Assembly: GCA_030704615.1 (NCBI GenBank)
Contig: CM060731.1
Location: 76,136,001-76,200,000 of the forward strand
DNA length: 64,000 nucleotides
Reading direction: 5' to 3'
Origin: Takakia lepidozioides
Taxonomy: Eukaryota > Plantae > Bryophyta
Positions within the stretch are counted from its first letter, which is position 1, and each line of letters starts with the position of its first letter. Position numbers and translations under genes: made by a program. Shown one piece after another: positions 1-64,000 of this stretch. A model generated the notes under the pieces. The model was not told the origin of the DNA. It worked only from the letters and a program-made list of their open reading frames with translations, and did not search any database.

Positions 1-1065
1 ATCATCCAATTCCAGGCATCCATCAGAGGCTTCTCCACCTGTCCTGTATAGATGCCCTGTGCTTCCAGAGAACAGATGTGACAACATATCAAAGAGTTCA
101 GTTAACAAGTCCCACAGGAATTACAGGAAGAGACATAGCATGAAGAGCATCCATCTGCCACATAGTTAATAGTGACAATGGCAGCTTACTAACAACAATT
201 TCCACAGAACTATCAATGAAGAACCTTGAACGTATGCCAAGCAATTCGACCCTCAATGTAGCTGGAAAAAGGGTGAAAGATCTCAAGGGTGCATTGAAGA
301 GGATGCACATTCCAGCCCTAAAATAATAGGCAACAAAGTCTGATCGCCATAACTTCCTCAAAAACCCTGGCCTCCTCAATTTTAGGATTGATTAAGCCTC
401 GGGGGCATAGACCCTACTCCCTCTTTGAACATTGCAGAATCTTAGTGGGGTGTGGCCCGCATGTGCGTGCGTATGTGAAAAGAGACGTAGAGAGAGAGAG
501 AGAGAGAGAGAGTGTGTGTGTGCGACAGGGGTACCACCTGCAATGCGACTTGTTCAAGAGTGCTGCGATAGATGTTGCTACCGCTGGTGATAGCACGTCG
601 AGCAACCGCAGGTGTAGCGTCGCGCAACAAAGCCAGCAACACAGGCACCATGGTAGGTACATGTTCCACATGCTGCACACCTATACCTTCTATCATCCTG
701 CAATTAAGAACTTCTCCGGTGAGTCCGCATCGTATGTGCTGTCTCTCCTATTCGAAAACTCCACTGCGGGAGATCCAAAATGCAAAGTACTGCCTGCAAA
801 CACAAACAGAGCAAACAACAGACAGAGGAGGACAGAAAAATACATACTCCGCAAGGTACTTTCGGACAGGGCTGCCAGGCTCCGTCTGAAGCTCCATTAG
901 GTATGGCACAAACTCGGGAAGCAACGATGGGTCTCTGTGCAACACTGTCTCCATCACATTCTTTAAAAGATCTGCCTTGGACGAAGCATCTCCCTGCATT
1001 TTCGCCTCATTCAAGAGCTCCACCGCCTGCTCCCTTGCCCCTCCCATCCTTCCCACCATCGCCAT
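1..1065 (-). CDS. Symplekin-like polyadenylation scaffold protein, first three exons (1065-848, 697-538, 56-<1); gene continues beyond the window start
   Basis: Spliced translation MAMVGRMGGAREQAVELLNEAK...PEFVPYLMELQTEPGSPVRKYLAE|MIEGIG...LLRDATPAVARRAITSGSNIYRSTLEQVALQ|GIYTGQVEKPLMDAWNWM matches the plant symplekin N-terminal HEAT region; GT-AG sites with consistent phase. Confidence 0.88.
489..522. repeat. (AG)n(TG)n compound microsatellite in symplekin intron 2
   Basis: agagag... run followed by tgtgtgtgtg. Confidence 0.95.
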
Positions 1066-1938
1066 CTCCCTCGCTCCTCTCCTCCTCCGCTCTCCCACTC
1101 CCCTTCCAACCCTCGCTACCCTACTACATCGATCACTGGGCCGGGATTCACACTTAATTGTCCCTTGAACCCTTCCTACCACCCTAACCTAACCTAGCCT
1201 TAAATTAAATTTTCATGAACCTAACCCTAACCCTACTTTACAAACAAATTTTTGTGTTCAGGGCCAGTCTCTTTGACTTCGACTAACTTCTTTTTGGCAC
1301 TGTGGACGAGGCTTGAAGGAACATTGAAGATGCATACCAGGCCTACTAGCCCTACATTGGTAGAGTGATATATATCACATTCATCAGTCATGCTTTGGTT
1401 CTCAATAACAGTAACACTGTTCCCTTCTTCAAGCGCCCGTGGTTTGAGTGCCTTAGTGCCCTTTTATGAAAAGATAGGCAAATGCACCCCAATGCGGTAC
1501 CCCAAGTCGTCAAAAAAACAAGTGGCTAAACGCGTAATGGCTTCACCCTCCAATAGAGAATATATAAGAAAATACTAATATGAAATGATATTAACAACTT
1601 GAAAGCTATGTATATAAGTTTGTGATTTGTCCAATATGCCTATCTAACTCCAAATATGCATTGTTGGTTTGGTGTATTTGTCCAAATGTGATACAATTGT
1701 GAACCATAAATTGCAGTTTACATGAATTGAAGTATCATGCTAATCATCATGCCCTTCGACTGACACCTCCCACTGGCCTCAACAATCCCCGAGCTATGAC
1801 AATTTGACCGGACTGAGGTCAGCTGGAAATACATAAAAGTTGCCACTAAAACGAAGCTTCATTTTCATAGATAAATTGTGATGCAGCCTGTAGGCTTGGA
1901 TTCATAAAATGGATATGAAGACAATTCAAGGCTTAGTC

Positions 1939-1983
1939 TGTCGCGCACCACATTTCATAAACTCCCATTCAAGTCATAGTTAG
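1939..1983 (-). mobile_element. Terminal fragment of an LTR related to the chromovirus at 9940-16917
   Basis: tgtcgcgcaccacatttcataaactcccattcaagtcatagtta versus tgtcgcgcacctcacttcggtaaactccccttcaagtcatagtta at 9940; similarity fades afterwards. Confidence 0.6.
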
Positions 1984-2428
1984 AGTCGGGTTCCATAAGC
2001 AGCTGCAAGCGTCCCCCGCTCCCCCCCCCTCCCTGAATCGCCCCCAGGATTAGCGAGGCGCTATTGGTCGGAATAGCATATTCCCTAAAGGGCGCCCCAA
2101 CGGAATCGCCCCTTGCGAAGGGGCACCCCTTCACAAGGGGCAGTCGAGTTTTGTGGCGCCCGTAACTAACACCTTCGTCATTTCCTCGGAGCGCCTTCGT
2201 CGTTTCCTTATAGTGGGGCCCGTAGCCTGTTTCACAAGAGGGAAGAGAAAGAAAGGGAAGAGAAAAAAAAAAATGAAATGATGTTCGTCGAAGGAAGAAA
2301 CCCAAGCGTGAGGGGCGTCGACGTTAGTTGGTGAAGCCAAGGTTTATGTTGCTCGTGAGCAGATATTGGGAAGGTACATTGTGATGTTGTTTCATTCACA
2401 TTCCAAGTGATATGCTAGCCTTGTAGCC

Positions 2429-2856
2429 ATATCACACACTACAATTGATTGAATTGACAAGAAATGGGAGGCAAAAATGCACAGCAAGGTCATGCAGCCA
2501 AATACAAACAAGATGAAACAGGAGGGGCTCAGCTATTTGGACATAACTTTTTCTCACCACTTTGGATTTGAATAAAACTTAACAAAAAATATAGGAAATC
2601 AAGTTAGCTTTCCAAAGACATATCACACACTACAATTGATTGAGTTAATAAGAAATGGGAGGCAAAAATGCACAGCAAGGTCATGCAGCCAAATACAAAC
2701 AAGAGGAAATGGAAGGGGCTCAGCTTTTTGGACATAATTTTTTTTCACCACCTTGGATTTGAATGAAACTTGAACACACAGTTAGGAAATTAAGTTAGTT
2801 TTCCAAACAGATATCACACACTACAATTCATGGAGTTGACAAGAAATGGGAGGCAC
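2429..2856. repeat. Tandem repeat, about 191-bp unit, about 2.2 copies
   Basis: atatcacacactacaatt...aagaaatgggaggca recurs at 2429, 2620 and 2811. Confidence 0.85.
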
Positions 2857-2904
2857 AACATGAATTGGGCTTCACAAGGAAAGCTCTTAAATGAAAAAGG
2901 ATCA

Positions 2905-3933
2905 TGTCACGGACATAACCCAGAGGAACTTACTAGGAATAAATACCGAAAGTTACCAAGTTACCATGTTACCGGAAGTTACCATGATTTACCGTGATTT
3001 ACCATTATCTACCAAGTTATCGGGAGCTTACCAAATTACCGAGAGTAACTTGGGAAACTGCTCAGGAAGCTTCCATCAAGATACCTCATTTGTTTAAGGA
3101 AGCTTCTCCATCAAGAGACCTTTGTTTAATCTTGGAAACTTCTCCAGCAAGAAACCTCCATAAGGGAAGCTTCTTAGTATCCAGTATATATAGGAGGCGA
3201 GACTGGACACTCTTCAGTCTCGCTAACACCAGTTCAAGCTACTCTTGTTTCCAGTTCCCAATACTCTAGCCCAGTTTCCAATATCTGGTACTCCAGTCTA
3301 GTTTCCAGCATTTCAGTATTCAAGTCGTGTTCCAATATTTTGTACTCTTGTTCATTGTTATAAAGATCATCTTTATTCATATTTACTCATCGTGCATACG
3401 GCCACGCCGACCTTGACTTCTTGTCTAGTTTTGTACCTCTAGTCTGATCTCTTGTTTGTGTTCAGTCATGTTCTCGTCCTTGACAGTTTGGCGAGACTGA
3501 AGTTTGTTCTTTAGTTAGTTAAGATGGAAGGTAGATTTGTGGAAATGGTCACCACATTGCAGAGTCTTCAGCTCCAGATGCAAGAACTTTGTGCCTCTAC
3601 TGCCCAACTACAAGCTGAAGTCTCAAGATCTTAGCAACGCTCTCAACAATTGCAACAACAAATTTCAGAGTTGAAGGAGTTGAACAATGGATCTTCAACC
3701 TTTCGAGTCTCTACTACAACAAATCTTACTGCCACGGTTCCTCCAAATCTTCAACAGATTACAAGGGAACCAAAGGACAGCATGCCCGAAAAATTTGATG
3801 GGACGAGATCAAGATTTCGCGGGTTTGTTCAACAAGTATGATTGTTTCTACGACTACATCCACAACGCTACCCTGATGAAGGTATTCAAGTGGGATTCGT
3901 GGGCACCATTCTATCAGGCACTGCCCTATCTTG
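2905..3933 (+). mobile_element. Truncated Ty3/Gypsy (Tf1/Tcn1-like) element: 5' LTR 2905-3485, PBS 3490-3502, decayed gag from about 3524
   Basis: LTR termini TGTCACGGAC...GTCCTTGACA (9/10 inverted match); TATA at about 3185; gag EPKDSMPEKFDGTRSRFRGFVQQV*LFLRLHPQRYPDEGIQVGFVGTILSGTALSW; cut at 3934 by a MULE end. Confidence 0.82.
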
Positions 3934-4730
3934 GGAGGTTTGCTATTTCATGAGCATGAGCGGCATGAGCGGAGTAGTAAGACAATCGGTTTTCATGAGC
4001 AGAAGTACAATTTTCGAAAATAAAAAACAATAAAAACAATAATTTAATGCAATATGTCAGGAAAAACAAATATATTATTCGGCCCCTTGAAGGGAAAATT
4101 GCAGTTTTGACAGTTGTGCTAATGATATTTCGTCTTCCGCTCATGCCAATTCCCAGCGACATGTGCAAATATGGCGCCGAATTTCGCGGTAATAGGTCTC
4201 TCTGGCGAAAAATGGTGCCGGATTCCGCGGCTATAGGTCCCTCATGACAGGTAATTCGGCACCATTTTTCCAGTGCATGTTCGGACTTAGCCAGTTTTCG
4301 GCGCAAAATAGGGAAATTCGGCGCCATTTTTCCAGACACTATACCCGTGCATGTTGGGACTTAGCCAGTTTTCGGCCCAAAAAAAAGAAATTCGGCGCCA
4401 TTTTTCCAGACACGGGACCAGTGCATATTGGGACTTAGCCAGTTTTCGGCCCCAAAAAGAGAAATTCGGCGTCATTTTTCCAGAAATGGCCCCACAACTG
4501 CTTCTGTTGGATCTCAGTTTGAATGGAATATTGTCTCATTCCAGGAGTTTTGGGGTGCATTTCATTACACTGCAAAAAAAAGTCTGATACAGCAAAATGC
4601 AATTGAAAATATCCATATGGAGGATTCCCTTTGCCCCATCATGATTTCTGGAATCCCTAAGGAGGAGTTTGTGCAGCTCGTTCACGCTCAACACCGGTGC
4701 ATGAATAAAGTCATCAATAGTCACGTTCAT
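3934..4730 (-). mobile_element. 3' end of MULE-like DNA transposon (copy A): terminus GGAGGTTTGC, subterminal repeats, last codons of the SWIM-containing transposase
   Basis: Near-identical reverse complement of about 6707-7617; encodes MNVTIDDFIHAPVLSVNELHKLL. Confidence 0.8.
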
Positions 4731-5230
4731 NNNNNNNNNNNNNNNNNNNNNNNNNNNNNNNNNNNNNNNNNNNNNNNNNNNNNNNNNNNNNNNNNNNNNN
4801 NNNNNNNNNNNNNNNNNNNNNNNNNNNNNNNNNNNNNNNNNNNNNNNNNNNNNNNNNNNNNNNNNNNNNNNNNNNNNNNNNNNNNNNNNNNNNNNNNNNN
4901 NNNNNNNNNNNNNNNNNNNNNNNNNNNNNNNNNNNNNNNNNNNNNNNNNNNNNNNNNNNNNNNNNNNNNNNNNNNNNNNNNNNNNNNNNNNNNNNNNNNN
5001 NNNNNNNNNNNNNNNNNNNNNNNNNNNNNNNNNNNNNNNNNNNNNNNNNNNNNNNNNNNNNNNNNNNNNNNNNNNNNNNNNNNNNNNNNNNNNNNNNNNN
5101 NNNNNNNNNNNNNNNNNNNNNNNNNNNNNNNNNNNNNNNNNNNNNNNNNNNNNNNNNNNNNNNNNNNNNNNNNNNNNNNNNNNNNNNNNNNNNNNNNNNN
5201 NNNNNNNNNNNNNNNNNNNNNNNNNNNNNN
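4731..5230. other. Assembly gap (500 N)
   Basis: Run of N. Confidence 1.
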
Positions 5231-7617
5231 GAGGAGCACTGGTCGTTGGTAGCATGGTGGCATTATTGTTTCCTCCAGTTCGGCGACTTATAGCGGGAGG
5301 TGAGTTGCACGAATTCGCGTCTGTTGAATATTATTCTTGGCCATATTTGTAACTTGCTTGTAACCTCAACATGTGCTTGTGTAGGAAATGTGTCTCGACT
5401 CCGACACCGACATGCCCACGACAAACATGGCCGAATCAGTGCACTCTCCTGGCGTGCCTCCTCTGCGGCGACGCATCTGGTGGACATCCTCACTGCCACA
5501 ACGGAGGACATTGTGAGGTCAATTATGCAGCAATGCAGGTACAACGAGTTCTTGAAAGGGAAACAGTGGGGCTTGGCGGACAGGCAGGAAATGCTGATGC
5601 GGACTGCCTCCAGATCGAGAATCCTCGGAAGTGGGCGGCGGCCTTGCGAGAGGGCCTTTGGGACACGCCATTGCTGCGAAGATGCCAACATTTGGAAGGA
5701 GATGTTCATACCCGTCCGGTGAGACGAAGACTTGACGAGGCACCTGGCGGAGAAGAGGATTCATGGCGAGCTGACAAGAATATTCGCACGCTCCCTCTTT
5801 GTCCGGTGATGTTGCCCGAGGAGGTCTCGTCGAGCACCGCAAGTCCTGCACGTTCAAGATCGCCATCTCCTTTGAGCACAGGGCGCGTGCCCCGGCAACA
5901 TAACGAGCCATCTGTAGTAAAGCAGTACAACATTCCCATTGTGGAGACAAGAGTGTCGGAGTCACGTGGAGAATTGCGAGGACATTGCCGGCATTTCGAG
6001 GGAAGTGCTGCGCCATCCGGGTGGATACGAGAGCACGCTGTGGTGAGATGATTCAGAGGAACCCACACGGTGCTGTACCTGCACCTTGTTTCAGCGACAG
6101 ATTTTTGACTCCCACATTTGCTCATGCCACAACGCAGACATTTTGGTTCTGTAGGCACGACATAATGACCTGTGTATTTGGCAAGCCCAAGTACGGGATT
6201 CAGGGAATGCCGGAGCCTCCGGACGTCTGGCTTGTTGCACCGGGTTGCAGCCTCTCTCAGAATGAGGCGGATGCTCTATCTGCAGCAGGATTTTGAATGG
6301 TGCAACGCACAGACATCCCGGCCCACGCATTTCCGGTTCCTCAGACCCAGCCATTGCAGACTGCTCGGTCCAGTAGAGACGGATTGGACAATTCTGCACA
6401 TCCCACAATGCGATTCGGAAGAGTGAAGAGACGACACCCTCCCAACAAGTTGAATGAGACTCGGATTGCCAATGTTCTTGGGATGGCTTGCACTATTCAG
6501 AGCTCCGTGGACGTACCCCCACCCGGCCTTGGGCGTGTGTATCGGATGCAACGGCCGGCTCGGCTGTACACGACGATGTATATACAATTACGATTGGAGT
6601 GGAGCCGACTTGCAATTGTACGGACTTCTCGTTGATGGAAGCAAAGAAGGGTTCAAAGTATTATCCGTACAAGCATCTGTATTACATTTACCTGAAGAGG
6701 TTGAGGATGAACGTGACTATTGATGACTTTATTCATGCACCGGCGTTGAGCGTGAACGAGCTGCACAAACTCCTCCTTAGGGATTCCAGAATCATTGATG
6801 GGGCAAAGGGAATCCTCCATATGGATATTTTCAATTGCATTTTCATGTATCAGATTTTTTTTTGCAGTGTAATGAAATGCACCCCAAAACTCCTGGAATG
6901 AGGCAATATTCCATTCAAACTGAGATCCAACAGAAGCAGTTGTGGGGCCATTTCTGGAAAATGGCGCCGAATTTCTCTTTTTGGGCCGAAAACTGGCTAA
7001 GTCCCAACATGCACTGGTACCTGTGTCTGGGAAAATGGCGCCGAATTTCTTTTTTTTGGGCCGAAAACTGGCTAAGTCCCAATATGCACTGGTACCGTGT
7101 CTGAAAAATGGCGCCGAATTTCTTTTTTTGGGCCGAAAACTAGCTAAGTCCAACATGCACTGGTACAGTGTCTGGAAAAATGGCGCCAAATTTCTCTATT
7201 TTGCACCGAAAACTGGCTAAGTCCGAACATGCACTGGAAAAATGGCGCCGAATTACCTGTCATGAGGGGACCTATAGCCGCGGAATTCGGCACCATTTTT
7301 CGCCAGAGAGACCTATTACCGCGAAATACGTTGCCGTTTTTTTCAAGTTACGGACCCTATTACCGCGAAATTCGGCGCCATATTTGCACATGTCGCTGGG
7401 AATGGCATGAGCGGAAGACGAAATATCATGAGCACAACTGTCAAAACTGCAATTTTCCCTCAAGGGGCCGAATAATATATTTGTTTTTCCTGACACATTG
7501 CATTGAATTATTGTTTTTAATTGTTTTTTATTTTCGAAATTTGTACTTCTGCTCATGAAAACCGATTGTCTTACTACTCCGCTCATGCCGCTCATGCTCA
7601 TGAAATAGCAAACCTCC
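5231..7617 (+). mobile_element. 3' part of MULE-like DNA transposon (copy B): decayed transposase C-terminal half with catalytic-E motif and SWIM zinc finger, then terminal region
   Basis: DMPTTNMAESVH motif after intron 5300-5384; SWIM YTITIGVEPTCNCTDF...YPYKHLYYI; homologous to the transposase at 17695-21175; ends GCAAACCTCC. Confidence 0.8.
6956..7255. repeat. Subterminal array of about 74-bp units (about 4.5 copies) with core AAAATGGCGCCGAATTT; inverted counterpart at about 4250-4490
   Basis: Units start near 6958, 7033, 7105, 7178 and 7239. Confidence 0.9.
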
Positions 7618-9855
7618 TTAGTTCCTCTGGTGTAGAGCGGTAATATTCGGATTTTCCCTTCTCAGCTGCCTCTGCTAGTTCTTGCTGCATTGATTCAAAT
7701 AGTGATTAGCACCAAAAGAACTACCAACATGTATTCGAAAAGTAAACTGAGTACAGACTCAGGCTTACCGCATACATGTACTCCAGAAACGCCTCTCGAG
7801 TAAAAGAATACCAAGTGCCTGCAGCTCTTCCTGTTTCGCACTTCTTGATTATATTGGGGGGGAGTACTGTCCGAAAATCATCCAGCTTCATCAGACCAAT
7901 CCTCTGAATTCGGAATAGTGTGTGGACCAAGCTTGTTGTCACATGCGATTTCTCTGTCGATCTGCAAAAACATTGGAAACATTGCATTCCTTAACACTGT
8001 TTTTTTGGGATTAACAAGACACTACAGAGGGAATGAAGTCTCTAGGATGACTTACTTGTTCACGTCGTGCAGAGCTGTAAGAAGCCTAGCGATGTCGTTT
8101 CCTGGATCCAAAAACCATTGCCTCCACAGCAACATGCTTGTCTTTGTCTTTCGCATGATGTTTTTGAATGTATCCCATCCATGCCAGCAATCGGTGGTTG
8201 CCGTCCCAGACGTAGAACATGTGGTTGCAGAATTGCTGGGTGTTCTTCCCATCATGAGGCCCAGCTCGAACTCCTCATTAGCATCTTTCCAGCACTCATC
8301 CCAGGTATCACTGATCTCTGGAGACACTAATGTGCTTTTCCCATTTATATCAGTCAGTGACACATAAAAAACTTGTGCACCAAGTCTGTATCCATGCACG
8401 AAACACTCTCCAATTTTGTTATGTCATGGGAAAGAGGTGGACGCACAACAGACATAGATATCATCCGGCATAGAGGAATGTCGAGACGCCCTCCAGATAC
8501 GAGCATGTCCCTTATAACCTCATGAGAGTTTACCTTCTGGAATGACATGAGTTCTTTCACCTTGTCAAGGTAGTGCACTTCAGATTCATCTGCTTCATCG
8601 TTATTCTCTGAGCTTTTCCAGACTCGTCCCCATCTCCAGATCCTTTCCCCTCTGATCCTGTAGGCTTGGACCTCACAGTTTCTGCACGATGCCATTCAAA
8701 TCTGACTGAGTAATGTGCAAATAGTGAACGGCGGTAACGACCATCACTCTGTTTTGTCTCAACTCACAATGAATGGTGTGAAACAAATTCAGAACCATCT
8801 ACACAAGCAAAGCTGATCCTGCCGAATTATGATTCTAGGGACACAGGAACAGAAAGGTTTTGAGCAAGAACGAACGGCGTTAACGACAATCACAAAAGAG
8901 TGGGACCTGCCGGATCGGTGTTGTGCAATGACATATATGTGTGAGTGTTTGGCGGCAACGACATTCAGTATAGTTTAGGGTGGACAGTAAGTGCAGATTA
9001 TTCAGATTGACTCCATTGTGATGAACGTCGCAAGCATTCACTGTTTCTTGTCTATGTCGAGAGTACTTTCCAATCGATACTCTACCTGAATCTACAGTAT
9101 GGTCTTCAAATCTTTGATTGGCGGTATCGCCTTTCCACTTCTCTATCTGTTCAACCTCAAACAAAGAAAATGCATTGCAAAACAATATGACTGAATATGC
9201 CGACCCTCACTCTCTCTTCAAACACATAGGTACATAAAATCTCATGAGGAGAATCAAATGGCGTTAACGACGCTCGCAATTTAGTAGACTTCAATCACAT
9301 GTTCCTGCTAAAGAAGGGAAGAGGAAGGACTGCTTGAAAGGCAATCAGACAGACTGTATGATCTGAACAACAGTGAATGACGGTACCGTCAGTCACCCAC
9401 TCATTGTGCGGTAACCCTTAACAGAGGAGTAGAAAGCAAATCACCGTTGTTTCATGGTGATGGTCGGTAGCGACAATCCCTTTCTGGGACATTCCGCTCA
9501 ATCTCTACGTAGATCTTCAACAATGAAATGTAAGTTAGAGAAAACTTACTGGCGCCTTCTTAGGTTTTGAAATTGGATCCCCTTCAGCAGCTTTCCTCTT
9601 CCCTCTCACATCTGCTGGAATTTCTGTCTGCTCTAGGGTTTCTGGACCTTCTCCCGGTTTAGCGTTCCTCGTACTTCCACCTCCTTCAGTTTCCCTGCAA
9701 GTCATCTATGCATCCACAGGCTGGTTTCCAACTCGCACTGTTATCGCCGACTGTGTCACAGCCGTTGCCTCAGTCTCGGTCTGATCTTGTGAATCAGTCT
9801 CCGCGTTCACCTGCTGCCTTGGCCCTGTGTTCTCCAACAAACGACGCCTTGTCAT
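7618..9855 (-). pseudogene. Multi-exon decayed gene with a ParB/Sulfiredoxin-like domain; probable accessory gene of the MULE at 17695-21175; 3' end cut by MULE copy B
   Basis: LDIPLCRMISMSVVRPPLSHDITKLES...GYRLGAQVFYVS...MFYVWDGNHRLLAWM (DGNHR at 8191-8205); first exon 9855-9550 ends at gtaagt; contains frameshifts and stops. Confidence 0.62.
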
Positions 9856-9939
9856 TTGCTCTCTTGCTCTGCGTCTCTATCTAAGGGAAGTAAAATAGAG
9901 AGACTTTCTTCTCTTTCGTATTGCAGAAGGAACCCTCTT

Positions 9940-10665
9940 TGTCGCGCACCTCACTTCGGTAAACTCCCCTTCAAGTCATAGTTACTCGCTTTGATGCGCG
10001 CGCCTGACTCCCAACTTGGCCGCCGGGCTAACTTGGAGCTTCAGCTGCTCACCGGGACATAACGGTCCCCCTTCACTTCCCTCTAAAACCCTCCACCTAA
10101 TTGGGACTAGGAGAATTCCCTTTGGTAGATGGCAGTCCGGAACAGCTCCCCACTCTTTGGTCGCTTTCCGGCTCGCTCGCTTACTCACTAGTTTTTGGTC
10201 ACCAACGGGCTTGCACCGTTCTCGGGGTTACTACTCCCTATATATACTTCTGTAGCTGTCCGCGGGGGTTTCACAACCAGCCATGCCATTTTATGGCGAA
10301 CCACCACGAAGACCCTCGATTCCCGGTGGTGAGTCGCGGTGAGTCTTGGCCCGCTCACCACGGCCCCTATGGACCGTGATGAGTCCCAAGACTCCCCACG
10401 ACTCTCACCACGAGGTCTCCACCCCCATGGTGAGTCCTATGCCACCCCCACTAAGTCCCACTAAGCTACCACCACCCCTTGTGGAGCCACCCCCACCGCA
10501 ACCCGGTGTGCGGGGCTCCACCTAGTGAGCGCCTCCGCCTCCTTGAGTGCCTTGGGCACTCAAGGGTGCTTCAGCCCCCGTACCTATCGCTGCTACTGCC
10601 CCCACCACAGGGGCAGCCCCTCTTGTGTCCCGACCTCCCTGCCCTCAAGGCAAAGGGACGCGACA
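9940..10665 (-). repeat. 3' LTR of the chromovirus
   Basis: Direct repeat of 16192-16917 with about 6 substitutions counted by eye. Confidence 0.95.
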
Positions 10666-11573
10666 CACACCCCTACCAACAGGGAGTCGATGTCCTCATC
10701 GACTTGTCCATTTTGTAGAAACGAACATCCAAGTTGTGGCGTCCCACATCAAGGAGTTTGTTTCCGTACCATGGCGTCCCATGGCAAAGAACCAAACCCC
10801 ACACTTGACTCTACTCTCCACTAGCTAGTTCGGCCGACTTCCTCCAAGTCCCGGCCAAGGGTGGAGCCTCTCCAGCTCCTCCCAGTGCACTCTTCTTGGC
10901 CTACTTCAAGGCCAAGGAACGATCCTCCCCGAGGATCGAATCGCCTTACTGCAACAACATTGCTTGCGATCGCTCATGATGCCGCTTTTGGCATCACCTT
11001 GAGCAAGGGTTCCCTGGAACCCTCTTTGACTAGGAAGATAACCTTGAACCAACCGCGCCCCAATCACTACAATTGGGTCCGCCTTGGAATGCTGGCCTGA
11101 GGTACGGGAACACGCCGAAGCCGCACTACGACTTCGTCCCGAGGCTACACGATTATAGTACGTGAACGGAAGCACGTAGCTTCCGCGTTAGCCCGCACTA
11201 CAAGGCAACCCCCTCGGTAGCGCAGTTATAGTACGCGCACGCGCCAGGTGCGCACTAGCACGTGAACTCCCAAAGAAGGCGCAAGTTTCCTTGCCCCTTG
11301 GATGGAAGTCACCCGATTTCGGCACTGCGCAAACACACGATTAACCCAATTTACCTCTCCCACTTTTGTAAGCTAGCATGCATTCTACACACTAGCCAAC
11401 CATACCATGCATCACCATTCCAAACACAATAGGACGCACAATATTTGGAACCCCTTTCCTTTATAACATTTTTTTTTTTTGTACAATACAAGTTTTTGCA
11501 ATCGGATTCCTGAGCTAGCTAAACCGGGCTAAGCATGCATTTCCTCCCCCACGCTCCAAGGTTGATGTCCCCA

Positions 11574-14500
11574 TCAACGCTTCTTCCGCTTTTGAGGTCG
11601 CCCTTCGAAAGCTGCAACCGCCTCGGATGCGTTTCCCATTTCTGAGGCACGCACCCAAGATGCCTCCACATGATGATAGCCCTTCCATTTGACGAGATAC
11701 TCCGTTTCTCGGTTCCTGAACCTCCTCGACTTAAGTATTGCCTCCACCTCGTACTCAGGTTCATTTTCATGATCCAACAGCATAGGTGGTGGACGCAACA
11801 CTTGATGCCGATTCGGACGCGCTTCATCTTTGAAGTAAGGCTTCAAAAGGGAGACATGGAATACTGGGTGCACCTTGCTGTTTGCCGGCAGCTCCAATTC
11901 ATACACATCCTCATTCATAACCTTCCGAATGCGAAAGGGTCCCGCATACGGAGGTACGAACTTCGGACTCACTTCCGGAGGTAGTCGGAAATTCTTGATG
12001 TTCAACCAGACCTCTGTGCCTGCCTCAAACTTCACTTCCCTCCGCTTCCGATTCGCCTGCCTTTCATACCGTTTCCTAGCTTTGGCAATATTGTACTTTG
12101 CGAGCTTCAACAAACGCTCGCGTTCTTCCAGTACCGCTGCTACTGCCGGTTCCTCAACGTCCTGGGCGGCCCAACTTGTCGGCACCAGAGGTGCTTTTCC
12201 ATAGACCAATACGAAAGGGGAAACTCCCGTTGCGGAGTGTTCTGTGTTATTATAACAGAACTCTGCCGCGTCTAAGTGTTCCATCCAGTCTGATTGGTCT
12301 GCCGACACGTAATTCCACAAGAATTGCTTCACTACGGAATTCACTCTTTCTGTTTGGCCGTCCGTCGTAGGTCGGAAGGCGGTGCTCATCTTCAGCCTCG
12401 TCCCCATCTTCTTCCAAAGTGTCCTCCAAAATTTACTCGTAAACTTTGGATCGCGATCCGAGACAATATCCTTCGGGACTCCATGATGCTTTAAGACGTG
12501 GGCGAAGTAAAGTCGCCCTGTCTCCTGCGCCGTTGCCGTCTCTTTGGTGGGGATGAAATGGCCCATTTTACTGAACCTATCCACCACCACCATGATTGCA
12601 TCGAATCCTTTTGACAGCGACATAGTAGTCATGAAATCCATCGAGACGCTTTCCCAAGTCCCCTCTGGAATCGGCAAGGGTTGTAACAGCCCCGCTTGCT
12701 TTTTGTACTCGCTCCGGTTTTGTTGGTATGTGGTGCATGTCTTGACATACTCCTCTGCCTCCTCCCTCAGTTTGGGCCAGAAATACTCTTTCTTCAAGAG
12801 TGTCGCAGTGCGCTTGGCTCCGCCGTGGCCCGCAAGCGGGCTATCATGGCATTCACTCAAGAGGCTATCTCTGATCCCTCCCTTCGGCACGTAGAGACAC
12901 TTTTGCTTATACCGGAGCAACCCATTTTGCAAGTGGAACTGCGATTTAACCCCCATTCTCAAGTCCTGCATCACGGACTTTGCCAGCTCATCCTTCCGGC
13001 AAGCCTTCCGGATCTTCCTTTGGAGCTCCGTCTCGCCCTTGTACACCAACAAGAGCTGCTGCTTTCTACTTAAAGCATCGGCCACCACATTGTCCCGTCC
13101 CGGTTTGTACTGGATATCCACGTCGAACACCGCCAAAGTATCTTGCCACCTAAGTTGTTTTGGGGACAATTTGGGCTGCGTGGCAAAATACTTCACTGTG
13201 ACATTGTCCGTGAACACCTTCACTGGGTTGGAACCAACATAGTGGCGCCAAAGCTCAAGGCAATGCACCACCGCCTTCATCTCTTTTTCGTGCGTCGGCC
13301 ACCGTCGCTCCACTTCATTCAGTTTCTTACTTTCGTAAGCCACTGGACGTCCATCTTGCATAAGTACACCCCCAATCGCAAAGTCCGACGCATTTGTATG
13401 AATCTCAAATGGACGATTGAACTCCGGGATTTTCAAGACTGGAGCTTCCGCCATCCGCTGCTTCAATTCAGCAAAAGCTTGGCCACAAAAGGTGTTCCAT
13501 GCCCAGACTTTAGATTTACACAGAAGGTCTGACAGCGGCCCCGCAATCTTGGCGAAATTTCTCACATACTTCCGGTAATAGGAGGCGAGTCCTAGGAAGG
13601 ATCGTACTCCCGGGACCGAAGTCGGAGGCTCCCAGTCCAAGATCGCCCTCACCTTTCTATCATCCATTTTGATCCCATCCTGTGTAATCACATGCCCCAA
13701 GAACTCCACTTTCGTGACCCCGAATTCGCACTTTGAAGCTTTGGCATACAGCTTCCCTTCTCGCAATTTCTGGAACACCCTTTTGAGGTGCTCCAGGTGC
13801 TCCTCCTTTGTTTTCGAGTACACCAAGATGTCGTCGATGTACACGATCACAAAGTCATCCAACCACTCCTGAAAAAGGCTGTTCATCAGCGTGCTAAATG
13901 TCGCTGGTGCATTGGTGAGCCCAAAAGGCATCACCAAGAACTCATATGAACCATACCTTGTCCTGCACGCGGGTCTTCTCCTCATCTCCTTCCGCCACCC
14001 GAATTTGGTGATAGCCGGAGCGCAAGTCGATCCGGCTGAAATACTTCGCTCCTGCCAACCGATCGAAGAGGTCGTCGATCCTTGGCAAAGGGTACTGGTT
14101 TTTGATAGTCACCTTATTCAGAGCCCTGTAATCGACACACATTCGCAGCGTCCCATCCTTCTTGTCTGCAAATAGCACCGGGGCTCCGTAAGGTGACTTA
14201 CTCGGCCGGATGTACCCCTTTGACATTAGATCCTTGAGCTGAGTCTTCAGCTCGACCAACTCTCTGTGGCTCAACCGGTAGGGCGCCTTGGCAGGTGGTT
14301 TCGATCCCGGTATCACCTCAATCTTGTGGTCAACTCCTCTTCGCGGTGGCAAGCCGCTTGGTAAATCCTCCGGCATCACATCCTGGTATTTTTCCAAAAT
14401 CCCCTTGATCCAATCTGGGCTCGGCTCCCCATCGCCTTCTCCCTTCGCTTCTCTAATGTAAAGCAAGAACTGGGGTTCGTGTGCCTCCTCCACGACCCAC

Positions 14501-14945
14501 TCCCTTGCTGACAGGAGGTTTATTCGCCCTCCCACGGATTTGGGCGTTTCCGACACTCGTAAGACCTCGCCACCATTCCCACATGGCAGCGTGACTACTC
14601 TCTTGCGGCCATCTATGACCGCTCCGGATTTGCTCAAAAAGATCATCTCTAAATGAGATCTACTCCATCGATCTCGCAGATGGTGAAGTTCTCACGTCCC
14701 TCCCAACTCCCCAGTTGAAGAGGAACATCAATCGCCAACCTTGTCGCCAACTGTGGTTCTCCTTTGGCAGAACGCACCTCAATAGAGGCCCCCACGTCAC
14801 TTGTCGGGAGTCCCAGCTTTTGTGCCGTTGCCGGTGTCATGAAGGAGTGTGACGCTCCTGTGTCCACCAACAACGACACATTAGTTCCGGATATTATCCC
14901 ATCCACGAACAATAACTGACTCCCTTTTCGTAAGGCGCCAGTTTC
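11574..14945 (-). pseudogene. pol: pol: aspartic protease, RT, RNase H, integrase, chromodomain; frameshifts near 14650 and 13985
   Basis: LLVDTGASHSF; [11 protein letters not shown]; YIDD; [10 protein letters not shown] (RNase H D to N); [10 protein letters not shown]; SMDF, VSDRD, DGQTER; [11 protein letters not shown]...YLVKWKGY. Confidence 0.95.
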
Positions 14946-16136
14946 CTAATACAACTCACAAGAAAATTTGCCTACCTTGCAAGTCCTGGCGACCACCGCT
15001 TCCACTAAGCGACTGATGGTATCTTCCGACAGCTCCGTGGTCGCCCGAGTCATGTTCAATTGCCGGGGCTTCGTGCACTTCTTGGCCATGTGCCCGGGCT
15101 CCCCGCAATTGAAACACACTCCATCAAAGGTCGCCTTCTGTCCGCCATAAGCCGCTCCACCTGCTTTTCCTTTCGGAGCACCGGGTGCCGCCTTGACGTG
15201 TGAAGGCCCTCCCTTTGATTTCCACGTGCCATTTTCGCCGCGTGGACTATCCCACTTCTTTTCCGGTCGGAAGGAGTCACCTTCCCGCCGAATCTTCTTG
15301 TGGTTCAGCTCCGTACGGCCTTGTCTTTCACCCCTAGGGACATCCGAGAAACATTCAGCCCTCTCAATTGCCTCGTTCAAAGTCTTGGGTGGCTTCTCCT
15401 CCAACTTCCGCCTGGCCCACGGGGCCAGTCCCGCCACAAAGTTGACGACCATTTCTGGTTCTGCCATGTCCGCGACTTCGAGCAACAACACATTGAAAGC
15501 CTGGACATACCCCCGAATGTCATCTGTTTGCTTCAAATTCCTCATCTTGTCCCGGGCGAGCCAGGACGCGTTGAGGGGCACAAACTGTCTCTTCATCAAT
15601 TCCTTGAACCCACTCCAGTTCAAGGTTTCCGGGCTTGGACCTCGGTCGTGAAGGCGTTTCTGCCACCATTGTTGAGCATAGCCTCTCAAATAGGTGGGAG
15701 CCACTTCCACCCGATCCTCGTCACTCAACCTGGCCGCCCGGAAGTACTGCTCTAGCTCCAAGAGCCAGGTGTTGAGTGCCTTCCGATTTCGGACGCCCTC
15801 GAAGGTGTCGGGTTCCTTAGGCTTCACCTTAAACTTTGCCTTAGCGGAAGTGGCATTAGCCGCCTTCAACACGTCTTTCAACGTCCCGCCAAACTGTGCC
15901 AACAACCCTTCCCAAAAGGCTGCCGGCATGGGAGGCATCTCTTGGTTTCTCGGAGCTCTCAAGGATTCCTCGGGCTCCGACTCCTCGGATTCCTCCCGCT
16001 CTTGGGCGGCCTCATTTTCGGAAACATGCATCGCTTCCTCAAACGGCCGCCTCGGTGACACGTCGCCCCCATCGGGCTCACCGGGATCATCATCTTTTGG
16101 ACCGTTCCGCTTTCGCTTCGGCTTGCCCGACCCCAT
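14946..16136 (-). CDS. gag: gag of the chromovirus with CCHC zinc knuckle
   Basis: KPKEPDTFEG...YLRGYAQQWW...LKQTDDIRGYVQAF; CFNCGEPGHMAKKC; start codon uncertain. Confidence 0.92.
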   Translation of the reverse strand: MGSGKPKRKRNGPKDDDPGEPDGGDVSPRRPFEEAMHVSENEAAQEREESEESEPEESLRAPRNQEMPPMPAAFWEGLLAQFGGTLKDVLKAANATSAKAKFKVKPKEPDTFEGVRNRKALNTWLLELEQYFRAARLSDEDRVEVAPTYLRGYAQQWWQKRLHDRGPSPETLNWSGFKELMKRQFVPLNASWLARDKMRNLKQTDDIRGYVQAFNVLLLEVADMAEPEMVVNFVAGLAPWARRKLEEKPPKTLNEAIERAECFSDVPRGERQGRTELNHKKIRREGDSFRPEKKWDSPRGENGTWKSKGGPSHVKAAPGAPKGKAGGAAYGGQKATFDGVCFNCGEPGHMAKKCTKPRQLNMTRATTELSEDTISRLVEAVVARTCKVGKFSCELY

Positions 16137-16177
16137 GATGAGGCCAATCCCAAGGACGATCGCGTACTGAACTCTAA

Positions 16178-16189
16178 GCTCTGATACCA
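16178..16189 (-). promoter_or_regulatory. Primer binding site complementary to initiator tRNA-Met
   Basis: TGGTATCAGAGC on the minus strand, 2 nt inside the 5' LTR. Confidence 0.93.
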
Positions 16190-16191
16190 AA

Positions 16192-16917
16192 TGTCGCGCA
16201 CCTCACTTCGGTAAACTCCCCTTCAAGTCATAGTTACTCGCTTTGATGCGCGCGCCTGACTCCCAACCTGGCCGCCGGGCCAACTTGGAGCTTCAGCTGC
16301 TCACCGGGACATAACGGTCCCCCTTCGCTTCCCTCTAAAACCCTCCACCTAATTGGGACTAGGAGAATTCCCTTTGGTAGATGGCAGTCCGGAACAGCTC
16401 CCCACTCTTTGGTCGCTTTCCGGCTCGCTCGCTTACTCACTAGTTTTTGGTCACCAACGGGCTTGCACCGTTCTCGGGGTTACTACTCCCTATATATACT
16501 TTTGTAGCTGTCCGCGGGGGTTTCACAACCAGCCATGCCATTTTATGGCGAACCACCACGAAGACCCTCGATTCCCGGTGGTGAGTCGCGGTGAGTCTTG
16601 GCCCGCTCACCACGGCCCCTATGGACCGTGATGAGTCCCAAGACTCCCCACGACTCCCACCACGAGGTCTCCACCCCCATGGTGAGTCCTATGCCACCCC
16701 CACTAAGTCCCACTAAGCTACCACCACCCCTTGTGGAGCCACCCCCACCGCAACCCGGTGTGCGGGGCTCCACCTAGTGAGCGCCTCCGCCTCCTTGAGT
16801 GCCTTGGGCACTCAAGGGTGCTTCAGCCCCCGTACCTATCGCTGCTACTGCCCCCACCACAGGGGCAGCCCCTCTTGTGTCCCGACCTCCCTGCCCTCAA
16901 GGCAAAGGGCCGCGACA
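16192..16917 (-). repeat. 5' LTR of the chromovirus
   Basis: Direct repeat of 9940-10665. Confidence 0.95.
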
Positions 16918-17694
16918 CTCTCCAGCTTGACTACCACTCTCCCTCTAAGCGCGAAAAGTAGAAAAACGAAGTGACTCCCGATTTCTTGCGGGATTGCGTG
17001 CGTTGTTGCTTGTCTCTAGAAGCATCGGATTCCCTCTCGCGTGACCGTTACACATAGTCATTCCCTAATTAGTGCACATGCTAGCAATTAGTGTACAGCT
17101 GTTCGTATTCAGTTATCGATGTCTGACGTGTGTCGCCCAAAATAAACGGCGTGTTCTTTATTAGAACGGTTTCAATATTTAAAAATAACAGCAAATCCCA
17201 GAAATCTTGGCGCACAGTCTTAGACAAATATATGTAAATGAACGAGAGTTTGATGACAAATTTTGGGATATCATACACGTTCATCCTTGTTAGCCAAACC
17301 CACGTTTGTTTCACATTTTGAACTTTCCAGGTGCGCATGATCATTGGTAGTAGTATAAAGATGCATTTACTTAATCTGCAATCCCACCCTCAGATCCTGT
17401 GGCATGCTTCCAGGAAGTCGGCTTGTTATTGTGTTTATTGATGAGGTTCTGATTAACGGTTTAACAGCTGCCGACATTGCTCCTAGGGATACTTTGACCA
17501 CTGGGCCCACAAGAAAAGTAATTAAAATGGACGGCTGCATATCTGGAAGGAATAACAGAATATGCAGAATCGTCGTCTGAGCTTCCTCCGCCATATTCTC
17601 TGCTCATTCTTTAACTGTGTTTTGGAGACATCAGTAAACCGATTTACACTGAAGGTCTGCGATAGCAAGGTATCAACGTACGCGAGGAAGGAAG

Positions 17695-20600
17695 ATGGCT
17701 TCCTCTGAAGCGGAGTTCTTCTCTGACGACAAACCAGTGCCGTTCTCCCAGGAAGTCCTGGATTTGCAATTGTTCTGGAACATGTCTTGGCTACCCATTT
17801 TCAGCTTCAAAATAGCTCCATCTTTTTGGAGAAAGAGGTGTACGATTTGAAAGGGAAGTTGTTGAAATACTCTTTCCAAAACCGTGATGAGACGGCTCAT
17901 GTCAGCCAGTGGAGAGTGCACCCTGGTCGATACAGAATACTTGGAGAGCCTCGGCGAAAGTCCCTTGGATCATATGTGACACCCGGGACTGCTGCTTCGG
18001 TCGTTGAAGACAAGAGGGAGGTGGTGGTGAAAAAAGAACAGACGTCCTCCACTCCAATCGTTGAGCTTTCGGATTCGTCTGATGATGACATAAGTGAAAT
18101 TCGAAATCCAGTCCTTCCTACTGTGGTTGGAGAAGCTGATGAAGAAGAGATTTGTAGTGTCATTCCAAAACTATGGGCGATGGGAGGAATGGCTGGATTC
18201 AAAAGTGAGTTGCGAGGAATTGATTGGGAATCTTTGAAGCAGGTGCCTGTGAAGTTCTTGCCAGAGACTTTTGATGGCGATATCCTATTCGAGCTGCCTC
18301 CTCCTCCGCGAGTTGGAGGTGTAACAATCATGATGCATGAAATGGACAAGAAACACGACGGGCACCCGTGGTGCAGAACAAAAACATCCAATATTCAGAA
18401 TGATGACAAGCTTGTTTTCAGAAGAACAGTTTGCAATGGACACCTTAGTAATTTGAATTGCAGACACTTTCTTCAGTCTGGGGTTCATAATCAAAGCGAA
18501 TGGGAGGGTCTAGCGGAAAATCCATTTCAGCCTGGGACTGCCCCACCACCGGCAAACACTTTCGTCTGCAAATTCTGCAAACTTGTGCCATCCTGCTTGG
18601 CGCTCTGCGGAGCAAGAATGTACTATGTTGTCCACCATTTGAAAACAATGACAAGAGCTTGTATGCATTTCGGATTCCATAACCATCTTGTCTCGAAGGG
18701 GGATTACATGGAGAGTGTTGAGACAGTATCGAGGTTGATTAAATAGGAGTTCGGGAGAAACCCATCCGCAACAACATCTGCAATTGCTCTTGGCGCAAGC
18801 AAGTCCTTCTTGGAAAGCCATATTTTGAGTGAAGGGGATTATGTGGGGACTAAACTTGACGGTGCAGCATTGGACCTGGTCATGGATCATTTCTCCACTT
18901 TGAGTTCACCTAACATTCGGCATCAGATCAATGCATTAAGAATGGGCTCTGGTATCAGAGGCTACATAGACAACATTTTGGAGTTGAAACGAGTGAGCAA
19001 GTACGATTACATCCAGGACAATGTATTCCTAGGTCAAGGTGCCATCAAAGTTTTTCTTTTCAAAATGTCGACTGTTGGGGAGGGCAGTGGGGTTAGCCTC
19101 GTGAAGCGGATGCAGAAGACTGGGGACTTGCAGAACTGTTTTCTTATGTTTGATCATGTGAAACGAGTGAAGGATTGGATGACAATGGCTTGTCATGTCT
19201 ACGATCCAGTGTACCAATGAGTTATGACAATTGCAGTTTGTGACATGCAATCCGAGGATACGGAATCCCAGAAGCTCATGTGGAATTCCCTGATACGTGT
19301 CATGGGCTGCCATCTCCAAATTTCGCAGGTTTCATGGCGGATAGTGCTCAAACAAATTTCAATGCTGTTTGTATTGTCTTCGGATCGGGCGACCCAAAAG
19401 TGCCAATGCGAGGAAGAGAGCGTACATGTCTATTCCATTGGACACAATCTCTGAAAAAACATACAAAGTCGGACATCAAACCAGAGATGCAGACTCAGCA
19501 CCGTAAATTGTGCAAAGAGTACAAAGATGCTAGAACAATGAAGGAGGCGGACACTTTGTTCCAGACAATGCGTGCCTGGTGGTTCTCTTCTGGAGCTGCA
19601 TCACTTGAGAGTATGAGAGCATTGGAAGATTGGCTGGCAGATTGGCTGGCGTCTTGGCACCGATATAGACAGTGGGGAGCAGCCATGGCAGTGGTACGAG
19701 ACTTATATTTCTTGCTTTATTCATACATTTACTTTCCATTTTATTGTCTCCTCACTTTCTTTATGTTGTTTCCTGTTCACTGTTTTGAAGTGTGGTTCTC
19801 CACTTTGCAGAACATGTCCATTGAGGAAATGGGGGACATGCCATCTTGCAATTTGGCAGAAACTGTGCACAACGCATGGTTGCAGCAATATGGGAAACGA
19901 GGTCGGGATTTGTATGTGACAACAACAGATGATTTGATACGTGCCTTGCAACAACAAACCCGATACCTTGTTTTCTTGCGAGGTGGGGTTGGTGGCAAGG
20001 GTCCGGACAAATGGGAGTTGATGTTGCGTGCTGCAAACAGATCTGGGGATCCAATCAAGATAGCACGGGAGGTGAGCATATATGCCCAGGGAATGCCACT
20101 TGTTTCTAGAGTTCCACATCTTTGAAGGGGAGGAGAGATTCGGCTCCTCTAAGAGGAAATTGAACACTCCATCTGGTTCGGATTCCGATTCGCATAGGGC
20201 AGACCGTGATAACTTTTCGAAGCCTCGTGTTCCCCTACATGACAGCTCCATGTCCAGAATCTCCATTCTGGAGGAACCTCCAACACGACGGCAAGCTCCA
20301 GCATCAAACAGTGCCACTGAAATGGTGCAGGAGAGAAACAACCCCCTTGATGTGCTTGAGTCCGCATGCCCCGACCACGTTTGGCACATAGAACGCACAA
20401 GTGAAGGGTCTCGTGTGAAATGTACAACGATCAGGGCAACTAATTTCGAGAAGAGCACTTCATCTATATCCAGAGCCCGAACTCTTGCTCCGACTTTCAT
20501 GGGTTTGATACGTCTATACGGTCAACCAGAAGCCAAGAGCCACAAGTTCTGGTTCTGCGTAGATGATTGTGCCAGATGTGTGCATGGAACTGTGCGTCCT

Positions 20601-21175
20601 TCCGTAGTGATGAAGCCATCTCCTCCAACCGTTTGGCCCGTGAAGGTGGGAACACATCTCAGATTTCAGGAGATTGAAATGCTGGAGGAGGCAAGCTTTT
20701 CCCTTGCGAGACAACCCCAACTCCATGCATGTGCTACTACTTCTGCGTCCTCCCGACAAATCCTGACTTGTGGCCAACCAAACGAGATGGAAAGCTCGTT
20801 CGGCGTTTCCCTCCAACCGCTGAACACTTTGGCAAAGTGGAGTCCGCAAGAATGCTCCAAGCTCGTGTTGGAAGCACCACGGAAGTACCCGATCCAGGAT
20901 ATGGTCGGGTATTCACAATCATCACTTCCACATCTGCTGTTCATGACAGGACCTACGACATCACGGTTTCCAATTTCCCCAATTGCACATGTCCTGATTT
21001 TGTGAATATGCTATTAACCAGTTTGGGCAAGAGAGGCATACCCTGCAAACATTTGTATTTCATATTTTTGAAGAGGATGGTTTGCGATCCCAAACGTGAC
21101 AACTTCATTCACCAGGCCACTATGAGTTTCAATGAGCTCGATACTCTATTGCAGCGGGATACAACACATGGGTAG
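17695..21175 (+). pseudogene. MULE-superfamily DDE transposase with N-terminal Cys/His-rich (WRKY-GCM1-like) domain and C-terminal SWIM zinc finger; one intron 19694-19810; frameshifts and stops
   Basis: FLMFDHVKR (D about 19152), GFMADSAQ (D about 19340), RTCLFHW (CxxH), SCNLAETVH (E about 19859); SWIM YDITVSNFPNCTCPDF...IPCKHLYFI; N-terminal DGHPWCRTKTSN...CKFC...CGARMYY...HFGFHNH. Confidence 0.85.
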
Positions 21176-23422
21176 CATCAACTATGCAATGTGGTATGTG
21201 GACGACCATGATTTGAAATGTGTAATTCACATCAATTCATCGGCGGTGCAATGATATGGCCTCCAACTATATTGAGTGAGCTCTGAGTGGCAACTTTTAA
21301 AAGCACATTTGTCATTGCACCATTCGAAGTCTACATGTCTTGCTGTCGCTATGCACTACAATCATCTTTTGAAGATGATCCTAACTCTCATTGTTATTTG
21401 AGGAGGGAGGAAGGTCTTCCCGTGGCAGCCTCTATGGCGCACACTTTGTGAGGATATTTTCTCGTCCTCGTAATTGTAAAAGTGAAACAAGCATTTGTAA
21501 TTGCACAATGTTGGATGCTACAAATGTAGGCCTCATGGTAGTCTTGATTCTATTTAGGCAAGATTCCCTGCATTAATTCCACGGTCATAGGACCATCCTC
21601 GGTTATAGGCGGCGCATGTTAATGCTGACGTGGCAAATGACGGACAGTGCCACGTCATCATTTGCCGCCACATCAGCATGTTGACATGATGCTCACGCCA
21701 CGTCAGCGTGGGTGCAGGCTCACGCCACATCACTCCTGCGTGAACGTACGCTCGCGCGCTCACGCGCAACGTTCACGCCATTGCGACGTTGGATTTTTTT
21801 TATCTCGTTGCAAATGGATCTCTTTTGTAGAGAGCCTAGAAAATCAATGAGATATAAAATGAATAAAGCAAATTTTCGCAAGTCTAAGATTCGGTCGGCA
21901 TAGATTAATATTCTAGTATCCTAGCAATGGTAGATCAATCCAAGAACATCGAGAAATTAGATGGGTCTAATTTTTCCACATGGAAAATCAGGATGTCTTA
22001 TCTGTTTAAAAAGAAAAACTATGGGATTTAGTAATAGGCACTGAAATTAAGCCTACCAGTACTACATCTCCTGGGGGTACAGTCATCAACCCCCCTCTGA
22101 TTGGACAAGGCTCTATCTCAGATTAGGATGATCGAGATAGAACTGCACAAACGCTAATTGTTGATAGTGTGAAAAATTCATGTCTAGGTCATGCTACACA
22201 AGGTAGTACAACCAATGAAAATTGGTCTGAAATATAGAAGAAGTTTCAACATACACACATGATGAACAAACGGTTTCTGCGGAAACAATATGTCAATTTA
22301 GTCATGCATGAACGTGATGATATTCTATCACACATTCACGCATTTAAATTGCTCATAGCACAATTGGCATCAGTGGGGGTAATTTATACAGATGAAGATA
22401 AAGTACAAACCCTCCTTGGAAGCCTTCCCGATTCTTTTGATCACGTAGTCATGACTCTTGAGAACACAATAGGATTGACATTTCAGGATGTGTCATCCAG
22501 ATTAATTCAAGAAAATATGAGACGGGATAAAAACAAGAATTCCACATAAATCAAGGGATCCACAGCTTTGTGGGTTGGCATAAGACCCCAACAGAAGGGT
22601 TAGTCAATAAAACCTCATGGTGCAGATAATCGCACATGTGATAATTCTAGTGTTGGATCAGGGTCGGATCCATGGGTTCCCAATCTCAATCCCACAGTAA
22701 CCCAACCAGACTTGGCCACAAACTTGGAGTTCGATGTAATTATTCCGAAAAGTACAATCACATTAAAAATAATTGCAGAAAGTACTTAAGGGATCTTAAA
22801 TCGGGAAAGGTCAAAGCTGGTCAGAGCCCAACAGGACAAGTCCCGGAAGCTCATAATATATTTATGACATTTGTATCCAATGCAATAATCTCAGACAATT
22901 CGTGGTTCCTAGACTCAGGAGCTACAAATCATATGATTCCTCATCGAGATTGGTTTATTAGTTATGATCATATTTCTAAAAAAGAAAAGGTATTTCTTGG
23001 AGACAATTCCTCTCATGATATTCATGGTCAAGGCAATGTTGTCATCCGTTTATATAATGGGGATGTGAAAATGTTGCATAAAACACTCCATGTTCCAGGT
23101 CTTCGTCGTAATTATCTAATTTCAGTACGTAAAGTTGTTGTTGCTGGGTATACCGTTAAATTCACCAATATGTCGGTGAGTGTGGAAGGTTATGGTAGTG
23201 TTTATATTAATCATATTGATCCCCATCATGATGGATTGTACAAGCTTGGTACCACTGATAAATCAGCTATTCAATTAGTGTTGCTGCTAGAACATGAGCC
23301 TCTTGCTTTACATACAGTCAGAAAATCCAATAATGATAATTCAGCTGTATAGCATCAAAGGTGCGGTCATGTCAATTTATCCAAGCTCAATCTTATCAAG
23401 CTGTCCATGACATTATTTCGAC

Positions 23423-26400
23423 CAATGTTGGGTGGGTATATTAATTACCCTGATATACCCGGATATTGATATATATATACCCTGGTGTGGCAAGTTTAGG
23501 TACTCGGATATATACCCGTATATCATGGTATACTTTTATGATATACCCTTATCCATATATTTACCCTGCATGAAGACGTCCAATATACCCTACTTTTGTG
23601 AAGGGTATATGTTAAAATGAAGGGTATATCTAATCAGGGTATATAAGGGTTAGGCATTAGGATATAATTGAGCCGCCATCCATAAATGTAGGTATGCTAA
23701 GGATAGCCACCTTCGACACAGGAAATCGTTCCTTCTCGATTTCATATTCTAGTATTCTCTATTTCTCCTTCATGTCGACGGTTCTGCATCTAGTTACGCG
23801 TAGATGTTAGCATGATCTTCACTTCACGAGTATGGATACTCAGAACGAGTATGTCATTGGCACTACGATTCGGGATGGCCACTTTCTTGACATAGAAGAA
23901 ACTCCTGATATCGAGCACAACCTTGACGTTGGGCCTTCAAGTGTCTCTCGACATGACAATCATATACCGGTTTTATGTGAAGGGTCGACAACATGTAGGA
24001 GCACAGATACAGAGGAGTCAGCTGCAAAAGAGGCAAGAGTATGTCGGGAGCTGGAAGCCTTAACAGAGCAGGCAAAATGTTGGGTGCCGTATGGTCGAAA
24101 ATCTCCACCGTGGGCATTTTTTACGACAAACAGTGAAGAGGTAGTTTCATTGGGCAATGAGCAGATTCTCCGTTGCATTCTATGTCATAGCAATGCTTGT
24201 GGTGCTGAGCATCTTGTCTTAAAGACCAGAGGTAGAAAAGGTCTCATAAAATACAACAAATTGCATGGCACTAATGTAATGAGGAAGCACATTGAAAATG
24301 AGCATGGAGAGGTGTCGAGTAGATATCAGGACCTTTGTGCTGCTCGTCGTAAGGATCCTTTGGAGCCACATGAGCAAGAGCCCTCTAAGAAACGGCAGAA
24401 AGTGGCATCGGGTGCCATTTCCACATTTTTTTGTAGCACTGTTCCCTATAAGAAAAATGATTAGAAGCAAAAGTCTTTCATGGAGGATCTGGTACTGCTT
24501 ATAGCAAAAGGTTATTTTCCCTTGTCGACTGTAGAAAATCTCTGGCTCAGACATTGTGTTCTACGCCGAGACCCACGTTGCGTCTTTCCTTCTCGGAGAA
24601 TGCTCACGGAAGAGATTTTGCCCACAATGGTTGAAGCTACTGTTGAGAGAACATCAGATTGGGAGCCAAAGCAGATTACATTGGGGCTTTTTGAAGCCAC
24701 TGATACAATTGGAGCTGGCTTAGCAAGGCAGCTGAGATCCTTACTTGACTGACCACAAAATTTTTATGTTATGTTAAAGATGAAGGCAACAATCTGTCCA
24801 CTATGACTCAAGCTTTGAAATCGGTGGTAACTTGTGAAGCCTTTGGATCAAGCTGTCCCATTTGATGGGGCTTGCTATGGCCATACCATGAGCAAGGCAT
24901 GTCAATATTCCACCACAGAGGAGAAGGTTTGTGAAGGCCTTGGGCCAATTTCTATCAAGGCAGCCTAGTCATCAATTCAGTCTTGCATTACATGGCCCAA
25001 AAAGTCAGGCAAAGGGCGGTAGGAATGGACAAAAGCGTGCTTGGATTCATCGTTACATCCCCGAAAATTGAGTACACCGGTCAAAACTCGTTTTGCTTCG
25101 AAGGTCATCATGTTTCAGCAAGCACTTCAGTTTCGTCAGGCCATCCATCTTTGTTACAGTCTCCAGACAATTGCACTACAAGGTCGAATCCCTTCAGGTG
25201 CAACATGGGCAATTGCACAAGCCATTTCTGCAACTTTGTCCCCCGTGGTCTTTTTATGTGTGCTGAATCAACGACGTGGCTATTGGCTGTTAAGTGATGC
25301 ATTGGCTACAACCATTTCATTGTGTGTGAAGATGCAAAGTGAGAGGGTGCAAATGGAAGCTCAGGTTCAAGAAGCTTCTTTCTTTGACTTTGATATGAAA
25401 CTCATCATGTTGCAAGTTCGTATGCATGAGCAAGTTGTAAAGGTCTTGGCTCCATTCTTGTCATTTACAGAGATGTACATACCAAGCAAAGCACACAACA
25501 TGCTTGTGCTTATGCTAGATCCTCGATTCAAGGACCTTTCACTCATCGGCAGTTTTGTTGGGAAGGTAAATGCAACTCTGATGGCACGACAGTATGACAC
25601 CCTCCTCTTATTGCCTTTATTGAAGAATGGGATAAGTGTGGAGGCATGTGACGTTGAAACACAGGAAATGGACAATGTTGTATTTGGTGACAGTCACGTT
25701 GTATTTGGGGCTGGAATTTCCGAAGAAGACACAGCCTTTGAGCATGTGAGTTCATTATTCCATCAATTAGGTTTTGTGGATGCAAGTGGTTGTTGTAGAG
25801 TCCATTCCTTCAACGTGTCCAGACTCCAGACCTCTAGTTAATTTTTTCTGTTAGGCTTTCTTTCTTATATCTATTCAAGTTGTCTTACTACATTTGTCAA
25901 TTCTTGTTGGGTGTTGCAAGTGCGACGGGAGCTCGCTTGTTTCCGCCATCTCCAAATAGTGCCTAAATCTTGTGAGAACCCCTTGCAATGGTGGAAAGCT
26001 CATGAAGGGCAGTTCCCCACAGTGGGATTCTTGGCCCGTCAAGTTCTTGGCATTCCAGGTAGTCAAATTGAAACGGAACGTATTTTCTCAATTGTTGGTA
26101 TTCTTACTTCACTTCGTAGATGTAGGCTTGGATCACAGAACCTAGACCAACTGGTTTTGCTCATCAAGAACTTGCCTGACGATCCACGAGTAGGTTGCGA
26201 CAGGTCTGATACAACATTAGATGATTTTGGTGATGGAGAGGCTGCACTTTTGGACTCATTAGAAGATGAGTTTGAAAGTTTTGCAGAGTCTATTCTAGAG
26301 GACTGTTCCGATGATATGGATATCATGTAACATACAGACTTTAAAGCGCTGGAGCACCAATGGTAAAGGTAAGCTTTTGCTGCACTTTGCCTCCTAACTC

Positions 26401-26831
26401 AAGTTGAGTAGTGTTTTCATGCTCATTTCCATAGTATTGTGCTTGCCCATCTGAAACAGTACCTGTAGTGTACGGTACTCTAATGCAAATGATTTTCACG
26501 TTTCTGGCCAATTTCCAAGTCTTTGTAGTCTTACAACATTAATGAAATCATAACCTTGGTGGCATCCTTTTCTGAAGCTACATGTTTAGTCAACACAGGG
26601 AAGTGAGAGACCAGGCCAACTTGCTTACATATCGAATAATGGTCAGCACATGGACCTTTGAAAGTAACTTTCATGAAGTCATGGTCTGGCTGGATCTCAT
26701 CCGCTGGTGGGTGGGTGTAACTAATAACAATGACAGCCCTGTGAACGGCATCCTTACGGGTCCCCTAAAATGGATTGTGGAATTTATTTCCGAGGCAGTA
26801 GTGGCTGTGGGTAGGAATTTGTACAAGTACT
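23423..26831 (+). mobile_element. hAT transposon, left copy; decayed, with a deletion removing the FDLWMS catalytic-D motif
   Basis: CAATGTT terminus; TATACCC/GGGTATA subterminal repeats; BED finger WAFF...RCILCH...MRKHIENEH; PVKTRF; LDPRFK; hAT dimerisation PLQWWK...SQIETERIFS. Confidence 0.92.
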
Positions 26832-27849
26832 TGGACCAATTGCTCTCCCTTCTTGCTGTGGCCACTCTGGAGGAGGGCTCCTCTGGGCAGGGTGAGTTAA
26901 TCAGTAGGTGTGATAAGCTCATGGCGCATGTTTATCTTTGCCTTTGCAAAATTGAAGGGGTAGAATCATTAGTCAAGAAGGGGAATCATTAGTCAAGAAG
27001 GGGCATCATTCTTTCAGGGGTGGTGAGCATCTCCACACATGCATGCACCAGGGAATCGTGGTTATGGAATCATCCTCCATCAGCCAAATTGCTTCTTCTA
27101 AGGCACTTCCCATTCAAACGTCAAGGGAGAGGAAAGCTTTCAGTTTTTTTTGTTCTTTCACTCAAGCTGACCTGGGGTTCTTTTTTATTTCCATCCGTCT
27201 GTCATCTTGTGGGATAGGCTTGCATGCTTCTTCTTTGAGATGCAATGGTGTCTTCCTTCTCTACCTTTTCTTATCTCTATTGTATGTACATATGTAGTTA
27301 TAGATCGTAGAGTCCCCAGTCCAAGTGCATCCGGCCTCTTCCTCTTTATGAGCATTAATATTGATGGAGTTACAGTTTGAGTCTCAACCCTAATAACCAC
27401 TTCCCCTAGCCAATGTACTAGCACCACCTGGGAGCTCCCACTTGCCATAGAGTCCATATTGCTTGAGAGAGAGACAGAGAGAGCCACACAAAGCTGTGCT
27501 AATACAAGTCCATCCCTAGGGGATGCCGCGGGAGATGGAAAGTCCACACTGTTGCTGTTTCTGTAGGTACTGACAAGAAATAGTGTGCCCAGGAAACATG
27601 CTCTAGACACCTTCTTATCAAACAGTTACGCACTAAAGTGACAAATGTCAAACAGATAGACCCCCCTTGCGCGCCAGACCTAATGCCTCCTATCTGAAAC
27701 CTAATTTCCCTTCATGGCCATTCACATGGCAATCAAGACATAATGTCCAATTCCTCCCTACTTAGAAGCGGCTAAGTAGAATTACATTGTAGCAGTTAAG
27801 ACACCTTTGGAACCAAAAGAATGATAGAGTGCCAAAGAAAACCTCTTCA

Positions 27850-28066
27850 GATCTCGCATATATATTTTTCTTAAGAAGATGGACAATGGTGTACCTGTTG
27901 TAATCAATATATATGATGAAATATCTTGCATGACCTCTTGATTGTGTTTGCATGGGCCCGCATATATCATAATGTACAAGAGATAAAAGGGCAGATGTCT
28001 TTGTACCTTCCTTACGAGACTTTTGTCCCGTTTTTGTTTGCCATGAATACAGCCATGACACAATGG
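27850..28066 (-). mobile_element. Inverted Copia integrase fragment (zinc-binding CxxC plus start of catalytic core)
   Basis: CHGCIHGKQKR and LSLVHYDICGPMQTQSRGHARYFIIYID. Confidence 0.8.
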
Positions 28067-31000
28067 AGTACTTGTACAGATTCCTATCCACAGCCTTTAC
28101 TGCCTCGGAAATAAATTCCACGATCCATTTTAGGGGACCCGTAAGGATGCCGTTCACAGGGCTGTCATTGTTATTAGTTACACCCACCCACTAGCGGATG
28201 AGATCCAGCCAGACCATGACTTCATGAAAGTTACTTTCAAAGGTCCATGTGCTGACCATTATTCGATATGTAAGCAAGTTGGCCTGGTCTCTCACTTCCC
28301 TGTGTTGACTAAACATGTAGCTTTAGAAAAGGATGCCACCAAGGTTATGATTTCATTAATGTTGTAAGACTACAAAGACCTGGAAATTGGCCAGAAACAT
28401 GAAAATCATTTGCATTAGAGTACTGCACACTATAGGTATTGTTTCAGATGGGCAAGCACAATACTATGGAAATGAGCATGAAAACACTACTCAACTTGAG
28501 TTAGGAGACAAAGTGCAGCAAAAGCTTACCTTTACCATTGGTGCTCCAGCGCTTTAAAGTCTGTATGTTACATGATATCCATATCATCGGAACAGTCCTC
28601 TAGAATAGACTCTGCAAAACTTTCAAACTCATCTTCTAATGAGTCCAAAAGTGCAGCCTCTCCATCACCAAAATCATCTAATGTTGTATCAGACCTGTCG
28701 CAACCTACTCGTGGATCGTCAGGCAAGTTCTTGATGAGCAAAACCAGTTGGTCTAGGTTCTGTGATCCAAGCCTACATCTACGAAGTGAAGTAAGAATAC
28801 TAGCAATTGAGAAAATACGTTCCGTTTCAATTTGACTACCTGGAATGCCAAGAACTTGACGGGCCAAGAATCCCACTGTGGGGAACTGCCCTTCATGAGC
28901 TTTCCACCATTGCAAGGGGTTCTCACAAGATTTAGGCACTATTTGGAGATGGCGGAAACAAGCGAGCTCCCGTCGCACTTGCAACACCCAACAAGAATTG
29001 ACAAATGTAGTAAGACAACTTGAATAGATATAAGAAAGAAAGCCTAACAGAAAAAATTAACTAGAGGTCTGGAGTCTGGACACGTGGAAGGAATGGACTC
29101 TACAACAACCACTTGCATCTACAAAACCTAATTGATGGAATAATGAACTCACATGCTGAAAGGCTGTGTCTTCTTCGGAAATTCCAGCCCCAAATACAAC
29201 GTGACTGTCACCAAATACAACATTGTCTATTTCCTGTGTTTCAACGTCACATGCCTCCACACTTATCCCATTCTTCTTCTTGTAAATTGAAATCAATAAA
29301 TGCAATAAGAGGAGGGTGTCATACTGTCGTGCCATCAGAGTTGCATTTACCTTCCCAACAAAACTGCCGATGAGTGAAAGGTCCTTGAATCGAGGATCTA
29401 GCATAAGCACAAGCATGTTGTGTGCTTTGCTTGGTATGTACATCTCTATAAATGACAAGAATGGAGCCAAGACCTTTACAATTTGCTCACGCATACGAAC
29501 TTGCAACATGATGAGTTTCATATCAAAGTCAAAGAAAGAAGCTTCTTGAACCTGAGCTTCCATTTGCACCCTCTCACTTTGCATCTTCACACACAATGAA
29601 ATGGTTGTAGCCAATGCATCACTTAACAGCCAATAGCCACGTCGTTGATTCAGCACACATAAAAAGACCATGGGGGACAAAGTTGCAGAAATGGCTTGTG
29701 CAATTGCCCATGTTGCACCTGAAGGGATTCGACCTTGTAGTGCAATTGTCTGGCGACTGTAACAAAGATGGATGGCCTGACGAAACTGAAGTGCTTGCTG
29801 AAACATGATGACCTTCGAAGCAAAACGAGTTTTGACCGGTGTACTCAATTTTCGGGGATGTAACGATGAATCCAAGCACGCTTTTGTCCATTCCTACCGC
29901 CCCTTGCCTGACTTTTTGGGCCATGTAATGCAAGACTGAATTGATGATTGGCTGCCTTGATAGAAATTGGCCCAAGGCCTTCACAAACCTTCTCCTCTGT
30001 GGTGGAATATTGACATGCCTTGCTCATGGTATGGCCATAGCAAGCCCCATCAAATGGGACAGCTTGATCCAAGGCTTCACAAGTTACCACCGATTTCAAA
30101 GCTTGAGTCATAGTGGACAGATTGCTGCCTTCATCTTTAACATAACATAAAATTTTTGTGGTCAGTCCAAACCTCACAAGTAAGGATCTCAGCTGCCTTG
30201 CTAAGCTAGCTCCAATTGTATCTGTGGCTTCAAAAAGCCCCAGTGTAATCTGCTTTGGCTCCCAATCTGAGACCAAAAAATTGACTACTAGGGCAAATGT
30301 GTCCTGCGCCCCTTTGCTCATCCATAAGTCGAAAGTGGCAGTGGCAGTAACACATTCAGCCAAGTATGGTCGTGCATGTCTCTCAACAGTAGCTTCAACC
30401 ATTGTGGGCAAAATCTCTTCCGTGAGCATTCTCCGAGAAGGAAAGACGCAACGTGGGTCTCGGCGTAGAACACAACGTCTGAGCCAGAGATTTTCTACAG
30501 TCGACAAGGGAAAATAACCTTTTGCTATAAGCAGTACCGGATCCTCCATGAAAGACTTTTGCTTCTCATCATTTTTCTTGTAGGGAACAGTGCTACAAAA
30601 AAATGTGGAAATGGCACCCGATGTCACTTTCTGCCGTTTCTTAGAGGGCTCTTGCTCATGTGGCTCCAAAGGATCCTTACAACGAGCAGCACAAAGGTCC
30701 TGATATCTACTCGACACCTCTCCATGCTCATTTTCAATGTGCTTCCTCATTGCATTAGTGCCATGCAATTTGTTGTATTTTATGAGACCTTTTCTACCTC
30801 TGGTCTTTAAGACAAGATGCTCAGCACCACAAGCATTGCTATGACATAGAATGCAACGGAGAATCTGCTCATTGCCCAATGAAACTGCCTCTTCACTGTT
30901 TGTCGTAAAAAATGCCCACGGTGGAGATTTTCGACCATACGGCACCCAACATTTTGCCTGCTCTGTTAAGGCTTCCAGCTCCCGACATACTCTTGCCTCT

Positions 31001-31606
31001 TTTGCAGCTGACTCCTCTGTATCTGCGCTCCTACATGTTGTCGACCCTTCACATAAAACCGGTATATGATTGTCATGTCGAGAGACACTTGAAGGCCCAA
31101 CGTCAAGGTTGTGCTCGATATCAGGAGTTTCTTCTACGTCAAGAAAATGACCATCCCGAATCGTATTGCCAATGACATACTCGTTCTGAGTATCCATACT
31201 CGTGAAGTGAAGATCATGCTAACATCTATGCGTAACTAGATGCAGAACCGTCGACATGAAGGAGAAATAGAGAATACTAGAATATGAAATTGAGAAGGAA
31301 CGATTTCCTGTGTCGAAGGTGGCTATCCTTAGCATACCTACATTTATGAATGGCGGCTCAATTATATCCTAATGCCTAACCCTTATATACCCTGATTAGA
31401 TATACCCTTCATTTTAACATATACCCTTCACAAAAGTAGGGTATATTGGACGTCTTCATGCAGGGTAAATATATGGATAAGGGTATATCATAAAAATATA
31501 CCATGATATACGGGTATATATCCGGGTACCTAAATTTGCCACACCAGGGTATATATATATCAATATCCGGGTATATCAGGGTAATTAATATACCCGCCCA
31601 ACATTG
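28067..31606 (-). mobile_element. hAT transposon, right copy; transposase 31197-28568 nearly intact, frameshift near 29940, intron before the dimerisation exon
   Basis: Reverse complement of 23423-26831; ATATFDLWMSKG, VKDEGSNL, CYGH, TERIFS; ends AACATTG. Confidence 0.93.
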
Positions 31607-33881
31607 GTCTCTACGCCTTCCCAACAATCTCTGTGTAATAATCCATTATTTTATTCTGATCATGATGATGACTCCCCTATTACAAAGGTACAATCCCCTC
31701 TTCCCAGTCAACCTGTCTGGACTGATGTAGAGGAAGCATTTCCCCAACTTGTCCTTTCTGGGTTCAACTTTGATAAAGTTACTCCTAAACCCACTACATC
31801 TCGTACGGTAGGAAGCTGAAGCCTAATCCTAAATATGCTAATTATCATCGGAGTGTCCCTGATTTGACAGAGCCTCTTATCAAGAGGCTATCTCTCGATC
31901 TGACTCAAAATATTGGCAAGCGGCGATCATCTCTGAATATGATTCTCTCATCAAGAATCATACCTGGGACTTCGTTGTATTGCCGGTAGGCCGTAAACCC
32001 ATTCGTTGCAAATGGTTGTTTAAAATACAACTTAAAGCCGATGGTACCGTTGAATAAAACACGTCTTGTGGCCAAGGGCTATTCACAAGTGGCAGGGGGT
32101 GATTATCAAGACACATTTTCTCTTGTTGTTAATATAAGTTCAATTCGTACTTTGTTAGCCTTGGCTGCGGTCCATGACTGGGAGGTCCATCAAATGGACG
32201 TTATGACAGCTTTGTTGCATGGTACTCTACGAGAGGAAATCTATATGTCTCAATCTAATGGTTTTGTCAAACATGGCCACGAAACAAAGGTGTGTCGGTT
32301 GCTCCGTAGCGGCCTTAAACAAGCTCCCCGAGTGTGGTATGAGCGCATTGAGTTCATGGTGTTGGTTTCCATTGGAGTTCATCCGACTCTAATGTGTACA
32401 TTAAGCGATTCAACCGTTTCATAATCATAAACGCTTTGTATGTGGATGATGCTCTTTTATTTTGTGATAATTCTGCTTTACTCTTGGACACAAACAATAA
32501 GTTAAAATCCACATATGAGATGTCAACCGATAATGGTCCCGTCCACTATATTTTGGGTATTCAAGTTAACATAATCGCTCCCTTGGCAATATTACATTAA
32601 CACGGAAACACTATCTTTTTGAATATTTGCAACGTTTTCATATGGTTGAAAGCAAGCCTGTTGGTACTCCCTTGGAGGTTAATACCAAACTTTCTCGGAT
32701 GAGTCTCCAGCCAGTGATGAGGCTCGCCAGGCTATGCTGCATATTCCATACCAAAAGGCTGTTGGTCGTCTCACCTACGCCATGGTTTGTACGCCTCCAG
32801 ACTTGGCGTTTGCGGTGGGGGAAGTGGCGCAGCATTCCGCCAACCTTGGACCGAGTCATTGGCTAGCAATGAAACAAATTTTTCGATATATCAAAGGTAC
32901 TCTTAACCTTGGCATTATATATTCCTCGAGGACATCATATCCTCTAGTACGTTTGGGATATTGCGATGCAGATTGGGCAGGGGACGTCGATGGCAGAAAA
33001 TCCACTACCGGATATACTTATATTCTAAGTGGTGGTGCTATCACTTGGACAAGTAAACGTCAAAATACTGTAGCTTTCTCCAGTATCGAAGCTGAATACA
33101 AAGCAACAACAAAAGCAGCCAAAGAAGTCGTGTGGCTTCAACAGTTATTGAAGGAACTTCATTGAATACATCTCCAACAATTTTGCAATGTGATAATGAA
33201 AGTTGTATTACCCTATGTAGGGATCAAGTATTTCATGTGCGAACTAAGCATATAGAAATACAATTTCATTATATTCGAGAAGTTCAAACACAAGGAGTGG
33301 TGAAGCTGCTATATTGTTCAAGAGAGGATAACATTTCAGATATATTTACTAAGGCTTTGACGAAAGTCAAACATGAAAAGTTACAAAGTAGTTCGTAACT
33401 CCAGATCTGTTCCCCGAATTCAACTTCTCCTCGATGGCACGATCAATTGCAGCAATATTCTCTGCAGATTCCCAAAATTTGTCATTCGAAACATGTGAAA
33501 TAATCTGAGTTGAAGGGCCTGCTATAAGCTATCTAGATCAGTCAAAGTCAGGATCAGAGATTTAGCATAGGAAAACTTGATGAGAGAGTAGAGACACAAA
33601 CGAAGTTCTGCACGGAAACTGGCCGATCATGCCACCTTTTGACAAAGTTTGAAAACATATCCTATATACAGAGTTGAGTTCAGTGAATCCCTCAAGTTCA
33701 TGTATTGTCGAATCCTTTCTAAGAGTTCTATACAAGTTGTCACTACTAGCTAAGTCTGCAACAGGTTACAAGACCACCTCCTATTTCATCACTGCACTTG
33801 ATCTTGAGGTTGACTGGACACCTGTCGATCTTCATGCTAACACTCCCACTCAGGCAGCCGAAAGACTATGAACTCCCAACA

Positions 33882-33953
33882 TGTCCATGCATTTGTAATG
33901 CTTGGGTTTCGGAAGGGTGTCCATGCATTTGTAATGCTTGGGTTTCGGAAGGG
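33882..33953. repeat. Perfect 36-bp tandem duplication
   Basis: tgtccatgcatttgtaatgcttgggtttcggaaggg x2. Confidence 0.95.
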
Positions 33954-34039
33954 GCTTTGTCGAAATATGAGCTGCCATATCATCGGTTCTACAGTAGCAA
34001 AAAACAACTTTAAATGACTTCTCGAATAAAATGATACTG

Positions 34040-34357
34040 CACATCTATGTGTTTAATTTTGCTATGGTGAATTGGATTCACATCAAAGCCAAACTTCCCT
34101 GATTGTCAGTTTGAACCTGTGTTGCTTCTTGTTGTAAGGAACCGACATCCTCCAACAACTGTCTCAACCAAATGGCTTCTTTTGAAGCATGTGTAGTCGA
34201 CATGTACTCCGCTTCTGTGCTTGATAGAGCCACTGTAGCTTGCCATTTGCTATTCCAAGCAATAGCTCCTCCACCAAGAAGATAAGAATAACTTGTTGTT
34301 GATCTTCTTGTTTCAACATCCCCAGCCCAATCAGCGGCACAGAATCCGGACAGAGTA
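34040..34357 (-). mobile_element. Copia RNase H remnant from a second element
   Basis: LSGFCAADWAGDVETRRSTTSYSYLLGGGAIAWNSKWQATVALSSTEAEYM...KEAIWLRQLL. Confidence 0.85.
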
Positions 34358-35332
34358 CTCCACTGTCTAGGTGATCAGTCTCTAGACTACATTTAAAATA
34401 CTTTAAATATACTCAGAGTTGTACCATGCTCTTGGACCTATAAGTCACAATGTGATGGCACCAAAGCTTTCGCGGTGTCAACAATTGTCCCATAATTTTC
34501 AATTACCTGATGCTCTTGGCAAATTTTCTGAAGAAGGATTGATCCTAGAGTGATTTCTGGCAGATATTGATTCATGGATTCAGGAGCTTCTAGGTTTCAA
34601 ATTCTTAGCTCTATTCAGGAGCTTCTTAGTTTCAACTTCTTGGTAATGGCTTGAAGTCAATTCAACTCAGATTCATTGGTGTATAGTTGTATAGTCCAAT
34701 ACTTCATTTGTAAATTGAATTTCAGCTGGCTGATTATTTGAATTTTGTATTTTTGAATGTTGCGTTATAAATTACCTTCAAATTACCGATTCTGTAGATC
34801 AGGAAGTGCCGATTCTGAGTGAAGAATCGGCTATTCTCAGTGCAGAATCGGCACTCCCCTAAAACAGCCAAGTTCTTCAATTTAATAAGCCTAAAAACTA
34901 TGCAGAAACGGCCACCCCAAACCTTTACGTGGTGCTGTGTGTTCGGTGCATGGAACGTCGGCCGAAGGGCACAGCCCAGCTGCACATACATTCGTGGTGG
35001 CCGAGCGTCTCTATCGGTGTAGGTACTGCTTCGAGTGCTGCCTCGAGTGCTGCTTCGCGTGTTTCCTTGCTCGCTGCGTATTGCTGTGCCGCCGTCGGGC
35101 CTATTTGTTGCTGCTGTTCTAACATGCGAAAGTAGTTCTGTTCTATTCTATTCTACAGGTGTCCCCAGGCCTCCAGCAGGTGTAGCAACTCTGAGGCAGA
35201 ACCACTGGAGGAGCTAGTGTTTGTATGGTGGGGAAATAGAACTCTATGCTGGGACGGCCTGTGTGTAGTTGGGTGCAAGATATAGTCTGTACTTGACGTT
35301 GAAGCTAGAATTTGTCGTGGATATTAGCAACA

Positions 35333-36708
35333 ATGCCATTGGGTGTCAACACCGAAGGTGATGGGCAGTCTAGCACAATCCAGCAGCAGCGGTATGTAGC
35401 TGACAAAGCATGGTTACAAGCAATGGACTTCTTGACCATGAGCTCAGTACCTGAAGCTTTGAAAGCCGCCATTCTGCTGAACGTTCCCGAAACCATAGCC
35501 AAAGCTGGACCTGATGCCGGTCTGTCAGCTGAAGAGCTCGCCCTGCAAGTAATGCCTGGAAAACGACTCAATGCTGTCTACTTGGATCGAATTCTCCGTG
35601 TGCTAGCGAGCCAGGATTTCTTCAGCGAGATTATGGGGAAACAGTCAGATGGTACCAAGATGGTGCGTCGTTACGGGTTACTGCCAGTGAGCAAGTATTT
35701 TGTCAAGAATGAGGAGGGGTTCTCGTTGGGACCGCTGCTTTTGATGAACCAGGACCAGATTATGTTGGAAGCTTGGAAGCAACTCCACAACACAGTTTTG
35801 GATGACACCAGTGAACCTTTCAAGAAAGCACATGGAAAGAATGTATTTGAGTATGGCACCGAAGATCCACGTTTTGATGCAGTCTTCAACACAGCGATGT
35901 CTAACCATTCGCACCTCTTCATGCAGCTTGTCCTGGGCGCCTACCAAGGCTTCGGTGATGTGAAGCGCTTGATAGATGTAGGGGGAGGTTGGGGCTCCTC
36001 CCTCAGCCTCATCATTGAAAAGTACCCCCACATTGAGTGTGTAAACTTCGACCGGCCTCATGTTGTTGCAGCTGCCCTTTCTTTGAATCCTGGTGCGCCG
36101 CTCTGAACACTTTCTCCGATTTATAATTTGCAAGTCCCTGGTTTGTGCTGTAATGTTCATTTGATCGAAGTTGTTTATATCCCAAGCATGCGGCCAGGTG
36201 TGGAGCATAAAGGTGGCGACATGTTTGAGAGTGTACCATCGGGTGATGCTATCTTCATGAAGGTACCCTGCTGACCCTGCGCCGAAATTCAATTTGCTTT
36301 GGAATCCATGCCTTCACTCAAGAATGAGCTAACGGTTATGCTGCACGAAATTTCTCTTGCCCTTGACACAGGAGAGTGGGTTCTGATGAATCATTCGAAC
36401 AGTGGATATTGCATGACTGGAGCGATGACGATTGCATCAAGCTGTTGAAGAACTGCTACAAGGCACTCCCACCCACTGGAAAGGTTATAGCAATTGATTC
36501 AGTGCTTCCTGGGGATGTTGATCATGGGGTAGGGGCTCGCATACTCTTCCAAATGGACCTCTTCATGCTGTCCTACAGCCCACCGGGCGCCAAGGAGCGC
36601 ACTGAGCAGGAATTTCGGCATCTGGCTATGGCAGCAGGCTTTGCACGCCTGGACATTGTCATCACTTTCGGCGGTTCGCTCTCCGTTTTGGAATTCGTCA
36701 AAGTATGA
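35333..36708 (+). CDS. Caffeic acid O-methyltransferase-like SAM-dependent OMT (exons 35333-36092, 36198-36262, 36403-36708)
   Basis: [34 protein letters not shown]|[21 protein letters not shown]; dimerisation domain LKAAILLNV; canonical splice sites. Confidence 0.95.
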
Positions 36709-38140
36709 GTTCTAGATAATCTTCTGCACATGCATATGCTGGGCACTCCGAGGTGATACCATGGCTGATCCTTGAACTATCAGTCTGAAGCATATTTGGA
36801 ATGATGGAGCACAACGTATTGACCAGTGACAACGCATTGATATCCTCTGAGAGATTGAAAAACAAGTAGCTAATTACAAGTGTTTTATTAAAAGGTAGCA
36901 CAAGAAATCTGGAGCTATTGATAGTGAAGGAAACATGATAAGTACATATGGTACATGCACTTAGGGATGACGGCTCCCCATGAAAATCACTCGAAATTCA
37001 CCTTCAAATTTTGAAACTCCCTATGTTTTAAAAGCTGTCTCTAGGCTGTCTCATCTTACTCTCCCTGCTACAAAACCATGCAAAATGAAGTTGCTGGAGT
37101 CCCTCCCTCTCTCTTGCTGGCTGGAAACGGGACATGCCAGGTTACAAGAAGCTGCGTGCAGAGAGAGGTTTAGAACCACGGCACACTGTCTCTGTCCAGG
37201 ATTAATATCCCAATTTTGGCATGCAACAGTGCAGCTGCCAAGAGCAGCAAGATGAGCTGTACTTCTTAATTCGCAGCAAGACTAGGATCACATCATGGGA
37301 TTCCTGTGCACCACCATGTGGCAAACGTTTAGGTAGGGTAGGGCTCCCAATCTGCTACGTGAGAAAGACCATTAGAGGTCCGAGAGAGGTCCTGGACTCA
37401 AATGACTAGAAATTCAGGAAACAAACAGTGAGAAGCCACTAGACTTTGCAGCTGGTCAACAGACACATTCACCATTAATCGTCAGAGAACAGTGTGATCA
37501 AACCTTTTCTGGGGAGGGAGTTTAGGTAAAGGGTTGACAGCCACACCTTAGTAAACGGGGAGCACGTTAGTGCCACGAGCTAGCTAGCACCTTAAATTGA
37601 AATGGTAGCTTCCGAACAATGATGAATAATCACCTTAACACTGCTGCTTCTTTCTGAAAGTCAAACAACCTAATGAGGTGTCCCATGTCAACACAGATCT
37701 TCCCCCCCCCCGACCATCATCTTGAACAGAAGCTATTGTAATATTCCAACCTGCAGAAGCAATAGCACAGGTCTCCAGACAGCTGACAAAGGGAAGGACA
37801 ATGCCTGGCGACTTATTTCCATGACTTGTTTACAACAATGAATCCACCTCCCCCACCTCACTCAACTTTACATTAGTCTTACAGATGACTAGTGTGCACA
37901 TGCATGCATGAATATGAGTAAGTACCGTGCACTAATTAAACACCCGATCGTCCGGAAACGATTTCGTTTCCAAGATGCATTAAGCATTACCGAGAGGGTA
38001 ACAAAACGGGTGTAGATTATATCCAATTTCTTGCAGGGAAGACTCTAGTACATTAAACTTCACCAAGTTCTCCATCTTTAATGTACATGTTGCCACTTGG
38101 TTTCAATGTTCCTAGCTTCTCTCTATGAGCTTCGGACTCT

Positions 38141-38310
38141 GGTGATCTTTCATCTGGACCAGACCCTCCCCGTCAGTGGTGTTGAATCTTGAAGTTCGAG
38201 CAGTAAATGGAGAAGAGAGAGTAAACTGATCAGCTTGAGAGAGGAGATTAGGAATGGAGTTGAGGACCGAGAGGAAAACGGATCATCGTCAGGTTTGCAT
38301 AATAGTTTAG
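38141..38310. repeat. Dispersed repeat; second copy at about 39390-39470 plus 39914-40010, split by an insertion
   Basis: gtgatctttcatctggac...gtggtgttgaa and gatcagcttgagag..gattaggaatggagttgaggacc...gtttgca..atagtttagaat occur at both places. Confidence 0.75.
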
Positions 38311-38849
38311 AATAGGTACGTTCAGACTGACGATTATAAGTTGGGGGATAAAGTACCACCGGGTCTATCTCTGTTCACATGTGTCCATGTCAGTAAGTTA
38401 ACTGCTGACTGGATGTCGTCGTGGCAGGTGACATGGCATAAAGTTATGCACAAAGTTAGGCCACTGATATTTCTATTTATTTGCAAGATCAATCTTTGAA
38501 TAACCGTAGATGTGTCTTATTCATTCAAAATTCAACCTAATAAGTTATATATTTCTTACTGTGATTCATGGAAGGATGATTTTCATCTATGTAATTTTTC
38601 TCATCATCTTCTTGTCCCGCCATCGCGTGTCTATGCTACAACGGAAGTTGGAGCTTCTCTCATCGTGTGCTTCTTCCTTAATACCAGTCGTGTGTATTGC
38701 TTCATTCTCCGGTAGAGATTGCACCAGCAACGACATTGAATGAATATGCTTTTCATGTTGAAAATTGGTTGAGTTTGCAAATCACTTGAAATTCATGCAA
38801 TTCATTTTCATTCTGATCACTGATGTGTTTAGCTCTTGTGATTGCAGGT

Positions 38850-39065
38850 ATGGCTTCACCTGTGCAAAATTCAGATGATGTTGGCGGTGCTGGAAAAGCA
38901 AACAGAGGGAAAGGGAAAGAAAAACGAGCAAGACAACCAAACTGGGAGGATGCCGAGATCATGGCACTCATCAGCGCGAAGCACATGGAATATATTTGGT
39001 TGAAAAATACAATTGATACCATGTTGAAAGTTGATACAGTTTTGAGGGGCCGCATCACGATCTGA
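38850..39065 (+). pseudogene. Myb/SANT-like (trihelix-type) fragment, possibly PIF/Harbinger ORF1 remnant
   Basis: KEKRARQPNWEDAEIMALISAKHMEY resembles the R.PNW...E...LI first helix. Confidence 0.45.
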
Positions 39066-40772
39066 TGCTGCAAGGAAAGTGATTCTGCAAGTGCAGACTT
39101 GTGCTGCAAAGAAGAACGATCCTGCAAACGACTCAAAGGAGAGCGACGCTATGGAGGCAGTTTATGTCATCCACAACAATTAGGGTAAATACACGTGGTA
39201 TGTTATGAACAGAGGTAAGAGTCTAGAATATAAATAGGTAAAATTAAAATAGAATAAGTTTCATGTATAATATAACTCGAATATAAGAAGGTAAAAAAAA
39301 TTGAATATATGAAAAGACACCTTAAAAATGTTATAGTGATGACATGGCAATGATAACATGTCATGACTATGACGTGGATAATGATGTGTGTGATCTTTCA
39401 TCTGGACGACTAGACCTTCCCCATAGTGGTGTTGAAGAAGGTCGAGAGCAGTAAAGGGAGAAGAGAGAGTAGCCCGCCCCCACAGCCTATTAAAGTCCCA
39501 AAATTAACAGGATAAACTTGATGGATCGGGACCTCTTAACGCACGAGACCCCTCACAGGCCCGTTAAAGCCGGTTAAATGACCATGGAATATGTCAGGGT
39601 CTGGTAACAGGTGAGAGCCCCGCACAACATTCCGTTGTCACAGTAGATGGATGTCTGGCGCGTCTTCAACGAGAGAGACGATCGTGAATTAAAATTCATC
39701 CATTGTTCATCCAGGTGAGCTTTTAACAGGTCTGACAGGAGCCAAAACGTCCTGTTGCGATCCAAGCGCGGATATCTTCTTCCGTTCAGCAGAATCTGTC
39801 ATGCCGTGGATTCTGTTATTTTGACCTGTTAAGAGCACATAACGGAACATGTGTGTGTGGGGACCTTTTTCTAAATTTAACATTTTTTAGTGCATTTAAC
39901 AGGCCTAGCTTCTGATCAGCTTGAGAGAGTAGATTAGGAATGGAGTTGAGGACCCCGGTCCTCGGAAAAGAGGGAAACGGATCATCATCAGGTTTGCAAA
40001 ATAGTTTAGAATTTACATTGAATATATGAAAAACAGCTTAAAAATGTTATAATGATGACATGGCAGCGCATGACAATGACGTGGATGATGATGATGTGGC
40101 GAAAATGACACGTCATTATGGCACCCTATTCCTGCTCCACACTAAATATTCGGCAGTGCGGTTGCGTAGTGACTACTCAGAGATGGTACTTGAAAAATTA
40201 GTTTTTGTTTTTTTTTAAAGTTTTGAGTTTTGTTAAAAAACCAAAAGTATTGTGAAAAATGAATCAAAGAAAAAAGAAAAAGGAATGAATCAAGTCTACA
40301 CGTCTACACTCTAAAAACACGTGTGTGAAGGTAACGGTTCCGTCTTCATCTCGTCCAGAAAGCCGACGTTTCGTCCATTCAACACCTCCGTTCGGGTATG
40401 CCCGCGGCAGCCGCGGAGGCATCCGGCGCCGTCAGTAGACCGGCCACGTCACCGGAAGGGGACCCCACCAACATTCTCGCGACTTTCCTCTTCTCTCGCT
40501 CTGTCTCGCACACATCTCTCGCATTTGTTTTGGTTCTGTAGATCCCTTGAGTCCAACTCACATGAGGGTAACATTTTCCTTAAATTTTTGGGGAGAAAAT
40601 CTCCGGGAAGAGAAGGGAAAATTTGTACTGAGTACAGTTCATTGCTGGGCAGTTTTTGCAAGGAGACAGAGGAGGCGAGGATCTGGAGCCTGGTGCACCG
40701 TCAGAGAGATCGAGGTTGAGAATCTGTTAGAATCCATTGCATAACAAGGTTCTAGTTATTTTCGGGAACAAA

Positions 40773-43700
40773 ATGGGGCTGGATTTTGAATCTTTGACGG
40801 AAGCGACTTCAGGAGCTGTCGGAGGCCTTTTGAGCACAACAATTTTGTATCCGTTGGACACATGCAAGACTAAGTACCAAGCCGAAACTCGTTCTCGGGA
40901 TTCTCGGAAATACAGGTGATTCTTTTGGTCTGGGATCTTAAAGAGACCATGGACCAGAAAGGGACAAATTGAACCACGACGGGAGTGGAGAGAGGGAGAG
41001 TTTTTCTGTATGTCTGAGAGAGAGAGAGAGATCATATTCACAGTGCTGCATGGACGTAATTTCCACTTTCAGCAGTGGGAGGCATTATTTCAGCAGATCA
41101 AAGCGAGAGAAACGATTGAGAGAAAATATTGAGATTTACTTCATCGAGTTTGAGACGACCATATGGTCCACCCTGAAATCTCTGGGACTCCGTTGTGTCA
41201 AATTTTTAAAAAAAAAATCTTTTAGCAGTTGAAAATTGATGTGCGGATGTCAGCTGCTCATTGTAAATTTTACATGTCGAATTCAGGGGGATCTCAACCT
41301 CTTTAGGAAGGCCTAAAAGTTCTCTAACTTCCTGGTATTGTGTGTTCATAGGTCACTTCTGGATGTGTTACGAGAGGCTATCAAGTCTGGCCAGATCCTT
41401 TCTTTGTACCAGGGACTTGCAACTAAAAATCTGCAGTCAGTCATTTCCCAATTCATCTATTTTTATAGCTACAGCTACCTCAAACAACTTTATTTGCAGC
41501 GCGCCAAAGTCAAACACATGGGCACTGCTACTAATTTGATTGTTGCTGCCGCCGCTGGTACATGTACAGCACTTCTTACTCAGGTGGGATTTTTTGGCGC
41601 TCCAGTATATGTAGGATCAGTTGCATGAGCTTGTCTCCCACGGTCAATTTCTAGCCGAGCCCACTCTTTGCTGCAGGCTTTTGAATTCGCTATTGTAGTG
41701 ATGACTTTTTGCAAATTGGATCAGTGAGTTCATATGGACTCCCAACCAGGCAAGACTCAGTTGACCCTCTAGCACTGAAGTCCTCTGGCTCTTATAGAAT
41801 AGAAGTTCTGGGAAATATTTGTCGGAACTCTGGTACTAGTTTGAAGACTACAGCAGTATCAGTTTTTTTGGGTAGGGTAGACTTTGTTAGTGGCTTACAG
41901 CATTCGCCCCGGGTAATGATATTGTGCTTTCTTGCTCTAGAGTGGATTTGTGCATGGGATTACTATGCTGGCTATATGCACTTGCTTGTTGGTTCCCATT
42001 GTGATCTGCTTTCTACTTCAATGTCAATCATTCACTAGTTATGCAACACTGCAATCATTGTTTCTATCTGAATTGGGTTTATCATCTCTGGTGTGTAGCC
42101 TCTGGATACAGCATCGGCTCGGATGCAGACCAGTACGTTTGGGAAGTCCAAAGGGCTGTGGGCAACACTGACAGAGGGTAGCTGGAAGGAAGCATTTGCA
42201 GGCATTGGTGCTTCCCTTGTGCTCACCTCTAATCCTGCCATTCAGGTTCCATTCAGCCAATTCCTTTTCTTACCTGTTTCGTATCCTTCATGTTGCAGTT
42301 TTCTGTTTGTGGTTCTTCTACTTGCTCTCATTTTCTCTAAGCAGCTGCTTCTTATTTCGGGCTTCCTGGATTTTGTTCAGTTTTTTTCTCTTCCAATGTC
42401 TGTACTCACAGAAATCTGTAGATATTATGGTACAAGCCTTCCAGATAAAAATGGAAGGCCTAGAAACAACACTCTTAGTCCCACAAATTGAGGGAGCCTT
42501 TCACATAGTAGGGAGCCCCATTTGGATGTCCTTTTGCTTTCCCGCTCCCTCTCCTTGCTTGGTCAAAACTGGGGTGGGGGGTCTACAGCCACAGGCCACA
42601 CCAGGCGAGGTCTTCTGGGTTCGTCATATCTTTACTTTGTCCCATTTGGCCCCCTATGGACATTCCGTGTGTTTCTTTTGTCTCCCTGTTGATTTATGCA
42701 AGCCAACACTGAGTTTCTGGCTGGCTGCAGTATACAGTCTTTGAACAGTTACGAGAGGGCCTGCTCCAGTCTAGAAGAGCTTTGCTCGTGGGCAAAGGAA
42801 TTGTGTCAGATGCTGCCCCAATTGCATTGTCAGCCTTCCAAGCTTTTCTACTGGGAGCCTTATCCAAGACCATCGCAACTATTATCACATACCCTGCCAT
42901 TCGGTAAGCCCTCTCTGACCATTTCCTTCCTGTCTCTTGACTGCAGGCAGGAGTTGGGTACCTTGGAGGAAGGGATATCTGGCCAGCGTGTGTCATCCCG
43001 CCGTATCTAAGATCACAAGACTAGCCAACAATTACTACTGTCTGAAGGGAATTTGAGCAGCAATGCAGAGGGATAACTCTGGTTGCACAAGGCCATTACG
43101 GTGTTCTTTTTCATCTCGATCAGAAATGCCTGTGTTTCCAAATTTGGGCAACAGTCTTTCACATGCCAGTGACTGTTCAATAAGCATAGTGGTCTTGACT
43201 AAGGTCTAATCACATTTCTCATAAAGGTATTCCGCATCCTAGCCAGGGATTTTGCTGTGTCACCTGGCTTAGAAATCAACTATGCAGGGAAGGGTGGATC
43301 GTGTGTAGCGTGGGTCACATGGCCAAGATGTAGTATCTGCCAGTGCCATCAATTTTAAGTTTTATGTGTCTGCTACTTCTGTGGGAAATACATGCACAAG
43401 GCTGGGTTGTCATTGCAGACACTTCCTGGCTTTTGGGCAAGCGCCATAGATTTTCTTGGAAAGCACAGTTGGGGTCTGTTATTAGGAAGTTTCCATATGT
43501 CAAGGACTCTACTTTCGCTTTATCATGTAGGAATCCTCATAGAGCCCAACCCTGGATGGTAAGAATCTAACACTAACTTCAAGACATGATCGTGTTTCAA
43601 AGCTCCCCAAATAAAATTCATGTTGGGAAGGTTTTCCTTGCAGGACCAAAGTGATGCTTCAAGCGGCAGAATCTGAAGAAGACAAGGAGCTGCGATTAAA

Positions 43701-44013
43701 CAGAGGAACAGATGTGCCAGAGGGGCCTCCCAAGAAAATGCTGCAGGCAGTTCGTGCAATCTGGAAGCAAGAAGGAGCTGGGGGCTTTTACAAAGGACTC
43801 CATGCACAAATTGTGAAGACAGTGCTCGCAGCTGCGTTGATGTTAATGATAAAGGAGAAGACATCAGAGAGCACCTGGGCAATCATGCTAGCAATCCGAC
43901 GGTGGGGGCTTGAAGGACAAACCAAATTGAAGCACGTCAAACTCCCTCCACTGATAACTGCTCCAGTTAGTTTAGCTGCAGTCACCCTGGCATCCAGGGC
44001 AGCTAGTAGGTAG
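40773..44013 (+). CDS. PNC1: Peroxisomal adenine nucleotide carrier (exons 40773-40915, 41352-41583, 42099-42245, 42731-42903, 43644-44013)
   Basis: [38 protein letters not shown]; [13 protein letters not shown]; [15 protein letters not shown]; [13 protein letters not shown]; three mitochondrial-carrier repeats. Confidence 0.93.
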
Positions 44014-44384
44014 TTGAAACAGGGGTCAAGTTCGCCCTTTCTACATAGCCAGGGAGAAAACGGGGCTTCTCAAGGCAATTGCCACAAGGCATCTTGAGAA
44101 TACATGCATTGTCCCGGCCATTGGAAAGTCTGCGGTAGCTGTTCTATAGAGGCAAATGCCAACAATGCGATATAGAGACTGGACATGAATTTACTGAAAA
44201 TTGCACACTCTGAAGCAGTATAAGTTTGCTGCACATTTCTCACCAACAGTGGGCACTGCAATGTTGTAAAGGCCTGCCGCAAAGTTCTGGCATTATTAGA
44301 GCCCATTTTGGAAGTCTGAAGAACTCATAAATTAACCTGCAATGTGCCATTGAGATGTTCCAGGTTAAAGCTCAGACATTGACA

Positions 44385-45350
44385 TCAAGACGAGACAAGA
44401 ACTTCCCCTGAAGCCCCTTCATGGGGTCCTCCATTTGTGAAGGCAACATCAGCATCGCCATCAATCCTGTGCTCAAGCTGATTGTCAGTCTCGATTACTG
44501 ATGCAGACAATAGCGCCTTCATGTCCCGCTCGCTGTTTGTGAGTTTCTCAGAGCAGCTCTTGTAGTGGGAGACACCTGATTGTAGCCTTCTCAGCTGCAG
44601 CTGCCGATTGGATGCCACTGACATAGCATTTGCCAAAGAATCCTCCAGTTTCTGGGACTTGCACTGCAGCGATGCGATTGTCTGTTCAGCACGCTCCACA
44701 ACGCCCTTCAAATTTGCAACCTTCTCTTCCAGCTGTTTGCGACCCTCGATGGCTCTCTCTAGCTCATCCTTTACCAGTTTTATGTCTGCCTGCTTCTCCT
44801 TTGCTCCTACCCGACTGCTCACCTTTGGAGCTTCTCGCGATCCTTCTTCCTCGCGATGCGCACCATCAGAACTTTGGGGTGAGGGTGACGACCGAGGGCT
44901 GCGTGTTCGGGGTCTACCCCCAGGAGATGGATACCGGGACGGACTCCCGCCTGGACGTGGAGAACGGCTTCGGTGCGGTAAAGGAGACCTGGCGCGCGCT
45001 GAGCGAGAGGGTGGAGGAGATGGCCTGCGAGTGCGCACCCGATCTCTGTCCCTATCTCTATCCCTATCTCTGAAAAAACCATCTCGATTCAGCAATCTAT
45101 GCTTCTTGACTTCATTCACTCGTACGGTTCTGCCCGCAATGAGATTGCCATCCATTTCTTGGATTGCATTGGCTGCTGCTCGCGGGTTGGTGAATGTGAC
45201 AAACCCAAATCCCCGTGACTCTCCAGAATCGCGGTCATACACGATCTTCACAGACACAATCTCCCCATACTCTGTAAACGCCTTCCTCACCACGTCCTCC
45301 GTGCTGTCGTAGGACAGCCCCCCCACATACACCGAAGTGCCATCCCCCAT
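44385..45350 (-). CDS. Intronless RRM RNA-binding protein with RD/RS-rich middle and C-terminal coiled coil
   Basis: RNP2 VYVGGL, RNP1 RGFGFVTF, RDRDRDRDR/RSRSP tracts, heptad-rich C-terminus. Confidence 0.88.
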   Translation of the reverse strand: MGDGTSVYVGGLSYDSTEDVVRKAFTEYGEIVSVKIVYDRDSGESRGFGFVTFTNPRAAANAIQEMDGNLIAGRTVRVNEVKKHRLLNRDGFFRDRDRDRDRDRVRTRRPSPPPSRSARARSPLPHRSRSPRPGGSPSRYPSPGGRPRTRSPRSSPSPQSSDGAHREEEGSREAPKVSSRVGAKEKQADIKLVKDELERAIEGRKQLEEKVANLKGVVERAEQTIASLQCKSQKLEDSLANAMSVASNRQLQLRRLQSGVSHYKSCSEKLTNSERDMKALLSASVIETDNQLEHRIDGDADVAFTNGGPHEGASGEVLVSS

Positions 45351-46157
45351 GGTCAGCAAACTGGCATCGCCCACACACCCAAATTGGCCCTAGATCAGGG
45401 TTAGAAGCAAGAAAGAAACCGCACCCACTAAGCTCCAGCGTTCCTGCTATGCCTGCGGAAGCGAAAGAGGAACAATGTCTGCACTCTGCACGCCTGCATG
45501 TGGGTAATTCTTGCCGCACTCTCTGCAACTGCTACCACGCTTTGCTGTGCTTCAATACCTGCAAAAGCTTATGTAGGTCTTGACGACTGCGCCTGCACTT
45601 CTAGAGCACTTCGTGCAGGGAACGAGTGAGGTGGCCTACTCCTCCGCTCTTGCCCATCGTAACTGCCATCCTCGTCGTGTCCTTTTGGGCCCTAATTACA
45701 TGCATCAGAAAAGCATCGATTCTCCCTTTGCTGATCCGATGAATTGATACTTTTATCCAACAGAAAACACCTGGGAGCCAGGCCCACTGTACCCAAGTAA
45801 AGGGCAGTTGCGAAATATCCAATCCATCATCTGTTGCCACTTGGTCCACCCGAGCCTCGGAGTCCGAGGGTACCTACTTATTAGTATTGTTCCATCTTGA
45901 CCCACCTAAAGAATGATGAATGAAGCAGCACTGTTGATCCACCTTGACAACTGAGAGTTTCTGGCTTGCAAAGTGGGCTTAACTTAGGAACATCGCCTAC
46001 AGACAAGGTCGGAGATTGCATGCTACTTGCTGTTTTCGTGGTGGTCTTCGCTGCGTACCCACCTCGGCCCCCATATCTCATTTGTCCAGGATGAGGGAGT
46101 GCAGGAATTGGTGAAGAAAGAGTGGAGTGTTTGGGAAGTGAAAGAAGCAGGGAAAGG

Positions 46158-49100
46158 ATGAAGATCAACAGCTTGAAGAATTTGCCTAATGCCCACAACG
46201 ATGGGATCTGGGCAGCGACCTGGGCACCGGCTACAGAGTCCCGCCCGGCGCTGCTGATAACGGGTTCTGTCGACGAGACCGTGAAGCTGTGGAAGGGCGA
46301 CGAGCTGGAAGTAGAACGCATCAACACAGGTTCCGATTGCTTCTTCATGTTCACGTTTCCCTTGTGTGTATTTTGCTTCAATGTTGGGTAGTGTGCATCG
46401 GTTCTTTTGGTTGTTTGACGAGGGAGTCGCTCCAACGGTACTTCATCAAACATAAGCAGCGTGTCTAAACTTTCGAGGGCACGGACTCGTCTGTTCACCG
46501 CTACTCCATCTGATATCAGCGTGCTGGATTGACAATCAGTTTCTTAGGTCACTTGGAAGAGGACGAAGCCACATTTATAAAACTGTGATTTTTGTGGAGA
46601 TAGAGCTTTTTATACCTTTCTCTCAGGACCTTAATGTACGAGATTTACAGCAAAGCACGAGAATCCTGGCTGTCCTTCCTGGCTGTCCAGAAGGGCATGG
46701 AACGAGCCAGCAGGGCGGGCCTGGGGGACCTGGGGCTGTTGGGGTAGTGGGCGGGGCACTGTGGGGGATGGGGCGGGGCTTGGGACTCGAGGGAGTCTAG
46801 GGTGCCGGTGGTGGATACTGTGTAGGCAACTGCTTGTTGTTTCGGTAATTGGACTTAATGGGTGCGGGTGCTTTCTGTTGTGAACATTGCCAGAGTGAAA
46901 GACATGCTTTCACTCACGCCTTTATCTTGACACTGGAATTCTGAGGACCGTCACAGAGTCAAGTAAGATGACCAACTGTGCAATGGTGATTTAGACAGAG
47001 ATGCATTAGTCAACCTACAGATCATGTTCCTTGCAATAGTGAGGAAGTTACAGATATCCTGGAAGCTTGGGGGGTTGGATCTGCCTATCTTTTAATCTTT
47101 GGTTACCTCTCAAATGTGAGTTTAGAGCTTACTAGGCTCTCACATTGATATATATCTGTGGTCTGCAAGCTTGGGGGGGTTTATCGGTGCGGTTTAGCAC
47201 CCTAGTCTACAGAATCACGGTTTTGAGAGTTCTCAGGAAATGATTCTCTGCTGGTGAACGAACCCTGCCTACTGATCCGCCAGAAAGATGTAAACCTGCT
47301 ACTCACAATCCCAATATATGTTTCTTGGGGAAGGGCCAGTTTCCTTTATGAGGGTAAGTCTTTTCTATGGAGACCTGCTGTTGGGTGGTGCCATGGATGC
47401 TCAGACCTTCTGAAACATGCTATGATCTGATCAAGTGCTGCTGTCTCTGCAGTATGTAAATTGACTGCTAAACATTTGAGTTTGGATTGCAGGGCATGCC
47501 CTAGGTGTGCTAGCAGTAGCGGCACACCCTGCAGGCACCATAGCCGCTTCAACATCTCTGGACAGTTTTATACGCGTCTTTGACATTGATACCAACACCA
47601 CAGTTGCTACTCTCGAGACACCTCCGGCAGAGGCCTGGCTCATGCAATTTGATCCCAAGGTTGGTTCTAAAATGTTTTCTTGTACTTGTGGGGGTTGAGT
47701 ATGGCATTGGCACTTCTACTGGGTTTTTTAATCCTACATTATGCAATTTAGCTTGAGGTTAGGAGCTATACTGTTAAACTCGCCTTTCCTATGGAGGTTG
47801 AGCCCTGTGCATGGGTCTTTATCATTACCACATACGCGGATCGACAGGATCACTCAGGAAACAATTTGACATGAGGGTGGGACTTCCTCGCAATTGCCAT
47901 GCATCTATGCGCTTAGATCAAGTCAGCCCTAGGTACTGGTGAGTGGTGTGGCCTGATGTTTGTTGATCAATCAGTTGTGCTTTGCCAGGAGTGTTCATAT
48001 TTCATTGTGGGGTCGATGCCTCACAGCAGACCCACTAACTCACATGCCCCACCATCCATTCGTCAGAAGACCCAGAGGATCACCTTTTCGGTGGTATTGT
48101 AGCAGATAGGCTGTGAGTGGATAGCATAATTGCCCTTTCAAACCCTCATTGTATCTGCAACTCAATGACAGGAGAACAGGATGCCCGTCCCCAGCAGGAG
48201 GTACCAACCCTTGGACAGTAGGAAAGTGAAATTGTGAAAAGAAGCCTAATAACGCTTGCCCTTTGCACGGCTTGTTCTTAATATATCAAGTCTTTGTTGC
48301 AAGAGCCACTGGTAAACTTGCACGGCTTTGATCACCGTGGTAGGGGAGTCCGAATAAACTTTTGAATCCAGATCAGGGCATCACAGGATGAACTACCTTG
48401 CCTTATCATTCAGTCTGTAAAATTTTCACTTTTCTGAGTGTATAAGCTTCTATCTCGGCTATTTGCTAAAAGTTCCAAAGGTTTAATCGAGGCAGTAATT
48501 GCAGTTATCAAGCCGCATGGCATAAGCTAGTCCTATGGTGACATGTTGTAATCTGAAGATGTGGATCTGTAGGGTGAAGTGCTGGCTGTTGCAGGGGGAG
48601 GGAGTGCTTCGGTGAAGCTATGGAGCACTGCCACATGGGGCATAGTGCAGGCTCTCACACTGCCCAAGGTGGAGCTAACTGCTGACAGCAAACAATCCGA
48701 CAAGAGTGGTGGCGGCAAGTTTGTCCTTTCAGTTGCCTGGAGCTTAGATGGAAAGCGCCTAGCATGTAGTACCATGGATGGAACGGTAGCCATATTTGAT
48801 GTTGGAAGGGGAAAACTGTTGCACACACTAGAGGGACATGCAATGCCTGTTCGGTCATTGGCATTTTCACCTGTTGATTCGCGTGTGCTTTTCACTGCAT
48901 CCGATGATATGCATGTACACATGTATGATGCCGAGAACCACACATTGATTAGTGCTTTTTCAGGCCATGCTAGCTGGGTGCTCAGTGTGGATACAAGTCC
49001 TGATGGAGCAGCAATTGCCACAGGGTCCAGCGACCGAACAGTCCGGTTATGGGATCTTAAGATGAGGGCTGCTATCCAAACTATGACAGACCACACTGAC

Positions 49101-49208
49101 CAAGTATGGGCCGTCGCATTCCGTCCACCTGGGGGTGATGGTGTCCGAGTTGGGAGACTGGCAAGTGTGTCAGATGATAAGAGCCTCTCCTTGTATGAGT
49201 ATACGTGA
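46158..49208 (+). CDS. VIP3: WD40 protein VIP3/SKI8 (WDR61) (exons 46158-46329, 47493-47659, 48573-49208)
   Basis: NAHNDGIWAATW...LLITGSVDETVKLW; GHALGVLAVAAHP...STSLDSFIRVFD; KFVLSVAWS; LEGHAMPVRSLAFS; SGHASWVLSVD; SVSDDKSLSLY; exon phases consistent. Confidence 0.94.
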
Positions 49209-52200
49209 ATTTGTTTTGCCCTTCTAAGAATTTTTCCAGTGAATTTATTTACTGCTGGCCGGAATTTTGCATCTGACCACCACTGTATAAATATCGAGAG
49301 GTGATCTGTCAGGAATCCTGACTGCCACAAAGGGCCGCAATGATGGAAACTGGGTTGCTTCTGGCAACTGTAGAACCTAGCAACTCTCTCCGCCTATTTC
49401 TTGGCACTTGTGAATGCATGGTTACTAGCTTTCAATTCATTCTATGTATTCAATTTGCCACCTTTGGAACATGTAAATGTTGATCCTCCTTCTCACTTTG
49501 GATCGTTGCAGATGTAATTAGTTGGGTCCAACTAGCATGATGCTATAGCTCGAGATAGCGAGGAGAAGCTTGCTCTTTTATCTGTCTGCCCCAAAAATGG
49601 ATTGGCTTTTTGAGGAGGGCGGGGATGATCTTGGCCTGCTTGAACAGGAAGGAAGCAGCCTCTGTATTTATGCCATAGACAAATGGACTCGTTTCTTGTT
49701 CTTGCCTCTGTCGCCCTTTGCACAGAAGGTGGTGACCAGTGCACAAGGTGATCGCATTGGTTTGACGCACTATAACGAAAATAAATCGTTGGTATTTGAC
49801 ACTCTACAAAAATCATGGATGTTTGTTCACCTTCTAGATGATACACTTTCACCATAGGAAAACCGTGGATGGTGGGAAACTGTTGTGGAGGAGTAAATAT
49901 ATAATTCATAATTCCTTAGAGGTTGTTGATTCTCTCACCTTTAACAACTTTAAACTTCTAAACCTTCTAGAATGTATAGAAACATTTGATAGATAAGGTA
50001 GAAGAACCCCGGGTCATTGTTCTTTGAGTTTTGGTCGTTTGATAAAATGTGTAGGTAAAACTACTGTCATGATTGGTTACAGGGCCCACCCCTCAAAAGG
50101 GGGCAGTAGCCGTAAGGGGAAGTGGCTCTTAGTTCCGTGGGCTAGGGCTGGAGTCCTCTCTCTCTCTCATGATTGATGGTTGAAAATCAACTCGTTATTT
50201 CTATGCAGAATTATTGTGATGAGACCACATTGCAATATTAGCCTCCCAAAAAAATAAAAAAATAAAAAATCAGTGTGCCTCATGGTGTAACTCCGGGGGA
50301 TTTAATTTTTTCCCCCAAAAATAAACTTAATAAAATTTATCCAGGACACTGTCCCCTGTCTATAAATTATGTAATAGTAATAATAATAGCAGTGATGACT
50401 AGTAACAGGTAGTAATGATGATCGCTCTTAATTAGCGGACTTGCTTTAACCACAATAGATAGGAATTTAGTGTTTGAGAAAATTCTGAGAGAACTTTGTG
50501 GTTGTGAAGAGAACTGAAGATTTGAGTGTTTCTTTATGGTATTGGCGAACAATGAAACGATGATTTGATCATGACATTTTCTTCTGATTATGTCCAAATC
50601 AAGAAGCTTTATGGTCACAATTTCCATACATGGAACATTAAGATGAAGTTTATTATCTATGAGAAAGCATATTGGTGTGATGGTGGTGAGAAGTCACATT
50701 TCCAAACATTTTAATCAACTACGCAAAGAGAATGACATTGTGAAATGAACAACCATACTATATTTGTCGGAGTAGAATGTGAGGAAAAAATTGAACATGT
50801 GTTGAAATTATGAGATGTATGTTGGAGCACACAAAATTGGAGCACAGTTTCTAGGTTATAGCAATGGCAATTGTAGCATATATCCAAAATTGAGTTCTTA
50901 CTAGGGCAATTTTTCAGTCTACATTACACTACATTTCATTGGGCAATGTTCCAAAATTACATTACAAGTATGATCAAAGTAAGACCCGAGTGGATCCAAC
51001 AATTTTGAAATGGGGTCCTAACGGGACACGATATCCGGGCCGATGAGTAAGCAAGAGGTAGAAGACAGTTTTTGGTCCCTATACACTCAACCCGTGTGGT
51101 ACAAGAAATGATGGCAGCAATAGCAGGACCTTCTTCTATACATGACAAACACTCATCCAACTTCAAGAATCATGCAGTGTTGTGCACCATCATGTGTTGC
51201 AGGATTTCTTACGTCTCTTTCCTTAGATTGGATTTTCCAAGGACGTATCATCTTATCTCAGCCCTCATCCCGCCCCCGAACGCCACCAAATAGAGATGCC
51301 TCCTTTGCAGTTTCTAGTGAATTTATTTACTATTGGCTGGAGTCATATCAGATCAAACAAATTTGTGTTGTTTGTCATGGGAACGCGCTGTCATGTGCTT
51401 GGAAGTTGGGTAGACCATGGAGTATTTGCAGAAACTGGGTTGTTTCTGACAACTGTAGAGCCGAGCGATTCTTGAGTTGGGTAGGCCTATTTCTTCGGAA
51501 CTACAGAATGTATGGCAACTCCATTTTAATTCATGTCTGCATTCAATTTTCAGTGTTTTGTATGTTTGACCCTCATTCTCACTTAATTTGGATTTTTTGA
51601 GATATAATTAATAGCCTAGAACAAGCATAATGATATGTTTTCTCTCGATTTGATTCATGGTCATGTTGCTAAAACATACGTTTTTTGCGCTTTCAACTAT
51701 GGTAAATTCTCTAACTTTCTTGTGCCTGTTAAATGTGGAAGGATGTACTACCTTTTGACTATTTACCAATTAGATCGTTGTTGGTGAGCATGTGTAAGAG
51801 TAGACCAATCTGTCACGAGTTGTTGACGACTTCGAGGAATATGGACAGATGGCTAGGACCACACCTTAGTGACCCTCCCCAAAATATCAAAACTCGCACT
51901 TTGATGGCAGCAAAATACGTGAATATCAAGACTTTTGGAACCTGGAAGCCAAGTGGGAGCTCTGTGATCTGCCCCAATCAAAGATGTGAGTGGTTTCAGG
52001 TCATTCGTAGCAACTTTTAAGTGCGATGAGCTACTTCAACATTTGGGATGTTGAGAGACAACACTAAATGTTTCCACTCCCTGAGTGTTCTACTGTAATT
52101 GATGCCTTGAAATGCCTTCAGAAGGTGAGGTATTCTGAGTGCAGTTATTATGTAATGTCTTTGTCTTTATTCAACCATATATAGTTGAAGGAGTGGTAGA

Positions 52201-55200
52201 TGGCCCACTTGTAGAGGATAATGGACGTATCTTCTTCTGTGGTTGAAGAGCTGCTTCTGTTCTTTTCTTATTGATGGGATTGAGGGGGTGTCTATAGGGT
52301 GATCCACAAAAGTTTGGACTAATGTGTCATTGGGATGGATTTTTATCTGCGAAGACGAGGTTGAAGGACTGTTGGACCGTTGACATGGTTGTCTTGAACA
52401 CCGGAAATGGTGACTACCTTGGTCCCTATCCCTATCTTGTTCATACCCTCAAGTCCTAATAAGTTGATTAAGCAAGTAACCCCGAGCATTTCTGATAACA
52501 TTTCTTAACGCCATTCATTCATGAGTTTGAAAATGCTTTCATTTACAGGTTTCTAGTCAAATATGCATCCCCCGTTCTACTCAGTAATGGACACCTCCCT
52601 ACTCTACCGGTCAAAGAGACAATCATAGTATGAGCTATGCTTAGATGTGGACAGGAGACCATCCTGCCCACTGCAAGGTTCGAGCTATGAAAGATGAGAG
52701 ATACTCTTGTTGTAGACACTACCATCTGGCTTCACGATGGCAGGGCAGAACAACCACCACTGGTAGAGGTCCAAATGGTTTGGCGTAGCCTCATGAGTTT
52801 CTCAGTGTCAAAACCTTCAAAGTTGGTGAATTAAGGCTAAGGCGCCTCATGACTTTTTAAGTTGGTGAACTGACATAGAGAGATTAGTCCCCTCGGATGA
52901 AAGCAAGCTACGGTGGTTCAAAAAAGTCCACAGGGTGGCCTATACAAGAAATCCCAAGGTTTTTTACAATTTTGATTTGATGATCATGAAAAAATTATAG
53001 TCACTAGATTCATCCATGCTGAAAGATATACACCATCTAAAGTTGACAGTAACATACATTATTTTTATTTTCCTATTTTACTTCCTATATTTTATATTTT
53101 CACTATATCGCATAGTGGGACTCAAGCTACTCTTCATCTACATGAAATGTACCTTTTAGTGAAGCAAGTCCATTATCAATGCATTCAAGTACTTTGGCAA
53201 AAATCAGTTTTTCGAGGCTCACAATAATACATAGAAGTAAAAAATTTCACTTTTTTGATGTTGTCTACATGACTTTAGTATCTTTAGGAGTAGAGCAATA
53301 CTAATATGAGTCCCTTTTATCATATTTGTTTTCTATAGTGAGTGCATAAAGTCCATAACACATTTTTTATGGATTGTGATTCTGTCGTATGCAATTTTTT
53401 TAAAGTCCATTACTTCGACAAATCAATGTAATTTCTTTGTGAGAATTTAAAGATTAGAGCTTGTAGTAGTTGGAAACATAAGAGTGAGTCCCATTTCATC
53501 ATTGTAATAAAAATTTGTCTCTAAGCTCCAGTTGAATCAAACTATGTCCTATAAAACATGTGTTGTGATACAAAAATATAGTCACCGTAGTCTATTTTCA
53601 CCCCCTCACCCTTTGGTAGTCCCTCTATCTCTCCAACAAATGATAAAGAATAGAGAATAATATTTGAGCGGCTCACTTCTATAGCAGGATTGTCACACAA
53701 ATGTCATTTATACAAAAGGTCAATTTGTTGTGCGCAGTACAATTAGACCACAACAAGGTGAGTGATGTTCAGAATTGATGAACTGAGGTACAAGGTCGAC
53801 AAGTGGATCCCCCACCTACCCCGGTTTTTTTGTCACCACAGGGATGACGTTGGAAATGACTACTATATTGTTCCTTGTCTGATGCTTCGGCAAACAGACT
53901 ACTCAAAGTTGGTGGAGGCCGACAAGCAAGCTTCTTTCTAAATCTTTTTATTCAACTTGCAGTCTTTCCCGATGAGCGGCTGTTTCTTCCATGTACACAC
54001 TGATGCAGATAGAGCAGACTTGTAGATTATATCATATTGTAGGCAAGCTTCTCCGGAATTACAACTCAAAAGTTTACAGAGAGAGGTCAGGGATATTTTG
54101 CTTGCGTAAATACCCCGGGGGGTGTAGTCTTCATAAAATTAACATATAACATGTGTTCATCATCCAATTAAAAATACTCATATACATAGATTATTTCTCA
54201 GATTTATCATATGTATACATATATTTTTAAATAATAAAAATCCCTAGAGTAACTATATAAAATAGTATTATTAGATAATTCTTTTTTATATGTATTCAAG
54301 TGCAGGAAGAAAATGTAAAGTGCCCTTAAGAAGTGCAACCAAAAAAAAAAAGTTGTTGCGATGAACATCATGCCTACAAACCCTTATATCACATTAGGTA
54401 CCAATTACCACTCTATTGCACCACTGGCATTTTGTAGTATCCGGTTAGATGCATAATCAACGGATATGAAAATATGAAAAGAAAATTCTATACTCGATGT
54501 AATACCCGTCCAATACTTGGTGGATATCAGCCCTAAAACTTAATAACCGGATGCATACCCGGATCTGCTGTTTGTCATGTTGGTAATATCTGGAAGCGGC
54601 GGATATCTGAAACCAGGGGGTTGGTATCTTGTGAGCACATTGATGTGAACATTGCTCATGTGTCAAGCACAACTCACAATCATGTGAGTTTTATGTTTTT
54701 AAACCTTGATCACAGGAGTTATACGTTTTCAAAACGGAATAAAACCATAAGTGGGTATAGAGGACTGGTGCATTTGTACGATACATCTCTGCCAATTCAG
54801 CGAGATGAAACTTTCAGTAGTGTAGCCAGAAACCCTAAACCTATAGCGGTGGCAAATTTCGCATTGAGAAATAATATATAATATGGGCACAAACCTAAGC
54901 GGTGGTGGGTTTCGCATTGAGAAACCCTTAGTGGTATAGCTTGAGTCGAAACTTTCTATACGAAATCCCATCACCCAACAATCCCACATCCAAAATGAAT
55001 GGGTAGGGACTTTAAAAGTGACCTATTCATCATTTCAGCTACACTGTGATTTCTTCTCCGGCTGGTCGGTACAGAGTTTCGCTGTGCGAAATTACCTACA
55101 TGCGAGGACCTTAAATTTGAGGTTAAGCCTCACCGCCCACTCTTGCGGATGGTACGGAGAGAAAAAGCCACGTTTATAGGGTAGCATGTTCATAAGGTAT

Positions 55201-55797
55201 AGGGGCTACTTGTTCTTTGTGTGCTAGTTTCGCATAATTGTTAATTTCACCAATTTCATTTCGCTGCTGTGGAAATTTCACGGAAATTCGGGGAAATTGC
55301 CCTTGTGCTCACGTGAGCATGCTACCCAACCTCCTAAAACAAAAGTTTTTAATATCCAAAACTGGCATATATGGAAAAACAAATCCCTAAAATATTTTTA
55401 TTTGATTTCCTTAATACCATCACTTCATGTATGTTATATAGCGGCAATTAAAAATACCCTCGGTGGTTGGTATAGGATTGGTCAGTGCGTCATACTCAAT
55501 TTTGCATGTAGTGCAGTATCTCAAATTTATTTACGTGGACTTGTTACAAGCGTGAGGATCAAGCCGTTGGCATATTATACTTACAACAGAGGACTAATTA
55601 TATTATTATTATTATTAAATATCATTACAACAGAGGACCAATTCGAAGCCGATCGACTCATCTCCGGAATGAGGACTCGACTCCAAGTTTTGTCTTTTCT
55701 CTAGAGATGCTCCGGTACGCTCGATAACTGAGCAAGTGTGTGGATGAGGAATACGTATAAGGTCACTTGCTCAGGTTGATATGACAGAATAGGGAAG

Positions 55798-58774
55798 ATG
55801 GAGAAGATTATGGTCGCTCTAGTTGTAATGATTACAACCATGTTTACGACCACACCGCTTTGTCTGCGGATTGATGCAGCGTCGAGTCCTGACTTGGAAC
55901 CCATATCTAAAATTGAGGCTAAATCTCACAAGAAAGCTAGGGCAGGTGCATACTTTGTATTTGGGGACTCCTTGCTGGATGCAGGGGAGAACAACTACTT
56001 GGGGCCGTCTTCACCGAAAGCCAACTTCCCCCCATACGGAGAGACCCACTTTCACAAGCCTACAGGCCGCTGGACAAATGGTCGCAACATTGGCGACTTT
56101 ATCGGTAACAGATCAAACCTGGGTCTTATTAGCTACTAGTAGGCACGACATGTATGTACTCGTTCTTGTTCACTTACCCTCTGTGCAGTTCCACGGTCAA
56201 GAAGTCCATCAGTCTGTCACTGAGATCTTCAGTCGTGAACTAGCAGAAGGTCCAATCGTCGGGTGAGCTTGATTCTCGAAAAGTGGAGTGCATATCCAGC
56301 CAGGGCTGATCAGATCACTATCGTCTGTCAACTTTCGGGTTACTGACTAAATTATGTGCGGTGGAATTCACATGTTGACAGCGCACCAATTGGGACTGCC
56401 CTATGCGCCCCCATATTCGCAACCGGGTGCCAGCTTCCGCAAGGGAGTGAATTTTGCATCTGCTGGAAGTGGGCTTCTAGACACTACAAGCCCCAATACG
56501 GTAAGATGATTCCATTTAATATGATTGAGCAGCACTCATGTGTGTGTACTACTCTCAGTACTTCATAGCTTTACCCAAGCTACGTATCAGTCGGCCATGA
56601 TCTCCGATGGTCTCAAGGCTCGCGAGGCGCATCTGTCAAAATGCGACAGGATTCTCGGATTTCTATAAGCTGGACATGAAGCAACTCGTGCGGACTTTGA
56701 AGTACAGGCCGTAATTTAGCTCTTGACTGTAAACTATACAGACCGCGTTGTGCTGTGCCTTTAGAAACAGGGTGGAAAACATGCAACCAAGGGCCTCCGC
56801 TTGTCATCCGGGATTGATACCTCAAATGAATGAAAGAGATTATCACAAACAATCAATGTGCCAATGCTACCGAGACTAGAGTACCCTTGAACCCTGGGCA
56901 TGCGCAAGCTTGAGCGTCTCAATCATCCAGTCTTCCGACATTTGCACCAATTGGCCCACAGCTTCAAATCTAGGTCGTTAAAACATTTGTTCGACCAGAT
57001 ATGCTTTCTTTCAAGTGAGTGGGTAGACTGTTATGAGACTGTTATAAGGTGTTTTTATTGGGCCATTTGCCTGTGGCTCTGTAGATGTAAGAGAGTGACC
57101 AGCGGTTCAATCCTCATCGTGAGGTCTTATGCTTGGAACCATTGCAGAAGTCATGGAGCCGATTTTACTTCATCAGCTGTAATCTGCTGAAATAACTCAT
57201 ACTTACCTTTGGACAGGGTCTCCATCAGTAAGTCACCTGGCAAGTCTGTGATTGATATATCACAACTGCACGACTGTCCCTAACGGTTTCTAATAACAAA
57301 TTGAGGAACGGCAGAGAATGCTTATTGTAAATCATCCAGCTATCATCCAGTCTTCCGACATTTGCACCAATTGGCCCACAGCTTCAAATCTTGCTCTTCA
57401 TCAGCTGTAATCTGCTGAAAAACTCTAATACTTACCTTTGGACAGGGTCCCATCAACAAGTCACCTGGCAAGTCTGTGGTTGATATATCACGACTGTCCC
57501 TGACGGTTTCTAATAACAAGTTGAGGAACGGCAGAGAATGCTTATTTTGTTACTTTTTTAGACTGCTCAATCTAGGTCTGGTTTCATTGCTTGCAGACAA
57601 ATCCCATGAGCCTGCAATTAGCCCAGTTCAAGAATGCAACTGCCATTCTGAAATTGGAGCTGGGAGCACATGCTGCTCATCATGTCATGACTAAAGCATT
57701 TTATCTTATACAAAGCGGTTCTAATGATCTTACTCGCTACCTTCAAAGTCCGGATCTCCAGAAGCAGTACACTCCGAATCAATACATCGCCTTAATTGTG
57801 GAGGCACAACAACGGATTCTCTCGGTAAGTTTGTGGATTGTTGATTTTGTTACCAAGACCAATTGCGATCGGTCACCTGTTGCACGAGCATGTTCACCGC
57901 ATTGTCACAAATCACACCTGTACCCGCATGTGAAGTCGTGACATCTCGTCTCTGGGAAGTTCGTTTTCAAAAGCTCACACAGGAAGGACTAGCTTAAATG
58001 TTGAGAGCACTGTCTGAATGATTAGATTTCTAGCATCATCACATGGTCAATCTCCTCAAGTATTAGCCTTACTGCCTGCAAACGCGCTGCACACGTGATA
58101 ATCTCCCCATAATCTCATACAAAACTGCACAACAATTGGAATCCATGGCAGACGTTATACCAAGCAGGGGCACGCAAGGTGGTGGTGTTCGGCATTCCTC
58201 CGATGGGCTGCACACCCTTTGCCCGTTTCTCCAATTCGGCACAGCCTGGACAGTGCCTTTCGGTTGGGAATGAGTTCGCTGTAGAAACCAACGTGGGGTA
58301 CAAGAGCGTAGTCGATGCCGTCCGCTCGAAACTTCCAGGATTCCATGCAGTGTATACGGAAACCTTGAGCCCAGCGATGGCTATCATCAACAACGGCCCC
58401 GCCCACGGTACTATTCCATGATCCTTGTCACCACTCCTTGGAAGGAAAAACAGACCATCACCTCAGTTCACCATGGAATTTTCCATGACCATACTCAAAG
58501 ATGGTGGTATCCTTTGGGTGCAGGGTTGAAGAATGTGAGTGCTGCCTGCTGTGGAGCTGGTCCTCTGCAAGCGGAAGTTCGCTGTGGATTGCCATTGCCT
58601 GCTCATCTCACCCTCTCGGTCTGCGACAGGCCAGATGAGTACTTCTTCTGGGACACTCGGCATCCCACTGAAATAGGTCACCGCATGCTATTCGAACTCT
58701 TTTGGGATGGCAACTCCTCCATTAGCTACCCCATCAATGGGAGGACCTTGTCCAGACTTGGAAGGACAGTCTAA
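55798..58774 (+). CDS. GDSL esterase/lipase with signal peptide (exons 55798-56104, 56382-56500, 57597-57824, 58152-58407, 58524-58774)
   Basis: FVFGDSLLDAG; PTGRWTNGR; GVNFASAGSG; GSND; GARKVVV..IPPMGCTP; ACCG; FFWDTRHPTE. Confidence 0.95.
56922..57545. repeat. Imperfect tandem duplication inside GDSL intron 2
   Basis: atcatccagtcttccgacatttgcaccaattggcccacagcttcaaatc at 56922 and 57342; cttcatcagctgtaatctgctgaaa...gaggaacggcagagaatgcttatt also repeated; second copy lacks about 200 bp. Confidence 0.85.
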
Positions 58775-59099
58775 TCATGTGGCTTTCTGGGTCACAACAC
58801 ACTGACAAGCAGTGACAGTGCCCAGATATTATGTCAGGGAAGTTACGGTGACCACTAGCGGTCACTCCTTGTATTTAATTGCTACTGCTTGCAACAAAAA
58901 GGGTGCGTTCGTGTTACACAAACCAATGTGCCTTCTCATGCACTCTCTTCATTTTTTTTTTTTTTTAACCTGTTGCGTTAGAGGTGATGGACCCACACAC
59001 TCTTCACGACGGGAACTTTTGGGCGTTAATGCATGTTTGATTCTATCTTTGCTTTTGCCTCCTTTGCCTATCACTGAAGATATTTTCTTTGTAGTTGAA

Positions 59100-59411
59100 A
59101 TGGAAACTATACAAGAAGCAAAGGTAGAGAAGTTTGACGGCAAATTTTTTGGGATGTGGAAGTTCAAACTAGAGATGTTGCTTTATGATCGAGGTCTTTG
59201 GAGAGTTGTCCAAGGTGTAGAGAAATCTCCTGAGAAACCTGATGACTTGATTGGAGACAATGCAACGACCAAAGTTTTTTGCAGTGGGAGCGGAACGATG
59301 AACGAGCAACGACTACCATCTGTCTGCACCTCTGTGACAAGCAGTTGATCTTTGTAAAAGAAGACAAAACATCAAAGGAGGTTGGGAGTTGTTTGTGAAG
59401 AACTATGAAGG
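59100..59411 (+). mobile_element. Copia gag N-terminal fragment, cut by the DNMT-bearing element
   Basis: VEKFDGKFFGMWKFKLEMLLYDRGLWRVVQG...WERNDERATTTICLHLCDKQL. Confidence 0.8.
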
Positions 59412-62400
59412 TGTCGTGAGCATACATATCGCTACACAACTACATCGTTGTCCAAAACCACACAACACATGTGCACGCCACACACTAGTATATCACTAGT
59501 CCACCACTAGTCCAGCCACTAGGCTACAACTAGTCAGTCACTAGGCTGCCACTATGCTGCCCACTATGGCAGTCATTAGTCCACACAATGATAAAGAATA
59601 CAAGCACAAGCTCATGCGAGCTCACAAAGCTGAAGCATAAACTCCTCGAGCACCACCCACGTGTGCCATGGATGCCTGCACCCCGTGGTCCTCACATGCT
59701 CGCCCCCACTCACTGCCTGTACCGTCTCGGTAGGCTGAGAGACCATCGAGGGAAGTGTACTCCGCACTCTGCGTTGCTCAGCCATAGCCAAGCTGATAAT
59801 CCAGGTCAAGCAATTGAGATCCATTGCTTGCCCCAACACCTGACGACGTGATGCCTCAGAAAGAGACGACACCGCCGTGGTACCAGTGGTAAAACCCATT
59901 GCCCGCTCACTCTCGTCAGCATTAGGCTCCACTAACTGCTGCAACTGAGCATCCTACAGGAGGCCAGGTCCACAATCCCGGAAAGCATGTGATCATGGGA
60001 AGCTGAGCAGTGTAGGTAATGCTGCTCGTGATTGACCCACCTTGTTGACCACTGCCAAAGGCAAACGGTCATCGTGTCTCATACGCTGAGACTGCCTCCC
60101 TGTGTCCAGAATGCTATCCACTATGAGATGTGCTGGCCGCTGCACCCCATCAAATGCACGCTTGAGCAGTGTGGGTGGCATCAAATTAGTCCACCATAGC
60201 CGTGGACGATGAGCCCGTGACCCCATTGTAGCTGCATCTAACAACACTGCTGACCCAAGCCACGACCGAACTTGATGCACACTGGCCATCATCCTGGCCC
60301 GAGAATCGCCGATCAGTGGCATATTCTCCAAGATATATGCTGGAGATACAACTTGATGAAACTGCAAGTGACGCAAAACCCGCACCATCTCCCAAAACAG
60401 ACCCGACCTCGAGTCTCGCAATCCATTGCCATGCTCGGCTGATGAATACCCTTAGCAGGGCTAACCTGCCATTACCAGATCAATGGAGCCAACCCGCTCC
60501 AAATCCTGCGCCCCCAGCAACGAAATGTCTAATGGCAATGCCAGCTAATATCCACAAACTGCAGCCACCGGCAATAACTCAGGGTACCGCTGCACTAACT
60601 AAGCAACACGGCGAAGTGAAACGCGTCGTGTAGTCTCATCCCTCTCCACATGCAGGTAACGCCAAACTCGTGCACCTGCCTGTAACACAGCAGCCAATCT
60701 AGTGCTGATCCCGCCAAACAAGTCCAGAAGACAAATGCCTTCATCCGGATACTGCCACACAATAGGTGTGGTGTCCAATGGAGACAACTGAGGTGGTCCT
60801 GGTGCAATCCCCGCACTCTCCTCCTCTCCTGATGGTACAAAAGCCTCCACTCAGGCTTGTTGCACCCGTCGATCAGCAACCCGTCGCAAATCCTTGCTCG
60901 TGCCCCACAATGGAGTCTGAGCAACCATGACAGACAACTCCGCCATATCATACATGTTATCATGTTTTCCTGGAGGTATGTCATCCTCTGAATGAGCGTT
61001 TCCCTCAAGCAACTCTCCAGGCCAAGTCACTACAGCTGTGAATGCTGCTAGTGTCGGCATCTTGCCCCGCTGGGCAACTGCAACTCCTCCTATAAACGTC
61101 ACAGGGAGCTGTACACGCCGGCACTCCCCTGACTGCCATCCAGGCCTATAGGAAGCTGACTCCTCCCAAAAATCTAGGGTGAAGCCCATGGGGTACAACA
61201 TTGCCCCACCAACCAGGACATCGTACGAGACCGCGTCTGTCACAATGGCCTTGGCTCACATCACTGAGCCATCTGTAGGGTGATCCAGCCGTAGTCTGAT
61301 AGCCAACTCACACCGTGTCATGCCCCGAGCCTGCTCCGATCCTCTCAGAGACGTCTGTATCTGGAAAGGACAAGGCTCCATATCCGTCTCTATGAGGCCC
61401 AAGCCTGCAATAGCAGCTCTGCCTAGCATCAATGGCTGAGCTCCTGAGTCCAACAAGACCCGCAGTGGCCGGTACCTCTTGCCTACCGGTCCACTCAAAC
61501 AAAAAATGCCATCCTGGTTGTCTAACATGACAACTCCAAGTGTCACCATGGCGCACTCAATGGCTGGCCTAGCTGACAGCTCCATGAACCTTGCAGCTGC
61601 AGCTTGCCATGGCGCCGCCGTGGCAGTCTTGACCCTCAAATCCGAGGATCCCTCAGGCACTACACCTCCCACTATCTCCGCAGAAGATGAAGTAACCTCC
61701 CCACTCTCACAGAGTGTAGCTGCCAGCTTGAACACCTCAGCTAGTCTTACTCCCCGGCGTCGCAATCATGGTAACCGAGAACAATGGAGCCTGACACACA
61801 GATGCGGCCGCTCCCAGCAGCATACTAGCTGCCGTAGCCTTGGCAACACTAGATAGTGGTGCTACCCGTGTAGCTCTCCCCAATGGCGTAGTAACCTCCG
61901 TCTCGGTAACAGTCGGGCGAGAACTAGGTGCCATGGATGGCGTCGACACTGTCTCCGCCAATGTGAATGACTGAGGGAGCCTAGCCTGACGGCTTGCCTC
62001 CCCACGCTGTGGATCCAACTCCACCTCTGCACCTCGTGGCTCAGGAACTCGTGCTGCTCCTCGAGTCACAGCTGCAGCAGACTCCACCTGCACTAGTGGT
62101 AGTGCTGCTCCGCACATGAATCCCATGCCTCCCATATCTCCTCCCTCAGGAGCACGAGGTGGACCATCCGGCCTTGGAGCCGGTACCACCTGAGGTGTAG
62201 CCATGGCAGCGAGCCTCTGCTCTAGCTGCTGAAGCCGGTTGGCCATGCCTTGGTCAACACCCTGACCTCCGCGTCCTTGGCCATGTTGAGCTTGCCCTTG
62301 GCCTACACCCCGTGCCTGGCCACCTCGTCCTCTTTGGGCTGCTCCCCCTCGCCCCCGGCCACCATTGTTCCCTTGGAACTGGCCTGGGCGCAACTCGGGA

Positions 62401-64000
62401 TGCAAACCATAACACTGGGCCTCTCCACGCCCGTGCTTGCCACAATGCCCACACTGCAACTGTGCAGGCTGTGCATGTGCCGGCCCTTTGCCTCCCTCTG
62501 GACAATCCTTCTTGACGTTGGGTCCTCGATATGTCCAACACACCACATCCGCCCATTGTTGGCCTGCAAATGAAGGTAGAGACCCATGCATCTGAGGTCC
62601 TCTCTGCCCTTCCCTGAGCTTCACATGAGCCCCCTTGTTGCCTTGAGCACGTTGAGGTAGTGGTTGGCTAAGAGCACCACTACCCCGTGGTATCTCCTTA
62701 GCAAATCCCACCATGACCACTCGTTCCTCCACCATGTTGAGCTCTATCCGCTCTGCCAGCAAAAACACATTTGCTAAGGTGGGTTGGGCCGCTTATAGGA
62801 GAGTTGCATCCCGCACCCTTCTCCTCAACTCCTTGTCCAATATCCCATACCGGAATTGGACTGCCTGAGCTTCCGTAACCCCTTGGGTTACATTTATCAA
62901 GCGCCTCATGCGAGTGAAAGCCTCCCTCAAGCTCTCAGTAGGCTTCTGTTGGAACTCTTCGCAACTTCTCTGTCTTCACCCCTCGGTAGTTCCCTCTCAA
63001 CTCTTCGAAGAACTTCACAACAGGGTTAAAGGCAGGCACGGGTACTGGTGCTGGTGTTGGTGCGGTAGTGGCTTGGGTGGACGTCGTAGCTACGGTACCA
63101 CCAGTCCTACTAGTCCCACTCCTGCTTGCTGAAGCTACCGGTGCAGCGGCAGGTGTAGCCACTGCCCTCGTGACTCTAGTGCCCCTAGTGATGGAGACAT
63201 AGTCGGGTGACCAGTACATCCTCTACTCCTCGATCTCAACCTCATGCCCCCGCCTGAACTCATGGTAATCATCCATAGGCGGCCCCTCAAGGTGCTGAAA
63301 CAGCCCCTTCCATGCCATGAAAGGCGTAAATAGTTGTGGATTGCGCATTTGCTACAAATCACACCAACTATCAAACTCTTGGATAAAATCATCCAACTCG
63401 ATGGTGCCCACCGCCCCAGAGTACCTTCGTGGCCTTGGTAGCTCCATACATCTCTTCCATTGTGTCCCACAACAATGGCAAAGAAATAACTTGCACCGCC
63501 GGTATGAGTCCTCCTGATTCACAATCCGAATCAGAACCTTCCGTAGAAGACACAGGAGGTGAAGGTGGCCTAAACCGCACACCTCGTACACTAGTATCGC
63601 TAGTGCTCGAACCGGCACTGTCCCCAGCAACTAGTGGCACCTCCGTGTTGACACTCAACCGGTCATGAACATGTCCCTAAACCCCCTCTCCACAAGGTAA
63701 CCGGGTAGAGAACCTGTTGCGGCTTATGGATTGGAATACTAAGTTCCTAACATAGCCTACACCTGTACCTGCATCCACCGCAAGCATTCCTATGGTTGAC
63801 TGGTCATCACCTCCAACCTCACCACAGGAGAAACAATGATGGTCTGGCTGGTAGCGCCCACACAAAACTAGCATGGCGCACAGTCAAGCATGCAGGTATG
63901 GAGGAGATCCAAACACAAAAAATCAGAACGACAACTCCCCCACACCAAAAACAACTCCACGGTGTTGCTCATGCAAGGACACCCCAGCCCAAACCCGGAC
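59412..64000 (-). mobile_element. Gypsy-like LTR retroelement encoding Gag, zinc knuckle, aspartic protease and cytosine-5 DNA methyltransferase; 5' end outside window
   Basis: Gag PRRYSG...IELDDFIQEFDSWCD and FQQKPTESLREAFTRMRRL; knuckle CGHCGKHGRGEAQC; protease RVLLDSGAQPLMLG...YDVLVGGAML; DNMT motifs; minus-strand end ...CTCACGACA abuts the Copia gag. Confidence 0.85.
59790..60745 (-). pseudogene. DNMT3-like C5 cytosine methyltransferase domain within the retroelement polyprotein (in-frame stops, no frameshift)
   Basis: Motif I LLDLFGGISTRL; II YLHVERD; IV IDLVMAG*PC*GYS (PC at 60455-60460); V DSRSGLFWEM; VI YILENMP; VIII DAATMGSRAHRPRLWWTNL; IX ESERAMGF; X RRQVLGQAMD. Confidence 0.9.

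Follow-up and report, generated by a model that had tools for sequence, protein, structure and literature searches.

A decayed DNMT3-carrying Gypsy-type retrotransposon copy in Takakia lepidozioides that probably lost its reverse transcriptase and integrase in a single internal deletion

Retrotransposons carrying a DNMT3-like methyltransferase have been described from a charophyte alga and from dinoflagellates, according to the accessible part of de Mendoza et al. 2018 (PMC5890265). The closest described system is KnitGypsy-Dnmt3 of Klebsormidium nitens, a Gypsy-type element with an intronless DNMT3-like domain in its polyprotein. In the same part of that paper, its repeats are given as A-coding-B-A-B, as in DIRS elements, yet its domains are those of Gypsy, and it was proposed that the DNMT of such elements methylates newly made element DNA (PMC5890265). 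A literature search returned no report of DNMT-carrying retrotransposons in bryophytes, and the accessible portions of PMC11982613 and PMC9033089 hold nothing on DNMT-carrying elements of bryophytes.

We analyzed a 64,000-nt stretch of contig CM060731.1 of Takakia lepidozioides (the window). The minus strand from 64000 to 59412 encodes Gag, a protease (PR), and a DNMT3-like cytosine methyltransferase. The explanation that we consider probable is a decayed Gypsy-type DNMT3-like copy, from which the reverse transcriptase, RNase H, and integrase (RT-RH-IN) were lost by one deletion that joined the linker at 59645 to the end of the second repeat A (A2) at 59644. By descent, the window copy is a deleted member of the Gypsy-DNMT3 retrotransposons and not a complete one. 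As one internal deletion most likely accounts for the loss of RT and integrase, the copy probably does not represent a new type of element. The finding in the window itself is ordinary: a single broken, internally deleted repeat copy.

The comparison used 50 relatives of similar length and nine longer ones, from sources including Marchantia, Calypogeia, and Sphagnum, together with 80 moss-associated metagenome contigs; Riccia is also among the named relatives. The DNMT3-carrying family is found here in liverworts and mosses. Its gene order is Gag-PR-DNMT, a conserved in-frame stop, and RT-RH-IN. The Marchantia and Sphagnum models P0053, P0054, P0005, and P0022 continue from HPW.TW into RT, and Pfam assigned RVT_1, RT_RNaseH, and rve in P0005 and P0022. 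For the metagenome contigs, 47 loci were informative, in that they include the end of the DNMT together with 1200 nt or more of downstream sequence. A complete RT followed the DNMT directly in 36 of the 47 and after a gap of ~1.1 kb in three; RT was cut in four loci and missing in four. Across 38 loci the position of the conserved stop held TAG (29), TAA (7), or TAC (2), the conserved sequence there being TAG-CAA-CCC. In intact relatives, RT-RH-IN would be produced by read-through of the conserved TAG. Were this stop leaky, the methyltransferase, which lies with Gag and protease upstream of it, would be produced in excess of RT and integrase.

The repeats of the relatives are split, following A-coding-B(-A-B) overall, with the layout A1..B1-A2-B2 in L060 and L078 and B-A-B in five loci. 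A G-rich polypurine tract precedes B1 in 14 of the 14 loci shown. The ends of these elements are unlike, the 5' one being A and the 3' one B, yet they are flanked by the 4-bp target duplications typical of DDE integrases, the type found in the relatives (PF00665). The duplications were perfect in five of six loci, provided that the mutated start of A in L018 is read as such. RT-less derivatives arise repeatedly among the relatives: L045, L020, and L031/L051 carry independent RT-IN deletions with other junctions than that of the window. L031 and L051 share a junction and represent a single locus (95% identical including the flanks); otherwise, each RT-less relative differs in its junction from the others.

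In the window copy, Gag and a CCHC knuckle region extend over 61740..63470 (minus strand) in three frames. A tblastn search with P0052 placed its residues 11-160 at 63432-62953, 158-530 at 62969-61779, and 539-1241 at 61753-59657; the gag start at ~63470 is homologous to MDGMYGA.. of the relatives. The aspartic protease region (61259..61765, minus strand) was located by alignment with the relatives and by VLLDSGAQ at 61459-61436. It shares the frame of the DNMT and has in-frame stops downstream; Asp_protease_2 gave a weak match in the relative P0055 only. The DNMT3-like C5 cytosine methyltransferase domain spans 59813..60730 on the minus strand. Pfam searches of the single ORF pieces of the window gave no match for gag or protease and a sub-threshold one for the DNMT, which rose above the cut-off with the read-through translation (PF00145, E=6.7e-9, 36.1 bits vs a cut-off of 22). 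Motifs I, IV, VI, VIII, and X were all located: LLDLFGGIS (motif I) lies at 60730-60704, motif IV at 60469-60443, ILENMP at 60334-60317, RPRLWWTN at 60208-60185, and LGQAMDLN at 59836-59813, all on the minus strand. For the DNMT of P0052, the best matches were DNMT3A, 3B, and 3C chains (DNMT3A, E=1.7e-8).

The earlier note had taken this frame to be open. That description did not hold, because the stretch from protease to DNMT (61765 to 59615) is interrupted by eight in-frame stops, including two in the catalytic motif IV, and gag changes frame. At places differing from the X1 contigs, the window had A/T for G/C 149 times and the reverse 90 times. RT, RNase H, and integrase were absent from 64000-59412 in tblastn searches with seven relatives, whose element matches fell only within 63432-59636, as the earlier note had claimed for the part after the DNMT. 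The sole RT-RH-IN matches in the window were at 12162-14370 (24-39% identity).

The element ends at 59412 with the terminal letters ...CTCACGACA. Between 59392-59405 and 59420-59433, the summed depth of the X1 contigs jumped from 180 to 1.6 million, about four orders of magnitude. Loose ends before 59412 came from 55 X1 contigs (agreement 0.44), 26 X3 contigs (0.40), and three X5 contigs, and the low agreement in X1 and X3 shows that the flanks of the copies are unlike. The last ~45 nt of the tail also align with the end of repeat B in the relatives; 59412 is therefore a real element end, as proposed earlier. The proposal that this end lies inside a Copia gag was borne out in part. The flank at 59100..59411 (plus strand) resembles the N-terminal portion of a Copia-type gag, contains one stop and one frame change, and is cut short by the element at 59411/59412. 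Its two PF14223 matches are in the right order, at 59100-59279 (profile 2-25, E=0.19, 11.6 bits) and 59282-59395 (profile 32-65, E=0.0016, 18.4 bits), but both are below the Pfam cut-off of 27. Contig depth was 380-4400 across 59100-59411 vs ~50 further left, and the Copia|B join (59350-59441) is spanned by an X1 contig that matches the window exactly. The contig depth points to very many copies of the family in this organism, though summed depth is not a copy count.

The DNMT domain is followed by a linker (59645..59812, minus strand), aligned with the relatives through the conserved HPWHTW at 59674-59657. Homology to the relatives stops at 59645, and their tblastn matches end at 59636-59657. 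A BLASTP alignment with P0061 (88% identical) ends at residue 707, which corresponds to 59645; P0061 has the full linker, with 33 further residues before its stop. At the junction 59644..59645 (minus strand), linker codon 707 (..HPWHTWVVLE) is joined to 56 nt of putative repeat A (59589..59644, minus strand), and these to the 3' terminal repeat B (B2; 59412..59588, minus strand), which ends with ...GATATGTATGCTCACGACA. The 177-nt repeat B contains a run of 11-12-nt CCACTAGTCCA-like units, the number of which differs among copies, and its end aligns with B of L060, L078, L036, L027, and L038; in a MAFFT comparison of the tail with A2 end and B2 of the relatives, the alignment was convincing for the last ~45 nt only.

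These assignments change the reading of the 3' part of the frame. The frame does close at the TGA at 59612-59614, as noted before, and its final ten codons and stop consist of repeat-A DNA behind 59645|59644, outside the DNMT ORF. Judged by this context, the TGA is a chance stop in repeat-A DNA and not the ORF end of the family. The purine-rich GAGTGGGGGCGAGCA at ~59700, which the earlier note had offered as a polypurine tract followed by an LTR start near 59696, encodes the conserved ..GGE.. before HPWHTW, also present in the relatives, and is not a polypurine tract; the family has split A/B repeats instead of ordinary LTRs, and the junction is 59645|59644. Another candidate, with the TGA as the conserved ORF1 stop after a short linker and the junction at 59588/59589, was ruled out since the 56 nt stand in repeat-A contexts in other contigs and similarity to the relatives breaks off at 59645.

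Contig data of the same organism were compared around the junction (X1-X4 are one sample, which may be the assembly source; X5 and X6 are small). In the loose ends listed, the linker before 59644 continued otherwise in 14 X1, seven X3, two X5, and one X6 contigs, and other A sequence lay behind 59644 in 17 X1 contigs and one X6 contig. The agreement of the loose ends on both sides was 0.99-1.0. The 56 nt were followed by B in diverged bridging contigs (one X1, one X3), and the X3 contig departs from the window at 59644. In three X5, one X6, and ten X4 contigs, the 56 nt were followed by ..CTCGAGAAAGAT.., which resembles the sequence after A1 in the relatives. A G-rich tract like their polypurine tract stands directly before B in 11 X1 contigs, whereas in the window repeat-A DNA takes this place and the polypurine tract is absent. 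At the level of sequence, these comparisons showed that the 56 nt represent the end of repeat A and the 177 nt the repeat B of the family; for repeat A, the basis is short-contig contexts and resemblance to the relatives rather than a complete element of this genome. The listing covered 32 of 6430 pieces and 23 of 162 loose-end rows; no contig in it bridged 59644/59645, the window's own bridging contig being likewise missing there, and many of the 32 start or stop at 59644-59648.

On the 5' side, the leader upstream of gag (63471..63852, minus strand) runs to a breakpoint at 63852|63853, which was located by loose ends of eight X2 and 11 X3 contigs behind 63852 and of 42 X1, 15 X2, 26 X3, and 17 X4 contigs before 63853; other copies have other sequence at this point. 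The segment beyond it (63853..64000, minus strand) runs off the window and is high-copy, with an X1 summed depth of 651,000, like the element. It showed no similarity to the element tail, and it could belong to the family, as more leader or as repeat A, or be a different repeat. In a DNA alignment with the leaders of the relatives, the gag start alone aligned. The distance from gag start to 5' end is ~1.5 kb in L060 vs ~420 nt in the window if the 5' end lies 25 nt past 63852. Either the family's 5' end may be placed at this point, 25 nt past 63852, or the leader may have lost an internal part by deletion. No second copy or LTR was found in the window, 59380-59700 and 63400-64000 sharing no repeat down to 7-letter words, where the window may stop short of the 5' end. 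One X1 contig of single-copy depth joins 63852 to 59412, with nine letters between. Given the eight in-frame stops, the frame changes in gag, the missing polypurine tract, and the rearranged 5' side, the copy as read from its sequence cannot function.

With the above results in hand, the tail can be explained by one event. A full element would consist of the linker, the conserved stop, RT-RH-IN, a 3' untranslated part, the polypurine tract, B1, and A2, and a single deletion would fuse the linker (59645) with the final 56 nt of A2 (59644). It would have taken out everything between these two points: what remained of the linker with the ORF1 stop, then RT, RNase H, and integrase, the 3' untranslated part, the polypurine tract, and B1, as well as the greater part of A2, ~3.8 kb when scaled on the relative L060. 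This extent follows from homology stopping at 59645, after which the end of repeat A and repeat B come next. B2 would then come after the A2 remnant (59644-59589) and extend to the real element end at 59412. An internal deletion from a Gag-PR-DNMT-RT element was one of two options in the earlier note. It gained support from the 36 of 47 loci and the four models that run into RT, from the full linker of P0061, and, in the same organism, from other copies, whose sequence differs from that of the window to either side of 59644/59645. The junction is presumably private to the window copy.

Of the rival explanations, the one that survives best, which we regard as unlikely, is a non-autonomous Gag-PR-DNMT subfamily sharing this junction and propagated with RT and integrase supplied by full-length relatives. 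Such helpers would be available, as the family is very abundant here (summed contig depth ~1 million vs ~50 in the flank), RT-less derivatives recur in L045, L020, and L031/L051, and 32 listed pieces of 6430 leave room for a minor subfamily. However, none of these 32 bridges 59644/59645, and the near-perfect agreement of the loose ends on both sides implies that the common neighbors are other sequences. The differing junctions of the RT-less relatives, with the one sharing pair being one locus, also speak against it, as does a copy without the polypurine tract and B1, which are present before A2-B2 in every full relative. The cis signals for replication are not kept, the polypurine tract being absent and the 5' side broken at 63852|63853. 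The earlier note held that a non-autonomous family would be refuted if other copies continued from HPWHTW into RT and the junction were unique; relatives do continue into RT, and 59645|59644 is likely, though not certainly, unique. That an RT-less Gag-PR-DNMT lineage is copied in trans, with the window copy as one of its members, seems to us rather more doubtful still. If true, it would be a satellite retrotransposon spreading a DNA-methylating enzyme without replication machinery of its own.

Two separate events, one deletion reaching from the linker into the 3' untranslated region and another extending to the start of B, would make the 56 nt something other than the end of repeat A. The 5' region of the window has no copy of the 56 nt, although repeat A is expected there too, which favors this reading. 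We judge it very improbable, as the 56 nt|B join occurs in diverged contigs lacking the other junction, such as the X3 contig that leaves the window at 59644, and both contexts after the 56 nt match both contexts after repeat A in the relatives. An assembly artefact misjoining pieces of DNMT linker and repeat A is barely credible: both sides are high-copy repeats, no listed contig bridges them, and a second odd junction exists at 63852|63853, but no more than one base at the junction is common to the two sides while false joins usually fall inside shared repeats, the neighboring joins are backed by contigs (Copia|B by the identical X1 contig, A|B by diverged ones), and real deletions of the same kind occur in the relatives.

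The window copy can be compared with several known systems. LARDs, TRIMs, and BARE-2 are non-autonomous, helper-dependent LTR derivatives without RT and integrase, forming many-copy families with intact ends and priming sites. They are what a non-autonomous DNMT family would be; the window copy differs in that its junction is in no second copy among the 32 pieces listed of 6430, and its polypurine tract is gone. The distant metagenome relatives P0056-P0060 and L071 resemble it in having a DNMT in a Gypsy polyprotein (36-38% identity, E down to 7.7e-59). They differ in the order RT-RH-DNMT-IN-PHD, with the DNMT placed after RNase H and ahead of integrase and with a PHD finger behind, and they showed no sign of a Gag-PR-DNMT frame closed by a stop. 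Ngaro and PAT are names of DIRS-like elements with split direct repeats. DIRS elements have in common with the present family the A-coding-B-A-B layout, as given in the accessible part of PMC5890265. DIRS, Ngaro, and PAT-like elements use a tyrosine recombinase, in contrast to the DDE integrase and 4-bp target duplications of the relatives here. KnitGypsy-Dnmt3 remains the nearest counterpart, set beside the present Gag-PR-DNMT-stop-RT-RH-IN family by its description in that same part and not by sequence. Its A-coding-B-A-B layout is also found in L060, L078, L027, L036, and L038, and the DNMT of P0052 likewise matches DNMT3A best. The window copy differs from it in having no RT-RH-IN, and the family differs in its hosts, which are the bryophytes Marchantia, Calypogeia, Sphagnum, and Riccia.

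The retrotransposon copy, present once, runs on the minus strand from about 63470 down to 59412. Its Gag, with a CCHC region, is spread over three frames; a single frame from 61765 to 59615 then encodes a C5 cytosine methyltransferase (DNMT) domain preceded by an aspartic protease region. Read-through translation of that frame, with X at stops, gave 717 residues with eight in-frame stops (three TGA, four TAG, and one TAA) and matched PF00145 with E = 6.7e-9 and 36.1 bits (Pfam cut-off 22). DNMT motifs I, IV, VI, VIII, and X were all found, motif IV containing two of the eight stops. At three of the eight, nearly all other contigs carried a different letter among the rows listed. In X1 (X1–X6 are the sequencing runs whose contigs were compared with the window), the copy had A/T where other contigs had G/C at 149 places, versus 90 the opposite way. 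The stops, the frame changes, and the A/T excess point to a dead copy.

As the earlier note had stated, a TGA at 59612–59614 ends the minus-strand frame, and RT, RNase H, and integrase do not follow: tblastn with seven relatives over the whole window detected none after the DNMT, coverage being confined to 63432–59636. The sole RT, RNase H, and integrase matches, at 12162–14370 (minus strand), showed 24–39% identity to the proteins of the DNMT family; this is a separate Gypsy-type element of a different family, with RT, RNase H, and integrase. Neither a second copy of the DNMT element nor a repeat common to its head and tail was found within the window.

Logan contigs of runs containing the DNA were aligned to the window at 80% likeness; X1–X4 are one sample, possibly the assembly's own source. 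Summed contig depth, which the tool warns is not copy number, was ~50 in the left flank and 380–4400 where the flank is Copia-like; from 59413 on, it reached about one million. For X1, it was about 0.3–2 million over 59413–64000 versus ~50 in the unique flank, and fine bins rose from 180 at 59392–59405 to 1.6 million at 59420–33. Loose letters at 59412 were found in 55 X1, 26 X3, and 3 X5 contigs, and their low agreement (0.44, 0.40, and 0.71, respectively) indicated unlike flanks. The depth step and the unlike flanks confirm the proposed element end at 59412 and imply a family very abundant in the organism, with many copies ending at this very position. Measured by summed depth rather than copy number, this DNMT-carrying family seems to rank with the organism's most abundant repeats. 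The Copia gag assigned to the flank held in part: 59100–59411 resembles the first part of gag, with two colinear PF14223 matches (E = 0.0016 and 0.19), both below the Pfam cut-off. Just left of this fragment, ORF pieces at 55780–58774 (plus strand) look by eye like putative GDSL-type esterase/lipase exons (e.g., ..FVFGDSLLDAGENNY..). An assembly gap, a run of 500 N, occupies 4731–5230.

Among the relatives recovered by protein searches, 50 were similar in length and 9 were longer; the named sources are Marchantia polymorpha, Calypogeia fissa, and Sphagnum species (42–60% identity). The protein models P0052, P0006, P0007, and P0003 stop about 40 residues past the conserved HPW.TW; P0053, P0054, P0005, and P0022 continue past it into a Gypsy RT. 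The best matches of the P0052 DNMT were DNMT3A, 3B, and 3C chains (E = 1.7e-8). Farther proteins (36–38% identity) have the domain order RT-RH-DNMT-IN-PHD, so related methyltransferases occupy two different places in Gypsy polyproteins. Among metagenome sources, P0056–P0060 and locus L071 have this order, their related DNMT being flanked by RNase H and integrase and accompanied by a PHD finger. When metagenome contigs were scanned, 141 of 195 candidate stretches were confirmed; of the best 80 loci, 47 had the DNMT end and at least 1200 nt downstream. A complete RT directly followed the DNMT in 36 of these 47, and in three the RT began about 1.1 kb further on. The RT was cut in four (L031/L051, which are one locus, and L047/L048) and missing in four (L020 and L045, with RT-RH-IN deletions; L052, without RT; and L071, with the other domain order).

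Two identical LTRs are absent in the relatives. L060 (1678–10805) and L078 (1326–12353) have the layout A1–coding–B1–A2–B2, where A and B, with lengths of about 340 and 115 nt, are unlike terminal repeats, also borne by L018, L021, L030, and L031. The 3' end is B-A-B in five loci; in seven, one B is present and a long flank comes after it. Repeat A starts with TGTCATGACC, repeat B ends with ..TATGTATTCGCACGACA, and the conserved tract ..CTAGGGGGGCGAG directly precedes B in all 14 loci listed. Six two-ended loci showed 4-bp target duplications (AAGG, AATC, TGTT, TACA, TGTG; one imperfect); five were perfect, that of L018 only with its A start read as mutated, and the sixth had one mismatch. On this basis, a 4-bp duplication is predicted for the window copy, versus the 5 bp suggested earlier. 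The relatives combine unlike terminal repeats with 4-bp duplications and a DDE integrase, and their B|A join (..CACGACA-NN-TGTCATG..) looks like element ends joined end to end.

In the window copy, the ~45 nt leading up to 59412 can be aligned with the B end of five relatives. Eleven X1 contigs agree with the window as far as 59589, beyond which they show the tract ..CCAGCTAGGGGGGCG (element strand), similar to the relatives' polypurine tract, directly before B, which sets B at 59588–59412. Within B, a run of 11–12-nt CCACTAGTCCA-like units (59487–59560) varies in unit number between copies: X5 and X6 carry a 12-nt insertion at 59515, and 20 X1 contigs have loose ends at 59522 in this run. Elsewhere, the adjoining 56 nt (59644–59589) stand in either of two settings: before B in diverged contigs (X1 record 5, X3 record 12), and before ..CTCGAGAAAGAT.., resembling the sequence after A1 in relatives (..CTCAAAGAACTA..), in 3 X5, 1 X6, and 10 X4 contigs. 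Upstream of them, 17 X1 and 1 X6 contigs differ from the window (agreement 0.99). Because these settings are those expected for the end of A, the 56 nt are most likely a remnant of A2.

Coming from the DNMT side, 14 X1, 7 X3, 2 X5, and 1 X6 contigs match the window and then diverge at 59644/59645 with an agreement of 1.0, and their letters stay in frame without a stop over the part shown. P0061, a Logan-derived protein, shares 88% identity with the DNMT end of the window, and its alignment stops exactly at ..HPWHTW(V/E)VLE (residue 707, codon ending at 59645). It has 33 residues more before its own stop; the window reads EFMLQLCELA and then a stop. These two independent lines place the junction of DNMT linker and repeat A at 59645|59644 (minus strand). 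Hence, the stop codon at 59612 (TGA) is there by chance, within repeat DNA, and the stop conserved in the family was lost together with RT-RH-IN. The polypurine tract earlier sought near 59700 was rejected, since it codes for a conserved '..GGE..' before HPWHTW.

The earlier note's observation held in part, and an internal deletion of RT-RH-IN, one of the two origins it had offered, is supported. Among the 32 pieces listed of 6430, none bridged 59644/59645 and many began or ended at 59644–59648; the alternative neighbours on both sides were uniform and well supported (23 of 162 loose-end rows listed). The polypurine tract and B1 are both absent from the window copy. Relatives carry independent internal deletions, each with its own junction (L045:1716–2061, L020:11956–12856, L031:7240–7417, equal to L051:5312–5487, and L052), which remove all or most of RT-RH-IN and keep Gag-PR-DNMT and B; in L031/L051, the RT breaks off near residue 93 and runs straight into the B start. 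These observations favour, as the probable origin, a deletion private to the window copy, a dead element. The other proposed origin, a non-autonomous Gag-PR-DNMT family borrowing RT and integrase in trans, found no support, given the missing polypurine tract and B1 and the lack of a bridging piece among those listed; a small subfamily of this type is unlikely. Two separate deletion events are improbable, and an assembly artefact slightly more so.

On the 5' side, other copies differ from the window on both sides of 63852|63853, with loose ends behind 63852 in 8 X2 and 11 X3 contigs and before 63853 in 42 X1, 15 X2, 26 X3, and 17 X4 contigs. The last 148 nt (63853–64000) match the element in depth. 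The 5' end of the family may lie 25 nt beyond 63852; alternatively, the window copy has lost a further internal part of a leader that continues outside the window. The ~1.5 kb from the 5' end to the gag start in relatives argues for the second reading. In one X1 contig, 63852 is linked to 59412 across nine letters.

Relatives keep an in-frame stop between Gag-PR-DNMT and RT-RH-IN. In 38 loci (L001–L064) with the surrounding peptide pattern, the codon was TAG in 29, TAA in 7, and TAC in 2 (e.g., L006:4509–4511, L008:1470–1472, and L060:6940–6942), followed by CAA CCC, or CAA CCA in L006. The shorter Marchantia and Calypogeia models terminate here. From this arrangement, we infer that RT-RH-IN may be made by read-through. 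Plant viruses use a leaky UAG-CAR-YYA context, which the relatives' stop context resembles, making it a candidate for programmed read-through. If so, the methyltransferase would end up in the abundant product.

Such family features are of more interest than the window copy itself. Our literature search found no paper describing DNMT-carrying elements in bryophytes. The type is named 'streptophytes (Gypsy-DNMT3)' in a 2026 preprint (10.64898/2026.05.21.726589), and the window copy is a new, broken example of this already known element type. According to de Mendoza et al. (2018, PMC5890265), KnitGypsy-Dnmt3 of Klebsormidium has an A-coding-B-A-B layout with Gypsy domains, the same arrangement as in the relatives L060 and L078.
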